Origin: Acidobacteriota bacterium
Lineage (GTDB): Bacteria > Acidobacteriota > UBA6911 > RPQK01 > JAJDTT01
DNA length: 64,000 nucleotides
Reading direction: 5' to 3'
Assembly: GCA_965263035.1 (NCBI GenBank)
Contig: OZ253580.1
Coordinates: 448,001-512,000, forward strand
In this document: in pieces, positions 1-64,000 of the stretch
How positions within the stretch are numbered: position 1 is the stretch's first letter
Layout of the letters: every line of letters begins with the position of its first letter
Program-made: the position numbers and the translations under genes
Notes under the pieces: generated by a model
Seen by the model: the letters and a program-made list of their open reading frames with translations, nothing else
The model's database searches: none
What the model was told of the DNA's origin: nothing

Positions 1-854
1 TCCAGCAGTCCAGGGTGAATCCCGCCGATCTCCCCGCCATAGACGTAGCAACGGCAGTGGGAGAGCAGCTCCCGGTAACCCCGACCGTAGATGGCTCCCG
101 GCAACAGAACGTTGGTCCCGCGCGCCAACTGGCGCAGATAGTCGATATAGGAGCGGTTGTAGGGTGCGTCCCCCACCACCACCAGCGGGAACTCCAGACT
201 CGACTCCCGATAGGCGCGGATCACCCGATGGGCGTTGTTCTCCGGTTCCAGCCGGCTCACGAACAGCAGATACCGATTCGCCTCCAGGCCCAATTCCCGC
301 AGCACATTTTGGCTCTCGAGACGCCCCACCGGCGCCCCGTAGGGAATGAACGGTGATTCCCGGCCGTAACGACGCCGGTAGTACTCCTGGGTCGTCCTGG
401 CGTCGGTTACGAAGCAATCGGGAAAACGGACGGCCAGCGACTCGCCCATGCGATGGAAGGTCCGGCCGGCCCAATTCCACTTCTTTCTCTTCCGCTCGAT
501 GCCATCCACGTTGAGCGCCACCCTCTGGCCCGCCAGCCGCGGGAGCCAGCAGAGGAAGGCGTTGGCCGCGTTGCACACCAGGCAGACGTCGTAGCCCCGA
601 AAACAGGCGGACAAAACGGAGAGGGCAGTGTGGGAGACCGTCTCCAGATACTTGTGCCGGATTGCAGGCAGGACCCTGATGCGGACTCCCTGGTAGGTGG
701 TGAGCTTCGGTTCCACGAAGTGGCTCCGTCCGTAGACCGTGACCTGATGCCCCCGGCGAACCAGACGAACCGCCAGCTCCTCCGCAAAGGTCTCGAACCC
801 GCCGTAGTTGGCAGGAATCCCGCGGGTGCCCAGGATGCCGATTTTCAACCCCAT
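1..854 (-). CDS. GT4-family glycosyltransferase with DUF1972-type N-terminus (3' end runs off the window)
   Basis: Manual translation of the minus strand from ATG at 854: MGLKIGILGTRGIPANYGGFETFAEEL...NVDGIERKRRKW...FVSRLEPENN. Absent from the ORF track because it has no stop in the window. Confidence 0.88.
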   Translation of the reverse strand, partial: MGLKIGILGTRGIPANYGGFETFAEELAVRLVRRGHQVTVYGRSHFVEPKLTTYQGVRIRVLPAIRHKYLETVSHTALSVLSACFRGYDVCLVCNAANAFLCWLPRLAGQRVALNVDGIERKRKKWNWAGRTFHRMGESLAVRFPDCFVTDARTTQEYYRRRYGRESPFIPYGAPVGRLESQNVLRELGLEANRYLLFVSRLEPENNAHRVIRAYRESSLEFPLVVVGDAPYNRSYIDYLRQLARGTNVLLPGAIYGRGYRELLSHCRCYVYGGEIGGIHPGLL

Positions 855-957
855 GTCCGACTCGTCCCCGCGGGAATGCAGGAGTCACTGCCGCATCTGC
901 AGCGTTACTGGAACTTCTTTCTTGAGGCTGGCATCTCCACGTTGCGGCCAGTGGGAT

Positions 958-1359
958 TCAGTGGAGATATATAACAGGCTTCAGACTCAGATATTTGACC
1001 ATAGGCAGGAAGTCACGGTCGGAGAACAACAACGGGAACCCTTCGTCGATGCAAAAGGAGGCGATGACGACGTCGATGGTCTTGCGGATCGTGACTCCTG
1101 TCCTGCGCAGCTTTCGATAGCGCATGGCCACCCGGTGCGCCCGCTGGCCCCTGAGTAGATCGAAAGACGGAAACTTCGACAGTGCTCGCTTTGCCGCTCT
1201 GAAATCCGAGTCGTTTCGAAATCCCTGGAGGACTTCCACCAGAATCAGGTCGCCGGTCGCCACGACATCCTGTCCCAACAGGGCATCGAGACGATCCGTT
1301 TCCGGTGTTGGAATACCGTTGAAAAAATCGATCCAGACACTGGAATCGATCAGAATCAT
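958..1359 (-). CDS. vapC: PIN-domain toxin VapC
   Basis: MILIDSSVWIDFF...EVLQG...TIRKTIDVVIA...LLFSDRDF carries the PIN acidic residues; overlaps the antitoxin stop. Confidence 0.92.
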   Translation of the reverse strand: MILIDSSVWIDFFNGIPTPETDRLDALLGQDVVATGDLILVEVLQGFRNDSDFRAAKRALSKFPSFDLLRGQRAHRVAMRYRKLRRTGVTIRKTIDVVIASFCIDEGFPLLFSDRDFLPMVKYLSLKPVIYLH

Positions 1360-1550
1360 CAGTCTCGCCTCATCCTCTCCAGATCACCCGTCCAACGAAG
1401 CTTACCGCGCAATGCGCGGATTCCTTCCTGTTCCTTCAATCGAATCAACGAGGCCAAGCCCAATTCCACGACCTCGCGCTTGGTTTTTGCCCCGGTCGCG
1501 CGCATGGCGCGTTCCAACAGGTCGTCGTCAATGACGATGTTCGTACGCAT
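1359..1550 (-). CDS. vapB: VapB-family antitoxin
   Basis: MRTNIVIDDDLLERAMRATGAKTKREVVELGL...LRGKLRWTGDLERMR; start taken at ATG 1550. Confidence 0.9.
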   Translation of the reverse strand: MRTNIVIDDDLLERAMRATGAKTKREVVELGLASLIRLKEQEGIRALRGKLRWTGDLERMRRD

Positions 1551-1677
1551 CTGGAAGTCCTCCGTTCGATGTGTATAACACGATCGAATTATACACATCA
1601 TCCATGCAGGAATCAAGAGTTTGATCGGCGCCCGGAAAGACATTCCGGTACACCGGATTTGGAATCACGCCGGGGAT

Positions 1678-2916
1678 TCAGGCGGCTTTGGCCCGGCCCC
1701 GTTCCTGGACCGCATATGGGGCCGTCAAGAAGAACAGCAGCAGGATCAGCACCTCCGAATCGCCGAAGTTGTATTCCAGGCAACCCGCTACGTGAAACGC
1801 CGCCGAGATGCAGAGGCCGTTCAGACCCAGGAAGCGGACCCATTCCGATTCGGACCGGAGCCACATCCGGATCAGGTCCCGGATCAGGACGATCCAGAGC
1901 GCCAGCCAGAACGCCAGCCCCACGAGTCCGGTCTCGGCGGCAACCTGGAGGAAATTGTTGTGCAGGTGCTGATAGGCCCAGTCGGGGTACTCCTGGTGTG
2001 ACCGGTACTTGAGAACCTCCCGGGAGACCATGCCGGGTCCGACTCCCGTCCAGGGATGGCCGGCAATGAGACGAGATCCGGCGCGCACCATCTCCAAGCG
2101 GACCTGAGTCGTCGTGTCGCTCAGATCCACGCCGGAGTAGAGACGATCCCGAAACGGCGTCGGCAACAGAATCAACAGGGCCATCACCGCCAGCAGCAAC
2201 AGCAGCACCCGGGTCTTCTTCCTCAGGACCACCAACAGCAGGCCGCCCGCGGCCGTTCCCAGCCAGGCGTTTCGGGTGAAGGTCACGAGCAGGCTCCAGC
2301 TCAGGAGGCTCAACAGGAGCAACCCCCGGACGGGCAGGCGACGCCATCCCGCCTCCTCCCGGTCAGCGGTGGAGGTGCCGGCCGGCTTGAACCGCTCCCG
2401 GCACAGAAAGACCCCCAGCGAGACGGCTCCCATCATGAGCTGGCCGGAAAAGGTCATCCAATGGCTCATGAAGCCGGTGACCCGGTGGAGCAGATCCGGC
2501 TCCATCAGCCAGTAGTATTGCGCCAGGGCGTACACGGCGCTGGCGCCCAGAACCCAATAGATTCGCCTTATGGTCCACTCCACGTGAACCTGCCCGAACC
2601 AAGTGAACAACAAGGGAACGAAGAGGAAGCGCACCAGCTTCTTGAGAGAGCCCGAACTGGTCACGGGGTCTTCCGAGAAGAGGACGGCGATCCCGATGGA
2701 AATGACATACAGGAGGAGCGGCAGTGCGAAAGGTGGCCAACGGAGGCGCAGGCGCCGACGCCGCAGAGTATCGATGATCCAGAGGAGCAGGGCAGTCCCG
2801 GCGAATATGTAGGCCGCCGCGATGGAGACGAGCGACGCTACGATGGAGGCGGCGGCGCACCATGGAATCCAACGGGCTTGCAAGAGACCAAATATGCGCA
2901 GCTTTTCCGATCCCAT
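1678..2916 (-). CDS. O-antigen ligase/Wzy-like polymerase family membrane protein
   Basis: Many TM segments; TFTRNAWLG, R-LEM...HPWTGVGPG and HLHNNFLQVAAETGLVG motifs; start uncertain (2916 or 3000). Confidence 0.85.
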   Translation of the reverse strand: MGSEKLRIFGLLQARWIPWCAAASIVASLVSIAAAYIFAGTALLLWIIDTLRRRRLRLRWPPFALPLLLYVISIGIAVLFSEDPVTSSGSLKKLVRFLFVPLLFTWFGQVHVEWTIRRIYWVLGASAVYALAQYYWLMEPDLLHRVTGFMSHWMTFSGQLMMGAVSLGVFLCRERFKPAGTSTADREEAGWRRLPVRGLLLLSLLSWSLLVTFTRNAWLGTAAGGLLLVVLRKKTRVLLLLLAVMALLILLPTPFRDRLYSGVDLSDTTTQVRLEMVRAGSRLIAGHPWTGVGPGMVSREVLKYRSHQEYPDWAYQHLHNNFLQVAAETGLVGLAFWLALWIVLIRDLIRMWLRSESEWVRFLGLNGLCISAAFHVAGCLEYNFGDSEVLILLLFFLTAPYAVQERGRAKAA

Positions 2917-3006
2917 CCCACCGCTCGCCGTACCGGTTCCTGGGACCGGCCGCCGCGACCTGCGGGAGAGATTACGACCCCCGGTCCCCGTCCGCAACAC
3001 CTGCCG

Positions 3007-5793
3007 CTACTGGAATCTGACTTCGACCCGGGTCAGAACGGGGCTGGCTCCGCCATTGGGAGTCGCGAGCCGAGCCCGGTATTGGAGCCAGGAGGCCGAG
3101 GATGCGCTTCCGGAAATCGGTCCCGGCTCCAGGAACCAACTGTCCGGACCCGAGGGGCCCGTCCAGGACGCCTTCTCCAAGGCCTCCCTGTCCTTCGCGG
3201 TCCGAATCTGGAGCGCGATCATGGTTCCCAAGGGAGTCTCCGCATCCCATCCGATGGAGACGGGACGGACGCCGGCCCCGAATCGGTGCGGCGGAGAGAC
3301 ATAGGTCTCGGCCAACTCCCGGGTGTAGATGTTCCCCGGGTCCCGGATCATCTGACCGTGGGGGCCCACGGTGGGAAGCCAGGTCCGTTCCCGGAGGGAA
3401 AACCCGTCCGGCCCGTTCCAATAGAGGACCGACGGGGTCGTGTGCCGGATTGGATCCCCGGGACGATCCCGGTTTCCGTCCCGCTTGTGATTGAGCAGGA
3501 AGATGTCGGTCCAGCCGTCGCCGTCGAAATCGGCGGCCAGGGAGGCGGTCCCCGAGTCCCCGGGCAGTTCCAGGCGGCGGTCCGGATCGAACCCGGAGGC
3601 GCTTCCCCAGTAGAGGAAGCAGGGGACGCTTCTGGCGGTGTTGCTGGAGTAGTTGGGCACGAAAAGGTCCAGGAATCCGTCCCGGTCGAAGTCGGCCACG
3701 CTGGGGTCGAGGGCCGACATGTGCCGTAACGGCCGGCCCTCCCTCAAACGGAAACCGTCCCCGGATCCGAAGTAGATCCGGATCTCCCCTTCCTTGTTGC
3801 GGGGATAGTCGCTGACCGGCACCACCAGGTCCAACCAACCGTCGGAGTCGAAGTCGGCGGTCTCCAGGTAGGGGACTCTTCCCTGGGAGATCAACCGGTG
3901 ATGTTTCTCCCGAAATCCTTCCTCGGACCCGTAGACCAGGTGCGCACCTTGCTTGGCGGAGCCCCCCGCCAGGTCCAGATACCCGTCGCGGTTCCAATCG
4001 GCCACCACCGGGGGAAAACCCAGCCCGCCGATGGGAATCACCTCCCGTCTGGCGGGAGAGAATCCGTTCCCCGCGCCGTAGAGGATCACATAGCCGGGAC
4101 GCCCCTTCGCGTCCCGCTCCGCAGCGCCGATCACCAGATCCAGGTAGCCGTCCCGGTTCAGGTCGGCGGTGACCGCTCCCATCTCCGGGTCCTCCACGGA
4201 GAGGACGGCCCGGCGCCGGGGTTCGTAGCCGTCGACTCCCCCATACCAGACATAGACCCCGTTGAGGGTCACCGGCCGGCCCAGGGCATAGCGGGCCTCG
4301 GCCGAGACCAGGTCCACCCAGCCGTCGTCGTCCAGATCGGCCTGGGCGGTGCCCACCGTATAGCCCGCCCACAGTTGGCTGCGCCGCCGGGTGGAGTAGT
4401 TGCGCGTCCCGTCGCCCCAGTAGATGAAGTTGGGGTTGTGGCCGGTCCGGAGCCCGCCCTCCAGGTTGAAGAAGATCACATCCGGATGTCCGTCGTTGTC
4501 CACGTCGCCGATGCCGTTGCCATGGGCGCTCCGGGTGTCCAGCATGGACTTGTGCGCCGGGAGGAACTTCCCTTCCCGGTTCCAGAAGACGAAGGACTGG
4601 ACGTTCAGGTCGTTGAAGGAGTGATTGTTGCTCACCACCAGCTCGGGCCAGCCGTCCCCGTCCAGGTCTCCGGCGCTGATCCCCCGGGCGTGGACCGTGG
4701 CCAGAGGGGTCGGGTCGGTCTCGGACAACCGTCCGTTCCGGTTCCAGAAGACCAGCGAGTCGGTGTACCCGTTGCCGCCGTGGTCCGAAGAGGTCACGGC
4801 CAGATCCGGGAGCCCGTCCCGATTGAGATCCTGGACCGCCAACTGCCAAGGGTTCTCCACCGGAAGCCGCTGCAGGACCTGAAATCCGTCCGAAGGCGCC
4901 GCCCGAACCTGAACCTCCGATTCGACGGCGACAAACAGCTCGATCCGTCCGTCCCGATCCAGATCCCCCGCACCCAGATGCCGTGCCTCCACGTCCAGTA
5001 CCAGGGGCTTCTCCAAGTCCAACCCGTCCTTCCCCGCCGCATAGACGAAGACACTGGGTCCGGCGGCCAGAACCAGATCGAGCGCCTCGTCTCCGGCCAG
5101 GTCGGCAGCCAGGACCGCCGTCCCCGGGCCGGCAAGCGGCGTCCGGCGATCGGGATCGAATCCATGGGCCGAATTCCAGTAAACGACCGAGTGGCTTGAT
5201 TGCTCGTCTCGCCCCGCATTGGCGCAAGCGATGGCCAGATCCGGCCATCCATCCCGGTTCCAGTCCCCGACGGCGGCTTCCTTCCCCGCCCACGACCTCA
5301 ACTGCCGGCGCTGGGACACGGGGAAGCGGCCCTCGGCCCCGTAGTAGACAAAGCTGTCGGACCTGCTGGTGGTACCGCCCGTTCCATTGACCACCACCAC
5401 GTCGTTGACGCCGTCCCGGTCCAGGTCGGCCACCAACCCCTCGACAGCCCCATTCGTAGGCAAAGCGATCCTCCGGCGAGGATCGATGGTCTCGCCGTTG
5501 TTCAGGTAGACGTAGGCGTCTTCGTCTTCACTGTGTCCGTGGCCGTTGGCCACGAACAGATCGATGTGACCGTCCCGGTTCAGATCCAACCGGTTGATCA
5601 ACTGGATCCTGCCGCGGCGAGAGACGTAGATGTTGGAGCCGGAGTCCTCGAACGATCCCTGGGAAAAGGCTCGATAACCCTCGTGACGCCAAACCCGGGC
5701 CCAAAGCCCGCCGCCGGCGACCTCTCCGCCGAGAAACAACGCCGCCATCATTGCCACCAAGTGCCGCAAACCAGAGCTCAGCTTCATGCCCAT
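3007..5793 (-). CDS. Secreted FG-GAP/VCBS repeat protein
   Basis: Signal-like N-terminus and more than ten DxN/DxDGxxDL repeats. Confidence 0.85.
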   Translation of the reverse strand: MGMKLSSGLRHLVAMMAALFLGGEVAGGGLWARVWRHEGYRAFSQGSFEDSGSNIYVSRRGRIQLINRLDLNRDGHIDLFVANGHGHSEDEDAYVYLNNGETIDPRRRIALPTNGAVEGLVADLDRDGVNDVVVVNGTGGTTSRSDSFVYYGAEGRFPVSQRRQLRSWAGKEAAVGDWNRDGWPDLAIACANAGRDEQSSHSVVYWNSAHGFDPDRRTPLAGPGTAVLAADLAGDEALDLVLAAGPSVFVYAAGKDGLDLEKPLVLDVEARHLGAGDLDRDGRIELFVAVESEVQVRAAPSDGFQVLQRLPVENPWQLAVQDLNRDGLPDLAVTSSDHGGNGYTDSLVFWNRNGRLSETDPTPLATVHARGISAGDLDGDGWPELVVSNNHSFNDLNVQSFVFWNREGKFLPAHKSMLDTRSAHGNGIGDVDNDGHPDVIFFNLEGGLRTGHNPNFIYWGDGTRNYSTRRRSQLWAGYTVGTAQADLDDDGWVDLVSAEARYALGRPVTLNGVYVWYGGVDGYEPRRRAVLSVEDPEMGAVTADLNRDGYLDLVIGAAERDAKGRPGYVILYGAGNGFSPARREVIPIGGLGFPPVVADWNRDGYLDLAGGSAKQGAHLVYGSEEGFREKHHRLISQGRVPYLETADFDSDGWLDLVVPVSDYPRNKEGEIRIYFGSGDGFRLREGRPLRHMSALDPSVADFDRDGFLDLFVPNYSSNTARSVPCFLYWGSASGFDPDRRLELPGDSGTASLAADFDGDGWTDIFLLNHKRDGNRDRPGDPIRHTTPSVLYWNGPDGFSLRERTWLPTVGPHGQMIRDPGNIYTRELAETYVSPPHRFGAGVRPVSIGWDAETPLGTMIALQIRTAKDREALEKASWTGPSGPDSWFLEPGPISGSASSASWLQYRARLATPNGGASPVLTRVEVRFQ

Positions 5794-5878
5794 CCCAACA
5801 CGAGACTAACAGCCGGCACTAAAGCGAACCATGGCATCGGCTCCTTTTCTTCATCCCCCTTTCTGCTACTATCCCGCC

Positions 5879-7123
5879 GTGACCGGATTCGACGCCTTTC
5901 TCTACGGCGGTGGGGAACTCGTCTGCGAAGGGACTTCCCTGACGCAAATCGCCCGGCAGGCGGGAACCCCAAGCTACGTCTACAGCCGGCGGGCGATTCG
6001 GGACTGCTATCACCGGCTGCAAAACGCCTTCGCCGGCGTGGATCCCCTGATCTGCTACTCCCTGAAGGCCAACGACAACCTCTCCCTGCTGAGGGTACTG
6101 CAGGAGGAGGGCAGCGGTTTCGACGTGGTATCGGGAGGAGAACTCTTTCGGCTGCAGCAGATCGGCGCCGACCCCGGGAGCATTGTCTTCAGCGGCGTCG
6201 GCAAGACCGTCCAGGAGATGGAGATGGCCCTGGAGTGGGGGCTCTTCAGCATCAACGTCGAGTCCCGGCAGGAGTTGGAGACTCTGGCCCAGATCAGCCG
6301 GAGGATGGGCCGCGAAGCCCGAGTCGCCATCAGAATCAATCCGGACGTGGACGCCCGGACCCATCCCTACATCGCCACCGGTCTGCACCAGCACAAGTTC
6401 GGCGTCGAGGCGGACCAGATCGACGACCTGTTGAAGATTATCGAGAACTCCGCCGAAATCCGGCTTGTGGGCCTCGGATATCACATCGGCTCCCAGATCC
6501 TGGACGTCCAGCCGTTTCTGGACGCGTTCGACAAGCTCAGGGAATGGGCCGATCGGATCCGGGACCGGGGGTTTCCGGTGGAACATCTGGATCTGGGCGG
6601 CGGCCTGGGAATCTCCTACCAAGGAGAAACGGGCCCGGATCTTCAACGGTACGCCGAGGCCCTGGCTCAGAATGGTGAAGGCTACCGCATCGTCATGGAG
6701 CCGGGACGCTATCTGGTCGGAAACGCCGGCGTCCTGCTGACTCGTGTCCTCTATCGGAAGACCAATCGCGGCAAGGTCTTCCTGGTAGTGGACGCCGCCA
6801 TGACCGACCTGCTTCGCCCCAGCCTGTACGATGCCCACCACCAGATTCTTCCGGTACAGGCGGATCGATCCTGGATCACGGCCGACGTGGTCGGGCCGGT
6901 CTGTGAGAGCGGCGATTTCCTGGCTCGCAACCAGCGGGTTCCCGACGCCCAACCTGGAGACCTCCTGGCGGTGATGAGCGCGGGAGCCTACGGATTTGTC
7001 TTATCCTCCAACTATAATTCCAGGAGGCGGGCTGCCGAGATTCTGGTAGATGGAGGCGAGTGGAGAGAGATCCGGGTCAGAGAATCGTTCGAGGATCTGA
7101 TCCGTGGCGAATCCATTCCCTGA
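5879..7123 (+). CDS. lysA: Diaminopimelate decarboxylase
   Basis: TPSYVYS, YSLKAN (PLP Lys), HIGSQI, DLGGG, MEPGR, GPVCESGD, SNYNSR; start at GTG 5879 or ATG 5831. Confidence 0.96.
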   Translation: MTGFDAFLYGGGELVCEGTSLTQIARQAGTPSYVYSRRAIRDCYHRLQNAFAGVDPLICYSLKANDNLSLLRVLQEEGSGFDVVSGGELFRLQQIGADPGSIVFSGVGKTVQEMEMALEWGLFSINVESRQELETLAQISRRMGREARVAIRINPDVDARTHPYIATGLHQHKFGVEADQIDDLLKIIENSAEIRLVGLGYHIGSQILDVQPFLDAFDKLREWADRIRDRGFPVEHLDLGGGLGISYQGETGPDLQRYAEALAQNGEGYRIVMEPGRYLVGNAGVLLTRVLYRKTNRGKVFLVVDAAMTDLLRPSLYDAHHQILPVQADRSWITADVVGPVCESGDFLARNQRVPDAQPGDLLAVMSAGAYGFVLSSNYNSRRRAAEILVDGGEWREIRVRESFEDLIRGESIP

Positions 7124-7331
7124 AGGGCCCCGGTGAAGGTCGTCGTGGCGTGCCTCCGAATTTCCATTCCACAGCAGTCGGGGAGTATTCAGGAGCGGTC
7201 TGGACACCGGTAAGTGCCCTGGATTCTTTGTTTTTGTGGGGTTTCCTTGACTGGTCCGAAACCGTTTCAATATCATGCGCAGCCAGATGGCGTGCTCGCC
7301 GCGTTAACCACGATTTGCAAGGAGCCGAGTC

Positions 7332-8405
7332 TTGTCCTTGGAAACTGACGTTACGCTGGAGATCGAGCCCGAATCCCGTGTGGACGTGATCAACGTCCGC
7401 GATCGTATTCCGGATCGGACCCGCTCCCGATTTTCCAAGTATTCCAAGTCGGTCTACTACTCCTACCACACCACGGCCGGCTACTTCGGTGAGAAGCTCT
7501 CGGCCCAGCTGAATCACAGCGGCGAGGCCCTGCGCAACTTCGTGCAGATGTTCCAGACGCTGTTCCCTTTTCGGCGGGGATACCGTCACGACCAAATGGA
7601 TCTGCGCACCGAGTTGAGCCAGGAGCAGAAGGTCACCGAGCCTCACAATGCCGACTCCCACCTTACGTTCATGAGTTCCGGCCTCACCAATTGCGCGACG
7701 TACGAGAACAATCCCGATACCCCCGTCTATTTCGTGGACCTGGACGGCATCTGGAACGACATCCGGCGCCGGCGCCGGACCACCGTGATGGCATTCAACG
7801 AGGAACAGGTGGTTGATCGCGTGGACCTCCCGGTCCCGGTATCCCGGCACCCCATCGATTCCATCAACCTGATGGATCCCAGACTTGAATTCTTCTCCCG
7901 GGTGCAAGAACTGATCCGGACCCATGGCGTCGACCGGGGGCGTATCGATATCTCACTGGCGCCGGACGAACAGAATGCGGGCCTCACCGTAAACGAGTAC
8001 GAGACCCTGCTGATAAAACACGATCTGGCCAGGGTCCTGAGAAATCCCCTGCATTTCATGGCGAAGAGCGGCCGGCAGATGTTGGGAAACCCGAGGGCCA
8101 TTCCGGGCAGGGCCAGGGATTACGCCAAATACGATCTGGTCCAGATTCTCAATCAGACCGTGGACGCGCTGGGGTTGAGCGAGTCGGTCTTCGAGCGCCT
8201 GCTGCAAAGATTCGTCAGGGCGCCCGCCGACCACTTCCTGGGCATGGAGCGCTCATTGATCCTGTTGGTCTCCAACTCCCATGCCAATGGTAACAGCCAT
8301 GGCTCCATCGTCCACGGAACCTACCAGAGCCCCATCCTGGTTCAATGGGACCGGCCCGAATCCAACACGCGGCGGCTGGAGATCTCCCTGGTCCGATTCG
8401 ACTGA
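7332..8405 (+). CDS. Protein with two tandem YjbQ/UPF0047-like domains
   Basis: First half has HTTAG...YRHD...NADSH; second half has GLTVNE...HDL and GTYQSPILVQWDRP..RRLEISL. Confidence 0.6.
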   Translation: MSLETDVTLEIEPESRVDVINVRDRIPDRTRSRFSKYSKSVYYSYHTTAGYFGEKLSAQLNHSGEALRNFVQMFQTLFPFRRGYRHDQMDLRTELSQEQKVTEPHNADSHLTFMSSGLTNCATYENNPDTPVYFVDLDGIWNDIRRRRRTTVMAFNEEQVVDRVDLPVPVSRHPIDSINLMDPRLEFFSRVQELIRTHGVDRGRIDISLAPDEQNAGLTVNEYETLLIKHDLARVLRNPLHFMAKSGRQMLGNPRAIPGRARDYAKYDLVQILNQTVDALGLSESVFERLLQRFVRAPADHFLGMERSLILLVSNSHANGNSHGSIVHGTYQSPILVQWDRPESNTRRLEISLVRFD

Positions 8406-8406
8406 T

Positions 8407-9324
8407 TCAGTCGCCGCCCGTTTGGACCCATTCCAATATCGTTCGATAGGACGCGGACTCCCGATTCCATCGAACACCTCCGCCGTGTTGGTCAGAGCCG
8501 GACGCCCGGGTTCCTTTGGGGGGAGGCTCACGGGTCGGCTTCAGCAACACGAGGCTCTGCTCCGGCCGCTTCAGGTCAATGACCCGCAACGCCGAACGAT
8601 AGTAACCCTGGACGTCTTCCGGTCCGGCCCGTTCCTGAGCCGGCTCCAGGCGGAAGATGACGTGAGACTTGTGACAGTCGAAGCAGGACTTGCCATCGGC
8701 TCCGGATTTCTGCAGCAGGGGCAAGACGCGGTCCCGAAAGAATTGGAGGGAAGGAAGCGTCGGATCCGTAGCCGGACCTTCTTCCGGGAGTTGAGTCAGG
8801 CTCTCGACGATCGCCGGAAGATCACGCAGTCCAGGCCGGCTCCGAATCAGGGAAAACGCCAATTCGGCCAGGGCGGGATCCGGGTCCCTCAACGCCTCGC
8901 TCAAGAGACTCACGAAACGGAGATCCTGCAATCGCCCCGGTACTTGCCGAGCCAACTGCAGGATCGCTTTGCGCTTCCACGCATCCTGACTGCGGAACGC
9001 CAGACTCAACCGCCTCCGGATCATGGCGAAGGACTCCAGTCGCGGCGCCTCGAGACACAGTCCGACGGCCGCCCGGAAGATTTCGGGATCCTTGGAGGCC
9101 AGGGACCGGAAGACCTTCATCTGCACCGTCCGGCGATCCAGCAACTCGGGAAACGAAGTCACCGCCTGGAACTCCCCAGCCCCGGCCTCGTCCGCCAGAA
9201 ACAACCGCTCCACGTCGGCCGAATCCTCCTGACCAGCGGCGGAAACGAGGGGATAGCCCACCGCCAACCAGGAAACCGCTACCATCTCAATCGATATCAG
9301 CACCAGAAAACCTATTGAGGCCAC
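8407..9324 (-). CDS. Exported protein with helical repeats and a C-terminal c-type cytochrome-like domain
   Basis: Hydrophobic N-terminus; CFDCH heme motif followed by SLVLLKPT...HGGG...Y..ILEW as in planctomycete-type cytochrome domains; start uncertain. Confidence 0.6.
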   Translation of the reverse strand: MASIGFLVLISIEMVAVSWLAVGYPLVSAAGQEDSADVERLFLADEAGAGEFQAVTSFPELLDRRTVQMKVFRSLASKDPEIFRAAVGLCLEAPRLESFAMIRRRLSLAFRSQDAWKRKAILQLARQVPGRLQDLRFVSLLSEALRDPDPALAELAFSLIRSRPGLRDLPAIVESLTQLPEEGPATDPTLPSLQFFRDRVLPLLQKSGADGKSCFDCHKSHVIFRLEPAQERAGPEDVQGYYRSALRVIDLKRPEQSLVLLKPTREPPPKGTRASGSDQHGGGVRWNRESASYRTILEWVQTGGD

Positions 9325-9617
9325 CGCGTCAGAAGCACTGTAACAACAAGCAGCAAGTCTCGCTGCCGCGTTCACTTCCCACAGCACCCACGCTTTGGCA
9401 CCGAACGCGTAGCCTGCATCGGGCAAATTCCAGCCGCTCAAGGAGCCAGCATGCGCCTACTCTTCTCTCCCCCTCTTTTCTCTTTATCCTCTTTCCTCGG
9501 CCGACAGGTCAGATCCGCCTGATATCTTGAATTGGCTATCGTGGTGAATTGTCGTTCTGATCATGGCGGGAACCCAATCGGGTCGACCCCGCGACTGAAT
9601 CTTTGGAGGAACGAGCC

Positions 9618-11045
9618 ATGTCCTTCAACCGAGCCCTGACCGTAGCGCTAATCGCAACTTTGCTCCCGACCGCCGCGCCTTACTTGCACGGCCAAGAGGA
9701 ATTGCGGAATGTCAATGGACTCATCTTCGACCTGAGGCACCCGGAGCTGGAGCGACGGAAGACGGCGGTCGTAGCGCTGGGAAAGCATCGGATTCGGCGG
9801 GCTGTCCCCGAACTGTCGAGGCTGGTCAAGGATCCGGATGACCTGCTCCGGACGGCGCTGGCCCGGGCGCTCGTCAAGATCAACGACATCAGGGCTCTTT
9901 CGGCCCTGATGACCCTCTGCCACGATTCCAGGAAGCAGACCCAACTCGTGGCGATGCGCGGACTGGTCAGTCTCTATGTGACCACTCCGGACGGCTTCAT
10001 CCAGGGGATGAAACGCGTCGTCGGTTTTGTGAATCCCGCGAATGATGACTACAACCCCCTGATCGTGGAACCTTACGTTTCCGTCAGCCCTGAAGCCATC
10101 GACACCCTGGCCACTTTGCTGAGCTCCCCGGACGCGGACATTCGCAGGAACGCCGCCTTTTCGCTGGGAATCCTTCGCGGCCGTCGAGGCCTACCTGCCC
10201 TCCAGGAAGCCTTGGAACTGGAGCCGGACAACGGCGCGAAGGTGGAGATGATCCGCGCCATTTACAAGATCGGAGATCCCGAAGGGGGCGTCGCACTGAT
10301 TCCCCTGATCTGGGACCCGGACAAGAAGGTTCACGACGAGGCCATCTTCGCTCTGGGACGCCTGAAGGTGGAATCAGCGGTCCCGGCGCTGACGGAGCTG
10401 TACAACAGCGGAGTCACGGAGCGGAAGAAGATTCTCGGCGGACTGGTCCCCGTGAGTCGCAGCGACGATCTGAGGCGGAAGACCCTGGAGGCCCTCGCCT
10501 ACATCGGCGATCCTGGCTCCCGGCCAATATTCATTGAGGCGATCGCGGACGAAAGAGCGACCTTCCGGCGGTATGGCGCCGAGGGTCTGGGCCGACTCGG
10601 AGACCCGGACCTCGTCCCCACGTTGGCGCCCATATTCCAGAGGGAAAAAGATCCCGAGGTGATACTGGCGGTGAGCTTCGCCCTCTTTCGTCTGGGCGGC
10701 GAGGAGCATCTCCCCGAGTTGGTGGACCAGATCAATACGGATCAAGTCTACTTTTATCTGTTGGAGCTGGAACCGGATGAGGTTCCCAAGCTCCATCCCC
10801 TACTCCCGCTGCACACCAGGGATCCCGCCGTTCAAGTCCGCCTCCTGGACGTGATCGGTCAGCGCGGCGACGCCTCTTCCCTGGAGGTGGTGGAACCCCT
10901 GACCCGGAGCGAGAACTCCGACGTGATCTCCTCGGCAAATGTAGCCCTGAGGCGGCTGCAGGGCCGGCATCCCGGTGCGACCTTGAGTTCCATGGTGGTC
11001 GCCCCGGGCGGCACCGGTACCGGTGCCGCTATACCGGCGAACTGA
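9618..11045 (+). CDS. Exported HEAT/PBS-lyase repeat protein
   Basis: GGAGG RBS before ATG 9618; signal peptide; repeated R..AA.ALG.IGD units. Confidence 0.85.
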   Translation: MSFNRALTVALIATLLPTAAPYLHGQEELRNVNGLIFDLRHPELERRKTAVVALGKHRIRRAVPELSRLVKDPDDLLRTALARALVKINDIRALSALMTLCHDSRKQTQLVAMRGLVSLYVTTPDGFIQGMKRVVGFVNPANDDYNPLIVEPYVSVSPEAIDTLATLLSSPDADIRRNAAFSLGILRGRRGLPALQEALELEPDNGAKVEMIRAIYKIGDPEGGVALIPLIWDPDKKVHDEAIFALGRLKVESAVPALTELYNSGVTERKKILGGLVPVSRSDDLRRKTLEALAYIGDPGSRPIFIEAIADERATFRRYGAEGLGRLGDPDLVPTLAPIFQREKDPEVILAVSFALFRLGGEEHLPELVDQINTDQVYFYLLELEPDEVPKLHPLLPLHTRDPAVQVRLLDVIGQRGDASSLEVVEPLTRSENSDVISSANVALRRLQGRHPGATLSSMVVAPGGTGTGAAIPAN

Positions 11046-11063
11046 CGGGCAACGCAGGGAGAC

Positions 11064-12533
11064 TCAGTCCAGTCCCAGGCGAGGCCAGAGCCGGTCCACT
11101 CGCTCCCGGACATCATCATCCATGATGATCTCGTCGGGCCAGTCCCTCTGGAACCCCTCTTCCGGCCATTTCCGAGTCGCGTCGATCCCCATCTTGGATC
11201 CGAAGTTGGGCAGGCGGGAGGCGTGGTCCAGGGAGTCGACGGGGCCCAGCGTGAACTGGATGTCCCGCTCCGGATCGATATGGTTGAGGGCTCTCCAGAC
11301 AACCTCCGGGTAGTCGTTGAGATCGGCCTCCTCGTCCAGCACCAGAACGCACTTGGAAAACATGGCCTGACCCATCCCCCAGATAGCGCTCATGATCTTG
11401 CGGGCGTGTCCCGGATATCGTTTTCGGATACGGACCAGGACCAGATTGTGAAAGATGCCCTCGAAGGGCATGTGCATGTCCAGGATCTCCGGAAGCTGCT
11501 TGCGAATCAGGGGCAGGAAGATCCGCTCCACGGCATATCCCATGTAGCAGTCCTCCTGGGGAGGCTTGCCCACGATGATGGTCTGGTAGATGGGGTTTCG
11601 GCGGTGGGTGACGCAGGTCACGTGAAAGACCGGGTACTCGTCCGCCAGGGAATAGTAGCCGGTGTGATCTCCGAAGGGTCCTTCGGTGCGGAGCTCGTCC
11701 AGATTGACGTACCCTTCCAGAACGATCTCGGCATTGGCCGGAACCTCCAGGTCGACGGTCTTGCAGGCCGTCATCTGCACCGGTGACCGCCGGAGGAACC
11801 CGGCGAACATCATCTCATCCAGGTCGTCGGGCAAGGGAGCGATGGCGGAGAAGACGGTGGCAGGGTCCGCACCGATGGCGGCTGCCACTTCCATACGCCT
11901 TCCACCCGCATCGGCGCCGCCGATGCGGACGGCCTCTCGAAAATGCTGGGCGCCGTGCTTGTGGGTCTGCCAGTGCATGGCTGTGGTCCGTTCGTCGAAG
12001 ACCTGCATGCGGTACATGCCACAGTTGCGCTTTCCCGTCTCCGGATTCTTGCTGAAGACCAGGGGCATGGTGATGAAGCGGCCGCCGTCCCCGGGCCAGC
12101 ATTGGAGAATGGGGAAATCCAACAGCGAGAACTCTCCCGTCTTGACGACCTCCTGGCAGACACCCCGGCGCACCATCTTCGGCGTCAGGGACGCCAATTC
12201 GGTGAGCTTGGGAAGCAGTTTCAACTTGTCCATCGCACCCGAGGGGGCCTTCAGGTCCAGCAAGGCCTCGATCCGATCCGCAATCTGATTCACGGAATCG
12301 ACTCCCAGGGCCAGATTCATCCGGTTGTAGGAGCCAAGGGCATTAATGAGGAGCGGATGGTTTGACCCCTTGGGATTCTCGAAAAGCAAGGCAGGACCCA
12401 TGCGCTTCGAGACCCGATCCGTGATCTCGGCGATCTCCAGCACCGGGTCCACCGGTGCGTCGATGCGTCTCAGCTCTCCCTGTTGTTCCAGGACTTGGAC
12501 GAACTCTCTCAGATCCCGGTGCGGGTACCTCAT
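11064..12533 (-). CDS. ubiD: UbiD-family (menaquinone biosynthesis type) decarboxylase
   Basis: DLREFV..LE..GEL, WPGDGGRFIT, EGPFGDHTGYY, GSKMGIDATRK. Confidence 0.93.
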   Translation of the reverse strand: MRYPHRDLREFVQVLEQQGELRRIDAPVDPVLEIAEITDRVSKRMGPALLFENPKGSNHPLLINALGSYNRMNLALGVDSVNQIADRIEALLDLKAPSGAMDKLKLLPKLTELASLTPKMVRRGVCQEVVKTGEFSLLDFPILQCWPGDGGRFITMPLVFSKNPETGKRNCGMYRMQVFDERTTAMHWQTHKHGAQHFREAVRIGGADAGGRRMEVAAAIGADPATVFSAIAPLPDDLDEMMFAGFLRRSPVQMTACKTVDLEVPANAEIVLEGYVNLDELRTEGPFGDHTGYYSLADEYPVFHVTCVTHRRNPIYQTIIVGKPPQEDCYMGYAVERIFLPLIRKQLPEILDMHMPFEGIFHNLVLVRIRKRYPGHARKIMSAIWGMGQAMFSKCVLVLDEEADLNDYPEVVWRALNHIDPERDIQFTLGPVDSLDHASRLPNFGSKMGIDATRKWPEEGFQRDWPDEIIMDDDVRERVDRLWPRLGLD

Positions 12534-12817
12534 CTCAGCCCTACCTTCCCCAGGAGGTCATCCAGTTCCTGCCGGAACGCCTCCCGGTTCAGATCGCGGC
12601 TCCCTTCGGGTCCGTCCACCCGAAACAACTCCGCGTGCCGGATCGCCTCCGCAGGCGAGGGCAAGCCCCTCAGCTCACTCAAGGCGAGGAACCGGCCGTA
12701 GTTGTTGGAGCGTTCCAGGCCCCCCGAACTCACACGGATGAAGCCGGTATCGGAGCTCCCCAGCCAGATCTGGCAATCCCGCAGCCGGCAATAGTCGGAA
12801 ATCTCTTCAAGGGTCAT
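12530..12817 (-). CDS. Hypothetical protein (95 aa) coupled to ubiD
   Basis: Stop overlaps the ubiD start; the longer track ORF runs through a REP repeat, so start set at ATG 12817. Confidence 0.6.
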   Translation of the reverse strand: MTLEEISDYCRLRDCQIWLGSSDTGFIRVSSGGLERSNNYGRFLALSELRGLPSPAEAIRHAELFRVDGPEGSRDLNREAFRQELDDLLGKVGLR

Positions 12818-12871
12818 GGCCAACAACTGGTTATTCTCCAATGCGGTCCATTCCAGGTCAAACCCCAGGTG

Positions 12872-12939
12872 GTGGGAGCGGCGGCTTTCTTGCTGCCGAA
12901 CAGGGGGTAAAGGGGGGACGGCAAGTCCCCCCTTTACAG
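12872..12939 (+). repeat. REP-like element, copy 1 (partial composite)
   Basis: GTGGGAGCGGCGGCTTTCTTGCTGCCGAACAGGGGGTAAAGGGGGGACGGCAAGTCCCCCC closely matches 60798-60852 and the reverse complement of 14440-14500. Confidence 0.85.
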
Positions 12940-13046
12940 TCTCGTTCGGTCGCGTGCGGAGCGTGTGACGAGGTGAACGAGTAGTGTGTCCAGGAAATCT
13001 GAGCGGGCGCTTTTCTGCCGCCCTCCGCCCAGCTAACCTGAGAGGC

Positions 13047-13922
13047 ATGTCAAATCAACACGAGGCCCTTCTGGGAGCGCACATGTCGATTGCGGGAGGC
13101 ATTCCCAAGTCTCTCGACCGGGCCATGGACGCCGGCTGCAACGTCCTCCAGATCTTCGTCAAGAACAACAACCAATGGCGGGGCCGGGTCCTGCTCGATC
13201 CGGAGGTCCACGAATTCCGGCAACGCTGGGCCGAATCCCCTATCCGCCAGGTCGTGGCCCACGACTCCTACCTGATCAATCTGGCGTCGCCCAAAGAGGA
13301 ACTCTGGGAACGGTCGATCGCCGCCTTCCTGGATGAGATGGATCGCTGCGAGCGGCTGAGCTTGAGCCATCTGGTCACTCACCCGGGAGCCCACGTGGGG
13401 GCCGGGGAGGCCTGGGGCATCGACCGGATCGCGGCGGCCCTGAAACGGATCCTGGAGAGAACGGCCTCCTACCGGGTCAAGATCGCCCTGGAGACCACCG
13501 CCGGCCAGGGGACCACGCTGGGTCACCGCTTCCAACATCTGCGGGACATCCTGGCGGGTTGCGGTTCTCCGGAGCAGATCGTGGTCTGCATGGACACGTG
13601 TCACGTTTTCGCCGCCGGCTACGACATCAGAACCGAGGAGGGTTACGCCGGCGTCATGGAACAGTTCGCACAGGCCGTGGGACTGGACAAACTGGAAGTG
13701 CTTCATTTCAACGACAGCAAGCGATCTTTCGGAAGCCGGGTGGACCGGCACGAGCACATCGGTCAAGGACATATCGGGAAAGCAGGGTTCGGCTGGTTTC
13801 TGAACGACCCCAGGCTGGTCCAGGTCCCAAAGTTGCTGGAGACCCCCAAAGAGAACGAGGGGGAGGCCGACCGGAGAAACCTGAAGGTGCTGCGCTCGTT
13901 GTTGGACAACCCTGAACCATGA
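13047..13922 (+). CDS. nfo: Endonuclease IV
   Basis: LLGAHMSIAGG, HDSYLINL, HPG, LETTAGQG, DTCH, HFNDSK, DRHEHIG, LETP. Confidence 0.96.
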   Translation: MSNQHEALLGAHMSIAGGIPKSLDRAMDAGCNVLQIFVKNNNQWRGRVLLDPEVHEFRQRWAESPIRQVVAHDSYLINLASPKEELWERSIAAFLDEMDRCERLSLSHLVTHPGAHVGAGEAWGIDRIAAALKRILERTASYRVKIALETTAGQGTTLGHRFQHLRDILAGCGSPEQIVVCMDTCHVFAAGYDIRTEEGYAGVMEQFAQAVGLDKLEVLHFNDSKRSFGSRVDRHEHIGQGHIGKAGFGWFLNDPRLVQVPKLLETPKENEGEADRRNLKVLRSLLDNPEP

Positions 13923-14317
13923 GCGCCTACACCGACAAGGAACGGGAAGAGATCATCCTGGAGTACTTCGGCTCTGCGTCCGAAGACGAGCCGCTCTGCC
14001 CCGACTGTGGAGAAGTCCTGGGGTTCCTATCCCGATACCCCTCAGGAGATTCTCCCTACCGGCTCCAGGTGGATTGTCCCGACTGCCACGCCCGATTCAT
14101 TTGGGAACAGGACCGGGACCGGGAGGCCTGGACCTCGATGCAGCTCTCCTACTGCCGGGAACGGCATCGTCAAGGTGAAACACCCCGCTGTCCGGTGGAC
14201 GATTCCTACGTTATCTGCACCGAGTTCAACGACGGCGCGGTGGAGTTTCGCTGTCCCTACTGCAACCGGAGCGGCCGGGCACGGGCGAGCGGAGGCTCAC
14301 CCATCCCCGAAGCTTAG
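13919..14317 (+). CDS. Small Cys-rich double zinc-ribbon protein
   Basis: CPDC, CPDC, CPVD, CPYC motifs; ATGA overlap with nfo. Confidence 0.75.
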   Translation: MSAYTDKEREEIILEYFGSASEDEPLCPDCGEVLGFLSRYPSGDSPYRLQVDCPDCHARFIWEQDRDREAWTSMQLSYCRERHRQGETPRCPVDDSYVICTEFNDGAVEFRCPYCNRSGRARASGGSPIPEA

Positions 14318-14345
14318 AATCTCAAAGTGCATCGAAGGGGCGGCC

Positions 14346-14524
14346 GGACGAGCGACATTCTTGTCGCCTGCCAGGAGGGGCGACTTTCTTGTCGCCCACT
14401 GGGACAGGCGACTTTCTTGTCGCCTGCTCCGGACTGAAGAGGGGGGACTTGCCGTCCCCCCTACCCCCCCTGAGCGGCGACAAGAAAGTCGCCGCTCCCG
14501 CTCGGCGGCTGGAAAGCCGCCGCT
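14346..14524 (-). repeat. BIME-like cluster of REP-like palindromes (copy 2)
   Basis: Four GGCGAC-TTTCTT-GTCGCC type hairpins, a GGGGGGAC-TTGCC-GTCCCCCC hairpin and a GGCGGCT-GGAA-AGCCGCC hairpin. Confidence 0.9.
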
Positions 14525-14590
14525 TGCGGGTGCTACCATTTGCCGCGATTTTTTCGCTTTTTGGTAACAGAACCGAGGGGGTAGAGAGAC

Positions 14591-15208
14591 ATGAAGAACT
14601 ACGTGGTCGAGTTCATAGGGGCATTCTTCCTGGTGCTGGTCATCGGATTGGCCTCGGGAGACCTGGCGCCGTTGGCCATCGGCGGTGCGCTGATGATCAT
14701 GGTCTACATGGGAGGCCACGTCTCGGGCGCCCACTACAATCCGGCCGTTTCCATCGCCTGTCTGGTCCGGGGCGCCCTGGACGGCGCCACTACGGGAATC
14801 TACATCGTGAGCCAGATCCTGGGAGCCCTGGCGGGAGCCTGCACGGCCACCTTCCTGAGCGGCCAAGCGACCACGGTGGCCCCCGGTGACGGCGTCAGCG
14901 CCACGAATGCGCTCCTGGCCGAGTTCCTCCTGACCTTCGCGCTGGCCTCGGTGGTCCTGAATGTCGCCACTTCCAAGGACCATCCGAACAACTCGTTCTA
15001 TGGACTGGCCATCGGATTCACCATCTTCGTCGGAGCCGTTTCCGTGGGTCCCATCTCGGGAGGGGCCTTCAACCCGGCGGTGGCGCTGGGCCACAACATC
15101 GTCTCCGGTTCGCTGGGGAACATCTGGATCTACCTGCTGGGACCTGTCGCCGGCGGCGTTGCGGCCTCACTCGTCTTCAAAATCACGAATCCTGACGAGT
15201 TCGCGTAG
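14591..15208 (+). CDS. Aquaporin (MIP family)
   Basis: SGAHYNPAV and SGGAFNPAV NPA motifs with multiple TM helices. Confidence 0.95.
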   Translation: MKNYVVEFIGAFFLVLVIGLASGDLAPLAIGGALMIMVYMGGHVSGAHYNPAVSIACLVRGALDGATTGIYIVSQILGALAGACTATFLSGQATTVAPGDGVSATNALLAEFLLTFALASVVLNVATSKDHPNNSFYGLAIGFTIFVGAVSVGPISGGAFNPAVALGHNIVSGSLGNIWIYLLGPVAGGVAASLVFKITNPDEFA

Positions 15209-15342
15209 TCGGTTTCCAACCGCCGGATCGGTACAGCGGGAAACCGGCCTCATCGGAAATCCGTTTTTGAGCATGATGGGCCCCCCACGCATGGTTCCAT
15301 TCCAATATTGAGTAAAATTAGGCATTATCGTATCATGAAGGA

Positions 15343-16620
15343 ATGGCCAGCTATGAACGGGCCCAAATCTCGACGCTCCTCGACCGCCTTGAGGAGACTC
15401 CTCACCGGCTGATCATCATCACCGGACCGCGCCAGACGGGCAAGACGACTCTTGTCGACCAAGCTCTGAATCGGATTCGACAACCTCATCACTATCTGGC
15501 CGTCGATGAACCTGAAACGGCGATGTTGCCCCCCTTCCCGAGGCTCGCCGAGGGCCTGACCGCGCCCTCCAAACAGTCGTTCATCCCACTCGGAGGCGAG
15601 AGAGACATACAGTGGCTGGTCCACCATTGGGAACGGGCCCGGATTGAGGCCAGCCGTTCGGAACGGGGCTTCGTTCTGGTGTTTGACGAGATCCAGAAAA
15701 TCCGGAACTGGTCCGAAGCGGTGAAAGGGCTCTGGGACGCAGACCGGCGCCACGGCCGCGCGCTCCATGTGGTCCTTCTGGGCTCGGCCCCGCTGCTCAT
15801 GCAGAAAGGGATGAGCGAGAGCTTGGCCGGCCGTTTCGAGACCATCCGTCTCCGACACTGGTCGTTTGCGGAGATGGCGGCGGCATTCGATTTCGATCTT
15901 GCGAGCTACGTCTATTTCGGAGGCTATCCTGGGGCCGCGCCGCTCACGCGCCAGCAGGACCGGTGGCGCGACTACATCCTGACCTCGCTGGTCGAGCCGA
16001 ACATCGAGCGCGACGTTCTCGCCATGCACCGCGTCAACAAGCCGGCGCTTTTGAAACGGCTGTTCGATCTCGGTGCCGGGTATTCCGGCCAGATCCTTTC
16101 CTACACCAAGATGCTGGGCCAACTGCAGGACGCGGGGAACACGACGACCCTCGCGCACTATCTTGATCTGTTGTCGGCTGCCGGTCTGATCACCGGGCTT
16201 CCCAAATACGTTGGGGGAGCTTATCGGCGCAGAGCTTCGAGCCCCAAGCTGAACGTGCTCAACACCGCACTCATGTCGGCTCAGTCCGACTACACGTTTC
16301 AGGAGGCCACGTTGGATCGCAGCTTCTGGGGACGACTGGTCGAAAGCGCGGTTGGCGCCCATCTGTACAACACGGGCACCCCCGAGCTTCGCATCTACTA
16401 TTGGCGCCACAACGTCCACGAGGTGGATTTCGTCCTGGAACGTGGCCGCCGCCTCGTCGCTATCGAAGTAAAAAGTGGCGTACAACGGCGAACCGTCAGC
16501 GGACTTCGAAAATTCGGCGAGCGCTTCAAAGTTGAGAACTCCATTCTGGTCGGTACGGGAGGCATCCCTCTGCCGGAATTTCTCTCGGTTCCAGCAAGAG
16601 AGTGGTTTGAAGGCTCATGA
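15343..16620 (+). CDS. AAA_14 ATPase with DUF4143 C-terminal domain
   Basis: GPRQTGKT, FDEIQ, LGSA...ESLAGR, FGGYP, EVDFV...AIEVKSG. Confidence 0.92.
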   Translation: MASYERAQISTLLDRLEETPHRLIIITGPRQTGKTTLVDQALNRIRQPHHYLAVDEPETAMLPPFPRLAEGLTAPSKQSFIPLGGERDIQWLVHHWERARIEASRSERGFVLVFDEIQKIRNWSEAVKGLWDADRRHGRALHVVLLGSAPLLMQKGMSESLAGRFETIRLRHWSFAEMAAAFDFDLASYVYFGGYPGAAPLTRQQDRWRDYILTSLVEPNIERDVLAMHRVNKPALLKRLFDLGAGYSGQILSYTKMLGQLQDAGNTTTLAHYLDLLSAAGLITGLPKYVGGAYRRRASSPKLNVLNTALMSAQSDYTFQEATLDRSFWGRLVESAVGAHLYNTGTPELRIYYWRHNVHEVDFVLERGRRLVAIEVKSGVQRRTVSGLRKFGERFKVENSILVGTGGIPLPEFLSVPAREWFEGS

Positions 16621-19600
16621 CTCATTACGTCGCTCGTACCTGTACCGAGATCCGTGAAAAAGACGAGCGGGGCGAGTCCGAAATTCGTTCCCGGTCTCTC
16701 GATGATTTTCGGGACCTGGATGCCTACGTGCTGCTCGGCGCGCCCGGAGCGGGTAAGACGGAGGCTTTCAAACGAGAAGCTGCAATGTGTCCTGACGGGC
16801 GGCGCGTTTCCGCGCGCAACTTGGTTAGGTCTACCGACAGGTACAGATGGCATGACGCAACCCTGTTCATCGATGGGCTCGATGAGATCCGGGCGGGGTC
16901 GACGGATGGGCGTACGCCGCTCGATCGAATTCATAGCAAGCTCAACTCCCTCGGATGCCCTCGATTTCGCCTGTCCTGCCGGGAGGCTGACTGGTTCGGA
17001 GCCAACGATCGAACTCACCTGAAAACGGTTTCGGCAGACGGCGAGGTCAGTGTGCTGAGACTAGACCCGCTGTCCGAGGACAATATCCGAGAGATATTGC
17101 GCCGAAATCTCCATATCCATGACGCCGACAGCTTCATCGCGTCGGCCCGCGAGAGAGGCATCAATGGATTGCTCCCGAATCCCCAAAGTCTGCGGATGCT
17201 GGCCGCCGCGGTCGCTGGTGGCCGTTGGCCCGAGACGCGGAAGGAAACCTTTGATTTGGCGTGCCGGACACTGCTCAAGGAACACAACCGAGAACATCAG
17301 ATAGCAAAGCGGGATGCTTTCGATATTTCCAGCCTGATGGACGTGGCGGGTCGCCTATGCGTCGTGCAACTACTGACAGGCAACGCCGGGTACGCCCTCA
17401 CCGGGAATGGAATCGGTGATACTGACTACCCGGGCTTGGAACAAATTCCGGGAGACAATCGTCCAATTCTACGACACACGTTGGGCACCAAATTGTTCGA
17501 GGGGCCCTCCGAGGGTCGATTAGCTCCCGTACACCGGCAGGTTGGCGAGTTTCTGGCTGCAAGATACCTCGCGAGTCTTATTGGCAAAGGCCTGCCTGTC
17601 GGACGGATTCTCGCCTTGCTGACGGGACATGACGGCGTCCCCGTGTCGGAGCTGCGCGGTCTTACGGCTTGGCTTGCAGCCCATAGCAAGACCAGCCGAT
17701 CGGAGATCATCGCACGGGACCCGCTCGGAACGATCCTCTATGGCGACGTTCGAGAATTCTCCACCCACGAGAAACGCCGATTGTTGGAATACCTGGATCG
17801 GGAAGCGAAAACGAAACCCTGGTTCTGGGGCTTGTTCGGAATGGATGCTCGGTTGGGAGATATCACCACGCCAGACATGGGAGAGGCAATCAGAGAGACA
17901 TTGCGTGACTCGGCGCGAGACGATGCGAGGCAATCCTTCGTTCGGATTGTACTCATGTCGGTCACGCATAACCGCGTCCTCGCAGGGCTTTCCGTTCCAA
18001 TAATCCAGATCGTGAGAGACGATAACTGGACCCCAGGAGTGAGACTTGCGGCTATTGACGCGCTCACGAGACAAATGGGCAAAACCGAAGCGGCAGTCGC
18101 CCGTCTCAAGTCGTTACTGGAGGACATCGAATCCGGATCGGTGTCCGACCCGGAGGATGAACTGTTGGGTTCCCTGCTGACCCAGCTTTATCCCGTGAAG
18201 CTGTCGCCAACCGAAGTCCTGCGATATTTTCGGAGACCCAAAGTCGCGCCATATATCGGTACATATTTATTGTTCTGGGTGAATAGAGTTCCGAATATCT
18301 CAACGAATTCTCAGCTTGCCCAGCTTTTGGATGCGATCGCCCGAGATTACCAGCAGTTGTCGCCTGAATTCGTGGGGCTCGAGGAACAAGTCAATCCCCT
18401 GCGCCGAGTACCCCTCTTACTGCTGAAGCGTTTTCTCGAAACTTTGGATAAGAACATTTCCCCGAATCGCCTCTTGAAGTGGTTGAAGATTGTATCAATT
18501 CCAGAGTTTCGAGAATCACCGGATCAGGTTGAATTCATCCGAAACTGGCTGATTTGCCGTCCCAGCTTGCTCCAGGAGACCCTCACACTAGGAGTAGAGC
18601 TTTGCGCCGATTCGGGGAATTTCTCCCACTGCGTAAATGAGATGGAGCGTCGCTTGTTTGACGTTCCGTGGCCACCGGAATGGTGTCTTGAGCAAGCGCT
18701 GTCCTCTACCAACCGCAACGTCGCCAGACATTTCATTCAAAGGGTCGCCGATTTTGTGCATGGACACCCGAGCGACGAGAGTCTTTCGCGAGGCAAGGTC
18801 AGGGACCGACTTGTTGAAAACCCCATTCTCATGCGTGCGTTCGACCAACGGCTGACGTTCTTCGGAGATATTATTACTCAGCAGAAGGACCAACGGTTGC
18901 AGTATGATGAGAATAAGAGACAGTTCAAGCAGGATTGGTGCGACCGCGTAAGTGCTCACAAAACGGCATTACGCGAAAATCGATGTCCACCCGCGTTACT
19001 CCACGATCTAGCCTTAGCGTATATGGGCCACTTCGTCAATGTTGAGGGTGAGACGCCTCTGGCCCGACTGGAAAACCTTCTGGACAACGACCAGGATCTG
19101 ATCCATGCCGTCTTGGAGGGACTTCGTGGATCGATCGAGCGAAGCGATCTTCCCCGCGCAGACAAGGTTTTACAACTTGACACTCAGAATCAGCAGCACC
19201 TTCTGACGTGGCCGTTCATGGCCGGATTGGAAGAGGCCACTCATACTGCTTCGAAACGCAAGTTCTCGCTTCATGAAAAGCAGATGCGCTTGGCCCTCAC
19301 GATTCATTTTACCGTCTTGATGCCCTTTGGCGCACCGCAGAGCCCGAGGTGGATTCCTTCATTGCTGACGTCCCATCCGGATGTAGTCGCTGAAGTTCTG
19401 GTTTCATCCGTCCGATCCAAGATCAATAGCAATGCAAATTTTGCTGACTACCTATACGAATTGGCGCAGTTGGAAGATCACGCAGAGGTCGCCCGTTTGG
19501 CTACATTACCATTGTTGAAGGTGTTTCCGGTGCGCTGTAGCAGACGGCATCTGCCAGCTTTGCAGGTATTGTTGGAAATGGCTCTTCGCCACTGTGAGGA

Positions 19601-20726
19601 AACACCGGTGCTCGAAGTGATCGAAAGAAAGCTTGCCTACCGCAGCATGAACGTAGCGCAACGCGTCTACTGGCTGGTTGCGGGCCTTGTTGCTTCGCCG
19701 GAGTCCTATATCGAGAGGCTCGAATCCTATGTTGCCGGGAACGAGGTTCGAGTTCGTCATTTAGCCGAGGCAGTCACTGGAGTTCGAGGGGGATCGGATC
19801 CAATCGAACGCTTGGACGGTTCGGCGGTGAAGCTCTTGATCCGGATGATGGGTGTCTCCTACAGGCCAAATTCGCACACTATGTCGGAAAAAGAACACGT
19901 CTATACACTAGACCGGAAAACAGCCGACCACATTCGTTGGGCCATTGGTCGACTCGCCTCCGACCCTTCACAGAGTGCTGCCGGAATCCTCCATTCGCTC
20001 GCGAAAGACGACAACCTGATTCCATGGCGACCCGATCTTAACTATGCAATAACTCAGCAGAATGATCTGCGCCGCGACGCCTGCTTCCGGCATGGGAACA
20101 TCGAACAGGTGATTCAGGTGCTCGACAACCGGAAACCGGCGAACGCTGCCGATCTGGCCGCGCTAACGACCGAGTATTTGCGAGAAATCTCAGCGAATAT
20201 CCAAGATGGGAACACTTCCGACTGGCGCCAGTATTGGAACGATGTCAACCACAGGCCCTCGAACCCTAAGCACGAAGATCGCTGTCGAGACGCACTGCTC
20301 TCAGACCTGCAACACAGGTTGAAGCCATTGGACATCGACGCCCAGCCGGAAGGCCGTTACGCCGACGACAAACGTTCGGACATCCGCGTCTCGTTTGGGA
20401 AATTCAACGTCCCGGTGGAGATCAAGAAAAGCTGTCATCGCGATCTGTGGAGCGCCATCAGAAGGCAGTTGATCGCCAAATACACCCGCGATCCGGGCGC
20501 ACACGGCTACGGAATCTATCTCGTTTTCTGGTTCGGAAACACGGAACATTGCCGACCGACACCGGGGGAGAAGTCCCCTCCGAAGAGCGCCGCCCAACTC
20601 GAAGAACGTCTGCGCGACCCCCTCTCAGAGGAAGAGAAACGCAAGATTTCGATTTGCGTCATCGATGTTGCCAAGCCCGACATACAGCGCGGCACAATTC
20701 GGCGTGACCTTCACACAGATCGATGA
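16617..20726 (+). CDS. NACHT/STAND NTPase with long helical region and C-terminal PD-(D/E)xK nuclease-like domain
   Basis: GAPGAGKT, LFIDGLDE, LSCR, NPQSL, HRQVGEFLAA; C-terminal EDRCRD...PEGRY..KRSDI...VPVEIKK...YGIYLVFWFG. Confidence 0.85.
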   Translation: MTHYVARTCTEIREKDERGESEIRSRSLDDFRDLDAYVLLGAPGAGKTEAFKREAAMCPDGRRVSARNLVRSTDRYRWHDATLFIDGLDEIRAGSTDGRTPLDRIHSKLNSLGCPRFRLSCREADWFGANDRTHLKTVSADGEVSVLRLDPLSEDNIREILRRNLHIHDADSFIASARERGINGLLPNPQSLRMLAAAVAGGRWPETRKETFDLACRTLLKEHNREHQIAKRDAFDISSLMDVAGRLCVVQLLTGNAGYALTGNGIGDTDYPGLEQIPGDNRPILRHTLGTKLFEGPSEGRLAPVHRQVGEFLAARYLASLIGKGLPVGRILALLTGHDGVPVSELRGLTAWLAAHSKTSRSEIIARDPLGTILYGDVREFSTHEKRRLLEYLDREAKTKPWFWGLFGMDARLGDITTPDMGEAIRETLRDSARDDARQSFVRIVLMSVTHNRVLAGLSVPIIQIVRDDNWTPGVRLAAIDALTRQMGKTEAAVARLKSLLEDIESGSVSDPEDELLGSLLTQLYPVKLSPTEVLRYFRRPKVAPYIGTYLLFWVNRVPNISTNSQLAQLLDAIARDYQQLSPEFVGLEEQVNPLRRVPLLLLKRFLETLDKNISPNRLLKWLKIVSIPEFRESPDQVEFIRNWLICRPSLLQETLTLGVELCADSGNFSHCVNEMERRLFDVPWPPEWCLEQALSSTNRNVARHFIQRVADFVHGHPSDESLSRGKVRDRLVENPILMRAFDQRLTFFGDIITQQKDQRLQYDENKRQFKQDWCDRVSAHKTALRENRCPPALLHDLALAYMGHFVNVEGETPLARLENLLDNDQDLIHAVLEGLRGSIERSDLPRADKVLQLDTQNQQHLLTWPFMAGLEEATHTASKRKFSLHEKQMRLALTIHFTVLMPFGAPQSPRWIPSLLTSHPDVVAEVLVSSVRSKINSNANFADYLYELAQLEDHAEVARLATLPLLKVFPVRCSRRHLPALQVLLEMALRHCEETPVLEVIERKLAYRSMNVAQRVYWLVAGLVASPESYIERLESYVAGNEVRVRHLAEAVTGVRGGSDPIERLDGSAVKLLIRMMGVSYRPNSHTMSEKEHVYTLDRKTADHIRWAIGRLASDPSQSAAGILHSLAKDDNLIPWRPDLNYAITQQNDLRRDACFRHGNIEQVIQVLDNRKPANAADLAALTTEYLREISANIQDGNTSDWRQYWNDVNHRPSNPKHEDRCRDALLSDLQHRLKPLDIDAQPEGRYADDKRSDIRVSFGKFNVPVEIKKSCHRDLWSAIRRQLIAKYTRDPGAHGYGIYLVFWFGNTEHCRPTPGEKSPPKSAAQLEERLRDPLSEEEKRKISICVIDVAKPDIQRGTIRRDLHTDR

Positions 20727-20792
20727 TGGGGGCGCTGTCCACCACGAATCGTCCGGCCGATGGGTAGTGTATCACTCCAACCCTTAAGTATA

Positions 20793-20900
20793 TCAGTTTC
20801 CCCTGATCCATAAAGGGTCAGCAGCACCCGCCGCTTGACATCTAAGGCCCGCTACAGTATACATAATCTGCGCTCGCCTTTGAGTTGATAGCCTGTTCAT
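20793..20900 (-). pseudogene. Short ORF resembling the N-terminus of an IS1-family-like transposase
   Basis: Strong AAGGAGG RBS, then MNRLSTQRRAQI, which resembles MNKL..EKRAQI starts; only 35 codons. Confidence 0.4.
20835..20863 (+). promoter_or_regulatory. Sigma70-like promoter
   Basis: TTGACA-N17-TATACA. Confidence 0.45.
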
Positions 20901-20930
20901 AATACGCCTCCTTCCTATCCTCCTAAACCC

Positions 20931-20964
20931 AAAAGGCGAAAGGACCGACATTTCTGCCGGTCCT
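20931..20964 (-). terminator. Probable intrinsic terminator after the IS-interrupted gene
   Basis: AGGACCGGCA-GAAA-TGTCGGTCCT hairpin followed by TTCGCCTTTT on the minus strand. Confidence 0.45.
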
Positions 20965-21063
20965 CTCTAGTTTAACTGATCCTTCAGCGCAAGTTAGTCT
21001 GACGTGACGAACTTCATCCACTCACCCTCATAACAATAATATGCAACGGAAGCCTTCTCTAGA

Positions 21064-23059
21064 CCCAGATTATTCATCACGCAAACATAAAATGAGCAAG
21101 CGTGCCCGTCATGTCGAGTCGGATCAGAGGGTTACCGGATACCCACAGAAAACGGATGGGACCCGACCTGGGTGAAACGCTATCTTTGTTGTCAACGTCG
21201 GTTTAACCCCAGGATTCAAGGGGGGCCGAAACCCAAGCATTTCCACGGTTTGCGTCCCCTCCAAGGGCGGCATAAAGAGACGGCGTGCCCGTCATTTGTG
21301 GTATGATTATAGTGCTAAGAAACAACCACAATAAACGGAGCACGCCATGCCTGAGACGATACCGCAGATCCGGCCCTCATTCAACCGATCCCTCCGCCTC
21401 GAGACCCGCCCCGAGTTGCTCAGTGCGGACACGGGAGCCCTGGTGCAGCGGGAGCTGATGGAGCGCAGCGGCCTCATCGACTGGTTGACCGAGCGGTTGC
21501 ACGATCCGCGACACCCGAGTTCGATCCGCTATCCGCTGTCGGATCTGCTGCGAACTCGACTCCTGCTGCTGGGGCAGGGCTGGCGCGACCAGTCCGACGC
21601 CGACCGCCTGCGTCAGGATCCGAGCTTGCGGGTGGCGAGCCAGACCCGTCGGGGCACGGCGGCCTTGGAGGAGGGCCACGGGCTGGCGTCACAGCCGACC
21701 TTGTCCCGACTGTTGGACACGCTCAGCCGGGAGGAGAACCTTCCGGTCCTGCACCAGGCGGTGACGGAGCTGGCGTGCCGTCGGATCGAGATGATCGAAG
21801 GTCGGCGGCGAAAACGGGGGAAAAAGACCCCACGGAAGAAGAGACGGAAAAAGACGATGGTCCTGGACGTGGACGGTCTCCCGGTCGAGGTCCATGGGCA
21901 TCCCCCGGGAAGCGAATGGAACGGATACTATCGCCAGCGGATGTACCACGGATTGGTGGCGAGTTGTGCCGAGACGGGGGACCTGATCGACGGGGAGATT
22001 TTTCCGGGAGCCAGCTACCTGGGGAAGAAGGCGCTGAAGTTGACGCTCCGGGTGGTGGACCGCTGTCGGGGGCGTGTGTGCGGCTCGATGATCGTGCGGA
22101 TGGATGCGGGGTTCCCGGAGCCGGGGCTGCTGCAGGGGCTGGAGTCGAGAAGCGTGCCCTATATCGCTCGAATCCGCAAGAATGAGGTCCTGAACCGGAT
22201 GGCGAAGCCCTACTTGACCCAGCCGGCGGGGCGATCCCCGAAAGCACCACCGAGGCTCTGGTTCCATGAGCTGACCTATCAGGCGGAGAGCTGGGATCGG
22301 GCGCGCCGGGTGGTGCTGGTGGTGCGGGAGCGACCGGGGGAGTTGTATCCGGATCATTTCTGGTTGCTGACGAGCCTGAGTCGGAAACGATACGAGGCGG
22401 AAGCGTTGCTGGCGCGGTACCGCAAACGGGGGAAGGCGGAAGGCCACATGGGGGAGTTGATGGACGTGCTCGATCCGGCCTTGTCCTCCGCGAGCCGGCC
22501 CAAGACGCACTACCGGGGGAAGCCGCTGAAGTCGGAAGCCAAGCCGGAAGCGAGGACGGAGGCCGGGGTTCGACCCCACAACGAAGTCTTGTTTCTGCTG
22601 AATCTGCTGGGGTACGAGATCCTGCACCTGGGTCGGGTGCTGATGGAGCAGGCGACGCGTCGGGGCTGGAGTCTGCGTCGTTTTCGCGAGCGGGTGTTGC
22701 GAGTGGCATCTCGGGCGCTACGTCAGGGGAGGCGATTGATTTTCGTCATCAGTCAAGGGGCGACGGACTGGAAGCGGTTGTGGAAGAGACTGGCGCGGGT
22801 GTCCTGGGCGCCGGGATAGCGGACGGAGGAGGAATCGGGCCCGTGGAAGGGACCGAAACGGTGGGGATTTCTCACCGGAGAGTCAATCTGTCGGCGGGTG
22901 ACGGCCCCCTTGGCCGTTAAACGGTTTATGACTGGTTCAATCGTCCTGTTTTTGAGCCGATTCAGTCGAATCGACAGAGGTTCAAGAGAAACCGGGCTGC
23001 GACCGCACGAAAACGCCGGGTTGGAAGCCCTTATCAACATGTTCCATGAATAATCTGGG
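21064..23059 (+). mobile_element. Complete IS1380-family insertion sequence (1996 bp)
   Basis: Perfect 14-bp terminal IRs CCCAGATTATTCAT (21064) / ATGAATAATCTGGG (23046-23059); 5-bp target duplication CTAGA on both sides. Confidence 0.95.
21347..22819 (+). CDS. IS1380-family DDE transposase
   Basis: LSADTG, LHDPR, ASQPTLSR, LDVD, VRMDAGF, YRKRGKAE. Confidence 0.95.
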   Translation: MPETIPQIRPSFNRSLRLETRPELLSADTGALVQRELMERSGLIDWLTERLHDPRHPSSIRYPLSDLLRTRLLLLGQGWRDQSDADRLRQDPSLRVASQTRRGTAALEEGHGLASQPTLSRLLDTLSREENLPVLHQAVTELACRRIEMIEGRRRKRGKKTPRKKRRKKTMVLDVDGLPVEVHGHPPGSEWNGYYRQRMYHGLVASCAETGDLIDGEIFPGASYLGKKALKLTLRVVDRCRGRVCGSMIVRMDAGFPEPGLLQGLESRSVPYIARIRKNEVLNRMAKPYLTQPAGRSPKAPPRLWFHELTYQAESWDRARRVVLVVRERPGELYPDHFWLLTSLSRKRYEAEALLARYRKRGKAEGHMGELMDVLDPALSSASRPKTHYRGKPLKSEAKPEARTEAGVRPHNEVLFLLNLLGYEILHLGRVLMEQATRRGWSLRRFRERVLRVASRALRQGRRLIFVISQGATDWKRLWKRLARVSWAPG

Positions 23060-23608
23060 CTAGAAAAGCATGGTTGATCGCATCGTGTGTCCTCATGCTA
23101 GGCACCCCTGACTCTACATCCGACCCGGAAAGTGCGCTAGTCCATGGTGAGGCCCTAGAGATTACACGAGAGAAACCGATGCTGTTACGTTCAGGAACGG
23201 CTGTGTGCTGGAGGGAAATGTAGTCATCTCGTGCTACCAGCACTTCCGATCTACAGTTTACTGATCCACCCCATAACACAACAATCGTTGACCTACCATC
23301 ACGCGAACATAGTGCAGCCCAATCTGTCTGCTCTGGTGTAGCGAACTGGCCTGACACGATGTTGTGCTTTTTGTCTTTGAATCTCCAAGTAGCTTGAGGT
23401 ATTGTACAGCCCATTTCAGACAGCTTCCGCTGAACTTCTGCAGGCACGTACTCGAACTCCATTGGGGATAAGCGAGTGATGTTCTCTGCTGCCTTGTCGA
23501 AACGCTCCGTCAACTCCTTGTGCTCTTTCGAGAGTTGAGTCATGTTTGCAAGAGATAGCAGCAGAGAAAATAAGATGTAGATCGTCATCGTCAGCTACTA
23601 CCTCACTC

Positions 23609-23860
23609 TCACTTCGTAAGGTGCCAGTGATCCGGGTCGGTATGGATCTCCACCCGGAAACCCAGAGCCTCCGCTACGTTCCGGAAGAACTCCTGCTGCG
23701 TCTCCGTCATAGATCACAACCTGATATCGACGTTGCGGCCTTCGCGATGGAGTGAATGATCTGGTGGAGACCAGTTCTGGTTGAGATCGAACACTCCTCC
23801 GTCTTTCAGGCTGATGTCGTTGACGAATATGTTTTCACCATATTGATTGTACCCAATGGC
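23609..23860 (-). pseudogene. C-terminal fragment of a MepA/M74-like (LAS) peptidoglycan endopeptidase
   Basis: VNDISLKDGGVFD...WSPPDHSLHREGRNVDIRL*SMTETQQEFF...HTDPDHWHLTK*; internal TGA at 23714-23716; no proper start. Confidence 0.6.
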
Positions 23861-24118
23861 TCGTCGACGAGATCCTACAATCAGTTGAACACCACCATCG
23901 TCATGAGCGCACCAAGCTGCCCGGACTCGTGACACCCGATCTGTCCGCTCCTGGCCACAAGCCCGCCCGCAACTCGCCAATCTTCATTCCGACTCGTAAT
24001 CATATTCGCCGGGAGAGAGAGGTCCCCGGCTCGAAGACGCGAAAGCGGAGGTAGCACCCCTGTCACAATTCTGTATCTGCCAGGAAATCAAGCCCCCGAG
24101 ATCTGGGTCTGGACACGA

Positions 24119-24397
24119 TTGCAAAAGAGGCCCGACGTCTTTGCTGCCGATCTCGGAATCGATTCGTCGAGCCTTGCCCGGAACATTCGGAATTTAGACG
24201 CCCTTTACAGCCCTGCGAAGGATTCCGATTCGGCAATTGCCAAGGCCAAGCTCAACGACATGGCGGATGCACAAGACCGGACCGTGCCCGAAATCTGCCG
24301 TCTGATTGCACGTATCGAAGCCGGCGGCGACGGCAGCGAACTCCAACCACTGGTGGAAGACCGGAAGGATCTCTTTTCCAAATGGCGCGCGGACTGA
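24119..24397 (+). pseudogene. Probable C-terminal gene fragment, unknown function
   Basis: Protein-like helical composition; no convincing start or RBS. Confidence 0.3.
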
Positions 24398-24500
24398 ATC
24401 GATTGACCTCTTTCCGGCAACGCCTGCTGTTCCGGTTCCGGAATCGCACGGCATCATTTTTATGCGTCATGAGCGAAGTAGACACTCCTACGAAGATACC

Positions 24501-25004
24501 ATGCTTGAGCGCTTAAAACTCCAGAATACAGGTCTCGCTCCTGAAATGCAGCTTGAATATCGCCGCCGCGTGAATCTCCATGGGCACCGTCTGGGCAAGA
24601 CCTTCCACCTGGACGCCGCTTGGTGGTCCCTGACGGGGCGTTAGCTGCACGCCGTGAACCCGAAGTTGACCGTCGGATTCCCGGCAAGGCCCACCGATGT
24701 GGAAACAGTGGCGAAGATCGAAACCAGAGTTCGTTGGTCAGCGGCCCCCCCCCGGACCTTACGGCCACTTGGTCGCGTTTCGAAGAGATGGACTCGCAAC
24801 CACTTGGTCGGAGCAAGTCTGGTCCTGTATGCGCACTCCGATGGCTCCGTATCGGTTTGGGACCCGGCGCGAAACCATCCGGGCGGTGACGAACGCCACC
24901 CTACCGACGGCGGGAAGCATACCAATGCCAGCGACGACGATCCGGCGTCCATTCCGTGGACCCGCCGCCGTGGTAAAGTGAAGCCGGTCGATTCACCCGG
25001 GTGA
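24501..25004 (+). pseudogene. Degenerate ABC/AAA-type ATPase remnant
   Basis: MLERLKLQNTGLAPEMQLEY..RVNL...LGKTFHLDAAWWSLT has a damaged Walker A; continues in fragments (VLYAHSDGSVSVWDPARN). Confidence 0.55.
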
Positions 25005-25090
25005 CGTTCCGTATGAATCCGAATTGCGGCGTAGACGGCGGGTGACCGTGGAGTCGACATCCCCCGTTTCGAGTCCCCGGGAGATTCAGG

Positions 25091-26377
25091 ATGTTCCATG
25101 GCAGGAAGGAACTGCTGGACAAGATTCGACTGCGAGAAGACTCCTACCATGAAGTCAAGGAGGTGCGGTTTGCCGGTCATCGGGTCACCGCGCCACACTG
25201 CGACTCACTTGCCGACTCCATCGCCGCTTTCGCCAACACCCGCGGCGGCGGGCTCGTCCTGGGAATCGAGGCCAAGACGCACGACGTCGTCGGCATTCCT
25301 CTCGATCGTCTTGAAACGGTGACGGACTTCGTCCGCGAAGTGTGCATCGACTCGATCGACCCGCCCGTAGAGCCCCTTGTCGTCGAACATCTGCGACTGC
25401 CTGCGCGCACGGGTGAAGAGCTCGCCGTGGTCAAGATCGACGTGCCGCGCAGTCTGTTCGTCCACCGCAGTCCCGGAGGCTATCTGCACCGCATGGCCAA
25501 CGCCAAGCGGCGGATGTCCACGGAGTACCTCGCCCGACTGTTTCAACAACGCAGCCAGACTCGCCTGATCCGATTCGACGAGCAGGTCGTTCCGCGGGCG
25601 CGCTTGGACGATCTCTCCTCCCACCTCTGGAAGCGTTTTCGAACCGCCCGCTCCGGCGACGACCGGGAGGCTTTTCTGGAAAAGCTCAACCTGGCGCAGG
25701 TGGACGAGGAGGGTGTGTGGAGGCCCACTGTCGCCGGTGTGCTCATGGCCAGTGAGGACCCGCAGCGATGGCTGCCCAACGCCTACGTTCAAGCGGTCGC
25801 ATATCGAGGAAACAGGATTCGAGCCCACCCGGGGGCCATTTATCAATTGGACGCCGCGAACCTTTCCGGGCCGTTGGACCGTCAGGTGATCGAGACCTGT
25901 CGGTTCGTCGCAAAAAACATGAGGATCGCCGCGTTCAAGGACCAGGGGCGCATCGACCGTCCGCAGTTCGACATGACGGCCGTGTTCGAGGCGGTCGTAA
26001 ATGCCGTCGTGCATCGTGACTATTCGGTGTACGGGTCCAAGGTCCGGCTGCGCTTGTTCGAGAACCGACTGGAACTCTACTCTCCAGGGCCGATCGCCAA
26101 CTCCATGACCATCGAGAGTCTCCCCTTCATGCAGTCGGCCCGGAACGAAGCGCTCTGCAGCCTGGTGACGAAGTGCCCCGCACCGGATGAGCCCTGGCTT
26201 CACACGGATCGGCGAACCCTGATGGAGAAGCGTGGAGAAGGTGTGCCCATCATCTTGGACAACAGCGAACGCTTGTCCGGTAGAACGCCGGATTACCGCC
26301 TGATCGGCGATGCGGAACTGCTGCTGACGATCCATGCAGCCGGTGGAGATGGGGAGGACGCGCCGACACCTGTCTGA
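25091..26377 (+). CDS. AlbA_2 (Schlafen-like) plus HATPase_c_4 protein (often annotated as RecG-like or transcriptional regulator)
   Basis: EDSYHEVKE, IAAFANTRGG.LVLGI, EAVVNAVVHRDYS, RLELYSPG, RNE, EKRGEG. Confidence 0.9.
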   Translation: MFHGRKELLDKIRLREDSYHEVKEVRFAGHRVTAPHCDSLADSIAAFANTRGGGLVLGIEAKTHDVVGIPLDRLETVTDFVREVCIDSIDPPVEPLVVEHLRLPARTGEELAVVKIDVPRSLFVHRSPGGYLHRMANAKRRMSTEYLARLFQQRSQTRLIRFDEQVVPRARLDDLSSHLWKRFRTARSGDDREAFLEKLNLAQVDEEGVWRPTVAGVLMASEDPQRWLPNAYVQAVAYRGNRIRAHPGAIYQLDAANLSGPLDRQVIETCRFVAKNMRIAAFKDQGRIDRPQFDMTAVFEAVVNAVVHRDYSVYGSKVRLRLFENRLELYSPGPIANSMTIESLPFMQSARNEALCSLVTKCPAPDEPWLHTDRRTLMEKRGEGVPIILDNSERLSGRTPDYRLIGDAELLLTIHAAGGDGEDAPTPV

Positions 26378-26447
26378 GGGAACGCCAGAACACAGGCGGG
26401 TCGGCAATCACAAGTTTCTGGCGTCCCCTCCAAGATCTCTCCGACCT

Positions 26448-26666
26448 CTACTCAGAACGGACCAGCTCCCGGTCAGTTTCGTGTCCAGGATTCGAAGCCG
26501 GCGCACCGGTCAGGTATTCCTCGAAACGTGAGGTGTACGGAAGATCCTTGAGGAGGACGACAAGCCGAGCCACGTGTCGAGCAACGAGTCCGAGGATTTC
26601 CAAGCCGGAGTTCCGGTAGTCGATGAGCACGTCTGCGTCGAGGACGAACGTCGGCTTGATCGCCAT
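26448..26666 (-). pseudogene. Truncated PIN-domain gene
   Basis: FVLDADVLIDY PIN-like start immediately after the XRE-ImmA stop; similarity lost after ~40 aa. Confidence 0.55.
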
Positions 26667-28031
26667 CTAACTGACCCATTGAAGAGCCCGCTTTCTCAAG
26701 TCTTCGCGGGTGATTTGCAGGATCTCGGCGGCTCGCCCCAGAGAGATCGCGTTCTCTTTCACTGCCCAACTCACGAGCCAGGACAGGCGTTTCTCGGCAA
26801 AATCACGCCGGGACATCCCAGCGGGCTCGACCGAAGCGTTCCAGGGCCATCCAGACTCGTTCATCCGGAAGGGATCAGGAGAGTCGGTGCATTTGAGCCG
26901 TTCGTCAGCGGCCCCGCTATATTGCCGTTGGAACCGGCGCCACACGTCGGACGGCCGGCGACCCGACCCGACCAGGCGCAGAAGCACGACTTTGTAGCTC
27001 ACGCGGAAGATCCGCTTGACCTTCAGGACACGCTCCACCAGGGAATTGCCACTTATCGTCTCCCATTCATGAGCAAACGCTGCATCCGGCATCAGGAACT
27101 CGCTGGCGAAATGGTCGGCATCACGCTCCGATTGCATGGAGTATTCGGCGGAGTCGCGCCCGTACTCGGACGGGTGGAGCAGCAGGTGGCCGAGTTCGCG
27201 TGCCGCGGCGAATATCCATCCCTCCACGGATGACCGGTCCGACGCGTTGACGACCACAGCCGGACCACGATCACCCGGACCAATGCTCAACCCAAACAGG
27301 GGATCTTGCTTCCGCTTCAGCAGAAGGAGCTTCACCCCGTTATCCTCAAGCAGCCGGGCGAGGTCACACACGGGTTCCAACGATCCGAGCCCTACGGCCT
27401 GGCGGGCGTCCTGCGCGGTTTCGACCGGAGTCCTCGAAGAACCGGAAGTTCTCTCCCACTTGAAGCGAAAATGCGGGGGCTTTCCCCCGCTGACCCTGTC
27501 CAACCAGGTTTGGAGTTCGGTATAGGAATCCAGCCACGTCGAGACGGCCGCCTGTATCTGTTCGCGTCCGCAATCTCGTTCCCGGCCGGGAAACCTCACC
27601 TGTTCAAGGGGTCGAACAGCCACTACCAGTTCGCCGACCGGTACCGCCAACGTCTTCGCCAGATCGTCCACAGTGGGCCCGAGGGGAACCAACGAACCTC
27701 GCTCAATTTGCCGCACCGCCATCTCCGATAAACCGGCCCTCACGGCGACATCCTTCCGGGTCAGTTGCCGGTCCATCCTCAAGCGAGCGAGATTGACGGC
27801 GATGCTGCCCGCAATCGTAGTCTTCTCTTCCGGTGGGTCGACATCACCCCCGAGGAGCCTTGTGAACCGCTTATTCCACCATTCCTGGACCCTGGGCTTG
27901 TCCAGGTCCAAGCGCACATGGAACAGTTCTCCCGGACCCGGAAAGCTTGGCCATCGAAGCCTGCCGGAAGGTTCCCGCTTCAACTGCACATAGATATGCC
28001 GTCCTCCGGAAGGCTTCTTTCCCAAGTCCAT
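26667..28031 (-). CDS. XRE HTH plus ImmA/IrrE (M78) metallopeptidase-domain protein with altered zinc motif
   Basis: HTH NLARLR...LTRKDVAVRAGLS...IERG; WIFAAARELGHLLLH; ERDADHFASEFLMP; ISLGRAAEIL. Confidence 0.88.
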   Translation of the reverse strand: MDLGKKPSGGRHIYVQLKREPSGRLRWPSFPGPGELFHVRLDLDKPRVQEWWNKRFTRLLGGDVDPPEEKTTIAGSIAVNLARLRMDRQLTRKDVAVRAGLSEMAVRQIERGSLVPLGPTVDDLAKTLAVPVGELVVAVRPLEQVRFPGRERDCGREQIQAAVSTWLDSYTELQTWLDRVSGGKPPHFRFKWERTSGSSRTPVETAQDARQAVGLGSLEPVCDLARLLEDNGVKLLLLKRKQDPLFGLSIGPGDRGPAVVVNASDRSSVEGWIFAAARELGHLLLHPSEYGRDSAEYSMQSERDADHFASEFLMPDAAFAHEWETISGNSLVERVLKVKRIFRVSYKVVLLRLVGSGRRPSDVWRRFQRQYSGAADERLKCTDSPDPFRMNESGWPWNASVEPAGMSRRDFAEKRLSWLVSWAVKENAISLGRAAEILQITREDLRKRALQWVS

Positions 28032-28880
28032 TGCGATACCTAAGTCCGCGCCACTCTCATGGCGTTGCTGCTTTCTCTGAAGGGTTGCCGAACATCGTCA
28101 GAGTTCTTGTCGAAACGTTTCCATTCGGCTCGTGAAGCGTCCGGCTCGGTTGGACCGGGGACCTCCGAGTCACCCGCGCTTCCCGGAAGGGGGAGCGGGC
28201 CATCGTCACCTACACCTCGACGCGTGCAACTTGTCATATCTTCTCGTGCCCCTGCTTACCGCGTCACGGCTCGACGAAACCGTCTCGCGTTACGGCACCA
28301 TTGCGGTGTGAGAGGAGGCTCCGGGACTGACCCGGCGCCTATTTTCGGCCACTCGACCTCATAAGGAAACGCGTAGAAACGCTCGCGATGTTGTGAGTAT
28401 GTACCTGCACATCCCCGTCAAACCAAGAATGTATCTATCTGGTGGGTCCGACATGCGAATGTCCTCGAAGTCCCATCCAAGCTAAGACTGACAACGTGGC
28501 CCTCAACCCGATCGCCTACACCGAAAACGTCGTCCAGAGCTTTCTCCGCTACCAGCTCACGGCGTACTCCTTCACCGACCCGAACCTGTATGCGCAGATG
28601 CGAGACCTGCTCTCGCTCGATGAGACCCGACAATCGCCGCTATTCAAGGGACCCTACGTCAGTCTGTCGCGCCCGTTCCGGCAGGGCGCGGCGATCGACA
28701 GGCTCGTCGCCGAAAAACTCCTCCACCCTCATCTGCAACAACGGATACCGAACCAGATTACGCACCTCTACAGCCACCAGGAGCGCGCCATCCGGTCCAT
28801 GGCCGGCGGCCGAACGACCCTTGTCTCCACCGGTACAGGATCCGGAAAGACTGAATGCTTTCTTTACCCCATTGTTAGCC

Positions 28881-30532
28881 AGTTCTCATCCGGAAAGCCG
28901 TAAGTTATTGGGAAATAAGGACTAAGGAGGCATTTTCAAGCCCCGGTTCTGTCATAGTCGTTTGGTAGTCTATTGGTGCTAAATAAAAGCAACCAAATGA
29001 CTTACACAAAACCGGGGGCTTGAACAATGCGTCGAAAACGGGAAAACCAGCTTCCGCTCTCCGGGCTCTGGCCCGGTCACCGACTCGCCCAGGAATTGAA
29101 AGCTGTTTCCAAGATCTTGGATGACAACCCCTCGATCCTGAGTCTGGTTCTACACGATCTGTGTGACACCGCCGGTTCAGGCCAGGGGGCTCCGGGTCTC
29201 TCCGCAGAGCAGGTCCTGCGCGCGGCCATCCTCAAGAACTGGCATCAGCTGCCCTACACCAAGTTGGCGTTCCTCTGGAGCGACTCTCAGAGCTTTCGTC
29301 GCTTCGCTCGACTCCCTTGGCAATGGACCCCCAGTGCCTCCTGCCTCCAGGACAACATCAGCCGGATTCAAGCCGGAACCTGGCAGCAGATCAACCGGCT
29401 CCTGGTGCAATGGGCGGAGGGCCAGGGACTGGAACGGGGACGGAAGATCCGAGCCGATGCCACGGCCGTGGAAAGCCCCATCCCCTATCCGCGGGATTCC
29501 CAGATGTTGTCCGACTCGGTTCGAGTCCTCACCCGCTGGCTGCGCCGCTTGGCCCGACCTCACAAGATCGTCTTTTCGGATCACCGGCGCCGGGCCAAGC
29601 GACGCTGTTGCGAACATCGCCAACCACCGGGGCAAGCGTCGTCTGCGAGCCTATCGGGATCTGTTGAAGGTCGCTCGCAAGACCGCTCATGACGCCGAGA
29701 GGGCGCTGCGGCAAGCGGATCGGTTCACCGACCTGCCCAGTCTGGTCATCGCCGGTCAACTGCGCCATTACTTGGATTTGACGAAGAAGATCATCGACCA
29801 GACCGAGCGGCGTGTGCTGCGGGGAGAGACGGTTCCGGCCGCCGAGAAAGTCCTCTCCTTGTTTGAGGAGCACACCGACATCATCAAAAAGAAGCGCCGG
29901 GAAACGGTCTTTGGGCACAAGCTGTTTCTGACCGGCGGCGTCTCCGGCCTGATGCTGGATGCTGAGGTGGTGCGGGGGAACCCTAACGATGCCGGTCAGT
30001 TCCAGCCCTGGATGCGGCGCCAGTATGATCTGTACGGCCGTTGGCCTCGACAGGTCAGTTGTGACGGATGCTTTGCCAGCCGCTCCAATCTGGAGTGGGC
30101 CAAAAAGCAAGGCGTCCAGGATGTCGCCTTTGCCAAGAAACGCGGACTGAAGGTCCCTGAGATGGTGCGCTCCAGTTGGGTCTACCGGCAACTGCGACGC
30201 TTCCGGGCCGGCATCGAAGGGTGCATCTCGTGGCTCAAGCGAGTGTTCGGACTCGGACGCTGCACCTGGAAGGGCTGGCCCCACTTCCAGCAATATGTGT
30301 ACCTCTCGATCGTCAGCTTCAACCTGCTGGTGCTGGCCCGCCTGCTGCTGTAAGCGCAGCTTGAATCCATTGCCGATGCCCCGTCAGGGACTCGTGTCTT
30401 CAAAATCCGGGATCGGCTCTCAACGGACTTGAATTTCCTGCTTTCGGCCCCCATCGAGCCGGTTTATTGCAGTTTCCCCGGTCTTCCTCGGGCTACCCAA
30501 TCCCCCAAAACCCGACTTTCTGGATGAGAACT
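28881..30532 (+). mobile_element. ISNCY/IS5-like insertion sequence (~1.65 kb) within the helicase gene
   Basis: Imperfect IRs AGTTCTCATCCGGAAAGCCG / CGACTTTCTGGATGAGAACT; target duplication AGCC (or TAGCCA with 1-bp shorter ends). Confidence 0.9.
29027..30353 (+). pseudogene. Frameshifted DDE transposase (ISNCY-like)
   Basis: RADATAVES in the first frame; EKVLSLFEEHTDII, FGHK, SCDGCF, RAGIEGCIS in the second; frame switches near 29610. Confidence 0.88.
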
Positions 30533-33500
30533 AGCCAGTGCCTGACCCTGCGGGATCAAGGCGCACCCCCCGGCATCAGCGCCGTCATCGTCTATCCCAT
30601 GAACGCGTTGGCGGAAGACCAGTTGATGCGATTGCGCGGGCTGCTGGCGGGGACTGGGATTCCGTTCGGGATCTACGTTGGCAAGACGCCGGAGCGGGAG
30701 ACGGACGTGGCGGGAGTCCGGCTTCGGCCGGGATCCTCGCGCGCCACCTATATAGCCCGGTTAAAACGGGCGCGGCGCGAAGGCTCCGGCGAAACGGTAT
30801 ATCCCTCGGAAGAAGTCTGTTCCCGGGAGATCATGCGCACTGCCGGCCGGCAACCGAGGATACTGCTGACCAACGTCAAACAACTTGAGTTGTTGTTGAC
30901 GCGACAGCAGGACATCCAGCTGTTCTCCGATGCTCGTCTGGACTACCTGGGGTTCGATGAGGCGCATACCTTCACGGGCGCTATGGGCGCGGAGACGGCT
31001 TGTCTGATCCGGCGCCTCCGGGCCTTCTGCAATGCCGAAACCAGCCATACGGTCTGCGTCGCGACTTCGGCGACCATCGTTGATCACGACGATCCGGACG
31101 CCGCGCGCAGCTTCGCGTCGCGGTTCTTCGGCGTCTCCTCCGACAAGGTGACCACCGTCGGCGAGGACTATGCGGAAGAGATCTGGGACGAGCCTCGTTT
31201 CGTCCCACCGGAACCGGGCGAAGATCCGGAGGTCATCCTCAACCTGTGCGTCGGCGCGGTGGAGGACGAAGACCGATCCGGAGCCGGCATCCGAAGAGCC
31301 TATCGACTGCTTTCAGGGCAGAATCTGGGTCAGGGGAGTTGGCCGGAAGCGCTGCACCAAGCATTGTCCCGCAGCGACCTCGTCTACGGTCTCAACGAGG
31401 AATTGAAAACACCCAGGCCGTTGGAGGAACTCCCGGAAACCCTGGAGCAACGCGTGGGTCGGCCGGTGACGGAAACCGAGATCCTCGCTTGGTTGACTCT
31501 CGGCGCCGCCGCACGGCACCAAGAGCGTCCGCTGCTACGACCGGTCGTACACGGATTCGTGCGAGGCATCGGAGGCGCGGTCGTAACGTTTCCGGAGGAT
31601 TGGAACTCCGCACGGCTATGGCTCGCCGCCGAAGACAAAGGCCAGCACCAGGAGTTCGGCGAGAATGACGCCCACTTTCCCGTCACCACCTGCACGACTT
31701 GCGGGCAGCACTACTACGCCGCCTTCCTGAAGGATTTCGAATTCACCGGCAGTCGACCGGGCGGAGGGGAAGCCGGTTCGAATAGCCATTGGTGGCCGCC
31801 CCTGGAAGAGACTCTCGGCGGCAAGCGAGTCTTGCTGGTCGATCACCTGGTTGGCGCGGGCGACGACGAGGGGAGCCGTTCCACCACTCGCACGTCCCCG
31901 CTTCACTGCTGCCGAAAATGTGGAGCAGTGCATCCCCAGGCGGCTCCGCGGTGTCTTTCGTGTGGCGCCATGGCCTCCACCGTTCAATTGGATGCGATTC
32001 GGCAGAGCAAGAAGAACCCCGGTTTCCTGACCAGCTGTTTGTCCTGTGGAGCAACGGCTCGGCAGGTGAACGGCCGTTACCGCGAACCCGCGCGGCCCGT
32101 GCGGGCGATCAACGTCTCGGATGTCCACGTCCTGACCCAGGACATGGTGCACCACGCACAGCGCCGGCGCCTCTTGGTGTTCTGTGACAACCGCCAGGAC
32201 GCGGCGTTCCAGTCGGGTTGGATGAAGGACCATGCCCGTCGCTTCCGGCTGCGGGCATTGATGGCCGAAGGCATCAAGGAACGCCCTCGTTCAGTGGGAG
32301 ATCTGGCGGCCTATCTCGACGACCTGTTGGAAAGCGATGAGACACTCTCCCGGGCGCTGATCCCGGAGGTCTGGCAGGTCGCCCGCCGCGAGAGCGCCGG
32401 CGGACGCCACGGACAGGAACGCCGGAAGTTCCTTCGCTTTCAGGTCCTGCGCGAAGTCGCTCTGTCGGCTCGGCAAGCGTTCGGGCTGGAACCCTGGGGA
32501 CGAATGAAGGTGGAGTACGACGGTCTTGATTCGTTCCTGCCATGGATTCAGGAACGCGCCCACTCCCTGGCCATTTCGCCGGATCGCCTGTGTGAGGGCA
32601 TCGCCGGCGTTCTCGACTACCTGAGGCGAAAACGCGCCTTGCACGACCCGGAACACGAGATCTTCACGAAGTACTGGATGGAGGGTGACCGCGAGATCCA
32701 GCAGGGCTACCTGCCCAGCTTTCTGAAACCCAACGGCACCAAGCTGCGGCGCGGGTCGACGGAAAAAAAGGAGCAGGTCACGCAATGGCTGAGCGATGCC
32801 GGTGACACGACAATGCGTCAAGTCGCCCGGAAATGGGGTGTCGCCCGGAAGGACATCGAGCCGGTCCTGGAGAGCCTGTTCGAGTTTCTGGTCCAACGCC
32901 GGCTGCTGGTTCCGGTACGGCTCAAGGGCGCCAGGGGCCGTCCATTGCCCAATCTTCAAGGCGTCTACCAGGTGAACTCCGACCGCCTGCTGTTGAGTCC
33001 CCACCGGGGCGTCAAGCGATGCCGGCATTGCCGGCGTACGACCGTACGAGAACTGCCTTACGACCTATGCCCTGCGTGGCGATGCAAGGGACTTCTCGAA
33101 TGGGTGCCGGAAGACTCAGACAACTACAACCTGCAACTGCTCGACGGCAGGTACTCAATGCTACGGCCCGAAGAGCACACCGCCATGGTCCCGCAGGTGG
33201 AACGGGAGCGCCTGGAGAATCTGTTCAAGGGCGAAACGGACGCAGTCAACTGCCTGGTCTGCACCCCGACGCTGGAACTCGGCATAGACATCGGTCAGCT
33301 CGACTCGGTGCTGATGCGCAACGTGCCGCCGTTGCCGGCCAACTACTGGCAGCGCGCCGGACGGGCGGGAAGACGCCACCGCATGGCCGTCGACATCACC
33401 TATTGCCGATCCGTCTCACACGACCGCGCCTACTTTGCCGAGCCGCTCAAACTGCTCGGCGGCAGGATCGATCCGCCGGCCTTCAACCTTCGCAACGAGA

Positions 33501-36221
33501 CTATGGTCGCCAAACATGTCCATGCCACGGTCATCGGCGGCCTCCATCGGTACGGCCGCGCCCCAGACCGGACGCAGGTGGAAAAGGATGAGATACGGGG
33601 CATCCTGGAGCTCTGCCTGCCGCGGGTCGTCTCCCCCTACCTGTTCGACGGCGGCGACGTGCGTCGTGTGCCGTTCGACTTCACTCCATTGCGAGATCTG
33701 GTGGGCCAAAATTCAGAGGATTTGACCACCGTGGTGGAACGGGTGTTCCGGCAGGGCTGGCCCGAGGCGGACGCCGGTGTTACGGAGCCGACAATTCTGC
33801 GGGCCCAAGTCGAGGGGTTCGTCGACAACTTGGAAGCCGTCGTTGCGCGCTTGCGACGCCGCCTGAATTAGGCCTTGACCCAGATCCGACGGCTAAACGA
33901 GCGGCGTGTGCGTAAGGGAACACTCGACGCCGAGGACGAGGCACTGTTTCGACGCTGCGACAGGTTGGTCAAGCGGCTCAAAGGAACCGCTGGTTGGTCC
34001 TGGAAGCAGGCGCAGGGACACGACGATTACAACACCTTCAATGTGCTGGCAGCGGAAGGATTTCTACCCGGCTACGGTTTGGAAGTCGGTTCGGTGGTCG
34101 GGTGGGCGGAGATTCCGTTCTGGCGGATGGGGGCCATGGATTTCAGCTTGCCGCGAGCGCCCGCGACCGCCTTGCGCGAATACGTTCCCGGCAACCTCAT
34201 CTACGCCAACGGCCACCGCTTCGTGGCGCGCCGCTTTCACCGTGAGCTCGCCGAAGAGCATGCCGAAACTCCCGTCTACCACGTCTCGCCGGATCGCCAA
34301 GCCGTAAAGGCGGCCACGGGGACCAACGGCTCGTCTTTGACCGGACAACGTCTGCGAACGGTAGCTGTCTGTGACACGGACCTGATTCACACCTCTCATA
34401 TTTCCGATGAGGAGGAATTGCGCTTCCAATTGGGCGTCGCCGTTTATGGGCTCGAGCTCGCCCAGCACAGCGGAGGAAAGGCGTTCCGTTGGGGACTGCA
34501 ACCAACGCACCTGAGGCGTGGCGTGCGCATGCGCCTCGTCAACGTAGGTGCGTCGGGAACCATCAAGAGGTCCGGCGAGTTGGGCTATCCAGTGTGTACG
34601 GTGTGCGGCCAGAGTGTCTCGCCGCTCTCTTCGGAACGCCAGCGCAAGAAGTTTCGTGAGTCCCACGCTGAACGATGCGGCCGTTCACCGAAACCCATGG
34701 GCTTCTACGCAGACGTGACGGCGGATGTATTCTCCCTTCCCGCATGTGACGACGCCGCCACAGCCTACAGCGTGCTGGAGGCTCTGCGGTTCGGCGCCGT
34801 TCGTGTGCTCGACATGCATTTGGACGACTTGCAGATTCTCGTGATCGGACATGTCGATCGCGACGAAGTGGACGCACTGCTCTGGGATCCGATGCCCGGC
34901 GGCTCCGGCTTGCTCGATCAGATCTGCGAGCGCTTTGGGGAAATCGTTAGAGTGGCTCGCGAAGTCGCCGACAACTGTCCCGCCGTATGTGAATCTTCCT
35001 GCATCGACTGCCTGCAGACTTTTCGAAACGCCTACTACCATGCACGACTGAATCGTAGGATCGCGTTCGAGCGGTTGGAAGAGTGGGGAAATCGCTTGGC
35101 CTTCCGTCACGCCATCCCGCCGCTGCAACCGGACCCGAAACCGGATGACACGCAGATGCCTGTCAACGAAATTGAAACCAAGTTGCGGCACTTGTTGCGA
35201 GCTGCTGAGTTCGGAGAGGGTATCCGCGGAGAGCAGATACAACTGGGGCCCCCATTGGGCACCACGACACCGGACGTCATCTACCGGGCCGAGGACGACG
35301 AGCCGGACGAGGGTCTCTGCATCTATCTCGACGGCATGAGTGGCCATCTCCACGGCAATCCGAAAACGGCCGTACGGGACCAGAGAATCCGCACTTGGCT
35401 CCGAAACAACGGATACGAGGTGTTGGAGATCCCTGCCAACGAGTTGGACGACGAAAACGCAATGGTCGGGTATTTTCGCCGGCTGGCAGGCTATTTGGGG
35501 ATGCGCGACATCAGGAAGAAATTGCGCCGCGACCGTTCTTGGTTTCGCGACCCCGAGTCCCAAATTCGCAATAGGGGGACTCGCCTGCGACTGGTCACAC
35601 CGAGCCCCGAGTCATGCTACGTCAACTGCGTGCCGCTGGTTCCCATGGAAGCGGCTGCAGGAGCCTTCGGCGATCCTCACACTCTGCCCGACGAGTCCGC
35701 CTGGGATTGGGTCAGATTCGATACGGCGCACCCGTTGCGGCGAGGCATGTTCGTTGCTCGAGTGGCCGGGCAATCGATGGAGCCAAAAATTCCGGATGGA
35801 TCTTATTGCCTCTTTAGGAACCCAGTCACCGGTACACGTCAGGGACGCACGGTGTTGGTCCAGTTACGCGATGCGATAGATCCCGATACGGGCCAAAGAT
35901 TCACGGTCAAGCGCTACCGGAGCGAGAAGACAGCCGACGAGTACGGTTGGAGACACGTCAGGATCGTCCTCGAACCCGTCAATCCCGAATTTCAGCCGAT
36001 CGAATTGACGACCGAGGACGAATACGCCGTGGCGGTAGTGGCGGAGCTGGTCGAAGTCATCGGCCCGGCACCGCCTGAATGATGACGGGGAACTGGAAAA
36101 ACCCCCATCTGACATCGCACAGCGCCAACGAAGTTTCTCGGCGGTAGATTGAAACCAACGGAAAGGATATTGTCGTTTCGTGGCTTGATCGAAGCTCTCT
36201 CGATAAGTCGGAGACGTTTTG

Positions 36222-36674
36222 ATGAGCAATGTGGAACGGGTGCACGTCGACGGCAAACTTCTCGCGCGGCTCACGAGTGCTTTGAAGGGACGGGAGGAGA
36301 TCCTCGAAGCTTACCTCTTCGGATCTCATGCCCGTGGTCAGGCGCAACCGCACAGCGACATTGACGTCGCCGTCTACATCGATGAGGCGTTGGCCGACGA
36401 CGGCGCGTGGGGTTATCAGGCGCAGCTCACAACAGACCTCATGGTGGTTCTGGGTACGAACCACGTAGACGTCGTCGTGCTCAACCGGGCCTCCATTCTC
36501 TTGTACCATCGGGTTCTGCGCGACGGCGTCCGATTGCTCTCGCGGGACCTCCAGGCGACCACCATCCGTGCGGGTCAAGCGCTGTCGCGCTACTTCGATT
36601 TCCTGCCCCAACTGGACAAGATGGACCGCGCGCGGCGGCACGCCGCCGACGCCGCCACCGAGGACCGGCGGTGA
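36222..36674 (+). CDS. mntA: MntA-type minimal nucleotidyltransferase antitoxin
   Basis: YLFGSHARGQAQPHSDIDVAV (GSx10DxD); VDVVVLN. Confidence 0.9.
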   Translation: MSNVERVHVDGKLLARLTSALKGREEILEAYLFGSHARGQAQPHSDIDVAVYIDEALADDGAWGYQAQLTTDLMVVLGTNHVDVVVLNRASILLYHRVLRDGVRLLSRDLQATTIRAGQALSRYFDFLPQLDKMDRARRHAADAATEDRR

Positions 36675-37111
36675 CTCCGGGCCGTGCGGACCGCCGTGCT
36701 GTGGAGAGGCGTCTCATTGCGCTGCGCCGAGCGGTCTGCGTCCTGCGTGGGCACGCCGGCTGTACGCCGCAGCAACTCCGCACCGATATCAACCACCGTT
36801 GGGCCGTAGAACACGGTCTTCAGCTCTCCGCACAAGCCGCCCTCGATGTCGCCACTCATCTGGCTTCGGCTTTGGGTTTCGACCCGATGACATACGGTTC
36901 GTCCATTGACTGTCTGGTAGAAGCGGAGGTCTTGCCCGCGAATTTCGGGGATCGTTTCCGACGGATTGCGGGTTTCCGAAACGTGCTTGTGCACGGCTAC
37001 CTGGATGTTGACCTCGACTTGGTCACCCAGATTCTCTCCGAACGATTGGATGACTTCGAAGAGTTCGCACGCCACGTCGAGAGGTGGTTCTCCGAGTCGG
37101 CGAGTCCATGA
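36671..37111 (+). CDS. hepT: HepT/DUF86 HEPN RNase toxin
   Basis: GTGA overlap with mntA; RNVLVHGY (Rx4HxY). Confidence 0.9.
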   Translation: MTPGRADRRAVERRLIALRRAVCVLRGHAGCTPQQLRTDINHRWAVEHGLQLSAQAALDVATHLASALGFDPMTYGSSIDCLVEAEVLPANFGDRFRRIAGFRNVLVHGYLDVDLDLVTQILSERLDDFEEFARHVERWFSESASP

Positions 37112-37218
37112 ATTGGTGCGACCTACGACGGGGACGGTCCTCAGCAATGGTATTCATTGCAACCAGCCGTTCGTTGCGGAAGAAACGTATATCCGAGACA
37201 AAGTAAAGGAGAAGAGGA

Positions 37219-37671
37219 ATGAATTAGAGACTGATCATCATCGGTGGCCTGGTCTTCTGGGTGGTAACCAACATCTTGGGATTCGGGGTCACGAGTCTGA
37301 TCATCCACGGTGCGATTCTCGACCCGTTCTACAGAGCGAACGAATCCCTATGGATCGAGCCCTTGCGGCAGGACCCACCCGATATGGCGGCCGTCATGCC
37401 GCATTGGATCATGGTGTCACTGATCAGCAGTCTGGTCGTAGCCGGTCTTTACAGCTGTTTACGCAAGGCTTTCGAGGGTCCCGGCTGGAAATGCGGGATG
37501 ATCTGGGGGCTCTATCTGGCCATCTTCTCCTTCGTCACTCTGTTGGGCTATGCTGGGGTGATCGCGCTGCCCATGACGATCGTCATCTGGTGGAGTGTCG
37601 ATGGACTGATTCTGTTCGTGTTGGGAGGAGCCGCTATGGGTTGGGCCGGGGAGAGGTTTGCGGGCGACTGA
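37219..37671 (+). pseudogene. Four-TM membrane protein with an amber stop at codon 3
   Basis: Strong RBS before ATG 37219; reads MN*RLIIIGGLVFWVVTNILGF in frame with the track ORF 37261-37671. Confidence 0.7.
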
Positions 37672-37705
37672 AAGTCGCCCCGCCGGTCGTCACTCCCGTG
37701 AGGAA

Positions 37706-40700
37706 TCACGGTTGAATTGGAACCACCGGTAGCGTGGTAAAGATCCGGTTTCCGGTGTCCAACTCCACTGCCACTCCCGTGAACATCCCTTCCCCGGGAG
37801 CCGTACATCGGACCGACCCCACGAAGTCCCTCGTGTCCGTTCGCGTGAACAGCTCTTCGATGAACCCGGCATGCTGCCCGTTGCCGCCGAGATTGATGTC
37901 CACCGATTCCAATTCCTTACCGCTGCTCATCAGCCAGCAGCGAACCGTTATCCGTGCCACTTCCAGGTTCCGGATCGCCGCCGCCGTGCGGATCGCTCCC
38001 TGCTTGCGCCGCGCCGGGAACAGCGCGTCTGCCGTGGGTTCGCTCGCACCCACCCCGGCCACGCCGACACCGGGAATGTCAAAGCGCAGGACTCCCCCCA
38101 TGGCCCCTGACGCCACCACCCGGACCGATCCCGTCACCACCTCTCCCCGGCCATGCGTCGAGATCGTCAGCTCGCCCAGTCGAGCCATCGGAGTCCGCAG
38201 GGTCAGACCTCCGTCGTCCCGCACCAACAGATCTTCGCTGATGTCCACCATCGATTCGGGCTCCTGCAATTCTCCGCTCCGATCGTAAAAGTAGATCGCC
38301 GGACGGGCCGTTGACGCGGCCACGTTCACCAGAACCAGATCCGACGTGATCAGGGTTCCGTCACCGGAAGTCCCGTTGGCGAAATGCGCGAAGTTGAGGG
38401 TCGTTTCCCGATCTTCAGAGGCCTCCGGGTGGATTGGCACCACCGGCAGCGTGGTGAAGATCCCATTGCCCGAGTCCAGTTCCACCGCCACTCCGGTGAA
38501 CGACTCGCCGTGCGGGACCGTACAGCGCACCGACCCCACGAAGTCCCTGGTGTCAGTCGCGGTGAACAGTTCCTCGATGAACCGGGCGTTCTGACCGTTG
38601 GCGCCGAGCTCGATCCCCCTCTCTTCCAGTACCACACCGTTTTTCATCAACCGGCACTGCACGTCGACGGCGGCCATCCCCAAGTTGTGGATGGCCGCCG
38701 CCGTGCGGATCTTGCCCTCCTGCCGCCGGGCCGGGAACAGGGCGTCCCCGGTGGGTTCACTGGCGCCCACGCCGGCCACACCGATCCCGGGGATGTCGAA
38801 GCGAACCACTCCGCCCATGGGTCCGTCCGACACCACCCGAACCGATCCCGTCGCCACCTCTCCCCGGCCATGCGTCGAGATCGTCAGTTCGCCCAGCCGA
38901 GGCACCGCAGTGCGTGCGGTCAGGCCCCCGTCGTCATGGATCTCCAAATCGTTCCTGACATCCACCAATGATTCGGCCTCGAGCAGTGCGCCCGCCCGGT
39001 CGAAGAAATAGACGACGGGGCGGATCTCATCCTCACCGACGTTCACCAGCACCAGGTCAGAGGTGATCAGGACGTCATTGCCCGTGTACCCGTTGCCGAA
39101 GTGAGCGAATTCCAGGATCACCTCCTCAGGCACGGGTCGGGCCACGCCCACGGGCGTGGCCTCGGCCGGATCGGAGGAAGGACTCCGGCCGACCTCGTTC
39201 ACCGCCCTCACTTCGAAGACGTAAGCCCGGGCGTTGCTCAGTCCGGTCACCCTATGCGTCAGGTCCGTGGATCCTGTGGAGATCCACTCTCCGGCCCGGT
39301 CGATCCGGACCTCGTAGTCGGTGATGGCCGAGCGGCCGTCGCTTTCAGGCGCCTCCCAGGAGAGGGTCACCTCTCCGTCGCCGGCTTCCGTCTGCAGGTT
39401 CAAGGGCGCCGTGGGCGCCGTGGGCGCCGTTGGAGGCGGCGCGGGTGGCGGAGGTGGAGGTGGAGGGGGTGGCGGTGGAGGTGGAGGGGGCGGCGGTGGT
39501 GGTGGAGGTGGGGGAGCGACTTCGTTGTCCTGGACCGTCACCTGGGCACTCTGGGTCGACGTCGGTCCCAGCCGGTACTCGTCTCCGGACTGCAGCCGGG
39601 CGGTGACTCTTCCCGCGGACTCGGATACGTCGTCATCATCCGTCAACACCGACAGCGTCGCCGTCTCCTGCCGGGCCTGGAACACGACTTCTTCCGGCGG
39701 CTCGTATGACGCCGACGTCTCGATCACCGACCCCCGCTCGGTGACCTCCACGTTCACGGTCAGCGACGCTTCCGTAGGCGGCCCGCGCGTCAGAGTGAAC
39801 TCCACGGTGTCGCCTTCCGTCACCGTCTCCGATCCCTGCCTCGCTTCGATGGTCACCAGCGGTGGCTCGGCCCGCCGGTTCGCCGACGTCTCCGCGGCGT
39901 TGCTGACCTCGTCCTGAATCGGGTTGAATCCCGGCATATAGTCCACCATTACTGTTTCACCGGCCCCCACCGCTGAGGCCAGCGTCAAGATGACGCTGTT
40001 GCCCCTGACCTGGACCTGGGTGACCGTTCGATCGTTCCCGTCCACCGTCACCGCGAAGTCGGAACTCGACGGCACCGAGCCCTCATCCAACTGCTCGTCG
40101 TAGTTCAGCGCCACCCGCGACCCGTGCACCGTCACGTCTTCCAGCTCCGGTTCCGCCCCGTCCACCTTGTGGTCCGCCTGCGCCTCTACCTCTTCGTAGT
40201 TCCGCGCCGCCGCGTTGTCCGCCAGGTCCAGGATCTTCCCTCCGTTGAGCGCGATGCTTCCCCGCGGGATGCTCACTCCATCCTCGTCCTCGTCCCCCTT
40301 CTCCACCGTGTAGACGAACACCACGGCTGGGCGGTCTGGCCCCACGCTGGCGCTGGCCCGCTTCCGCCGGTTCCCTACCAGAAGATCCAGCGTCGGGGTC
40401 CCCCGCACCGTGTCCACCGTCACCGTCTCGTCGTAGCGCACCGTCACCGAGATCATGTCCCCGATGGCGTACGTCTCATCCGTTCCCGGGTCCGAACTGA
40501 TCTCGATCCCTTCGATCGACGGCGCCGTCGTGTCCGGCGTCTGGTTGTCCAAGAACTTGTCTGTAAACCTCTCGGCGTCGTTGCCCACCCGGTCCTGGAT
40601 CGGATTCGATCGCGGCTCGTAGCTCACCCGGATCCCCGTCTCTCCGTGTTCCGCCGCTGGACTCACCGTCAGCCGAACCTCACTCCCGGTCACCTGAACC

Positions 40701-43700
40701 CGGGTCACGGTTCGCGTCTCATTGCCCCCGGCCACGGTGAAGTCGCTCGTGGCCGGTCTTGAGGACGTATTCAGGGGTTCGTTGTAGGTCAGCGTCAGCG
40801 TCGCCCCGTTCACCACTGCCGGATCGGTCAGAGCCGGCGCCACCGCGTCCACCTTGTGGCTCGAACTGGCCACCACGGCCGTATGGTCCAAGGTGGCGTC
40901 ATTGCCTGCCCCGTCCCGGATCGTCCCTCCCGCCCGGGACAACTGGTTCTCCTCGAGACTCACACCGTCCTCGTCGACGTCGTCCGTCACCACCCGATAG
41001 GTGAACTTCACCGCCCGGTTCGAGACACTCCGGTACTCCGCCGTGGGATTCCGGCTCCCCACTATCAATGTCAGTTCGGGAGTCCCCGTCACCACCACCG
41101 TCTCGTTGAACGTCACCGTCACTTCAATGGTGTCGTCCACGCCGTACGTCCGGTCCGACCCTGCACTCGAGGTGATCCGTACCGTCGACACCGTCGGCCC
41201 CGTCGTGTCTCCCGTCCGATTCGTGACGCTCCGGTTGCTCAGCCGGTCCGCGTCGTTGCCGGCCGTGTCCTGGATCGGGTTCGATCCCGGCTCGTAGCTC
41301 ACCCGCAGGCCGCTCTCTCCGTCCGTGACTGCCGAGCTCAGCGTCAGGAAAACGGCACTCCCGTCGACCTGGACTCGCTCGACCGTCCGGGTCTCGCTCC
41401 CTCCCGTCACGGTGAAATCGTCCGTCGACGGCTCCGGAGAGGTGGTATCCAATGGCTCGCCGTAAACCAGCGTCAGCGTGGTCCCGTTCACGACTGCCCC
41501 GTCGGACGTTGCCAGCACCGGCTTGACGCCATCCACCTGGTGCTGGTTATCGGCCGCCACCGGCGCGTGGTTCAGCACTGCGTTGTTCTGGGCCCCGTCG
41601 CGGATCGTGCCGCCTGAAAGGCGGTTCGCATCGATGCTCACCCCGTACGGGGCCGTGTCGCTCGAGACCACCTGGTATGCGAACCTCACGGCGGCGCCCG
41701 TGACATCCTGGTAGTTGGCCGTTCGGCTCCGGCCGCCTACGTTCAACGTCAACCGCGGCGTCCCTGTCACCAGGACAGTTTCGTTAAACGTGACTGTCAC
41801 TTCGATGGTCTCGCCGGCCGCATAAGTCTGATCCGACCCCGCGTTGGAGGTGATCCGCACCGTTTCGACCGTCGGCCCCGTCGTGTCTCCCGTCCGGTTC
41901 GTGACCGGTTCGTTGTTCAACTCGTCCGCCGCGTTGCCCACCACGTCCCGGATCGGATTCGATCCCGGCTGGTAGCTCAAACCGAGGCCGAACTCTGCGT
42001 CTTGCACCGCCGGGCTCAAGGTCAGGAAAACGGCGTTCCCGCTCACCTGGACCCGCGTGACCGTCCGGGTCTCACTGCCCCCGGTCACGGTGAAGAGGCT
42101 CGCCGCCGGTCTCGAGGACGAGTTCAGCGGCTCGCTGTAGGCCAGCGTCAGCATCGTTCCGTTCACCACCGCCCCGTCCGTCGTGGCCAGCATCGGGGGC
42201 ACGCCGTCCACCTTGTGCCGCGAATCGGCCGCCACCCCCGCGTGGGTCAAGGTGGCGTCATTCCGCGCTCCGTCGCGGATTGTCCCGCTCCCTCGCGACA
42301 GGCTGTCCGCGTCGATGCTCACCCCGTCCCGGTCCCGGTCGCCCGAGACGACCATGTACTCGAACTTCACGGCAGCTCCCGAGACGCTCACGTACTCCGC
42401 CGTCCGATTCTGGCCGCCCACGCTCAGCGTCAACCGCGGTGTCCCCGTCACCACCACCGTCTCGTTGAACGTCACCGTCGCCTCGATGGAATCTTCCACG
42501 GCGTAGGTTGAATCCGACCCTGCACTCGAGGTGATTCTCATCGTCTGCACCGCCGGTCCCGTCGTGTCTCCCGTGACGTTGGTGACCGGCCGGTTGCTCA
42601 ACCGGTCCGCATCGTTTCCGGCCGTGTCCTGAATCGGCTTCGCTCCCGTCCCCGTCGGGATCGTGTAGCTCACCCGCAGCCCCGTCTCTCCATGCTCCAC
42701 CGCCGGATCCACGGTCAGCTCCACTGCACTCCCGCTCACCCGGACTCCCGTGACCGACCGCGTCTCGCTCCCTCCCGTCACGGAGAAGGCATCGTTCCCG
42801 GGGACCGAAGACGAATCCAGAGTCTCGCTGTAAGCCAGCGTCAGCATCGTCCCGCTCGCAACGGCGCCGTCGGTCGTCGCCAGTACGGGTTTGATGCCGT
42901 CCACCTTCTGCCCCGTGTCGGCCGCCACCGCCGTATGGGTCCGGACGGCATTGTTCCTCGCCGTGTCCCGGATCGTCCCGCCCGACAGGCTGCCCGCCTC
43001 GATGCTCACCCCGTCCGTGTCGCTGTCGTTGACGGCCACCGTGTAGGCAAACACGACCACCGCCCCCGTGACGCTCTCGTAGGTCGCCGATCGATCCCGT
43101 TCCCCCACCTTCAGCGTCACTCCCGGGTTCCCGGACACCGTGACCGTCTCGCTGAAGGTCACCGTCACCTCGATCTCCTCGCCGATGCCGTAGACATCCC
43201 GGCCGTCCGGCGGATCCGAGGTGATCTCGATGGAAGTGACCGTGGGAGGGATACGGTCCGGCGTCTCGTTTATCACCGGCATGCTGCTCAGTCCGTCCGC
43301 GTCGTTGCCGGCCCGGTCTTGAATCGGCATCGCCCCCATCCCGGTCGGGACCGTGTAGCTCACACGGATCCCCGTCTCCCAATGCGCCACCGCGGAGGAG
43401 AGAGTCATATCCACCGCACTGCCCCTAAACGCGACACCAGAAACGGTGCGCGACGAAGCGCCCCCCGAGACGAAGAACGCGCTGGACGGCGGCATCGATG
43501 TCGAGTCCAGAGGCTCGGTATAGGTCAGCGTCAACGTCGTCCCATTCACCACGGCCCCGCGCGTCGGCGCCAACTCCGGCCTGATCCCGTCCACCTTGTG
43601 CCGCGAATTGTTCCCCAATGCGCGATGATCCAGATCGGCCTCGTTGTCCGATCCGTCCTCGATGGTCCCTCCATTGACCGACAGGCTATTCGCCGCGATG

Positions 43701-46700
43701 CTCACGCCGTTGGTGTCCACGTCGCCGGTGTCCACCCGGTAGCGGAACAGCATCTCCTCGTCGGTAACGCTCTGGTAGTCCGCCGTTCGATCCTCGTCCC
43801 CCACCCTCAGGGTCAACTCCGGCGACCCCGTCACGAAGACGTCCTCGCTGAAGGTCACCGTCACCTCGATCACATCCCGGATCGCGTAGGTTGAATCCGA
43901 TCCCGGGTCCGACGTGATCTCCACCTTGCTGACCGTCGGATCCGTCACATCCGGGATCGGCACGACCACCGAAACCCGCATGCTTCGGCTCGCTTCGCCG
44001 CCATTGATCGCGGCCGCCACCTGATAGACATAGGTGGCGCCGGTGGTCACGTCGGTATCGACGTAGGTGCGGCTTGAAGTGTTCTCAGAGATGATCTCGA
44101 CGGTGCTTCCGGAGGTGCGGTAGAGGTTGTAGGTCACATTCGAAACGGCGGACCAGGTCAGCGTCACCTGGCCCAGCGCGGGGGTCGCCATCAGGGCCGG
44201 GCTGGTTCGAATCTGTTCGCCGAACTCCTGCCACGTCGCCCCCCCGACCCCATTCGTGTCCACTGAAAGGACCGGGTACTGGCTGGACGTTCCGAAGACC
44301 CACGGGTCATCGTTCATGCTGTCGCCGTTCAGGTCCAGGTTCCAGTTTTGATAGATGCCGCTGGTGTCCGTGGGCATCTGTAACGCTGACGTGTTCTGGG
44401 GTTGACCGTAGGATCCCGTGGTGCGCCCCGAGGTATCGCTGTCCCAATAGCTGTCGGTGATCCTGCCGCTACCGCTGTTGCGGCCAACCAGGCCACCGAT
44501 GGTGCTGCGGCCCGACACGAGGCCGGTCGCATAGCTGATGTTGACGTCGCCGGTGTTCCGGCCGATCAATCCTCCGGCCTCGAAATCCCCCACAACTCGG
44601 CCCGTCGCGTAGGCGGCGATCACGTCGCCGCTGTTGGACCCGATTAGCCCGCCGACGCGGTCGTCTCCCGTCACGTGGACGGTGGAGTAACTGACGGTCA
44701 CGGCCCCGTCACTCAGGTTGGCTCCGATGAGGCCCCCGACATCGTCGTCGCCGGACACCTTACCCGTGGCAAAACACCCGCTGACGGCGCCATCGTTGGA
44801 ACCCACCAGACCGCCGACCTGGTCCGTTCCCGTCACCTGGACCGCGACCATCTCCAGGTTCCGGATGACTGCGGACGACGTGGTCTCACCGAACAATCCG
44901 ACGTCGTTTCCACTACCATCGATAAACAGATTGGTGATGGTCCGCGCGTTCCCTTCGAAGATGGCCGCGAAGCTGCTGGATGAGTCACCGATGGGCACCC
45001 ACCCGGCTCCGCCGTTCCAGTAGTCGTCGCCCATGTCGACGGCGCCGCTGTTGTCAGTGTCGAAGTCCAGATCGGCGCGGAGTTCGTACCCCACGCACCC
45101 GAAGAGGCCGCCGCAGGCCAATTCATCGCCGGCGCCGGAGAAGGCCGCGATATACGTGGTATATCCGCTGCTCGGAAGGCCGTCACCGTCCAGGTCGTGA
45201 CGGACCGCATCGAGCTGCTCCAGATTGCTGATCTCGATGAGTCCGTCGTCGTCGGTGTCGTAGTCGGTGGTGGATGTCGAGAGCACCACCACCTTGAACT
45301 CCTGGGTCGAGCTCCGGTTGGACCCGTCGTCGGTGGCCGTCACCGTGATGACGGCATCCCCTTCGCTCAGCGGAGTCATCGTCAACCGCGTCCCCGAACG
45401 GGTGACCAGGACGACGCTCGTGTCGGACGAAGACACGCCGTAGGTAATCATGTCTCCCTCGGGGTCCACGAACGCCCCCGAAAACTCCGTCATGGCCGAG
45501 TCACCGACGAGGAGCGTCCGTTCCGGCAGGTACCCCACTGGCATCGGCGCCCCGTTTCCGCGCGCTTTCACCGTGACCCTCGCACTGCGTGTTGCCTCGC
45601 CGCCGGCGACGACCGCCGCGACCTGGTAGGTGTAGTCTTCATCGACCGTCACGTCGGAGTCGGTGTACGTCCGCACCGAGAGGTCCTCCGCCAGGGTCTC
45701 GACGGTGCCGCCGTCGACGCGGGTCACGGTGTAGCTCACAGTCGGCGCCGGCATCCACTCGCTGCTTACGGACACTTCGGTCCAGGTCACCACCACCTGG
45801 GCCGGATCGGGGGACCGCGTCGTCGAAGTCGCAGTCACGGTCGGACCGGACCGGAGCTGGTAGCCGAACTCCTCCCAGGTCGTATCGTCGTTTCCATCCA
45901 CGTCGACGGAAAGGGCCGGGTACTGGCTGGAGGTGCCGAAGTCCCAGGGGTCGTCCCTATCGTCGTCACCGTCCAGATCCACGTTCCAGGTCCCGTAGAT
46001 GCCGCTGTAGCTTCGGGGCGACTTCAACTGGGAGGTTGTCCTGCCCGAACCGGCCGACCCGGAACTATGGCCCGTCGTGCTCGTATCCCAGTAGCTGGCG
46101 GTGATGGTCCCTCCCTCTTCGTACCCCACCAATCCGCCGACATTGGAATTTCCCGTCGCAGGACCCGTGGCGTAGCTGGCGCTGATCTCGCCAATTGATT
46201 TGTTGTTTCCGACGAGACCACCCACGTCGGTATTCCCCGAGGCGCGGCCGGTGGCGTAGGCGGCGATGATCTCGCCTCGGTTGTCCCCCACCAGCCCGCC
46301 GACGTCGTCGTCCCCCGAAACGAGACTCGTGGAGTAGCTGCCGAGAATCGCGCCGAAGACATAGTTCATCCCCACCAGTCCGCCCACGTTGTCGTCCGAG
46401 GAGATCTGTCCGGTGACATAGGTCCCGCGAATGACACCGTTGTTGAAGCCGACCAACCCACCGGTGAGCCCGTCACCCGTCACATCGACCTCGGACAATC
46501 CGACGTTCCGGATGACGGCAAAGGCGAAGCCGAACAAACCCGATAGGACCAAACTGTCCGAATCGATGAACAGGTTGCTGATGGTATGCCCGTTGCCGTC
46601 GAAGACCGCGATGTACGGATTCCTCGCCGTGAAAAAGAAACCGCTGGATGTGCTGCCGTCCCCGCCGATGGGGACCCAACCGTCACCGCCGTTCCAGTAG

Positions 46701-49700
46701 TCATCGTCCGAGTCGACGTCGCCATCCCCGTCGGTGTCGAAGTCCAGGTCTGACGTCAACTCGTAACCACGGCACCCGTATATCTGGCTGCAGCCCATCC
46801 GTTCCACCGCATCCCCAAACGCCCTCTCATAGGAGGTCTTTCCATCGGCCACGGGCGTCCCGTCCCCGTCCAGATCGTGACGAACGGCATTGAGCCGCTC
46901 CAGCGTCGCAATCTCGATGAGCCCGTCCTCGTCGCTGTCGTAGTCGACCTCGGTGGCCGACCAGACCAAAACGGTGAAGCGCTGCGTGGCGGCGGTGCTG
47001 GAACTGGACGCGTCGGTGGCCGTCATCGTGATCGTCGTGCGGCCCGCGGCCACCGGCGTGACGGTCAACCGGGCAGCCGACCGGGTGACCGTGGCCACGG
47101 ATGTCGCCGACGAGGACGCCCCGTAGGTGAGCGTGTCGTTGTCCGGATCCCGAAACGACCCGGAGACGTCCACCTCCTTCGTGCTCCCACCGACACGTAG
47201 CGTCAGATCCTGCAAGGCTCCCACCGCCACCGGCGGCTGGTTGGCCGCGCCCACGATCACCGAAACCGGCCGGCTGCGAGCCGCTTCACCGCCGTCGAGC
47301 AGGGCCGCCACCCGGTAGGTGTAGGTATTTCCGGTGGTCACGTCCGTGTCGGTGTGCTGGCGCGACGTGGCGCCTTCCTCGACCGTCTCTTTCGTGGTTC
47401 CGTCGTCACGGACGAGGTCGTAGGTGACGTCCGGAGCAGGACTCCAGGGACTCGTCGACACCGCGGACCAGTTGAGGACCACTTGAGCTTGGCCATCGGT
47501 CGTTGTCGCCGTCAGGGTCAAGGCGGGCCGAACCTGGTAGCCGAATTCCTGCCATGTCGCGCTATGGTTCTCATTCAGATCTACGGCCAGAACGGGATAT
47601 TGGCTGGACGTCCCGAGATGCCAGGCGTCGTCGAGCTCCCCGTCCAGGTCAAAGTCCCAGTTCCAGTTCTCATAGATGCCTTCGTAGTCCGTGGGCGACT
47701 GCAGGGCGGCCGTGGTCTGGCCCGCCAAACCCACCATCTGAGATTCCGTTCCGTCGATCACGCCGTTGTTATTCACGTCGTCCTCACCGACGCCGACGCG
47801 TACGCCCGACGACTCGAGGTCCCAGTAGCTCCAGCGAAACGTGACGTCTTCGGAGACGGCGCCCACCAGTCCTCCCACCACCGCGTTGCCGGACACGGTT
47901 CCTGTGGCGTAGCTGGCCAGAATCAGGCTGCAGGCATTTCCAGCCAGCCCGCCGACGCCGCCGAATTCACAATCGTCCACGCCCGTTCTGCGGACCCCTT
48001 GGCCGGACACGTTCCCCGTGGCGTAGCTGGCCCGGATGGGATCGTTGGAGGACCCGACCAACCCGCCGACCGCGTGGTCTCCGGAGACGTTCCCGGTGGC
48101 GAAGCTGCGGATGATCCAGCCGTCGAACTGATTGCCGACCAACCCGCCGACCGCTTCGGTTCCCGATACCCCTACAGCGGCGGTGCTGTCCACGACGAAA
48201 CTGTCCGACCAACCCACGAGGCCGCCCACGTCATCTCCGCCGGAGACCTGACCCGTGGCCCGGCTGCGAACGATCAGTGCGTCTTCGACCTCACCGGCCA
48301 GACTGCCGACAAAATCGTCACCGGTCACGTCCACGTCGACCAGATCGACGTCCCCTAACGCGGCCGTCTCGAACACTCCACCGTCGACGCGGCCGAACAG
48401 GCCGACTCGGTCCTCCGAATCCCGGTCGATGAACAGGCTTGTTATGGCCTGACCGTTGCCTTCGAATATCGCCGTGTACGGATCGCTTGAGTCCCCGATG
48501 GGCTCCCAGCCGTCGCCGCCGTTCCAGTAGGTGTCGTCTGAGTCGACGTCACCATCTCCGTCCGTGTCGAAGTCCAAATCCCCCCTCAGCTCGTATCCGA
48601 TGCACCGGTCGGGGCACCCCATGCTCTCCGCAGCCTCTTCGAAGGCGTCGTAGTACGTTTGCCAGTTGGTGCCATCCACCACGCCATTTCCGTTCAGGTC
48701 GTAGCGGATGGCGTCGAGCTGGGCCAAGGTGTTGACATCGATGAGGTTGTCGTTGTCAGTGTCGTAATCCCGGTTCCCCAAAACGACCGAAACCGAGAAG
48801 TCCAGAAACGCGCTCAGACCGTCCGGATCTGTAGCACGCACTAACACGGTAGCCGAGGTGGGACGCCGCGGGGTCACCGTCAGTTGGGACCGCGGGGAAC
48901 CCGAGACACTGACCTCCAAACGATTGTCGGTGGAAAGCGCCTCATAGGTCAGAGGATTGTTGTCCGGGTCGGTGAACTTGGTCGACAGATCTACGGTTAT
49001 GGGCGCGTCGCCCGGAGTGAAGGTCCGGTCGTCCAGCGTGCCCGTAGCGGTGGGCGCCCCGTTGCGGTCCGCCTCCGCCACATCGACGGCATCCACGGCG
49101 CCCGGCGCCATGACGATGCCGGCACCGGAGTCGTGGTCGACCCCGGTGGCCTCGATATCGAGAGCGGACCCGGTCATGCCCATGAGGAGCTGCGACTGGA
49201 TGACGTTGCCGGGCCCGCCGGCCGCCTCCAGCATCAAAGCTCCGATTGCCGCCGCATGCGGCGCCGCGGAGGACACCCCGCAGAAGATCGAGAAACCGGG
49301 CGTCGCGGTGCGGACGCAGGTCGCCGCGGTGATGTCCGGTTTCTCCAACAGTTCCCCGCCGGTGGAGGAGAAATTTCCTACCGTGATGGGAGTGCCGTCC
49401 GGCTCGAAAAAGATTCGGCGTGGCCCGTCCGAGTTGGAGGTTCGGACCGATTCGGTCCCGTCGAAGACGCCGCCCGTTCCACCGGCGCTCTGGACGGCAA
49501 CCGCCGCGATGCTGATCGCGTTCTCCGCCGCAGAGTGGCCGTAAAGGTTGCCGGCGGTCGCGACGGCCAAACGCCCTCCGACGGTGTCCAGACGGAGGTA
49601 CCGATTCGAACCGGAGGACTTGACGATGACGAGCCGCGCACCCGAATGATCCTCTTCATCCGAATAGACGGCCTCGAACGGATCCTGGGTGCCGTCCTGG

Positions 49701-52441
49701 GTGGCGGTCGACGCGTCCAAAACATTGCCGTTTTCGTCGATCAGGAAGAGGTCGTAGTCGTTACCCGAGGCCTCCAGCGGATCGGCCCACTGGAGAATGT
49801 AGGTCTCGAAATCGCTTTCCTGCGTGATCTCGTTCTGGATGACGCCTCCGCCGAAGTCGTGCGCCACATACGTGGTTCCGTCCAGAGTGATGGACCCCCC
49901 CGCAACGTAGTCGCCCTCCCAGACCCCTGCGGTGCCGTCGTTCAGATTGCCGTTGTTGCCTCCGGCCGAGAAGAAATAGCAGCCGTCGGCGACCGCTGCG
50001 TTCACCCCTTTTGAAACGGTGTCGTCCTGAAACGCAGCTTCGAAGATATAGCCGACGTCGTCGACGATGACGTTGGCCCCGGCCTCGCAGAGCGCCTCGA
50101 TGTTGGCTGCAAACCGGGCTTGCCCACCGAACGCCGTCGCGAAGTAGAGTTCCGCCCCTGGAGCGAGGTCATGGACGATCTCCAGCATCGCCGTACCCTC
50201 ATCCCCTTCTCCCGCCTGTCCCGCCAGCACCGTCACTCGTTCCGGCACGTCGCCCGAGGCTTGGCGCGCCGCCAAGGAACCGACGCCATCCGAGAGGACG
50301 CCGATCCCGATGCCGGTGCCGTCGATCGTGTGGGTGGTCCGCGCCACATCCGCCTGGTGGGCGACGTCGCCCTGCGTGGTGTTGACCTTACGGGTTACTG
50401 GAATGTCTACGGCGCCGGTGCGGATGAACGATGGGAGGCTTTTCGCCAGGCCGCGCGTGACCGCCTTGTCGGCGGTGCGGATCGATTGAACCGCGTCCAG
50501 CTCGGCCAGCGTCTCCACCGCGCCCAAGGGAAGCCGGGCCCGAATCGACCGGTACCGCGGCACGCTGTCGATCACCGTGCCTCCCAGGGTACGGATCCGG
50601 TCCAGGACCTCGGTCGTCACGTCCGCCCGGATGTCCACCGTCACCGGCTCTTTCAAGGGATCTGCGCCCGGATCCGGCCGGCTGCCGGCCTTGTCCGAGA
50701 CAATGACCCCGCCGGCCATCCGCCGCGCGTCCAGAAGCTCCGAGCTCACCTTTTTCTGGGCGGGGGTCCGCTGTGCCTTCGCGGCCAGGATGGCCTGAAT
50801 CTGCTTTACGGTCTTCGCAGACAGTTTCCGGCCGGCCGGCTCCGTTTCCTCTCCGGTACGGTTCGTCACTGACTGGTTGGTGAAGGCCGTGGACTCGTTC
50901 CCGGCCGGGTCCCGGATCGGCTTCGCCGTTCCTGGCGCGGGCGCGGTGTAGCTCACCGTCACCGACTCGCCCTGAACCACCGGCGAGGCCAGCATCAGCG
51001 CCACCTTGCTCCCCGCCACGGCAATCGTGGTGACGTCACGTCCCTCACCCGCGACGGTCACCCTGAAATCCCCGGCCGGAGGCGCCGATGACCGGTCGAG
51101 TGGCTCTTCATACCTCAAGCTCAGTCTGGCCCCGGTCACGGTGGCCTCGTCGCCGGTCACCAGCGACGGTCGGACGCCGTCCACCCTCTGACCAGCCTGA
51201 TCCTCCAATCCCGCATGTTCCAACACCGCGGGATTTTCCGAGCCGTCCTCGATCACTCCGTCACCAAGTGACAGGCTGTCAGCCTCCAGACTCAGCCCGT
51301 CGGTGTCTTCGTCGCCATCGGCCACGGTGTATGAAAAAGTCAGTGCCACTGTTCCCGTGCCGCCGGTGTAGATCGCCTGCCGGGTGACGTTCCCCACGTC
51401 CAGCCCCAGACGGGGAGTCCCGATCACGTTCACCAATTCGCTGAAGGACACCGTGGTTTCGATCGAGTCGCCGACGCCGTAGGCTTCCCGGTCCTCCGGA
51501 GGAATCGAACTCACTTCGATCTTGCTCACCGTTGGTGGTTTCGTGTCCTCAATCGCAGCGGCTGCAGACTCGATCCGAAGGGCCGTGCCGGAGACCGCTG
51601 CCCGGAGTTCTTCCGCCGTGACACTGTGGCGGCCGCCGGCCGCTTCCAGGATCAGAGCCGCCAGCGCCGCCGCTTGGACCGGCGTTGCCTCACTACCGCA
51701 AAGGGTCGAAAAATCCGGAGTCGCGGCGGTCACGCAGGCCTCGGCGGCGGGTTGCGGTTCGGTACCCGGCCGGTCCCCTGCAGCAGAGACGTAGACGCAG
51801 CCGTCTCGCACCGCTCGGGCGATCCCCCGGGCCATGAGGCCGCCCTGATGAATGGTCTTCTGGAAGTCCAAAACGTCGTCGATGATGATGTCGGCGCCCG
51901 CATGGCAGAGTGCCTCGACGTTGGCCGCGAACCGGGCCGGTCCACCCAAACCGGTCGCGAAGTAGAGTTCGGCGCCCGGTGCCAAACCACGGAGGACCCC
52001 GAGGGCCGTCATCCCGGCGTCGCCCTCTCCTGCTTGCCCCGGCAGCACCGTCACCCGGTCCAGAAGGTCTTCGGGCGCGTCACCGGTCGCCAGCGACGCT
52101 GCGCCGCTGGAGATCACGCCGATCCCAATTCCGGTGCCGTCAACACCGTGACTGCGGCGCATCGCAACCACTTGCCGGCGGACGCTGCCTCGGGACCGCC
52201 CGGCTTCCGGGTTCCTCCGAACCTCCCGCACACTCACCCCGGCAGCGGACCGGAACTCCTGCCATACGGCCGGGTCCTCCGGCCCCGCCTTCCTCGGAAA
52301 GGCACCGCCAGCCGCTGCTTGCGGATGCTGGGTCTGAATCGGCTCAACCAGCAGGGAGATAACGGCGAAAGCCCCGAGCAGTCCACGCCATCGGGCGCCG
52401 GAGCGTGACCCGATTCGTAATGGGTGGTCCTGTTTTTTCAT
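37706..52441 (-). CDS. Giant (4911 aa) secreted protein: S8 protease domains, GLUG-like and Ca-binding modules, SwmB/Ig-like repeats, Calx-beta-like domain, poly-Pro linker, Fn3, duplicated C-terminal domain
   Basis: Signal-like N-terminus; GIGVLSDG...DEGTAMLEIVHDLAPGA...GVSSAAPH; VGGLVG repeats; LTLTY.EPLD repeats; APTAPLNL...VTLSW..P...Y.FEVRAVN. Confidence 0.92.
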   Translation of the reverse strand: MKKQDHPLRIGSRSGARWRGLLGAFAVISLLVEPIQTQHPQAAAGGAFPRKAGPEDPAVWQEFRSAAGVSVREVRRNPEAGRSRGSVRRQVVAMRRSHGVDGTGIGIGVISSGAASLATGDAPEDLLDRVTVLPGQAGEGDAGMTALGVLRGLAPGAELYFATGLGGPARFAANVEALCHAGADIIIDDVLDFQKTIHQGGLMARGIARAVRDGCVYVSAAGDRPGTEPQPAAEACVTAATPDFSTLCGSEATPVQAAALAALILEAAGGRHSVTAEELRAAVSGTALRIESAAAAIEDTKPPTVSKIEVSSIPPEDREAYGVGDSIETTVSFSELVNVIGTPRLGLDVGNVTRQAIYTGGTGTVALTFSYTVADGDEDTDGLSLEADSLSLGDGVIEDGSENPAVLEHAGLEDQAGQRVDGVRPSLVTGDEATVTGARLSLRYEEPLDRSSAPPAGDFRVTVAGEGRDVTTIAVAGSKVALMLASPVVQGESVTVSYTAPAPGTAKPIRDPAGNESTAFTNQSVTNRTGEETEPAGRKLSAKTVKQIQAILAAKAQRTPAQKKVSSELLDARRMAGGVIVSDKAGSRPDPGADPLKEPVTVDIRADVTTEVLDRIRTLGGTVIDSVPRYRSIRARLPLGAVETLAELDAVQSIRTADKAVTRGLAKSLPSFIRTGAVDIPVTRKVNTTQGDVAHQADVARTTHTIDGTGIGIGVLSDGVGSLAARQASGDVPERVTVLAGQAGEGDEGTAMLEIVHDLAPGAELYFATAFGGQARFAANIEALCEAGANVIVDDVGYIFEAAFQDDTVSKGVNAAVADGCYFFSAGGNNGNLNDGTAGVWEGDYVAGGSITLDGTTYVAHDFGGGVIQNEITQESDFETYILQWADPLEASGNDYDLFLIDENGNVLDASTATQDGTQDPFEAVYSDEEDHSGARLVIVKSSGSNRYLRLDTVGGRLAVATAGNLYGHSAAENAISIAAVAVQSAGGTGGVFDGTESVRTSNSDGPRRIFFEPDGTPITVGNFSSTGGELLEKPDITAATCVRTATPGFSIFCGVSSAAPHAAAIGALMLEAAGGPGNVIQSQLLMGMTGSALDIEATGVDHDSGAGIVMAPGAVDAVDVAEADRNGAPTATGTLDDRTFTPGDAPITVDLSTKFTDPDNNPLTYEALSTDNRLEVSVSGSPRSQLTVTPRRPTSATVLVRATDPDGLSAFLDFSVSVVLGNRDYDTDNDNLIDVNTLAQLDAIRYDLNGNGVVDGTNWQTYYDAFEEAAESMGCPDRCIGYELRGDLDFDTDGDGDVDSDDTYWNGGDGWEPIGDSSDPYTAIFEGNGQAITSLFIDRDSEDRVGLFGRVDGGVFETAALGDVDLVDVDVTGDDFVGSLAGEVEDALIVRSRATGQVSGGDDVGGLVGWSDSFVVDSTAAVGVSGTEAVGGLVGNQFDGWIIRSFATGNVSGDHAVGGLVGSSNDPIRASYATGNVSGQGVRRTGVDDCEFGGVGGLAGNACSLILASYATGTVSGNAVVGGLVGAVSEDVTFRWSYWDLESSGVRVGVGEDDVNNNGVIDGTESQMVGLAGQTTAALQSPTDYEGIYENWNWDFDLDGELDDAWHLGTSSQYPVLAVDLNENHSATWQEFGYQVRPALTLTATTTDGQAQVVLNWSAVSTSPWSPAPDVTYDLVRDDGTTKETVEEGATSRQHTDTDVTTGNTYTYRVAALLDGGEAARSRPVSVIVGAANQPPVAVGALQDLTLRVGGSTKEVDVSGSFRDPDNDTLTYGASSSATSVATVTRSAARLTVTPVAAGRTTITMTATDASSSSTAATQRFTVLVWSATEVDYDSDEDGLIEIATLERLNAVRHDLDGDGTPVADGKTSYERAFGDAVERMGCSQIYGCRGYELTSDLDFDTDGDGDVDSDDDYWNGGDGWVPIGGDGSTSSGFFFTARNPYIAVFDGNGHTISNLFIDSDSLVLSGLFGFAFAVIRNVGLSEVDVTGDGLTGGLVGFNNGVIRGTYVTGQISSDDNVGGLVGMNYVFGAILGSYSTSLVSGDDDVGGLVGDNRGEIIAAYATGRASGNTDVGGLVGNNKSIGEISASYATGPATGNSNVGGLVGYEEGGTITASYWDTSTTGHSSGSAGSGRTTSQLKSPRSYSGIYGTWNVDLDGDDDRDDPWDFGTSSQYPALSVDVDGNDDTTWEEFGYQLRSGPTVTATSTTRSPDPAQVVVTWTEVSVSSEWMPAPTVSYTVTRVDGGTVETLAEDLSVRTYTDSDVTVDEDYTYQVAAVVAGGEATRSARVTVKARGNGAPMPVGYLPERTLLVGDSAMTEFSGAFVDPEGDMITYGVSSSDTSVVLVTRSGTRLTMTPLSEGDAVITVTATDDGSNRSSTQEFKVVVLSTSTTDYDTDDDGLIEISNLEQLDAVRHDLDGDGLPSSGYTTYIAAFSGAGDELACGGLFGCVGYELRADLDFDTDNSGAVDMGDDYWNGGAGWVPIGDSSSSFAAIFEGNARTITNLFIDGSGNDVGLFGETTSSAVIRNLEMVAVQVTGTDQVGGLVGSNDGAVSGCFATGKVSGDDDVGGLIGANLSDGAVTVSYSTVHVTGDDRVGGLIGSNSGDVIAAYATGRVVGDFEAGGLIGRNTGDVNISYATGLVSGRSTIGGLVGRNSGSGRITDSYWDSDTSGRTTGSYGQPQNTSALQMPTDTSGIYQNWNLDLNGDSMNDDPWVFGTSSQYPVLSVDTNGVGGATWQEFGEQIRTSPALMATPALGQVTLTWSAVSNVTYNLYRTSGSTVEIISENTSSRTYVDTDVTTGATYVYQVAAAINGGEASRSMRVSVVVPIPDVTDPTVSKVEITSDPGSDSTYAIRDVIEVTVTFSEDVFVTGSPELTLRVGDEDRTADYQSVTDEEMLFRYRVDTGDVDTNGVSIAANSLSVNGGTIEDGSDNEADLDHRALGNNSRHKVDGIRPELAPTRGAVVNGTTLTLTYTEPLDSTSMPPSSAFFVSGGASSRTVSGVAFRGSAVDMTLSSAVAHWETGIRVSYTVPTGMGAMPIQDRAGNDADGLSSMPVINETPDRIPPTVTSIEITSDPPDGRDVYGIGEEIEVTVTFSETVTVSGNPGVTLKVGERDRSATYESVTGAVVVFAYTVAVNDSDTDGVSIEAGSLSGGTIRDTARNNAVRTHTAVAADTGQKVDGIKPVLATTDGAVASGTMLTLAYSETLDSSSVPGNDAFSVTGGSETRSVTGVRVSGSAVELTVDPAVEHGETGLRVSYTIPTGTGAKPIQDTAGNDADRLSNRPVTNVTGDTTGPAVQTMRITSSAGSDSTYAVEDSIEATVTFNETVVVTGTPRLTLSVGGQNRTAEYVSVSGAAVKFEYMVVSGDRDRDGVSIDADSLSRGSGTIRDGARNDATLTHAGVAADSRHKVDGVPPMLATTDGAVVNGTMLTLAYSEPLNSSSRPAASLFTVTGGSETRTVTRVQVSGNAVFLTLSPAVQDAEFGLGLSYQPGSNPIRDVVGNAADELNNEPVTNRTGDTTGPTVETVRITSNAGSDQTYAAGETIEVTVTFNETVLVTGTPRLTLNVGGRSRTANYQDVTGAAVRFAYQVVSSDTAPYGVSIDANRLSGGTIRDGAQNNAVLNHAPVAADNQHQVDGVKPVLATSDGAVVNGTTLTLVYGEPLDTTSPEPSTDDFTVTGGSETRTVERVQVDGSAVFLTLSSAVTDGESGLRVSYEPGSNPIQDTAGNDADRLSNRSVTNRTGDTTGPTVSTVRITSSAGSDRTYGVDDTIEVTVTFNETVVVTGTPELTLIVGSRNPTAEYRSVSNRAVKFTYRVVTDDVDEDGVSLEENQLSRAGGTIRDGAGNDATLDHTAVVASSSHKVDAVAPALTDPAVVNGATLTLTYNEPLNTSSRPATSDFTVAGGNETRTVTRVQVTGSEVRLTVSPAAEHGETGIRVSYEPRSNPIQDRVGNDAERFTDKFLDNQTPDTTAPSIEGIEISSDPGTDETYAIGDMISVTVRYDETVTVDTVRGTPTLDLLVGNRRKRASASVGPDRPAVVFVYTVEKGDEDEDGVSIPRGSIALNGGKILDLADNAAARNYEEVEAQADHKVDGAEPELEDVTVHGSRVALNYDEQLDEGSVPSSSDFAVTVDGNDRTVTQVQVRGNSVILTLASAVGAGETVMVDYMPGFNPIQDEVSNAAETSANRRAEPPLVTIEARQGSETVTEGDTVEFTLTRGPPTEASLTVNVEVTERGSVIETSASYEPPEEVVFQARQETATLSVLTDDDDVSESAGRVTARLQSGDEYRLGPTSTQSAQVTVQDNEVAPPPPPPPPPPPPPPPPPPPPPPPPAPPPTAPTAPTAPLNLQTEAGDGEVTLSWEAPESDGRSAITDYEVRIDRAGEWISTGSTDLTHRVTGLSNARAYVFEVRAVNEVGRSPSSDPAEATPVGVARPVPEEVILEFAHFGNGYTGNDVLITSDLVLVNVGEDEIRPVVYFFDRAGALLEAESLVDVRNDLEIHDDGGLTARTAVPRLGELTISTHGRGEVATGSVRVVSDGPMGGVVRFDIPGIGVAGVGASEPTGDALFPARRQEGKIRTAAAIHNLGMAAVDVQCRLMKNGVVLEERGIELGANGQNARFIEELFTATDTRDFVGSVRCTVPHGESFTGVAVELDSGNGIFTTLPVVPIHPEASEDRETTLNFAHFANGTSGDGTLITSDLVLVNVAASTARPAIYFYDRSGELQEPESMVDISEDLLVRDDGGLTLRTPMARLGELTISTHGRGEVVTGSVRVVASGAMGGVLRFDIPGVGVAGVGASEPTADALFPARRKQGAIRTAAAIRNLEVARITVRCWLMSSGKELESVDINLGGNGQHAGFIEELFTRTDTRDFVGSVRCTAPGEGMFTGVAVELDTGNRIFTTLPVVPIQP
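39444..39515 (-). repeat. Coding poly-proline linker
   Basis: Run of about 24 mixed CCN codons followed by PTAPTAPTAP. Confidence 0.85.
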
Positions 52442-52858
52442 CTTCCGGCCGTCGGGGACATGCCTCCACGGACCAGCTCAAAAAACATCCGGGAAACGAG
52501 CTGCAACGAGAGCGGGGTGCGAGAAGAAAAGGAGGAAAGAAAACACTTGTTCCGGGTGGTCGCCGGTCGACATTTTTGAATGACTATTCAAGAGAGAAGC
52601 ATTGAAAGGTGAACGAGGCTTCGGCGCGGACGTAACGGTGACCGGTTCGCGTCCCAACATCATCCAAGGGCAAAAACCCGTCGGGATCCCTCCTCCGTAT
52701 ACTTCACTGAATCCAACGGATTCCGCCTAATGGCGGAAGCTCATTATTCCACCCAAGGGCGACATGGCTGGTGAATCACCCGGCGTCAGCCGGCGGGACA
52801 TCACCCAGTATATTTCAGGGGATACGACCGAAATATCCGGGATGAATCAGGATGGGAT

Positions 52859-52934
52859 TGGTGGAGCTGATGGGATTCGAACCCACGACCCCCTGAATGC
52901 CATTCAGGTACTCTTCCAACTGAGCTACAGCCCC
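52859..52934 (-). tRNA. tRNA-Ala(GGC)
   Basis: GGGGCTGTAGCTCAGTTGG...CCTGA-ATGGCAT-TCAGG...GGTTCGAATCC...CAGCTCCACCA; 76 nt, G3:U70 pair, encoded CCA. Confidence 0.98.
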
Positions 52935-52992
52935 ACGCTGAAGAGTTTGGAACGGGAACTCTAGCACGTTTGCCGCCTGGGCATAAAGCGGC

Positions 52993-53020
52993 GGCGGAGA
53001 GCGGCGGCTTCCAGCCGCCG
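52993..53020 (+). repeat. REP-related hairpin upstream of the tRNA
   Basis: GAGCGGCGGCTTCCAGCCGCCG resembles the reverse complement of the 14503-14524 hairpin. Confidence 0.5.
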
Positions 53021-53085
53021 AACTCCAGATTAACAGTTCGCCGAGGAGGGAGAGGGCGACCAATAGTTGCCACACACCCTTGCAA

Positions 53086-53679
53086 TCAGGGATACAAGCG
53101 TTTCACCGACCAACCCTGGCCGGTCTTTTCGTAGAGCACCCGATCGTTGAGGCGGAAGGAGCGCCCGGTCCAGAATTCGATGCGATGAGGGATCACCCGG
53201 AAACCGGACCAGTACTCGGGACGGGGAACGATGGATCCCTGGTATTTGGCTTCGTATACGGCGACCTCGGAGATCAGTTGGTCACGGCTGGCAAGGGGCC
53301 GGGACTGCCGCGAGGCCCAGGCTCCCAACTGGCTGAAGCGGGAACGGGTCGCCCAATAGAGATCGGCCTCCACCGGGCTCACTTCCCGCACCGGACCCTC
53401 CACGACGGCCTGTTCCCAGTAGGGATCCCAGTAGAAACAGAGGGCGGCCCAGGAATTGGCGGCCAGTTGCTCCCCCTTACGGCTCTCCCGGTTGGTGTAG
53501 AAGACAAAACCCTCCCGGTCGAAGTCCTTGAGCAGGACGGTGCGGACCGAGGGTCGACCCCGTGCATCCGCCGTGGCCAGCGTCATTGCCGTGGGTTGGC
53601 GAATGAGCCCTTCGTCCCGCCCCCGGTGGAGCCGACGGCCAAATTCCTCCAAGGCTTCCTGGTACAAATCCTCGCTCAC
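53086..53679 (-). CDS. pdxH: Pyridoxamine 5'-phosphate oxidase
   Basis: AMTLATA, RTVLLK, FYTNRESRKG, GAWASRQS, WSGFRV.P..IEFW...RLNDR, RLYP; start GTG 53679. Confidence 0.95.
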   Translation of the reverse strand: MSEDLYQEALEEFGRRLHRGRDEGLIRQPTAMTLATADARGRPSVRTVLLKDFDREGFVFYTNRESRKGEQLAANSWAALCFYWDPYWEQAVVEGPVREVSPVEADLYWATRSRFSQLGAWASRQSRPLASRDQLISEVAVYEAKYQGSIVPRPEYWSGFRVIPHRIEFWTGRSFRLNDRVLYEKTGQGWSVKRLYP

Positions 53680-54132
53680 GTTCCGCTCCCGGCGGTCTGC
53701 ACGATAATGTCCGGACTCGGGGGATTCAAGGGGCTGCGTGAACGGAGGGTTCAGGAACGAAGCAGCGGGAAGGCACCGGGGAAAATCCAAGTTACTAGTT
53801 GCATCCCAGGCTCAATTTCGTAATGGAACCCCCGGGACTTCCCGTGACTGCTCGTTCGACCGTTATCTAGCAAGTCCCGTGCCGAAAATTCTCCGGAAGC
53901 CCGTAAACCTTTTGATATCAACCCAAAAAACCGGTCGGGAACAGGGTCTCCGGCTCCTGCCCCGGTTCGAAAATCCAATAATCTGGTTCAAAGAGCGGTC
54001 GTGTTTCTCTTAAACCAATAAAAATTAAGGACTTACACCATACAATAATCTGAATCTCCGAGAGGGGACTTCATGTCGCCTCATGTATGGGCGCACGATT
54101 CCCGTAGAGTGTAGGATGAGATCCGGCAGGAA

Positions 54133-55656
54133 GTGGCGATGTATCTCGGCGTGGATTGCGGTACCCAGAGCCTCAAGGTCATCTCCTGGGAACCGGATTC
54201 AGCATCGCTGGTCTCCAGTTCCCGGAGTTACGACTTGATTTCGGGTCTCTCTCCCGGGCACAAGGAGCAGCATCCCCAAGACTGGATCGACGCCCTGGAC
54301 GCCTGCATGAAACGGCTCGCCGGCCTGGGTGCGGACCTGTCCCGGGTACGAGCCATCGGTGTCTCCGGTCAGCAGCACGGCCTGGTCCTTCTCGACCGTT
54401 CGGACCGGGTCCTGAGACCGGCCAAGCTCTGGAACGACACCAGCACCGGCGCTCAATGCCGCCGGATTCTGGAAGCGGCCGGCGGACTCGACGCCTACCG
54501 CCAGGAGATCGGAAACAGCCTCCCCCCTGGCTTCACCGCCTCCAAGGTCCTCTGGGTCAAGGAGAACGAGCCCGATACCTACCGCCGGGCCGTCACCATG
54601 CTCCTGCCCCACGATTACCTGAACCTGTATCTGACCGGAGAGAAGACGGCCGAAGCGGGCGACGCCTCCGGGACGGGGTATTTCCACGTGGCGCGGAGGA
54701 CCTGGTCGGACCGCGCCCTGCGATGGCTCGATCCCCGGCGCGACCTCCGCGCCTGCCTGCCCCGGCTCATCGGCGCCCGCGAAGCGGCGGGACAGCTGCG
54801 GCCGAGCCTGGCTCGCAAGTGGGGACTTCCCGACGGCGTCTGGGTGAGCTCGGGCGGCGGAGACAACATGATGGGCGCCATCGGCTCCGGAAACGTCTCC
54901 GGCGGCAAGGTCACCGTCAGCCTCGGGACGTCGGGGACCCTGTACGGCTACAGCCCCACTCCGGTGCTGGACCCCCAGGGCGAGATCGCCGCCTTCTGCG
55001 ACAGCACGGGGGGCTGGCTGCCGTTGGCCTGCACCATGAACGTGACGGTGGCCACCGAGATGGTCCGTGCCGGGTTCTCATCCAACGCCCTGGAAGAGTT
55101 CAACCTCCAGATCGAGGCGGTCCCTCCCGGCGCCGAAGGGTTGATTCTGCTTCCCTACCTGGAGGGTGAGCGAATGCCCAACGTCCCGGAGGGGACGGGT
55201 GTGCTGCTCGGTCTTCGGCCCCGGACCGCCCGGCCCGGCCACTTGGCCCGGGCCAGCATGGAGGGCGTCACGCTGGGACTCCGCTACGGTCTGGACCGCC
55301 TCCGGGAGCTGGGCGCCCGGCCCGACGAGATCCGGCTCATCGGAGGGGGTTCCAGGAGCCGGCCCTGGCGGCAGATCGCGGCCGACGTCTTCGGATGTCC
55401 GGTGGTCTCCCTGAGCCAGGAAGAAGGACCGGCCTTCGGAGCCGCGCTCCAGGCGGCCTGGTGCCGCGAAGAGGAAAGTCTAGAAACCTGGGTGGAACGA
55501 TTCGTCCGGCTGGATGAATCCACCCGCCAGATGCCGTCTCATTCCGGACAGGAACTCTACGAGCAGGTCTATTCCGTGTACCGGAAGCTGAGCGATACGC
55601 TCATCGACAGCCCCGTCTTTACCGGGCACCGACAACTGATCAACAGAAAGGACTGA
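54133..55656 (+). CDS. xylB: Xylulokinase
   Basis: LGVDCGTQS, SGQQHG, GGGDN, SLGTSG, PYLEGER; adjacent to xylA. Confidence 0.95.
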   Translation: MAMYLGVDCGTQSLKVISWEPDSASLVSSSRSYDLISGLSPGHKEQHPQDWIDALDACMKRLAGLGADLSRVRAIGVSGQQHGLVLLDRSDRVLRPAKLWNDTSTGAQCRRILEAAGGLDAYRQEIGNSLPPGFTASKVLWVKENEPDTYRRAVTMLLPHDYLNLYLTGEKTAEAGDASGTGYFHVARRTWSDRALRWLDPRRDLRACLPRLIGAREAAGQLRPSLARKWGLPDGVWVSSGGGDNMMGAIGSGNVSGGKVTVSLGTSGTLYGYSPTPVLDPQGEIAAFCDSTGGWLPLACTMNVTVATEMVRAGFSSNALEEFNLQIEAVPPGAEGLILLPYLEGERMPNVPEGTGVLLGLRPRTARPGHLARASMEGVTLGLRYGLDRLRELGARPDEIRLIGGGSRSRPWRQIAADVFGCPVVSLSQEEGPAFGAALQAAWCREEESLETWVERFVRLDESTRQMPSHSGQELYEQVYSVYRKLSDTLIDSPVFTGHRQLINRKD

Positions 55657-55659
55657 TCC

Positions 55660-56832
55660 ATGAACGGCGACTATCGACCCACCCCGGAGGACAAGTTCAG
55701 CTTCGGTCTCTGGACGGTGGGCAATCCGGGCCGCGACCCCTTCGGTGGTCCCACCCGGTCGTCCATCCCTCCGCACCGGCTGGTTCGTCTGCTGGGAGAA
55801 GAGGGAGCCTACGGCGTCAACTTCCACGACAACGACCTGATCCCGATCGATGCCACGCCGCGGGAAAGAGCCCGGATCCTGAAGGACTTCAGGCAGGCCC
55901 TCGCCGACTACAACGTCTGCGTCCCCATGGCCACCACCAACCTCTTCAGCGAGCCGGTCTTCAAGGACGGAGCCTTCACTTCCCATGACGCGGACGTGCG
56001 GGCCTATGCCCTCCAGAAGACCATGCGGGCCATCGACCTGGGGGTGGGACTGGGAGCCCGGGTCTACGTCTTCTGGGGAGGCCGGGAGGGGGCCGAGGTG
56101 GACGCGGCCAAGGACGCGTCGGAGGCCATCAAGCGTTTCCGCGAGTGCCTCAACTTCCTCATCGGCTACGTCAAGGAAAACGGCTACGACCTCAAGTTCG
56201 CCCTGGAGGCCAAGCCCAACGAGCCGAGGGGAGATATCTACTTCGCCACCACCGGCTCAATGCTGGCGTTCACCTACACCGTGGACGATCCGGACATGGT
56301 GGGCGTGAATCCGGAACTGGCCCACGAGCACATGGCCGGACTGAACTTCTACCACGCCGTGGCCCAGGCCTGGGAAGCCGGCAAGCTGTTTCACATCGAC
56401 CTCAACGACCAGAAGCCGAATCGTTTCGACCAGGATCTCCGGTTCGGGTCGGAGGGCCTGAAGGCGGCCTTCTTCCTGGTCAAGTTCCTGGAAGAGGTGG
56501 GGTATTCCGGGCCGCGGCATTTCGACGCCCACGCCTACCGGACGGAGGACGAAGCAGGAGTCCGGGACTTCGCCGCCGGATGCATGCGCACCTACCTGAT
56601 CCTCAAGGAGAAGGCCCGGCGCTTCGCCGAGGATCCGGAGATCCAGGAGATCCTGGGGGATCTCCGAGAGAATGATTCGCTGGTCCCGGCCGCCGCCATG
56701 CAGAGCTACACGCCCGAGACCGCCCGGACCATCTTGGGCGCCCCGCTGGACCGCCACCAGCTGGCGCGGCGAAAACTCCGCCACGAACGCCTGGACCAAC
56801 TCACCGTGGACCTGCTGCTGGGAGTCCGTTGA
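55660..56832 (+). CDS. xylA: Xylose isomerase (class I, actinobacterial type)
   Basis: [44 protein letters not shown]. Confidence 0.96.
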
Positions 56833-56893
56833 GCCGAAGTCCCGAAGTCTTCCGGCACCGCCGGCGGTCAATGCGGTTGGAACCGAAACCGGA

Positions 56894-58441
56894 TCACTTG
56901 AAGCGGATCGAGTAGAGGTCCGCGTCCTTCATCACGAAGCGGAGGCGCACCGGGTGGCCGGCGAACCGGCGCAGGGGACGATCCGACGTGCCCTTGGCGT
57001 GGGCCCGCACCCACCTCACCTTCCCCTCGATCTCGTCGCCCCAGATCAGTGGAGACTCCTCCAGGGCGAACCCGGCCAGCGGATTTCCCGCCAGGTCCTG
57101 GATCTCCAGGCGAATGCTTCCGGCGGCCGAGGTGGCGTAGTTGAGATACAGATTTTCCCCTTGGAACAGGATGGGCTTCGTCACCAGCTCGCCTCCCGGA
57201 TAGCCGGCGTGGACCGACACGAACCCGTCGGTTCTCAGGACCATCCGTTCCACATGGCAACTGGGCAGGTTGTAGTTGCGAACCACGTAGAGGGAGATCT
57301 CATCGGGAGCCGTGGGGTGCACTCCGACCCCGACCAGATTGTTCCGGTGCGTCCAGTTGCGCTGGTCCCGGCCGGGACGGACGAAGGCTTCCATGAAGCG
57401 CCGGTCCCAGTGCAGACCGTCGCGGCTGGTCAGGAAGACGGCCTCGGAGGCGCCGGGATAGGGAGTCGAGGCAAACCGCTTCCGCCAGGGCTGAAAGCGC
57501 TTGGGGAAGGCCATGTAGATGTGGGGCGCCCGGAAATAGGGCGTCGTCCCGTTGGTGTAGAGGTGCTCGGTGGCGGCTCCTCCAAAATCGACCCAATGGG
57601 GCATGTCCCAGTTGACGAAGTCCTTCGACGTGGAGAACTTGAAGCTGCGGTTGCCGTAGTTGTACGGAGGCCCGGCCGTGTGGTCGAAGGGGAGCGAGTG
57701 CGGGCTGATTCCCCGGTCCGAGTCGCGGAAGAAGATGCTGTAGCGTCCCCGGTACGAGTCCCAGAAGGCCACGTTGAGGGCGTCGAAGGCGTTCCGGTGG
57801 AGCCCCTTCCGAATCAGCGACTTCTGGCCCTGCAACTCGGTCCAGCGAAGCCCGTCGGAAGAGACCAGCGCGATCAACGGATAACTGCTTCCCCCCAACG
57901 CCTTGTAGCGCTGGGAGTCGGGAGCCGCCGGATTGCCGTCCTTGAAGACACTCATGCAGTCGGTGACCGTCTGGTCTCCCGGCTTGTCCAGCCAGACGAT
58001 GGAGTTTTCCCTGGAACCCTGGAACTCGTACAGCCCCAGCGAGGGACGCTCCCAGACGATGCCGTCGCGGCTCTCGGCGTAGCCAATGGTATTGGGATGG
58101 TCTTCGACCTGTTTTTCGCCGGGCTTCAGCAATCCCGGGTCCATGTATTCGGAGTTGTTGCTCCCCCGGAAGTACATGCGCAGCCGGTCGTCATCCTTGA
58201 CGACGCTGACGTAGAAACTGGTATTCCCTTCCCAGGGCCGGTCGAAGATGAGGACCTTGCCTGCCGAGCGTGGGCGGTGGAGCTTCAATTCGACTCCCGA
58301 CGTCCGCTCGATGAGGAAGTCGTCCACGAAAAGTTCGAGCCGTGACCCGATGTCGATGGGCTTGGATTGCTCCGTTCCGCCCCCGACGGCATTTCCCGAC
58401 CACAGACCCAGCCAGACCAGCAAACAGACCTTCTTGAACAT
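56894..58441 (-). CDS. Exported beta-propeller glycoside hydrolase-like protein
   Basis: Start MFKKVCLL at 58441 with signal peptide; LELFVDD, YAESRDGIVW.RP, SxDGxxW Asp-box repeats, RTDGFVS, ADLYSIRF. Confidence 0.8.
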   Translation of the reverse strand: MFKKVCLLVWLGLWSGNAVGGGTEQSKPIDIGSRLELFVDDFLIERTSGVELKLHRPRSAGKVLIFDRPWEGNTSFYVSVVKDDDRLRMYFRGSNNSEYMDPGLLKPGEKQVEDHPNTIGYAESRDGIVWERPSLGLYEFQGSRENSIVWLDKPGDQTVTDCMSVFKDGNPAAPDSQRYKALGGSSYPLIALVSSDGLRWTELQGQKSLIRKGLHRNAFDALNVAFWDSYRGRYSIFFRDSDRGISPHSLPFDHTAGPPYNYGNRSFKFSTSKDFVNWDMPHWVDFGGAATEHLYTNGTTPYFRAPHIYMAFPKRFQPWRKRFASTPYPGASEAVFLTSRDGLHWDRRFMEAFVRPGRDQRNWTHRNNLVGVGVHPTAPDEISLYVVRNYNLPSCHVERMVLRTDGFVSVHAGYPGGELVTKPILFQGENLYLNYATSAAGSIRLEIQDLAGNPLAGFALEESPLIWGDEIEGKVRWVRAHAKGTSDRPLRRFAGHPVRLRFVMKDADLYSIRFK

Positions 58442-58546
58442 GATTGAGACTGTATCAATCCCAGGAAGAAGTCGCCAAGCCGGGGACGGCGTCAGATTCG
58501 TAGACGGGTGATCCAACTGGTAGGATTGCGGGCGAGGAGGACGACC

Positions 58547-59902
58547 ATGAGCCAGCCGGTTTCCGGCCCCCTGTTGCTTCAGGACCCCGCCTACGACTAT
58601 CCGGTGGTGGAAAGAGGCGAGGGAATCTACGTCTACGACGGCGCCGGCAAGCGTTTCATCGACGGCACCGCCGGAGCCGGCAACGTCATTCTGGGCCACG
58701 GACGCCGGCGGATCGCCCGGATCATGGCCCGCCAGGCCGAGACGCTGGCCTTCGTCTTCACTTCTCATTTCACCAATCCGGTGGCCGCCGAGCTGGCCGG
58801 ACGGCTGGCGGAAAAGGCGCCGGGCCAGCTGAATCATGTCTATTTCGTCTCCGGCGGCTCGGAAGGAGTCGAGACCGCGTTGAAACTGGCACGGCTCTAC
58901 CACCTGCGGCGGGGCCAGGGCCAGAAACATCAGGTCATCGCCCGTTGGAGCAGCTATCACGGAGCCACGCTGGGCGCGCTCTCGACCACCGGATCCGGAG
59001 TCCGGCACGCCTTCAGTCCCTGGCTGGCCGGGTTCGAGCACATCGACCCCTGCCTGCCACGGGCGTGTCTCTTCGACGGATGCGGGGAATCCTGCACGCT
59101 GGCCTGCGCGCGCGAGCTGGAACGGGCCATCATCCGGGCCGGACCGGAGAACGTGGCGGCCTTCGTGGCCGAACCCGTCTCCATGGCCGGCGGTGCCCCA
59201 GCCATTCCGCCGGCCGACTACTTCCCTCGGATACGGGAGATCTGCGACCGCTACGGCGTGCTCTGGATCGCCGACGAAGTGGTGACCGGATTCGGCCGGA
59301 CGGGGCGTTTCTTCGCCATCCAGCACTGGGATGCGGTTCCCGATATCGTGGCCTTCGGCAAAGGCGTCAGCAGCGGCTACCTCCCCATGGGGGGCGCACT
59401 GTTCACCGATGAGATCCGGCACGTGTTGGAAGCCAAGAAAGATGCCCTTCCCCACGTCTTCACCTACGTGAACAACCCTCTCGCCGCCCGGGTCGGGCTC
59501 ACCGTCCTGGACCTGATGGAAGAAGAGAGCATCGTGGAGAGATCGGCCGCCATGGGGGACTACCTGCTGGAGCGAGTCCGGACCCTGCGCAGCCATTCCA
59601 TGGTGGGCGACGTCCGGGGCCTGGGAATGCTGGTGGGGTTCGAACTGGTGAGCTCCCGCAAGCCCTACACCTACTTCCCCCCTAATCTGAAGGTCCATGA
59701 GCGATTGCACCGGCATCTGATCCGCCGGGGACTCTCCATCTCCGCGACGGGAGGTCCCGGCGACGGGAGCCCGGGGGACAGCGTCCGCATCTTCCCCCCC
59801 CTGGCCATCACCCGGGCGGAGATCGACGAAATCGTAGAGATGTTGGACGAGGCGCTCACGGCAGTGCGGCGCCAGATCGAGAGGGTAATGAGGCATGCGT
59901 GA
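58547..59902 (+). CDS. Class III PLP-dependent aminotransferase
   Basis: GAGG RBS; SGGSE, SYHG, AEP, DEVVTGFGRTG, FGKG, PPL. Confidence 0.93.
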   Translation: MSQPVSGPLLLQDPAYDYPVVERGEGIYVYDGAGKRFIDGTAGAGNVILGHGRRRIARIMARQAETLAFVFTSHFTNPVAAELAGRLAEKAPGQLNHVYFVSGGSEGVETALKLARLYHLRRGQGQKHQVIARWSSYHGATLGALSTTGSGVRHAFSPWLAGFEHIDPCLPRACLFDGCGESCTLACARELERAIIRAGPENVAAFVAEPVSMAGGAPAIPPADYFPRIREICDRYGVLWIADEVVTGFGRTGRFFAIQHWDAVPDIVAFGKGVSSGYLPMGGALFTDEIRHVLEAKKDALPHVFTYVNNPLAARVGLTVLDLMEEESIVERSAAMGDYLLERVRTLRSHSMVGDVRGLGMLVGFELVSSRKPYTYFPPNLKVHERLHRHLIRRGLSISATGGPGDGSPGDSVRIFPPLAITRAEIDEIVEMLDEALTAVRRQIERVMRHA

Positions 59903-60167
59903 GAGAGACTTCTACCGGGAACGGCGTGAGACCAAGACGGCTCGGCTCTCCTGTCCCCACTGCCGGGAACCGGGCGACTTCCAGGTCCGATGGCTGGTGC
60001 GGGAGAAAAAGGGCCGTCTGCCCCATCGCACCAACACCGAGGACCGGCGCCGATTCACCAACCTCCGCTCCTACATGGTCCGGGAAGACGAGTACCTCTT
60101 CTGTCCCAACCCCAGGTGCCGCAGACGCTTCGAAATCCCGAGCCAGCAGTCGGTCGTGCTCCTGTAG
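59895..60167 (+). CDS. Small zinc-ribbon protein (90 aa)
   Basis: CPHC and CPNPRC; overlaps the aminotransferase stop; its TAG is part of the REP GTAG. Confidence 0.8.
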   Translation: MRERDFYRERRETKTARLSCPHCREPGDFQVRWLVREKKGRLPHRTNTEDRRRFTNLRSYMVREDEYLFCPNPRCRRRFEIPSQQSVVLL

Positions 60168-60797
60168 ATCGGGTCGGGCGCAGGGGATTGCGCCCCCGCA
60201 CCCTCCCACACCACCGGACGTACCGTTTTCAGTATCCGGCGGTTGGAGTCACCCGAGGCTCTTTCGAGCCTCGTACAGGGCCTTTCTTTCCGGTTTCCGC
60301 CGCCGCTGAGACTTGATCTCCGCCCTTCCGGCTTGCCGGGCTCCACCCGTGGGCCTTCCATGCCGGGTCCGAGGGGCCTCCCCCCGCCCCGTTTTCGGAG
60401 GTAGTTGCGATCCCGCTGACGAGTCCACCATAGGGCCAGTCCGACTCCTTCGGTCCTTCGCTCCACCGGCATTACCCGGCTTCTTCGCTACTACGACCTC
60501 TGCTGACTTCTCAAGGGCTCTCACCCTTGAGATCTCCCCGAGTAAGGTGCTGCATCTTTCCCCCCGGGCCGCCCGGCTCTACCTGATGCGTCTGGATGGG
60601 GTTCGGGTTTCGCTGTTGCTCGCCAGCTCACCGCCCGCACCCGGCCTCACTGCCGGTTCGTGTTCCTGCGGTCGTGGGTTTGCCTTCCGCTTCCTTCAGC
60701 TTCACCTCGCGGCTACGCCTTGCGGTTCGGCTAGGGTTGGTCCCATCACCTCCCTTGGGATCTTTCATCCCTTAGATACAGCCCATGTCGGGCGCAC
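60168..60797 (-). ncRNA. ORF-less group IIC intron ribozyme (630 nt)
   Basis: 5' GTGCGCCCGACATGGG; CTTACTCGGGGAGATCT; AAGTCAGCAGAGGTCGTAGTA...GAAGGACCGAA; domain V AACCGCCGGATAC...GTACGTCCGGTGGT (60210-60244); domain VI ending CCCGAT; no RT ORF. Confidence 0.93.
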
Positions 60798-60930
60798 GAG
60801 CGGCGACTTTCTTGTCGCCGAACAGGGGGGAAAGGGGGACGGAGTCCCCACTCTACACTTTCCGGCAAGAAGAGCAGGCGGCAAGAAAGCCGCCTGTCCC
60901 AGTGGGCGACAAGAAAGTCGCCCCTCCCAG
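60798..60930 (+). repeat. BIME-like REP cluster, copy 3 (intron target)
   Basis: Three GGCG(A/G)C-N6-G(T/C)CGCC hairpins plus a GGGGAC-GGA-GTCCCC hairpin, collinear with the reverse complement of 14375-14500. Confidence 0.9.
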
Positions 60931-61013
60931 CCGAAAACACTCTTGCACCGCCAACCCGGAACGAATAGCATCTCCACTGCTTTTCTTCCGGTAAGCGTAC
61001 CGAAAGGATCGAC

Positions 61014-62624
61014 ATGCAACTGCACTTCGCCGATCACATGGTCCTGGTGGCCTACCTGGGAGCCATGATGTTTCTGGGTTGGCGGCTCTCCCGGGGCCAG
61101 ACGACCGGTGAGGAGTACTTCCTGGGTGGGCGGCGGCTTCCCTGGTTCGCCGTGGGCATAAGCATCATCGCCTCCCTGCTCTCCAGCATCAGTTTCCTGG
61201 CCTATCCCGGCGTGGTCTGGCGTTTCGGCTTCGGAAACCTGGTGAGCACCTTCCTCGGTTTTCCCATCCACGTGGCCTTCATCCTGCTGCTGACCATTCC
61301 CTTCTTCGTCCGCTTCCGCTTCACCACCGCTTACGAGTACCTGGAACACCGGTACGGCCTCTCGGCGAGGCTCCTGGGAGCCTCCATGTTCCTGGTGTTC
61401 GTGTCGGTTCTGATGATGGTGATCGTCCTGGTCTCTTCCCGGGCCCTGGCCGTGGCCACAGGCATCCCTCTGATCGTCATCATCCTCACCGTCGGCGTCG
61501 TGGCCACGGTCTACACCATGATGGGCGGGATTCGGGCCGTGGTGTGGACCGACGTGATCCAGGTGGCGCTGCTTCTGGGCGGCGGATTTTTCACCATCGG
61601 CTACGTGGCCTGGGCCACCGGCTCCAACCTTTGGGATTGGATGGAGGTGGTCAACCTCCGAGACAACGAGAGCTTCACCTTCTTCTCGCCCGACCCGACC
61701 CTGCCGGCGACGGTGGTCACCTTCACCTTGACCGACGCGCTCTGGATCGTCGTCGCCCACTGCGCCAACCAGATGACCATGCAGCGTTACTTCAGCACCG
61801 TGGACGTCGCGGCCAGCAAGCGGAGCATGGTGACCGGAGCGGTCACCGGAATCATCATCATCCTGGTCCTCACCATCGTGGGCGCCAGCCTGGTCTACTA
61901 CTTCACCCAGGGACCCGAGCCCCTTCCCGGTCACATCGACCTGGCCAACGGCAAGGACCGGGACAGCATCTTCCCCTTCTTCGTAGCCTCCCGAGTCCCG
62001 CCCGGCCTGGCCGGCGCCATCTTCGCCGCGCTGCTGGCGGCCGCCATGTCCACCATCGACTCGGGGGTGAACTCCTTTGCCACGGTGGCCACCGTGGATT
62101 TCGGACGCCTGCGCAAGAAGAAAAAACCCGTGGACCAGGTCCACCAGGCCCGCATCATCACCCTGGTGGTGGGCTTGGCAGTGACGTTGGGAGCCTTCTT
62201 CCTGGACAACCTCACCGGCGCCGACGACATCCTGACCATCCTGCCCAAGACCTTCAACTCGCTGGTGGGTCCCATGGGCGGGCTCTTTCTGGCCGGGATG
62301 CTCCTGCCCCGCGCCGGCCGGAGAACCGTCTGGCCGGCGGCCATCATCGGCTTCCTGACGGCCCTCGGGGTCGCTTATTCCCAGCCCCTGCTCCAGTCTC
62401 TCAGCCCCGCGGCCCAGCAGACACTGGTGTCGCTGCTGGGAGAGAACTTCGGCCCGCGGCTGATCGAGAAGGGGATGGGTTTCACCTGGATCATGCCCTC
62501 CTCCTTCGCCGCCAGCTTCGGCACGGCCTGGATCCTGAGCCTGATCTTCCCCAACCGGAACCAGGACCGCCTGGCCGGACTGACCTGGAAGACCCGCCAC
62601 GAGAAGACCTGGCTGGCCTCGTGA
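61014..62624 (+). CDS. Sodium:solute symporter (SSS family)
   Basis: EYFLGGRRLPW, TAYEYLE.RYG, YTMMGGIRAVVWTDVIQ, QRYF, AAAMSTIDS. Confidence 0.94.
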   Translation: MQLHFADHMVLVAYLGAMMFLGWRLSRGQTTGEEYFLGGRRLPWFAVGISIIASLLSSISFLAYPGVVWRFGFGNLVSTFLGFPIHVAFILLLTIPFFVRFRFTTAYEYLEHRYGLSARLLGASMFLVFVSVLMMVIVLVSSRALAVATGIPLIVIILTVGVVATVYTMMGGIRAVVWTDVIQVALLLGGGFFTIGYVAWATGSNLWDWMEVVNLRDNESFTFFSPDPTLPATVVTFTLTDALWIVVAHCANQMTMQRYFSTVDVAASKRSMVTGAVTGIIIILVLTIVGASLVYYFTQGPEPLPGHIDLANGKDRDSIFPFFVASRVPPGLAGAIFAALLAAAMSTIDSGVNSFATVATVDFGRLRKKKKPVDQVHQARIITLVVGLAVTLGAFFLDNLTGADDILTILPKTFNSLVGPMGGLFLAGMLLPRAGRRTVWPAAIIGFLTALGVAYSQPLLQSLSPAAQQTLVSLLGENFGPRLIEKGMGFTWIMPSSFAASFGTAWILSLIFPNRNQDRLAGLTWKTRHEKTWLAS

Positions 62625-62659
62625 GGACGGGTGCTTCTTCTCCAGTTAACTAGTGCACT

Positions 62660-63598
62660 ATGGAATACAGACGCCTTGGAAGAACCGATCTCCAGGTGAG
62701 CGCCATCGGATTTGGAGGCGCCACTTTCGGCCGCGAGATCGATCAGTCTACGGCCTGGATGCTGCTGGACCGGGCCTTGGAACGTGGGATCACCCTCATC
62801 GACACCGCCGAATCCTACAGCAAGCGGGAGTCGGAGCGGATGATCGGCGAGTGGCTCCGGGAGCGAGGCACGCGGCAGCAGATCGTCCTGGCCACCAAGT
62901 GCGGCTTCTCCGGACCGCTGGACGGGCCGAAGGTGACGCAGAAGATCGAGCAGAGCCTCCGAATGCTGCAGACCGACGTCATCGACCTGTTCCAGCTTCA
63001 TCACTGGCCCCTGGAGGGAGACCCGGTGGACGAGATCCTTGAGGCCTTTTCCCGAGCGGTGGAGCAGGGCAAGGTGCGGCACCTGGGACTGAGCAACTCG
63101 GCCGCCTGGCAGCTGTGCAAGGCGCTCTGGACTCAGGACATCAACGGCTGGGCTCGTTTCGACTCCATCCAACCCCAGTACAACCTTTCGGACCGGTCGC
63201 TGGAGGAGGAGATGGCGCCGCTCTGCAGGGACCAGGGCCTGGGCATCCTCTCCTACAGCCCCCTGGGCGGCGGTTTTCTGACCGGCAAATATTCGCCCCA
63301 GGGGCCGCTACCGCCGGGAACCCGTTTCGAGCTGGCCAACGACTGGATGCCCGGCTACTTTCATCGGCGCGGCTTTGCGCTGGTGGAGAGGCTGAAAGTG
63401 GTTTCCCGGGAAGTGGGGCGGTCCATGGTGGATCTGGCCCTGGCCTGGGCGCTGTTCCAACCTCAGATCACCTCGGTGCTGATCGGAGGCAGACGACCCG
63501 GCCATATCGACCAGGCCTTCGACAGCCTGGCCGCCGGCCTGAGCCCTGAACTGCGGGACCGGCTGGACCGAATCTCCGATCCCTCCACTTACGGTTGA
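62660..63598 (+). CDS. Aldo/keto reductase
   Basis: IDTAESY, LATK, DLFQLH, GLSN, QPQYN, YSPLGGG. Confidence 0.94.
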   Translation: MEYRRLGRTDLQVSAIGFGGATFGREIDQSTAWMLLDRALERGITLIDTAESYSKRESERMIGEWLRERGTRQQIVLATKCGFSGPLDGPKVTQKIEQSLRMLQTDVIDLFQLHHWPLEGDPVDEILEAFSRAVEQGKVRHLGLSNSAAWQLCKALWTQDINGWARFDSIQPQYNLSDRSLEEEMAPLCRDQGLGILSYSPLGGGFLTGKYSPQGPLPPGTRFELANDWMPGYFHRRGFALVERLKVVSREVGRSMVDLALAWALFQPQITSVLIGGRRPGHIDQAFDSLAAGLSPELRDRLDRISDPSTYG

Positions 63599-63627
63599 CC
63601 TCCCCGGACCAGGAGCGCTCCTCCGTC

Positions 63628-64000
63628 GTGCGTGTCGCCTTCTACTACCATCAGGACCGGCCCCTTCCTCCCGATCACGAAGGGAGCAACCCGTACGGGG
63701 CGCTGCTCACCGAGGCTCTGGAGCGCCAAGACGTTCGGGTGGAGTACTCCAGGGATTACAGTCCCGAATACCTGCGCCGGAACAGCGGCAGGATCCAGGT
63801 CCTTCATTTCCACTGGCCCCACCATGACTACTTCCACCCGGAACGCCACCTCATGGAGGAACGGATGCGGGGGATGGTGGCCTCATTGGAGCTGGCCCGC
63901 GAGCTGGGCTACAAGATCGTCTGGACCGCCCACAACATCTATCCCCACAACCGGCGTCACCGTTCCATCGACCACGAGTTCCGCCTCGAGATCTGCCGCC
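63628..64000 (+). CDS. GT4-like glycosyltransferase, N-terminal part (runs off the window)
   Basis: Manual translation from GTG 63628: ...SNPYGALL...VLHFHWP...KIVWTAHNIYPH. Confidence 0.75.
   Translation, partial: MRVAFYYHQDRPLPPDHEGSNPYGALLTEALERQDVRVEYSRDYSPEYLRRNSGRIQVLHFHWPHHDYFHPERHLMEERMRGMVASLELARELGYKIVWTAHNIYPHNRRHRSIDHEFRLEICR

What the first reader, a model, noticed from the sequence alone, without database searches (positions are those of the whole stretch)
60164..60820. ORF-less group IIC intron that appears to home into a GTAG REP element
Seen: a complete intron on the minus strand (GTGCG at 60797, domains V and VI, AT end at 60168) with no RT gene. Deleting it fuses the flanks into GTAG|GAGCGGCGACTTTCTTGTCGCC, a GTAG foot plus palindrome. 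On the intron strand the 5' exon is the hairpin GGCGAC-AAGAAA-GTCGCC followed by GCTC. Established: class C introns insert just 3' of stem-loops (terminators, attC) using a short IBS1. Inference: a non-autonomous ribozyme that uses the abundant REP/BIME family as landing sites and is mobilised in trans. I cannot confirm whether REP-targeting IIC introns are already described.
Basis: partly seen in the sequence, partly recalled or inferred. Interest (0 to 1): 0.85.

Follow-up and report, generated by a model that had tools for sequence, protein, structure and literature searches.

The report
ORF-less class C intron targeting palindromic repeats
This is a small self-splicing-type group II intron that has lost its own reverse transcriptase gene yet has spread to about two dozen places in the genome, always landing just after one kind of short repeated DNA hairpin; it is an unusual variant of a known kind of mobile element.

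Summary
Window 60168-60797 (minus strand) is a complete 630-nt group II intron with no RT gene (Rfam D1-D4 and DV/DVI hits).

- **Copies:** it is one of 24 in this 6.2-Mb genome: 19 intact ORF-less, 3 ORF-less copies split by IS elements, and 2 of 1848 nt that encode an intact class C RT.
- **Target:** all 24 sit directly 3' of a hairpin followed by GCTC. EBS1 GAGC pairs with this IBS1 in 23 of 23 scorable copies. In sister genomes EBS1 GAGG goes with CCTC in 8 of 8.
- **Hairpin family:** 20 of 24 sites use GGCGRC-AAGAAA-GYCGCC or a near variant. That core has 170 exact copies, arranged in tandem or mosaic arrays.
- **The "GTAG foot":** the GTAG at the junction is the tail of a conserved 90-aa ORF (CTG then the TAG stop), not a REP foot.
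- **Recent mobility:**
  - empty orthologous sites in 7 of 8 relatives;
  - a copy 1 nt different from this one interrupting an alcohol dehydrogenase gene that is intact in 8 of 8 relatives;
  - 20 of 24 copies lie in the lagging-strand-template orientation.

Mobilisation in trans is inferred, not shown. I rate it a new variant of a known kind.

The parts
60168..60797 (-). ORF-less class C (IIC) group II intron, 630 nt, 5' GUGCG ... 3' CCCGAU
   Evidence: Sequence read. Three Rfam hits. Twenty-four copies in the genome. The MFE fold shows the DV and DVI hairpins, z = -3.7.
60549..60716 (-). Domain I core, including the EBS1 stem-loop
   Evidence: Rfam RF02001 group-II-D1D4-3, 85.5 bits, E 1.1e-15.
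60618..60621 (-). EBS1 (GAGC) in the loop GCUGGCGAGCAACAGC
   Evidence: Complementary to IBS1 GCUC. GAGC:GCTC in 23 of 23 scorable copies of G000 and in 2 of 2 of G004. GAGG:CCTC in 6 of 6 of G003, 1 of 1 of G001 and 1 of 1 scorable of G008.
60453..60546 (-). Domains II-III
   Evidence: Rfam RF01998 group-II-D1D4-1, 45.3 bits.
60255..60272 (-). Domain IV cap GAGGCUC-GAAA-GAGCCUC, which replaces the RT ORF
   Evidence: Comparison with the RT-bearing copy. The same junction is present in 22 of 22 ORF-less copies.
60168..60244 (-). Domains V and VI. DV is 60211-60242; DVI has a bulged A.
   Evidence: Rfam RF00029 Intron_gpII, 40.3 bits. Fold.
60798..60801 (-). IBS1 (GCTC), the last 4 nt of the 5' exon
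   Evidence: All 24 of 24 copies are preceded by GCTC.
60801..60820 (-). Target hairpin C-GGCGAC-AAGAAA-GTCGCC-G. The closing G is the first base of IBS1.
   Evidence: The core has 170 copies in the genome, 92 of them followed by GCTC.
60167..60167 (-). IBS3 (C), the first base of the 3' exon. On the + strand it is the G of the stop codon TAG.
   Evidence: C in 23 of 24 copies and in 75 of 75 unoccupied family sites.
60835..60856 (-). Second palindrome of the mosaic, GGGGACUCCGUCCCC (60835-60849), with its GTAG tag (60853-60856)
   Evidence: A GGGG..CCCC hairpin lies upstream at 15 of 24 insertion sites, and a GTA[AGC] tag at 12 of 24.
60877..60926 (+). Two repeat units in the opposite orientation: GGCGGCAAGAAAGCCGCC+TGTC and GGCGACAAGAAAGTCGCC+CCTC. 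Together with the units above they form a BIME-like mosaic.
   Evidence: genome 508877+ and 508905+, which are window 60877 and 60905.
59895..60167 (+). 90-aa Cys-rich ORF whose stop codon TAG (60165-60167) supplies the supposed 'GTAG foot'
   Evidence: ORF listed. It is conserved, with its stop, at 84-91% nt identity in 8 of 8 same-genus genomes. The only Pfam match is a weak, sub-threshold zf_CopZ hit.

Best explanation
The feature is a non-autonomous, ORF-less bacterial class C (IIC) group II intron.

- **Origin:** it descends from an RT-encoding intron by one clean deletion of the ORF in domain IV. It has since multiplied as its own family.
- **Proposed mechanism:**
  1. The excised ribozyme, bound by the RT/maturase made by the two full-length copies, reverse-splices into single-stranded DNA at the replication fork.
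  2. It recognises a DNA stem-loop followed by GCTC (IBS1, paired with EBS1 GAGC) and C (IBS3).
  3. A nascent lagging strand primes cDNA synthesis.
- **Target:** the genome's abundant REP/BIME-like palindromic repeat carries exactly hairpin+GCTC+C in its consensus, so that repeat family is the landing pad.
- **Shown:** the ribozyme anatomy, copy number, target rule, EBS1-IBS1 covariation, empty sites, replication-strand bias, and intact cognate RT genes.
- **Inferred:** catalytic activity, action of the RT in trans, and priming by the lagging strand.
For: - **Ribozyme:** three Rfam hits, and the DV and DVI hairpins appear in the fold.
- **RT class:** the sibling RT has RVT_1 and GIIM domains, a YADD motif and no endonuclease domain. 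Its best solved relative is the GsI-IIC RT (E 1.6e-133), against 8.5e-35 for LtrA.
- **Single origin and recent bursts:**
  - 22 of 24 copies are ORF-less, and all 22 share one deletion junction;
  - five copies are identical and five more differ from them by 1-2 nt.
- **Target rule:**
  - GCTC precedes 24 of 24 copies, and C follows 23 of 24;
  - EBS1 and IBS1 match in 34 of 34 scorable copies across five genomes, with a compensatory GAGC/GCTC to GAGG/CCTC switch.
- **Empty sites:** 7 of 8 relatives lack the intron at this locus. Public contigs also join across it (run X3).
- **A new insertion:**
  - a copy 1 nt different from this one lies antisense in an ADH_N/ADH_zinc_N gene that is uninterrupted in 8 of 8 relatives;
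  - the closest relative has hairpin+GCTC|C at exactly that point, and 6 of the 8 have GCGC instead.
- **Replication bias:**
  - dnaA and the GC-skew minimum coincide at 2.87 Mb;
  - 20 of 24 copies point with the fork (binomial p 0.0015);
  - 14 of 33 co-directional family sites are occupied, against 3 of 59 anti-directional ones (Fisher p 2e-5).
- **Possible drivers:** only two close RT genes exist, and their proteins are identical. The only other RTs are 34% identical.
Against: - No direct evidence of splicing or RT binding. All runs were Logan contigs. The single exact 630-nt skip in an RNA library (X18, 1 contig, depth 3) may be a relative's empty site.
- Domain IV is the usual RT-binding region (recalled, not from a call). 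It is about 24% diverged between the ORF-less and RT-bearing copies, while the rest is about 99% identical. Recognition by this RT is therefore not guaranteed.
- Only 9 of 24 copies have a co-oriented proxy gene upstream, so the source of intron transcription is unclear.
- One copy has GTACG at its 5' end and a T at IBS3, and is probably dead.
- The gene proxies are crude: ORFs of at least 100 aa with GC3 above 0.70.
Confidence: 0.8

Rival explanations
1. An ordinary terminator-seeking IIC intron. On this view the hairpins are simply this organism's Rho-independent (I-shaped) terminators, and calling them REP adds nothing.
For: - IIC introns are described as lying after terminators 'or other inverted repeats' (Toor 2006 abstract; Waldern 2020 passages).
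- Several insertions abut gene ends within 1-11 nt.
Against: - The units have no T tract.
- They occur in 28-nt tandem arrays of up to 3-4 units and in mosaics of alternating orientation.
- The GCTC-oriented unit is antisense to the gene end it abuts, both here and at 7 further sites: 2447241, 2455916, 2572796, 3067627, 4669978, 4838477 and 6059983.
- The core has 170 exact copies.
- Y1_Tnp genes lie beside hairpins of these families.
Confidence: 0.12
2. The copies are inert relics, spread at the DNA level by recombination or together with the repeat mosaics.
For: Fifteen of 24 copies lie in the same composite repeat context, so homologous flanks exist.
Against: - The boundaries are exact at GTGCG and GAT in every copy, and the 3' exons are unrelated to each other.
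- One copy lies in a unique coding sequence.
- Occupancy is biased by replication strand.
- EBS1 and IBS1 covary across species.
Confidence: 0.04
3. One reading: the intron homes into GTAG-footed REP elements, with GTAG as part of the recognised site.
For: GTAG abuts the junction here and at one other copy. GTAG-tagged GGGGAC hairpins do exist in the genome, 23 by pattern.
Against: - Twenty-two of 24 3' exons lack CTAC.
- The GTAG here is a conserved codon plus stop codon.
- The real GTAG tag lies about 50 nt upstream and is present at only 9 of 24 sites.
Confidence: 0.03

Closest known systems
Bacterial class C (IIC) introns such as B.h.I1 and GsI-IIC
   Same: - Small ribozyme and an En-less RT. 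The RT here is closest to the GsI-IIC RT.
- Insertion just 3' of a stem-loop using a short IBS1 (Toor 2006 passages; Zimmerly & Semper 2015 passages).
   Different: - This copy has no ORF.
- The stem-loops are not T-tailed terminators but units of a high-copy palindromic repeat.
- IBS1 and IBS3 are part of that repeat's consensus.
ORF-less TeI3 introns of Thermosynechococcus elongatus (Mohr 2010, passages read)
   Same: - One ancestral ORF deletion shared by all ORF-less copies.
- ORF-less copies outnumber ORF-bearing ones.
- Good EBS/IBS pairing at the insertion sites.
- Driver RTs are encoded by sibling introns.
   Different: - Those are described as chloroplast-like (CL-type) / IIB introns (class recalled, not checked in a call) with long sequence targets. 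This one is class C with a structure-plus-4-nt target.
- The ratio here is 22:2, against 17:11 there.
- Sister species here show at least four different deletion junctions.
- Trans mobilisation was shown experimentally there, not here.
REP-targeting insertion sequences, and the P. putida KT2440 group II intron (Tobes & Pareja 2006, table read)
   Same: Mobile elements that use REPs as insertion sites. That table lists a group II intron as REP-associated in 2 of 9 copies.
   Different: - Here 23 of 24 copies are at repeated hairpins.
- The pairing rule (EBS1 with the repeat's tag) is demonstrated by covariation.
IIC-attC introns
   Same: A class C lineage specialised on a family of imperfect inverted repeats other than terminators (Zimmerly & Semper 2015 passage).
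   Different: The target here is a chromosomal REP-like repeat, not integron attC sites.

Membership tests
Group II intron, class C / IIC | Six-domain ribozyme with a conserved DV/DVI, a 5' GUGYG and a 3' AY | tested here: met
   Three Rfam hits at or above gathering score. GUGCG...GAU. The DV and DVI hairpins appear in the MFE fold.
Group II intron, class C / IIC | A class C intron-encoded RT without an endonuclease domain | tested here: met
   Absent from this copy. The two sibling copies encode a 409-aa protein with RVT_1 and GIIM domains. Its best solved relative is the GsI-IIC RT, E 1.6e-133.
Group II intron, class C / IIC | Insertion directly 3' of a stem-loop, with a short IBS1-EBS1 and an IBS3 | tested here: met
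   Hairpin+GCTC in 24 of 24 copies, and C at +1 in 23 of 24. EBS1/IBS1 covariation in 34 of 34. EBS3 was not located, and the absence of IBS2 was not tested.
Group II intron, class C / IIC | Self-splicing or protein-assisted splicing activity | not testable with these tools
   Only contigs of public runs were available.
REP / BIME repeats | A short palindromic unit at high copy number, mostly extragenic, clustered in mosaics of alternating orientation | tested here: met
   - The core has 170 exact copies.
- Tandem and inverted arrangements are listed.
- 47 of 170 units fall inside crude ORF proxies that cover 79% of the genome.
- The mosaic in the window is at 60801-60926.
REP / BIME repeats | A GTAG tag adjacent to the targeted palindrome | tested here: not met
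   The 4 nt after the stem are GCTC (92), CCTC (33) or TGTC (15). GTAG or GTAA belongs to a different, upstream hairpin, at 12 of 24 sites.
REP / BIME repeats | Association with a RAYT (Y1 transposase) flanked by the repeats | tested here: inconclusive
   - Two Y1_Tnp loci were found, one an intact 238-aa frame and one split (Pfam 35 bits).
- Both lie next to GGGGAC- or GGCGAC-type hairpins, but in direct rather than clearly inverted arrangement.
CGTC-tagged REP superfamily (Di Nocera 2013) | A terminal CGTC/TGTC/CCTC tag, a stem of 8-9 bp, a loop of 4-5 nt and a CCA tail | tested here: inconclusive
   - The CCTC and TGTC tags and a following CCA occur here.
- The main tag is GCTC, the stems are 6-7 bp and the loop is 6 nt.
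- The relative placement of tag and tail could not be compared, because only text passages of the paper were read, not its figures.
Trans-mobilised ORF-less intron family (TeI3-like) | A single-origin deletion, a cognate RT in the same genome, and insertion sites that fit EBS/IBS | tested here: met
   Same junction in 22 of 22 copies. Two intact RT genes. EBS1/IBS1 pairing in 23 of 23.
Trans-mobilised ORF-less intron family (TeI3-like) | Demonstrated mobilisation by the sibling RT | not testable with these tools
   Needs a mobility assay.

The most novel reading that the evidence does not exclude
This is a class C intron lineage that has specialised on the conserved 'tag' of its host genus's own REP/BIME repeats.

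- IBS1 is the repeat's 3' tetranucleotide.
- EBS1 has flipped between GAGC and GAGG in sister species, so the intron exploits the GCTC or the CCTC arm of the same mosaics.
- The RT ORF has been lost independently at least four times.
- In this genome the ORF-less form outnumbers its driver 11 to 1.

That would make it a bacterial LINE/SINE-like pair living on a REP system. A possible further effect is that the intron shapes REP orientation: only 19 of 75 unoccupied GCTC units face the permissive way.
Probability: 0.45. Interest if true: 0.65.

Novelty: new variant of a known kind. Interest (0 to 1): 0.55.

Why it matters
[quoted passage not shown] The well-studied proliferating case is a IIB-type family in a cyanobacterium (Mohr 2010 passages).
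- Here a minimal class C ribozyme shows the same parasitic-on-a-parasite dynamics.
- Nature has also run a retargeting experiment: a one-base EBS1 change matches a one-base change in the repeat tag across species.
- A freshly hit gene shows the full target rule.
- This gives a compact, testable system for three questions:
  - how IIC introns read DNA hairpins;
  - how non-autonomous retroelements outcompete their drivers;
  - how two kinds of genomic repeats interact.

Tried and rejected
- **Expression and splicing from public runs.**
  - All four runs laid (X16, X18, X3, X7) were contigs.
  - Intron depth exceeds flank depth by about 11-68 fold in RNA and DNA-like libraries alike, as expected for about 24 copies. 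Nothing can be said about transcription.
  - The exact 630-nt skip in RNA run X18 (1 contig, depth 3.06, side 24) is ambiguous between ligated exons and a relative's empty site.
  - The two X3 contigs carry 11-13 extra letters and match the G006/G007-type empty allele.
- **Covariation in domain IV.** Only 3 of 54 predicted pairs have double changes, so it is not decisive for RT-binding structure.
- **Gene context.** This used ORF proxies only, because no gene caller was available. I use it only for coarse statements.
- **A wider look at class C relatives in other phyla.** A 5' splice site was found by pattern in 10 of the 21 loci examined, out of 80 fetched. Nine of those have a hairpin just upstream and one has too little flank to tell. 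Some have tandem GC-rich hairpins. Repeat status in those genomes was not tested.
- **Literature.** Searches found no paper describing a class C intron family specialised on REP units. The only link found was the 2-of-9 entry in Tobes & Pareja's table.
  - The library lacks many subscription papers, and supplements are closed.
  - Dai & Zimmerly 2002, Simon 2008, Robart 2007 and Mohr 2018 were not held. They may bear on novelty; what I say of them is recalled.
  - Miura 2022 (passages) reports class C introns 'on the lagging strand' without a definition that I could read. I do not count it for or against my orientation result.
Full report
**What is there.** Read on the minus strand, window 60797-60168 runs from GTGCGCCCGA to CCCGAT.
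- An Rfam scan of the whole window at gathering thresholds gives three intron hits on that strand:
  - group-II-D1D4-3 at 60549-60716 (85.5 bits, E 1.1e-15);
  - group-II-D1D4-1 at 60453-60546 (45.3 bits);
  - Intron_gpII, covering domains V and VI, at 60168-60244 (40.3 bits against a cut-off of 40).
- The only other hit in the window is a tRNA at 52862-52934.
- The minimum-energy fold of the 630 nt shows the DV hairpin with a GAAA loop and a 2-nt bulge. It also shows DVI with a bulged A four bases before the 3' end (z = -3.7 against 20 shuffles).
- The ORFs that overlap the element are short or cross its borders, and none is an RT.
- The observation of a complete ORF-less intron is therefore correct.

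**Copies.** The window is G000:C1:448001-512000 of a single-contig genome of 6,198,070 bp and 62% G+C.
- BLAST of the 630 nt against the genome finds 24 elements:
  - 19 uninterrupted ORF-less copies of 630-632 nt, 97-100% identical to this one;
  - 3 ORF-less copies interrupted by other mobile DNA: an IS3-type transposase element of about 1.78 kb at two different intron positions, and a 4.7-kb insert with IS21-like and serine-recombinase-like frames that replaces intron positions 121-264;
  - 2 copies of 1848 nt.
- The two long copies each carry an intact 409-aa frame in domain IV, and the two proteins are identical.
  - The protein has RVT_1 and GIIM domains, a YADD motif and no C-terminal endonuclease domain.
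  - Its best match among solved structures is the GsI-IIC RT (E 1.6e-133). Three other group II intron RT/maturase entries follow (two of them titled 'Retron-type reverse transcriptase'; I recall these as class C). LtrA scores 8.5e-35.
- The only other RT genes in the genome are four copies, one of them interrupted, of an unrelated intron family at 34% identity, plus a 34-aa fragment.

**How the ORF was lost.**
- In the long copies the frame starts at intron position 538 and its TGA ends at position 1767. The last codons form the 3' strand of the DIV stem.
- In this copy the whole frame is replaced by GAGGCTC-GAAA-GAGCCTC, a tetraloop-capped helix (window 60255-60272).
- All 22 ORF-less copies have this same junction, so they share one ancestral deletion.
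- Outside DIV the ORF-less and RT-bearing copies are almost identical: 2 differences in the first 350 nt for the pair shown. DIV accounts for nearly all of the 40-56 differences.
- Among the ORF-less copies, five are identical, five more differ from them by 1-2 nt, and a second subfamily (this copy plus four others) differs internally by 1-8 nt. That pattern indicates recent bursts.

**Target rule.**
- In intron orientation, all 24 copies are preceded by a hairpin followed by GCTC. In 23 of 24 they are followed by C, and by T in one copy that also has GTACG at its 5' end.
- The loop GCUGGCGAGCAACAGC of domain I (window 60612-60627) holds GAGC, the complement of GCUC.
  - GAGC is present in 23 of 23 copies that retain this region; the 24th lost it to the 4.7-kb insert.
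- Same-genus genomes give a natural compensatory test:

| Genome | 5' exon ends in | EBS1 | Scorable copies that fit |
|---|---|---|---|
| G003 (5 RT-bearing copies and 1 ORF-less copy) | CCTC | GAGG | 6 of 6 |
| G001 | CCTC | GAGG | 1 of 1 |
| G008 | CCTC | GAGG | 1 of 1 |
| G004 | GCTC | GAGC | 2 of 2 |

- Eight further G008 junctions lie on cut contigs, so their EBS1 cannot be read. Five of them end in CCTC and three in GCTC.
- In total 34 of 34 scorable copies fit the pairing.

**The landing pad.**
- Seventeen of the 24 hairpins match GGCGRC-AAGAAA-GYCGCC exactly, and three are 1-3-nt variants of it.
- Three belong to other repeated hairpins, GGGGGTTGNAAACCCCC and GGGGACAAGGATGTCCCC.
- One is a unique hairpin inside a gene.
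- The exact core occurs 170 times in the genome. It is followed by GCTC 92 times, CCTC 33 times and TGTC 15 times, usually then by CCA.
- The base before the stem covaries with the first tag base (C..G, G..C, A..T), so the stem is really 7 bp and the first IBS1 base is its closing pair.
- Units form 28-nt tandem arrays of up to 3-4 units.
- They also form mosaics: a GCTC unit on one strand, a C-rich spacer, a GGGGAC..GTCCCC hairpin often preceded by GTAG or GTAA, then TGTC and CCTC units on the other strand.
  - The window holds exactly such a mosaic at 60801-60926.
  - Fifteen of 24 insertion sites have the upstream GGGG..CCCC hairpin, and 12 have its GTA[AGC] tag.
- Against crude ORF proxies that cover 79% of the genome, only 47 of 170 units lie inside one, and no proxy spans any intron.
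- Two Y1_Tnp (IS200-like) loci were found, one an intact frame and one split. Both lie beside hairpins of these families. Whether they are RAYTs for these repeats is open.
- The tags and CCA tail recall the CGTC-tagged REP superfamily, whose tag is said to vary to TGTC or CCTC and whose tails fit CCA (Di Nocera 2013, passages). Stem and loop lengths differ, and I could not compare layouts.
- All 75 unoccupied exact GCTC sites have C at +1. Hairpin, IBS1 and IBS3 are thus all supplied by the repeat's consensus.

**The 'GTAG foot'.**
- On the + strand the junction reads CTG TAG | intron.
- TAG is the stop of a 90-aa Cys-rich ORF (59895-60167).
- The gene and its stop are conserved at 84-91% nucleotide identity in all 8 same-genus genomes.
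- Only 2 of 24 copies have CTAC as the 3' exon start.
- The foot is therefore a coincidence. The tag that matters is GCTC.

**Evidence of mobility.**
- At the orthologous spacer, 7 of 8 relatives have no intron.
  - G003 reads TGAG|GAGCGGCGACTTTCTTGTCGCC.
  - G007 and G006 have 11-15 more bases between the stop and the unit.
  - G002 and G001 carry GAGC-tagged units with different stems (GGCGTG/GGCGCG type), G004 a GGCGGT-type unit, and G005 no unit next to the stop.
  - G008 has an intron in the same orientation but 6 nt further from the stop, on a contig that ends there.
- Public contigs show both states. Two X3 contigs join across the intron with 11-13 extra letters. One X16 contig has the intron next to the 11 extra letters.
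- The copy at C1:436206-436835 differs from this one by 1 nt.
  - It lies antisense at about codon 317 of a 365-codon frame (GC3 0.81) with ADH_N and ADH_zinc_N domains.
  - That gene is uninterrupted in 8 of 8 relatives.
  - In G007 (98% identical there) the site reads GGCCATC-AGGTC-GATGGCC-GCTC|C on the intron strand.
  - Six relatives have GCGC instead of GCTC, and G003 has GCTC after a weaker stem.
  - A fortuitous hairpin+GCTC+C was therefore enough, which shows that the rule is structure plus 5 bases, not REP identity as such.

**Replication.**
- dnaA lies at 2,872,067, and the cumulative GC-skew minimum is at 2.86 Mb, with the maximum at 5.86 Mb.
- Twenty of 24 introns point in the direction of fork movement, meaning their sense strand is the lagging-strand template (binomial p 0.0015).
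- The bias is not inherited from the repeats. Among exact GCTC sites, 14 of 33 co-directional ones are occupied, against 3 of 59 anti-directional ones (Fisher p 2e-5).
- This fits what is described for En-less introns. The RmInt1 abstract in the listing (PMC8914252) says it reverse-splices mainly into single-stranded DNA at the lagging-strand template.

**Recurrent ORF loss.** The ORF-less copies of G001 (648 nt), G003 (657 nt, which keeps the first four and about the last eight codons) and G008 (650 nt) each have a different DIV junction from G000's. That makes at least four independent deletions in one genus.

**Comparison with what is known.**
- This is a member of class C by every sequence criterion I could test.
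- It behaves like the ORF-less TeI3 family of T. elongatus (single deletion, proliferation, sibling driver RTs), but with a IIC ribozyme and target logic.
- IIC introns after 'other inverted repeats' and at attC sites are known.
- REPs as IS targets are known, and a 2-of-9 REP association was listed for a P. putida group II intron.
- I found no description of three things, within the limits of the held library:
  - a class C family whose IBS1 and IBS3 are the repeat's own consensus;
  - an EBS1 switch between the two arms across species;
  - a 22:2 excess of ORF-less copies.

**Verdict.**
- I file it as a new variant of a known kind.
- Confidence in the mechanism as stated is 0.8. The trans action of the RT and the catalytic competence of the ribozyme are the untested steps.

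Noticed in passing
G000:C1 copies at 529488-531335 and 2572796-2574643, compared with the ORF-less subfamilies: Polymorphisms in D1 (GCAGT/GCAGC, ACGCATC/ACGTACC) and DVI (GCGCCCGA/GCACTCGA) are shared crosswise. Each RT-bearing copy matches a different ORF-less subfamily, although all ORF-less copies share one deletion. This suggests recombination or template switching between autonomous and non-autonomous copies.
   Followed up: partly
G000:C1:3067627-3070027 and 3923178-3925592: The same IS3-type element (388-aa rve-like frame, about 1.78 kb) has inserted into two different intron copies, at intron positions about 264-276 and about 345-350.
   Followed up: no
G000:C1:5180457-5185638: One intron copy has positions 121-264 replaced by a 4.7-kb insert with IS21-like (IstA/IstB-type) frames and a 710-aa serine-recombinase-like frame. 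A weak Bac_DnaA-type hit at 5180883-5181170 falls in this insert.
   Followed up: no
G000:C1:983841-984845, 5053528-5056758, 5537537-5538541 and 5842122-5843126: A second, unrelated group II intron family is present. Its RT is 34% identical to the class C RT. There are four copies, one of them split. A conserved 41-nt D3-like segment of it is also matched in many larger genomes of the same family.
   Followed up: no
G000:C1:2482816-2483529 (-) and 3477727-3478461 (+): Two IS200-like Y1 transposase loci, the second split into two frames. Each lies next to GGGGAC- or GGCGAC-type hairpins, and an IS110-like fragment lies beside the first.
   Followed up: partly
genome-wide: Unoccupied GCTC-tagged repeat units are themselves biased in orientation. 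Only 19 of 75 face the direction of fork movement (binomial p 2e-5).
   Followed up: partly
window 60165-60167 and the relatives' loci L045, L046: Compared with G007 and G006, and with a public contig that has the intron plus 11 extra letters, this genome lacks 11 bases (rc of CATGTCGCCGC) of the 3' exon next to the intron. That suggests a small deletion after insertion, or a polymorphic spacer.
   Followed up: partly
G000:C1:56917-56967 and 1998664-1998765: Two isolated fragments: 51 nt of the intron 5' end at 94% identity, and a 34-aa piece of the RT C-terminus at 79% identity.
   Followed up: no
window 52862-52934 (-): A tRNA gene (Rfam, 65 bits), unrelated to the finding.
   Followed up: no

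What the first reader, a model, noticed from the sequence alone, without database searches (positions are those of the whole stretch)
60612..60627. Candidate EBS1 loop is complementary to the REP target
Seen: domain I contains the hairpin GCTG-GCGAGCAA-CAGC (minus strand). Its loop GAGC (60618-60621) pairs with the last four 5'-exon bases, GCTC. The empty repeats present the same GCCGCTC|C junction (minus strand near 12875, plus strand near 14497), so they are predicted unoccupied homing sites. Assigning this loop as EBS1 is an inference from its position.
Basis: partly seen in the sequence, partly recalled or inferred. Interest (0 to 1): 0.7.

Follow-up and report, generated by a model that had tools for sequence, protein, structure and literature searches.

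The report
EBS1 loop of a REP-homing intron
The four-base loop is the exon-binding site of a small, protein-less group IIC self-splicing intron that inserts behind a repeated DNA hairpin, an ordinary feature of this intron class that is unusually well documented in this genome.

Summary
The observation and the interpretation both hold. Window 60797-60168 (minus strand) is a 630-nt ORF-less group IIC intron (Rfam hits). The hairpin GCUG-GCGAGCAA-CAGC lies at 60627-60612, and its GAGC (60621-60618, intron nt 177-180) is complementary to the 5' exon end GCUC.

The bare 4-nt match is at chance level: GAGC occurs 7 times in the intron against 5.8 expected. The assignment rests on three other results.
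- Rfam aligns the loop to the variable 4 nt of the homologous hairpin.
- Among 56 related IIC introns, 53 pair exon -1..-3 with this loop and 31 pair all four. Shuffles give a mean of 12.9; slid registers give 0-13.
- In the same genus, introns with GAGG sit after CCTC (8 of 8 read) and those with GAGC after GCTC (26 of 26).

EBS3 is G219 (window 60579); 41 of 43 homologues pair it with the first 3' exon base.

The genome holds 24 copies. 19 are ORF-less, 2 carry a 409-aa class-C reverse transcriptase, and 3 are interrupted. There are well over 100 empty GCTC|C hairpins. One public run bridges this site with exactly 630 nt missing.

It is a new member of a known kind.

The parts
60168..60797 (-). 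630-nt ORF-less group IIC intron (GUGCG ... CGAU)
   Evidence: Rfam RF02001 85.5 bits (60549-60716), RF01998 45.3 bits (60453-60546), RF00029 40.3 bits (60168-60244), all at or above gathering score. Boundaries are shared by 18 copies of exactly 630 nt and by a contig joint that skips 60168-60797.
60612..60627 (-). Terminal hairpin of domain I subdomain d that carries EBS1: stem nt 171-174/183-186, loop nt 175-182
   Evidence: In the MFE fold with pair probability 0.92. The stem covaries: 91.4% of cells paired and all 4 pairs change on both sides.
60618..60621 (-). EBS1, 5'-GAGC-3' (intron nt 177-180)
   Evidence: Pairs with the exon end GCUC. Covaries with exon -1..-4 in 56 homologues and within the genus.
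60622..60622 (-). C176, candidate delta nucleotide just 5' of EBS1
   Evidence: Inference only, by analogy with C183 of the E. rectale intron. It is C in 55 of the 56 aligned rows, so covariation cannot test it.
60579..60579 (-). EBS3, G219 in GUA-G-AG
   Evidence: The best variable column for pairing with the first 3' exon base; 41 of 43 rows paired, shuffle mean 31.5, maximum 38.
60798..60801 (-). IBS1, 5'-GCUC-3', the last four 5' exon bases
   Evidence: All 23 copies with the standard 5' end are preceded by GCTC.
60167..60167 (-). IBS3, C, the first 3' exon base. It is also the complement of the G of the TAG stop codon of the plus-strand ORF 59895-60167.
   Evidence: C follows the intron in the 22 copies whose 3' end the script placed correctly. 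ORF.
60801..60820 (-). REP-type hairpin CGGCGAC-AAGAAA-GUCGCCG. Its last G is also IBS1 position -4.
   Evidence: fold -12.7 kcal/mol; the stem ends 3 nt before the splice site. 22 of 23 copies follow such a hairpin.
60255..60272 (-). GAAA-capped stem GAGGCUC-GAAA-GAGCCUC in domain IV, in the place of the reverse-transcriptase ORF
   Evidence: Comparison of the 630-nt and 1848-nt copies. Nt 1-528 match nt 1-531 at 91% and nt 540-630 match nt 1758-1848 at 99%.
14475..14498 (+). Predicted empty target: CGGCGAC-AAGAAA-GTCGCCG-CTC|C
12875..12898 (-). Predicted empty target with one stem mismatch: CGGCAGC-AAGAAA-GCCGCCG-CTC|C

Best explanation
The loop GAGC (intron nt 177-180) is EBS1 of a 630-nt ORF-less group IIC intron.

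Target recognition, in both splicing and reverse splicing into DNA:
- EBS1 pairs with GCUC/GCTC, which directly follows a REP-type hairpin.
- G219 (EBS3) pairs with the next base, C.
- The hairpin stands where IIA and IIB introns have IBS2.

The target is therefore hairpin + GCTC|C, a motif this genome holds more than a hundred times.

The ORF-less copies would be spliced and moved by the 409-aa class-C reverse transcriptase/maturase that two 1848-nt sister copies encode, acting in trans. Insertion would be into the hairpin-forming lagging-strand template at replication forks.

Shown here: the pairing rule, the boundaries, the site preference and the strand bias. Inferred: catalysis, action of the protein in trans, and priming at the fork.
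For: IIC identity.
- Three Rfam group II hits.
- Domain V reads CCGCC where the Rfam consensus has GAGCC, which gives the CGC triad. The AGGAA bulge motif is present. Both are named as IIC marks in passages of PMC1702495.
- The sister-copy protein has RVT_1 and GIIM only. Its best solved relatives are GsI-IIC RT (1.6e-133) and the E. rectale IIC maturase (2.6e-101).

Position. Rfam aligns GAGC to the variable part of the conserved hairpin loop. The E. rectale intron has delta 183, EBS1 184-187 and EBS3 231; here they fall at 176, 177-180 and 219.

Wide covariation.
- Of 80 related loci, 54 gave an aligned 5' end. With 2 own copies that makes 56 rows.
- Pairing at exon -1, -2, -3, -4 is 55, 55, 55 and 33 of 56. 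53 rows pair all of -1..-3, and 31 pair all four.
- Dealing exons out anew among introns gives a mean of 12.9 and a maximum of 25 in 5000 trials. Slid registers give 0-13.
- On an independent MAFFT alignment the EBS1-IBS1 helix is 89% paired and all 4 pairs change on both sides. For the whole 8-pair structure (EBS1-IBS1 plus the hairpin stem) the covariation score is 0.771 against 0.209 shuffled (0 of 500 reach it); slides give 0.08-0.21.

Close covariation. Same-genus introns 87-91% identical to this one carry GAGG and follow CCTC: G001 1 copy, G003 6, G008 1. GAGC copies follow GCTC: G000 24, G004 2. All four genomes checked (G000, G001, G003, G004) hold both repeat variants. By one narrow pattern G003 has 75 GCTCC and 33 CCTCC sites, and G001 has 78 and 4.

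Occupancy in this genome. 20 of 183 hairpin+GCTC sites are occupied against 0 of 147 hairpin+CCTC sites (Fisher p 5.9e-6). One copy lies at a CCGCTC|C site without a hairpin, and the genome holds 3273 CCGCTCC sites in all.

EBS3. 41 of 43 rows pair with the first 3' exon base.

Boundaries. A contig of run X1 joins 60167 to 60798, with 56 nt on the shorter side and depth 11, equal to the depth of the flanks.

Strand bias. 19 of 23 copies are co-directional with the replication fork (binomial p 0.0026). The origin is set by dnaA at 2.872 Mb, which matches the GC-skew minimum at 2.86 Mb.
Against: - No experiment: splicing, reverse splicing and action of the protein in trans are all inferred.
- Exon position -4 pairs in only 33 of 56 homologues. 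In IIC introns at large the fourth pair is therefore optional.
- Here -4 is also the closing pair of the hairpin stem, so it must open to pair with EBS1.
- Three of 56 rows (L038, L052, L093) fail at one of -1..-3.
- The homologues are related to each other. There are 48 distinct exon/hairpin combinations and 29 distinct loop 4-mers, so shuffle counts overstate independence.
- The two protein-coding copies are only 91% identical to the ORF-less ones over nt 1-528. Whether their protein binds the ORF-less domain IV is untested.
- The library type of run X1 is not on record. The intron-less contig could be an empty DNA site or a spliced RNA.
Confidence: 0.9

Rival explanations
1. Only GAG (nt 177-179) works as EBS1. 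The fourth match (C180 with G at -4) would be a by-product of which repeat subfamily each lineage happened to colonise. Recognition of that position would come from the hairpin shape or the protein.
For: The fourth position pairs in only 33 of 56 homologues. In this clade -4 lies inside the target stem. Passages of PMC1702495 describe the IIC pairing as 3-4 bp.
Against: Within the genus the fourth loop base and exon -4 switch together: GAGC/GCTC in 26 of 26 copies read and GAGG/CCTC in 8 of 8. Both repeat variants are available in all four genomes checked. In this genome 0 of 147 CCTC hairpins are occupied against 20 of 183 GCTC hairpins.
Confidence: 0.12
2. The complementarity is chance. Target choice would rest wholly on the hairpin and the protein, or EBS1 would lie at another GAGC (nt 169 or 219).
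For: GAGC occurs 7 times in the intron against 5.8 expected.
Against: Sliding the pairing register by 1-3 nt removes the signal: 0-13 of 56 against 53 of 56, and covariation 0.08-0.21 against 0.771. The nt 169-172 region is conserved GAG whatever the exon. Nt 219 covaries with the 3' exon, not the 5' exon.
Confidence: 0.03
3. The pairing rule is right, but the family is no longer mobile. The ORF-less copies would be relics, and the empty GCTC|C repeats would not in practice be used.
For: Only 2 of 24 copies encode the protein, and they differ by 9% from the ORF-less copies over nt 1-528. One copy has a mutated 5' end (GUACG) and three are interrupted. No assay was done.
Against: The 18 copies of 630 nt are 94.3-100% identical pairwise, median 97.9%. 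22 of 23 keep the GAGC loop; the exception is the copy interrupted before nt 177. A public run holds this locus without the intron while holding the intron elsewhere. The burst of ORF-less copies is particular to this genome among those searched: one ORF-less copy was seen in each of G001, G003 and G008.
Confidence: 0.25

Closest known systems
Eubacterium rectale group IIC intron-maturase RNP on a DNA stem-loop (cryo-EM, PMC10190682; passages read)
   Same: The loop layout C(delta)-NNNN(EBS1)-A sits at the tip of domain I subdomain d. There are four EBS1-IBS1 pairs, and one EBS3-IBS3 pair from the coordination loop about 40 nt further on. The target is a DNA stem-loop. The sister-copy protein matches this maturase at 2.6e-101.
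   Different: EBS1 is AAAG on a T-rich site with a spacer after the stem. Here EBS1 is GAGC, the site is G+C-rich, and the stem ends 3 nt before the insertion point, so -4 lies in the stem. The window copy has no ORF.
B.h.I1 of Bacillus halodurans (PMC1702495; abstract and passages read)
   Same: IIC marks: CGC in domain V, the AGGAA bulge, 3-4 bp EBS1-IBS1, an EBS3 as in IIB introns, and a stem-loop where IBS2 would be. Several genomic copies lie behind inverted repeats.
   Different: B.h.I1 follows intrinsic terminators with runs of U and encodes its protein. Here the inverted repeat is a REP-type genomic repeat without a U run, and most copies are ORF-less.
GsI-IIC of Geobacillus stearothermophilus
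   Same: Its RT is the best solved relative of the sister-copy protein (1.6e-133). I saw it described as highly proliferative only in a reference-list title.
   Different: The paper was not held, so nothing about its RNA or targets was checked.
IIC-attC introns (abstract of PMC3001079 in the listing; review passage)
   Same: A IIC lineage that specialises on a repeated, structured DNA element rather than on terminators.
   Different: Its target is the integron attC site. Here the target is a REP-type hairpin spread over the chromosome.
ORF-less bacterial group II introns that rely on a related intron's protein (review PMC4424553; passages read)
   Same: The ORF-less copies lie in a genome that also holds closely related protein-coding copies. 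The review says this is nearly always the case.
   Different: The review calls such introns rare in bacteria. Here they outnumber the coding copies 19 to 2, and they are class IIC.
Pseudomonas putida KT2440 group II intron next to REPs (one table passage of PMC1525189)
   Same: A group II intron is recorded as associated with REP elements.
   Different: Only 2 of 9 copies are associated there, with no pairing rule given in the passage seen. Here 22 of 23 copies are.

Membership tests
Group IIC intron | Group II ribozyme domains detected by covariance models | tested here: met
   RF02001 85.5 bits (gathering 32), RF01998 45.3 (35), RF00029 40.3 (40).
Group IIC intron | Domain V with CGC in place of the AGC triad (feature as stated in PMC1702495) | tested here: met
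   In the RF00029 alignment the consensus gaGAGCCGUAU is matched by AACCGCCGGAU. All 80 related 3' regions aligned carry the same CCGCC.
Group IIC intron | Bulge with a conserved AGGAA in the epsilon-prime region (PMC1702495) | tested here: met
   GCUGAAGGAAGC is aligned to the consensus UCUGAAGGAAgc.
Group IIC intron | Short (3-4 bp) EBS1-IBS1 from a terminal loop of domain I | tested here: met
   GAGC pairs with GCUC. Covariation.
Group IIC intron | EBS3-IBS3 single pair with the first 3' exon base | tested here: met
   G219 pairs with C; 41 of 43 homologues paired.
Group IIC intron | No EBS2/IBS2; a stem-loop in the 5' exon instead | tested here: inconclusive
   The stem-loop is present in 22 of 23 copies and in the homologues. 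I did not search domain I for an EBS2.
Group IIC intron | Class-C intron-encoded protein without an endonuclease domain | tested here: met
   Holds for the two 1848-nt sister copies only: 409 aa, RVT_1 and GIIM; best solved relatives are IIC proteins. The window copy has no ORF.
Group IIC intron | Self-splicing and retromobility | not testable with these tools
   Indirect only: precise shared boundaries and one contig without the intron.
REP (repetitive extragenic palindrome) | Short G+C-rich palindrome present in more than 100 copies | tested here: met
   1171 perfect-stem hairpins fit a loose pattern in the genome. I did not test whether all are extragenic.
REP (repetitive extragenic palindrome) | A Y1 (RAYT-type) transposase gene flanked by the repeats (the feature is recalled; two related abstracts appeared in the listing) | tested here: inconclusive
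   Two PF01797 matches. One, at genome 3478135, has repeat hairpins on both sides, including GGGGGTTGAAAACCCCC+GCTCC. Their orientation and the protein's subtype were not analysed.

The most novel reading that the evidence does not exclude
The 630-nt element is a still-active, non-autonomous (MITE-like) group IIC retroelement that has specialised on a REP family. A single base of EBS1 decides which REP subfamily a lineage colonises: GAGC goes with GCTC|C and GAGG with CCTC|C. Related species carry the two settings. In this genome the ORF-less form has outgrown its protein-coding parent 19 to 2, with more than 100 target sites still empty.
Probability: 0.55. Interest if true: 0.55.

Novelty: new member of a known kind. 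Interest (0 to 1): 0.42.

Why it matters
The finding gives a tested site rule for this intron family: hairpin + GCTC|C.

It is also a natural example of retargeting by one EBS1 base between close relatives. Both target variants are available in each genome, so the effect of the base pair can be separated from site supply.

The 630-nt ORF-less ribozyme with a neat GAAA cap in domain IV is a compact natural IIC RNA. It comes with a defined partner protein and DNA hairpin target, which would suit splicing, mobility or structural work.

For genome biology, it shows a REP family serving as a landing pad for a retroelement.

None of this changes how IIC introns are thought to work.

Tried and rejected
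- Two papers were not held: PMC6082379 on GsI-IIC and PMC2525955 on ORF-less introns. Precedents in them could lower the novelty further. No supplements were asked for.
- PMC12584367 concerns a IIB1 intron and was set aside. PMC7161350 had nothing on the spacing between stem and IBS1.
- Literature searches for IIC introns homing to REPs and for ORF-less IIC expansions found only the KT2440 table line and general statements. This covers the held library only and is not proof that nothing is in print.

A direct structural alignment with the O. iheyensis or B. halodurans RNAs was not done. I used the Rfam alignment and the residue numbers of the E. rectale paper instead.

My first guess put EBS3 in the internal loop at nt 194-207. 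The column scan rejected that and pointed to nt 219.

Rows dropped:
- Of 80 loci, 26 gave no usable 5' end. They had no GTGYG 500-640 nt upstream of the ORF, a truncated contig, or a candidate not aligned to the intron start.
- For EBS3, 13 of 56 rows were dropped. Reasons were a gap at nt 219 in the 270-nt cut, an unusual 3' tail (L048, L079, L100), or no 3' flank.
- In one search the 3' end of the interrupted copy at genome 3067627 was misplaced by the script, so its 3' exon base was not read.

Reads:
- The joints in X17 (RNA; 24 nt on the shorter side) and X3 (28 nt, with 13 other letters in between) are below the 31-nt bridging rule and are not counted.
- Contig depth over the intron says nothing about expression or strand.
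- Other joints at 60821-60929 are repeat-to-repeat joins and were not interpreted.

REP hairpins in the other orientation (loop TTTCTT) followed by TGCTCC are unoccupied. They are about 20 in number, too few to interpret.

Full report
**1. Observation.**
On the minus strand, window 60627-60612 reads GCTG-GCGAGCAA-CAGC, with GAGC at 60621-60618. The intron begins GTGCG at 60797, and the 5' exon ends GTCGCCGCTC at 60798. The hairpin is in the minimum-free-energy fold of the whole intron and of three shorter contexts. Its pair probability is 0.92 and its loop is unpaired.

The two empty repeats are as described. CGGCAGC-AAGAAA-GCCGCCG-CTC|C ends at 12876 on the minus strand. CGGCGAC-AAGAAA-GTCGCCG-CTC|C ends at 14497 on the plus strand.

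The 4-nt match alone is not significant. GAGC occurs 7 times in the intron against 5.8 expected.

**2. What the element is.**
Rfam finds three group II models in a row on the minus strand, all at or above their gathering scores:
- RF02001 at 60716-60549, 85.5 bits
- RF01998 at 60546-60453, 45.3 bits
- RF00029 (domains V-VI) at 60244-60168, 40.3 bits

The intron is 630 nt (60797-60168) and has no protein ORF.

Domain V has CGC where the general consensus has AGC, and the AGGAA bulge motif is present. Passages of PMC1702495 name both as marks of class IIC.

**3. Copies in the genome.**
The genome is 6.198 Mb in one contig. It holds 23 copies with the same 25-nt 5' end:
- 18 copies of exactly 630 nt
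- 2 copies of 1848 nt
- 3 interrupted copies

One further degenerate copy has a 5' GUACG, is 632 nt long, and is followed by T.

The 1848-nt copies encode a 409-aa protein with RVT_1 and GIIM domains only. Its best solved relatives are GsI-IIC RT (1.6e-133) and the E. rectale IIC maturase (2.6e-101).

The ORF-less form matches the long form over nt 1-528 (91%) and over the last 91 nt (99%). A GAAA-capped stem stands in the place of the ORF.

The 18 copies of 630 nt are 94.3-100% identical pairwise, median 97.9%.

**4. Homology of the loop.**
In the RF02001 alignment the hairpin matches a conserved hairpin whose loop consensus is GC-aaaa-cA. GAGC falls on the four variable positions.

Passages of the E. 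rectale cryo-EM paper give the layout there:
- delta is C183
- EBS1 is A184-G187, in a loop at the tip of domain I subdomain d
- A188 follows
- EBS3 is A231, in the coordination loop

Here C176, G177-C180, A181 and G219 have the same order and nearly the same spacing.

**5. Wide covariation.**
A scan with the 409-aa protein returned 80 related loci with 47-72% protein identity. In 54 of them a GTGYG 500-640 nt upstream of the ORF aligned to the intron start. With two own copies this makes 56 rows.

- Exon positions -1, -2, -3 and -4 pair with loop nt 177, 178, 179 and 180 in 55, 55, 55 and 33 rows.
- 53 rows pair all of the first three, and 31 pair all four.
- L038, L052 and L093 each miss one of the first three.
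- Dealing the exons out anew among introns gave a mean of 12.9 and a maximum of 25 in 5000 trials for the first three.
- Sliding the register by 1-3 nt gave 0-13.

On a separate MAFFT alignment (A1) the pair-counting tool gave 89% paired cells for the EBS1-IBS1 helix, with all four pairs changing on both sides. For the whole 8-pair structure (EBS1-IBS1 plus the hairpin stem) the covariation score was 0.771 against 0.209 shuffled (0 of 500 reached it), and 0.08-0.21 when slid.

The rows are related to each other. There are 48 distinct combinations and 29 distinct loop 4-mers, so these figures are not probabilities.

**6. Close covariation.**
The intron was searched for in 20 relatives. Same-genus copies that are 87-91% identical carry GAGG in the loop and follow hairpins ending CCTC:
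- G001: 1 copy
- G003: 1 ORF-less copy and 5 protein-coding copies
- G008: 1 copy

The two G004 copies carry GAGC and follow GCTC, like all copies here.

Both repeat variants exist in all four genomes checked (G000, G001, G003, G004). A narrow 14-nt pattern gives these counts for G000, G001, G003 and G004:
- GCTCC sites: 101, 78, 75, 31
- CCTCC sites: 35, 4, 33, 21

Site choice therefore follows the loop base and not site supply.

**7. EBS3.**
All aligned 3' ends read ...CGAU, followed by a variable base. A scan of every domain I column for pairing with that base picked nt 219, in GUA-N-A, as the best variable column.

The contingency table is:
- G with C 20, G with U 9
- A with U 9, A with C 1
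- U with A 2, U with G 1, U with C 1

That is 41 of 43 paired, against a shuffle mean of 31.5 and maximum of 38. In this intron nt 219 is G (window 60579), and the 3' exon starts with C in the 22 copies read.

**8. Target.**
All 23 copies follow GCTC. 22 of them follow a hairpin of the repeat family, with arms such as GGCGAC, GGCGGC, GGGGGT or GGGGAC. One copy lies at CCGCTC|C without a hairpin.

A loose pattern finds 1171 perfect-stem hairpins in the genome. The five bases after the arm are GCTCC in 163, CCTCC in 147, and GCTCG in 20, of which 19 run on as GTGCG.

Occupancy is 20 of 183 for GCTC against 0 of 147 for CCTC (Fisher p 5.9e-6).

The genome has 3273 CCGCTCC sites in all. A hairpin therefore raises use by orders of magnitude, as expected for IIC.

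In this clade the stem ends 1-4 nt, mostly 3, before the insertion point and there is no U run. The more distant homologues have U-rich spacers, mostly of 5-9 nt. Exon -4 is thus the closing pair of the stem.

A Y1 transposase gene flanked by such hairpins fits the REP label but was not analysed further.

**9. Reads.**
Only contigs were available. In run X1 (library type not on record) a 1226-nt contig joins 60167 to 60798 and skips exactly 630 nt. It has 56 nt on the shorter side and depth 11, equal to the depth of the flanks. Intron sequence is present at higher depth in the same run.

This fixes the boundaries. It shows either an empty DNA allele or a spliced RNA.

The joints in X17 and X3 are below the bridging rule and are set aside.

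**10. Mechanism.**
- dnaA lies at 2.872 Mb, at the cumulative GC-skew minimum of 2.86 Mb.
- 19 of 23 copies have their sense strand co-directional with the fork. They are therefore in the lagging-strand template (binomial p 0.0026).
- A review passage says that introns without an endonuclease domain use nascent strands at the fork as primers.
- A survey passage reports a strong strand bias for class-C introns. I did not check how it defines the strands.

Taken together, the most likely course has five steps:
1. The RNA binds the protein made by a coding copy.
2. The RNP docks on a REP hairpin extruded from single-stranded lagging-strand template.
3. GAGC pairs with GCTC, and G219 pairs with the next C.
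4. The RNA reverse-splices between them.
5. A nascent strand primes cDNA synthesis.

The pairing rule, site preference, boundaries and strand bias are shown. The remaining steps are inferred by analogy with IIC introns.

**11. Comparison and novelty.**
Every defining IIC feature I could test was met. Absence of an EBS2 was not examined, and activity cannot be tested here.

The abstract of PMC1702495 already says that IIC introns lie behind terminators 'or other inverted repeats'. A review says that ORF-less bacterial introns nearly always sit beside related coding copies.

The finding is therefore a new member of a known kind. Three things are less usual:
- the repeat family serves as the landing pad
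- the single-base EBS1 switch between congeners is matched to two repeat subfamilies
- ORF-less copies outnumber coding copies 19 to 2

In the held library I found only one table line linking a group II intron to REPs, 2 of 9 copies in P. putida KT2440.

Noticed in passing
genome G000 (window = C1:448001-512000); window copy 60168-60797: ORF-less copies outnumber protein-coding copies 19 to 2. The ORF is replaced by a GAAA-capped stem (window 60255-60272). In G001, G003 and G008 one ORF-less copy was seen in each (648-657 nt).
   Followed up: partly
genome C1:3067890-3069673 and C1:3923463-3925243: A 1782-bp insertion sequence interrupts two intron copies, at intron nt 264 and 350, in opposite orientations. 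About 11 copies are in the genome. Its 388-aa ORF looks like a DDE transposase by eye; no family search was run.
   Followed up: partly
genome C1:5180457-5185638: A third intron copy is broken: nt 1-120 and nt 265-630 lie 4.7 kb apart. The insert holds a weak Bac_DnaA-type ATPase match at 5180883-5181170, possibly a helper gene of another insertion sequence.
   Followed up: no
window 60821-60860, 12901-12930, 14441-14470: The target hairpin is often preceded by a second conserved unit, GGGGGAC-TTGC-CGTCCCCC followed by a run of C. The repeat is therefore composite (BIME-like). Many intron 5' flanks share it.
   Followed up: no
L101 (genome C1:3476635-3479865), Y1_Tnp match at 1501-1731: A 133-aa Y1 transposase ORF has repeat hairpins about 400 nt upstream and about 65 nt downstream, including the GGGGGTTGAAAACCCCC+GCTCC type that two intron copies use.
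   Followed up: partly
window 59895-60167 (+): A 90-aa cysteine-rich ORF ends with TAG at 60165-60167. The intron lies on the opposite strand directly against this stop codon, so no gene is interrupted. The next plus-strand gene starts at 61014.
   Followed up: no
G009, G011, G012 (same family, other genus) and genome C1:985039, 5053294, 5537303, 5841889: Many 40-42-nt matches (85-94% identity) to intron nt 303-344, the stretch conserved in RF01998; up to 28 per genome. They are probably other group II introns or a short repeat derived from one.
   Followed up: no
window 14400-14429 (+) and 60872-60900 (-): Repeats in the opposite orientation (loop TTTCTT) are followed by TGCTC. The one at 14429 is followed by C and would fit IBS1 and IBS3 with a longer spacer. 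None of about 20 such sites in the genome is occupied.
   Followed up: no
window 52862-52934 (-): A tRNA gene (Rfam, 65.2 bits), unrelated to the finding.
   Followed up: no
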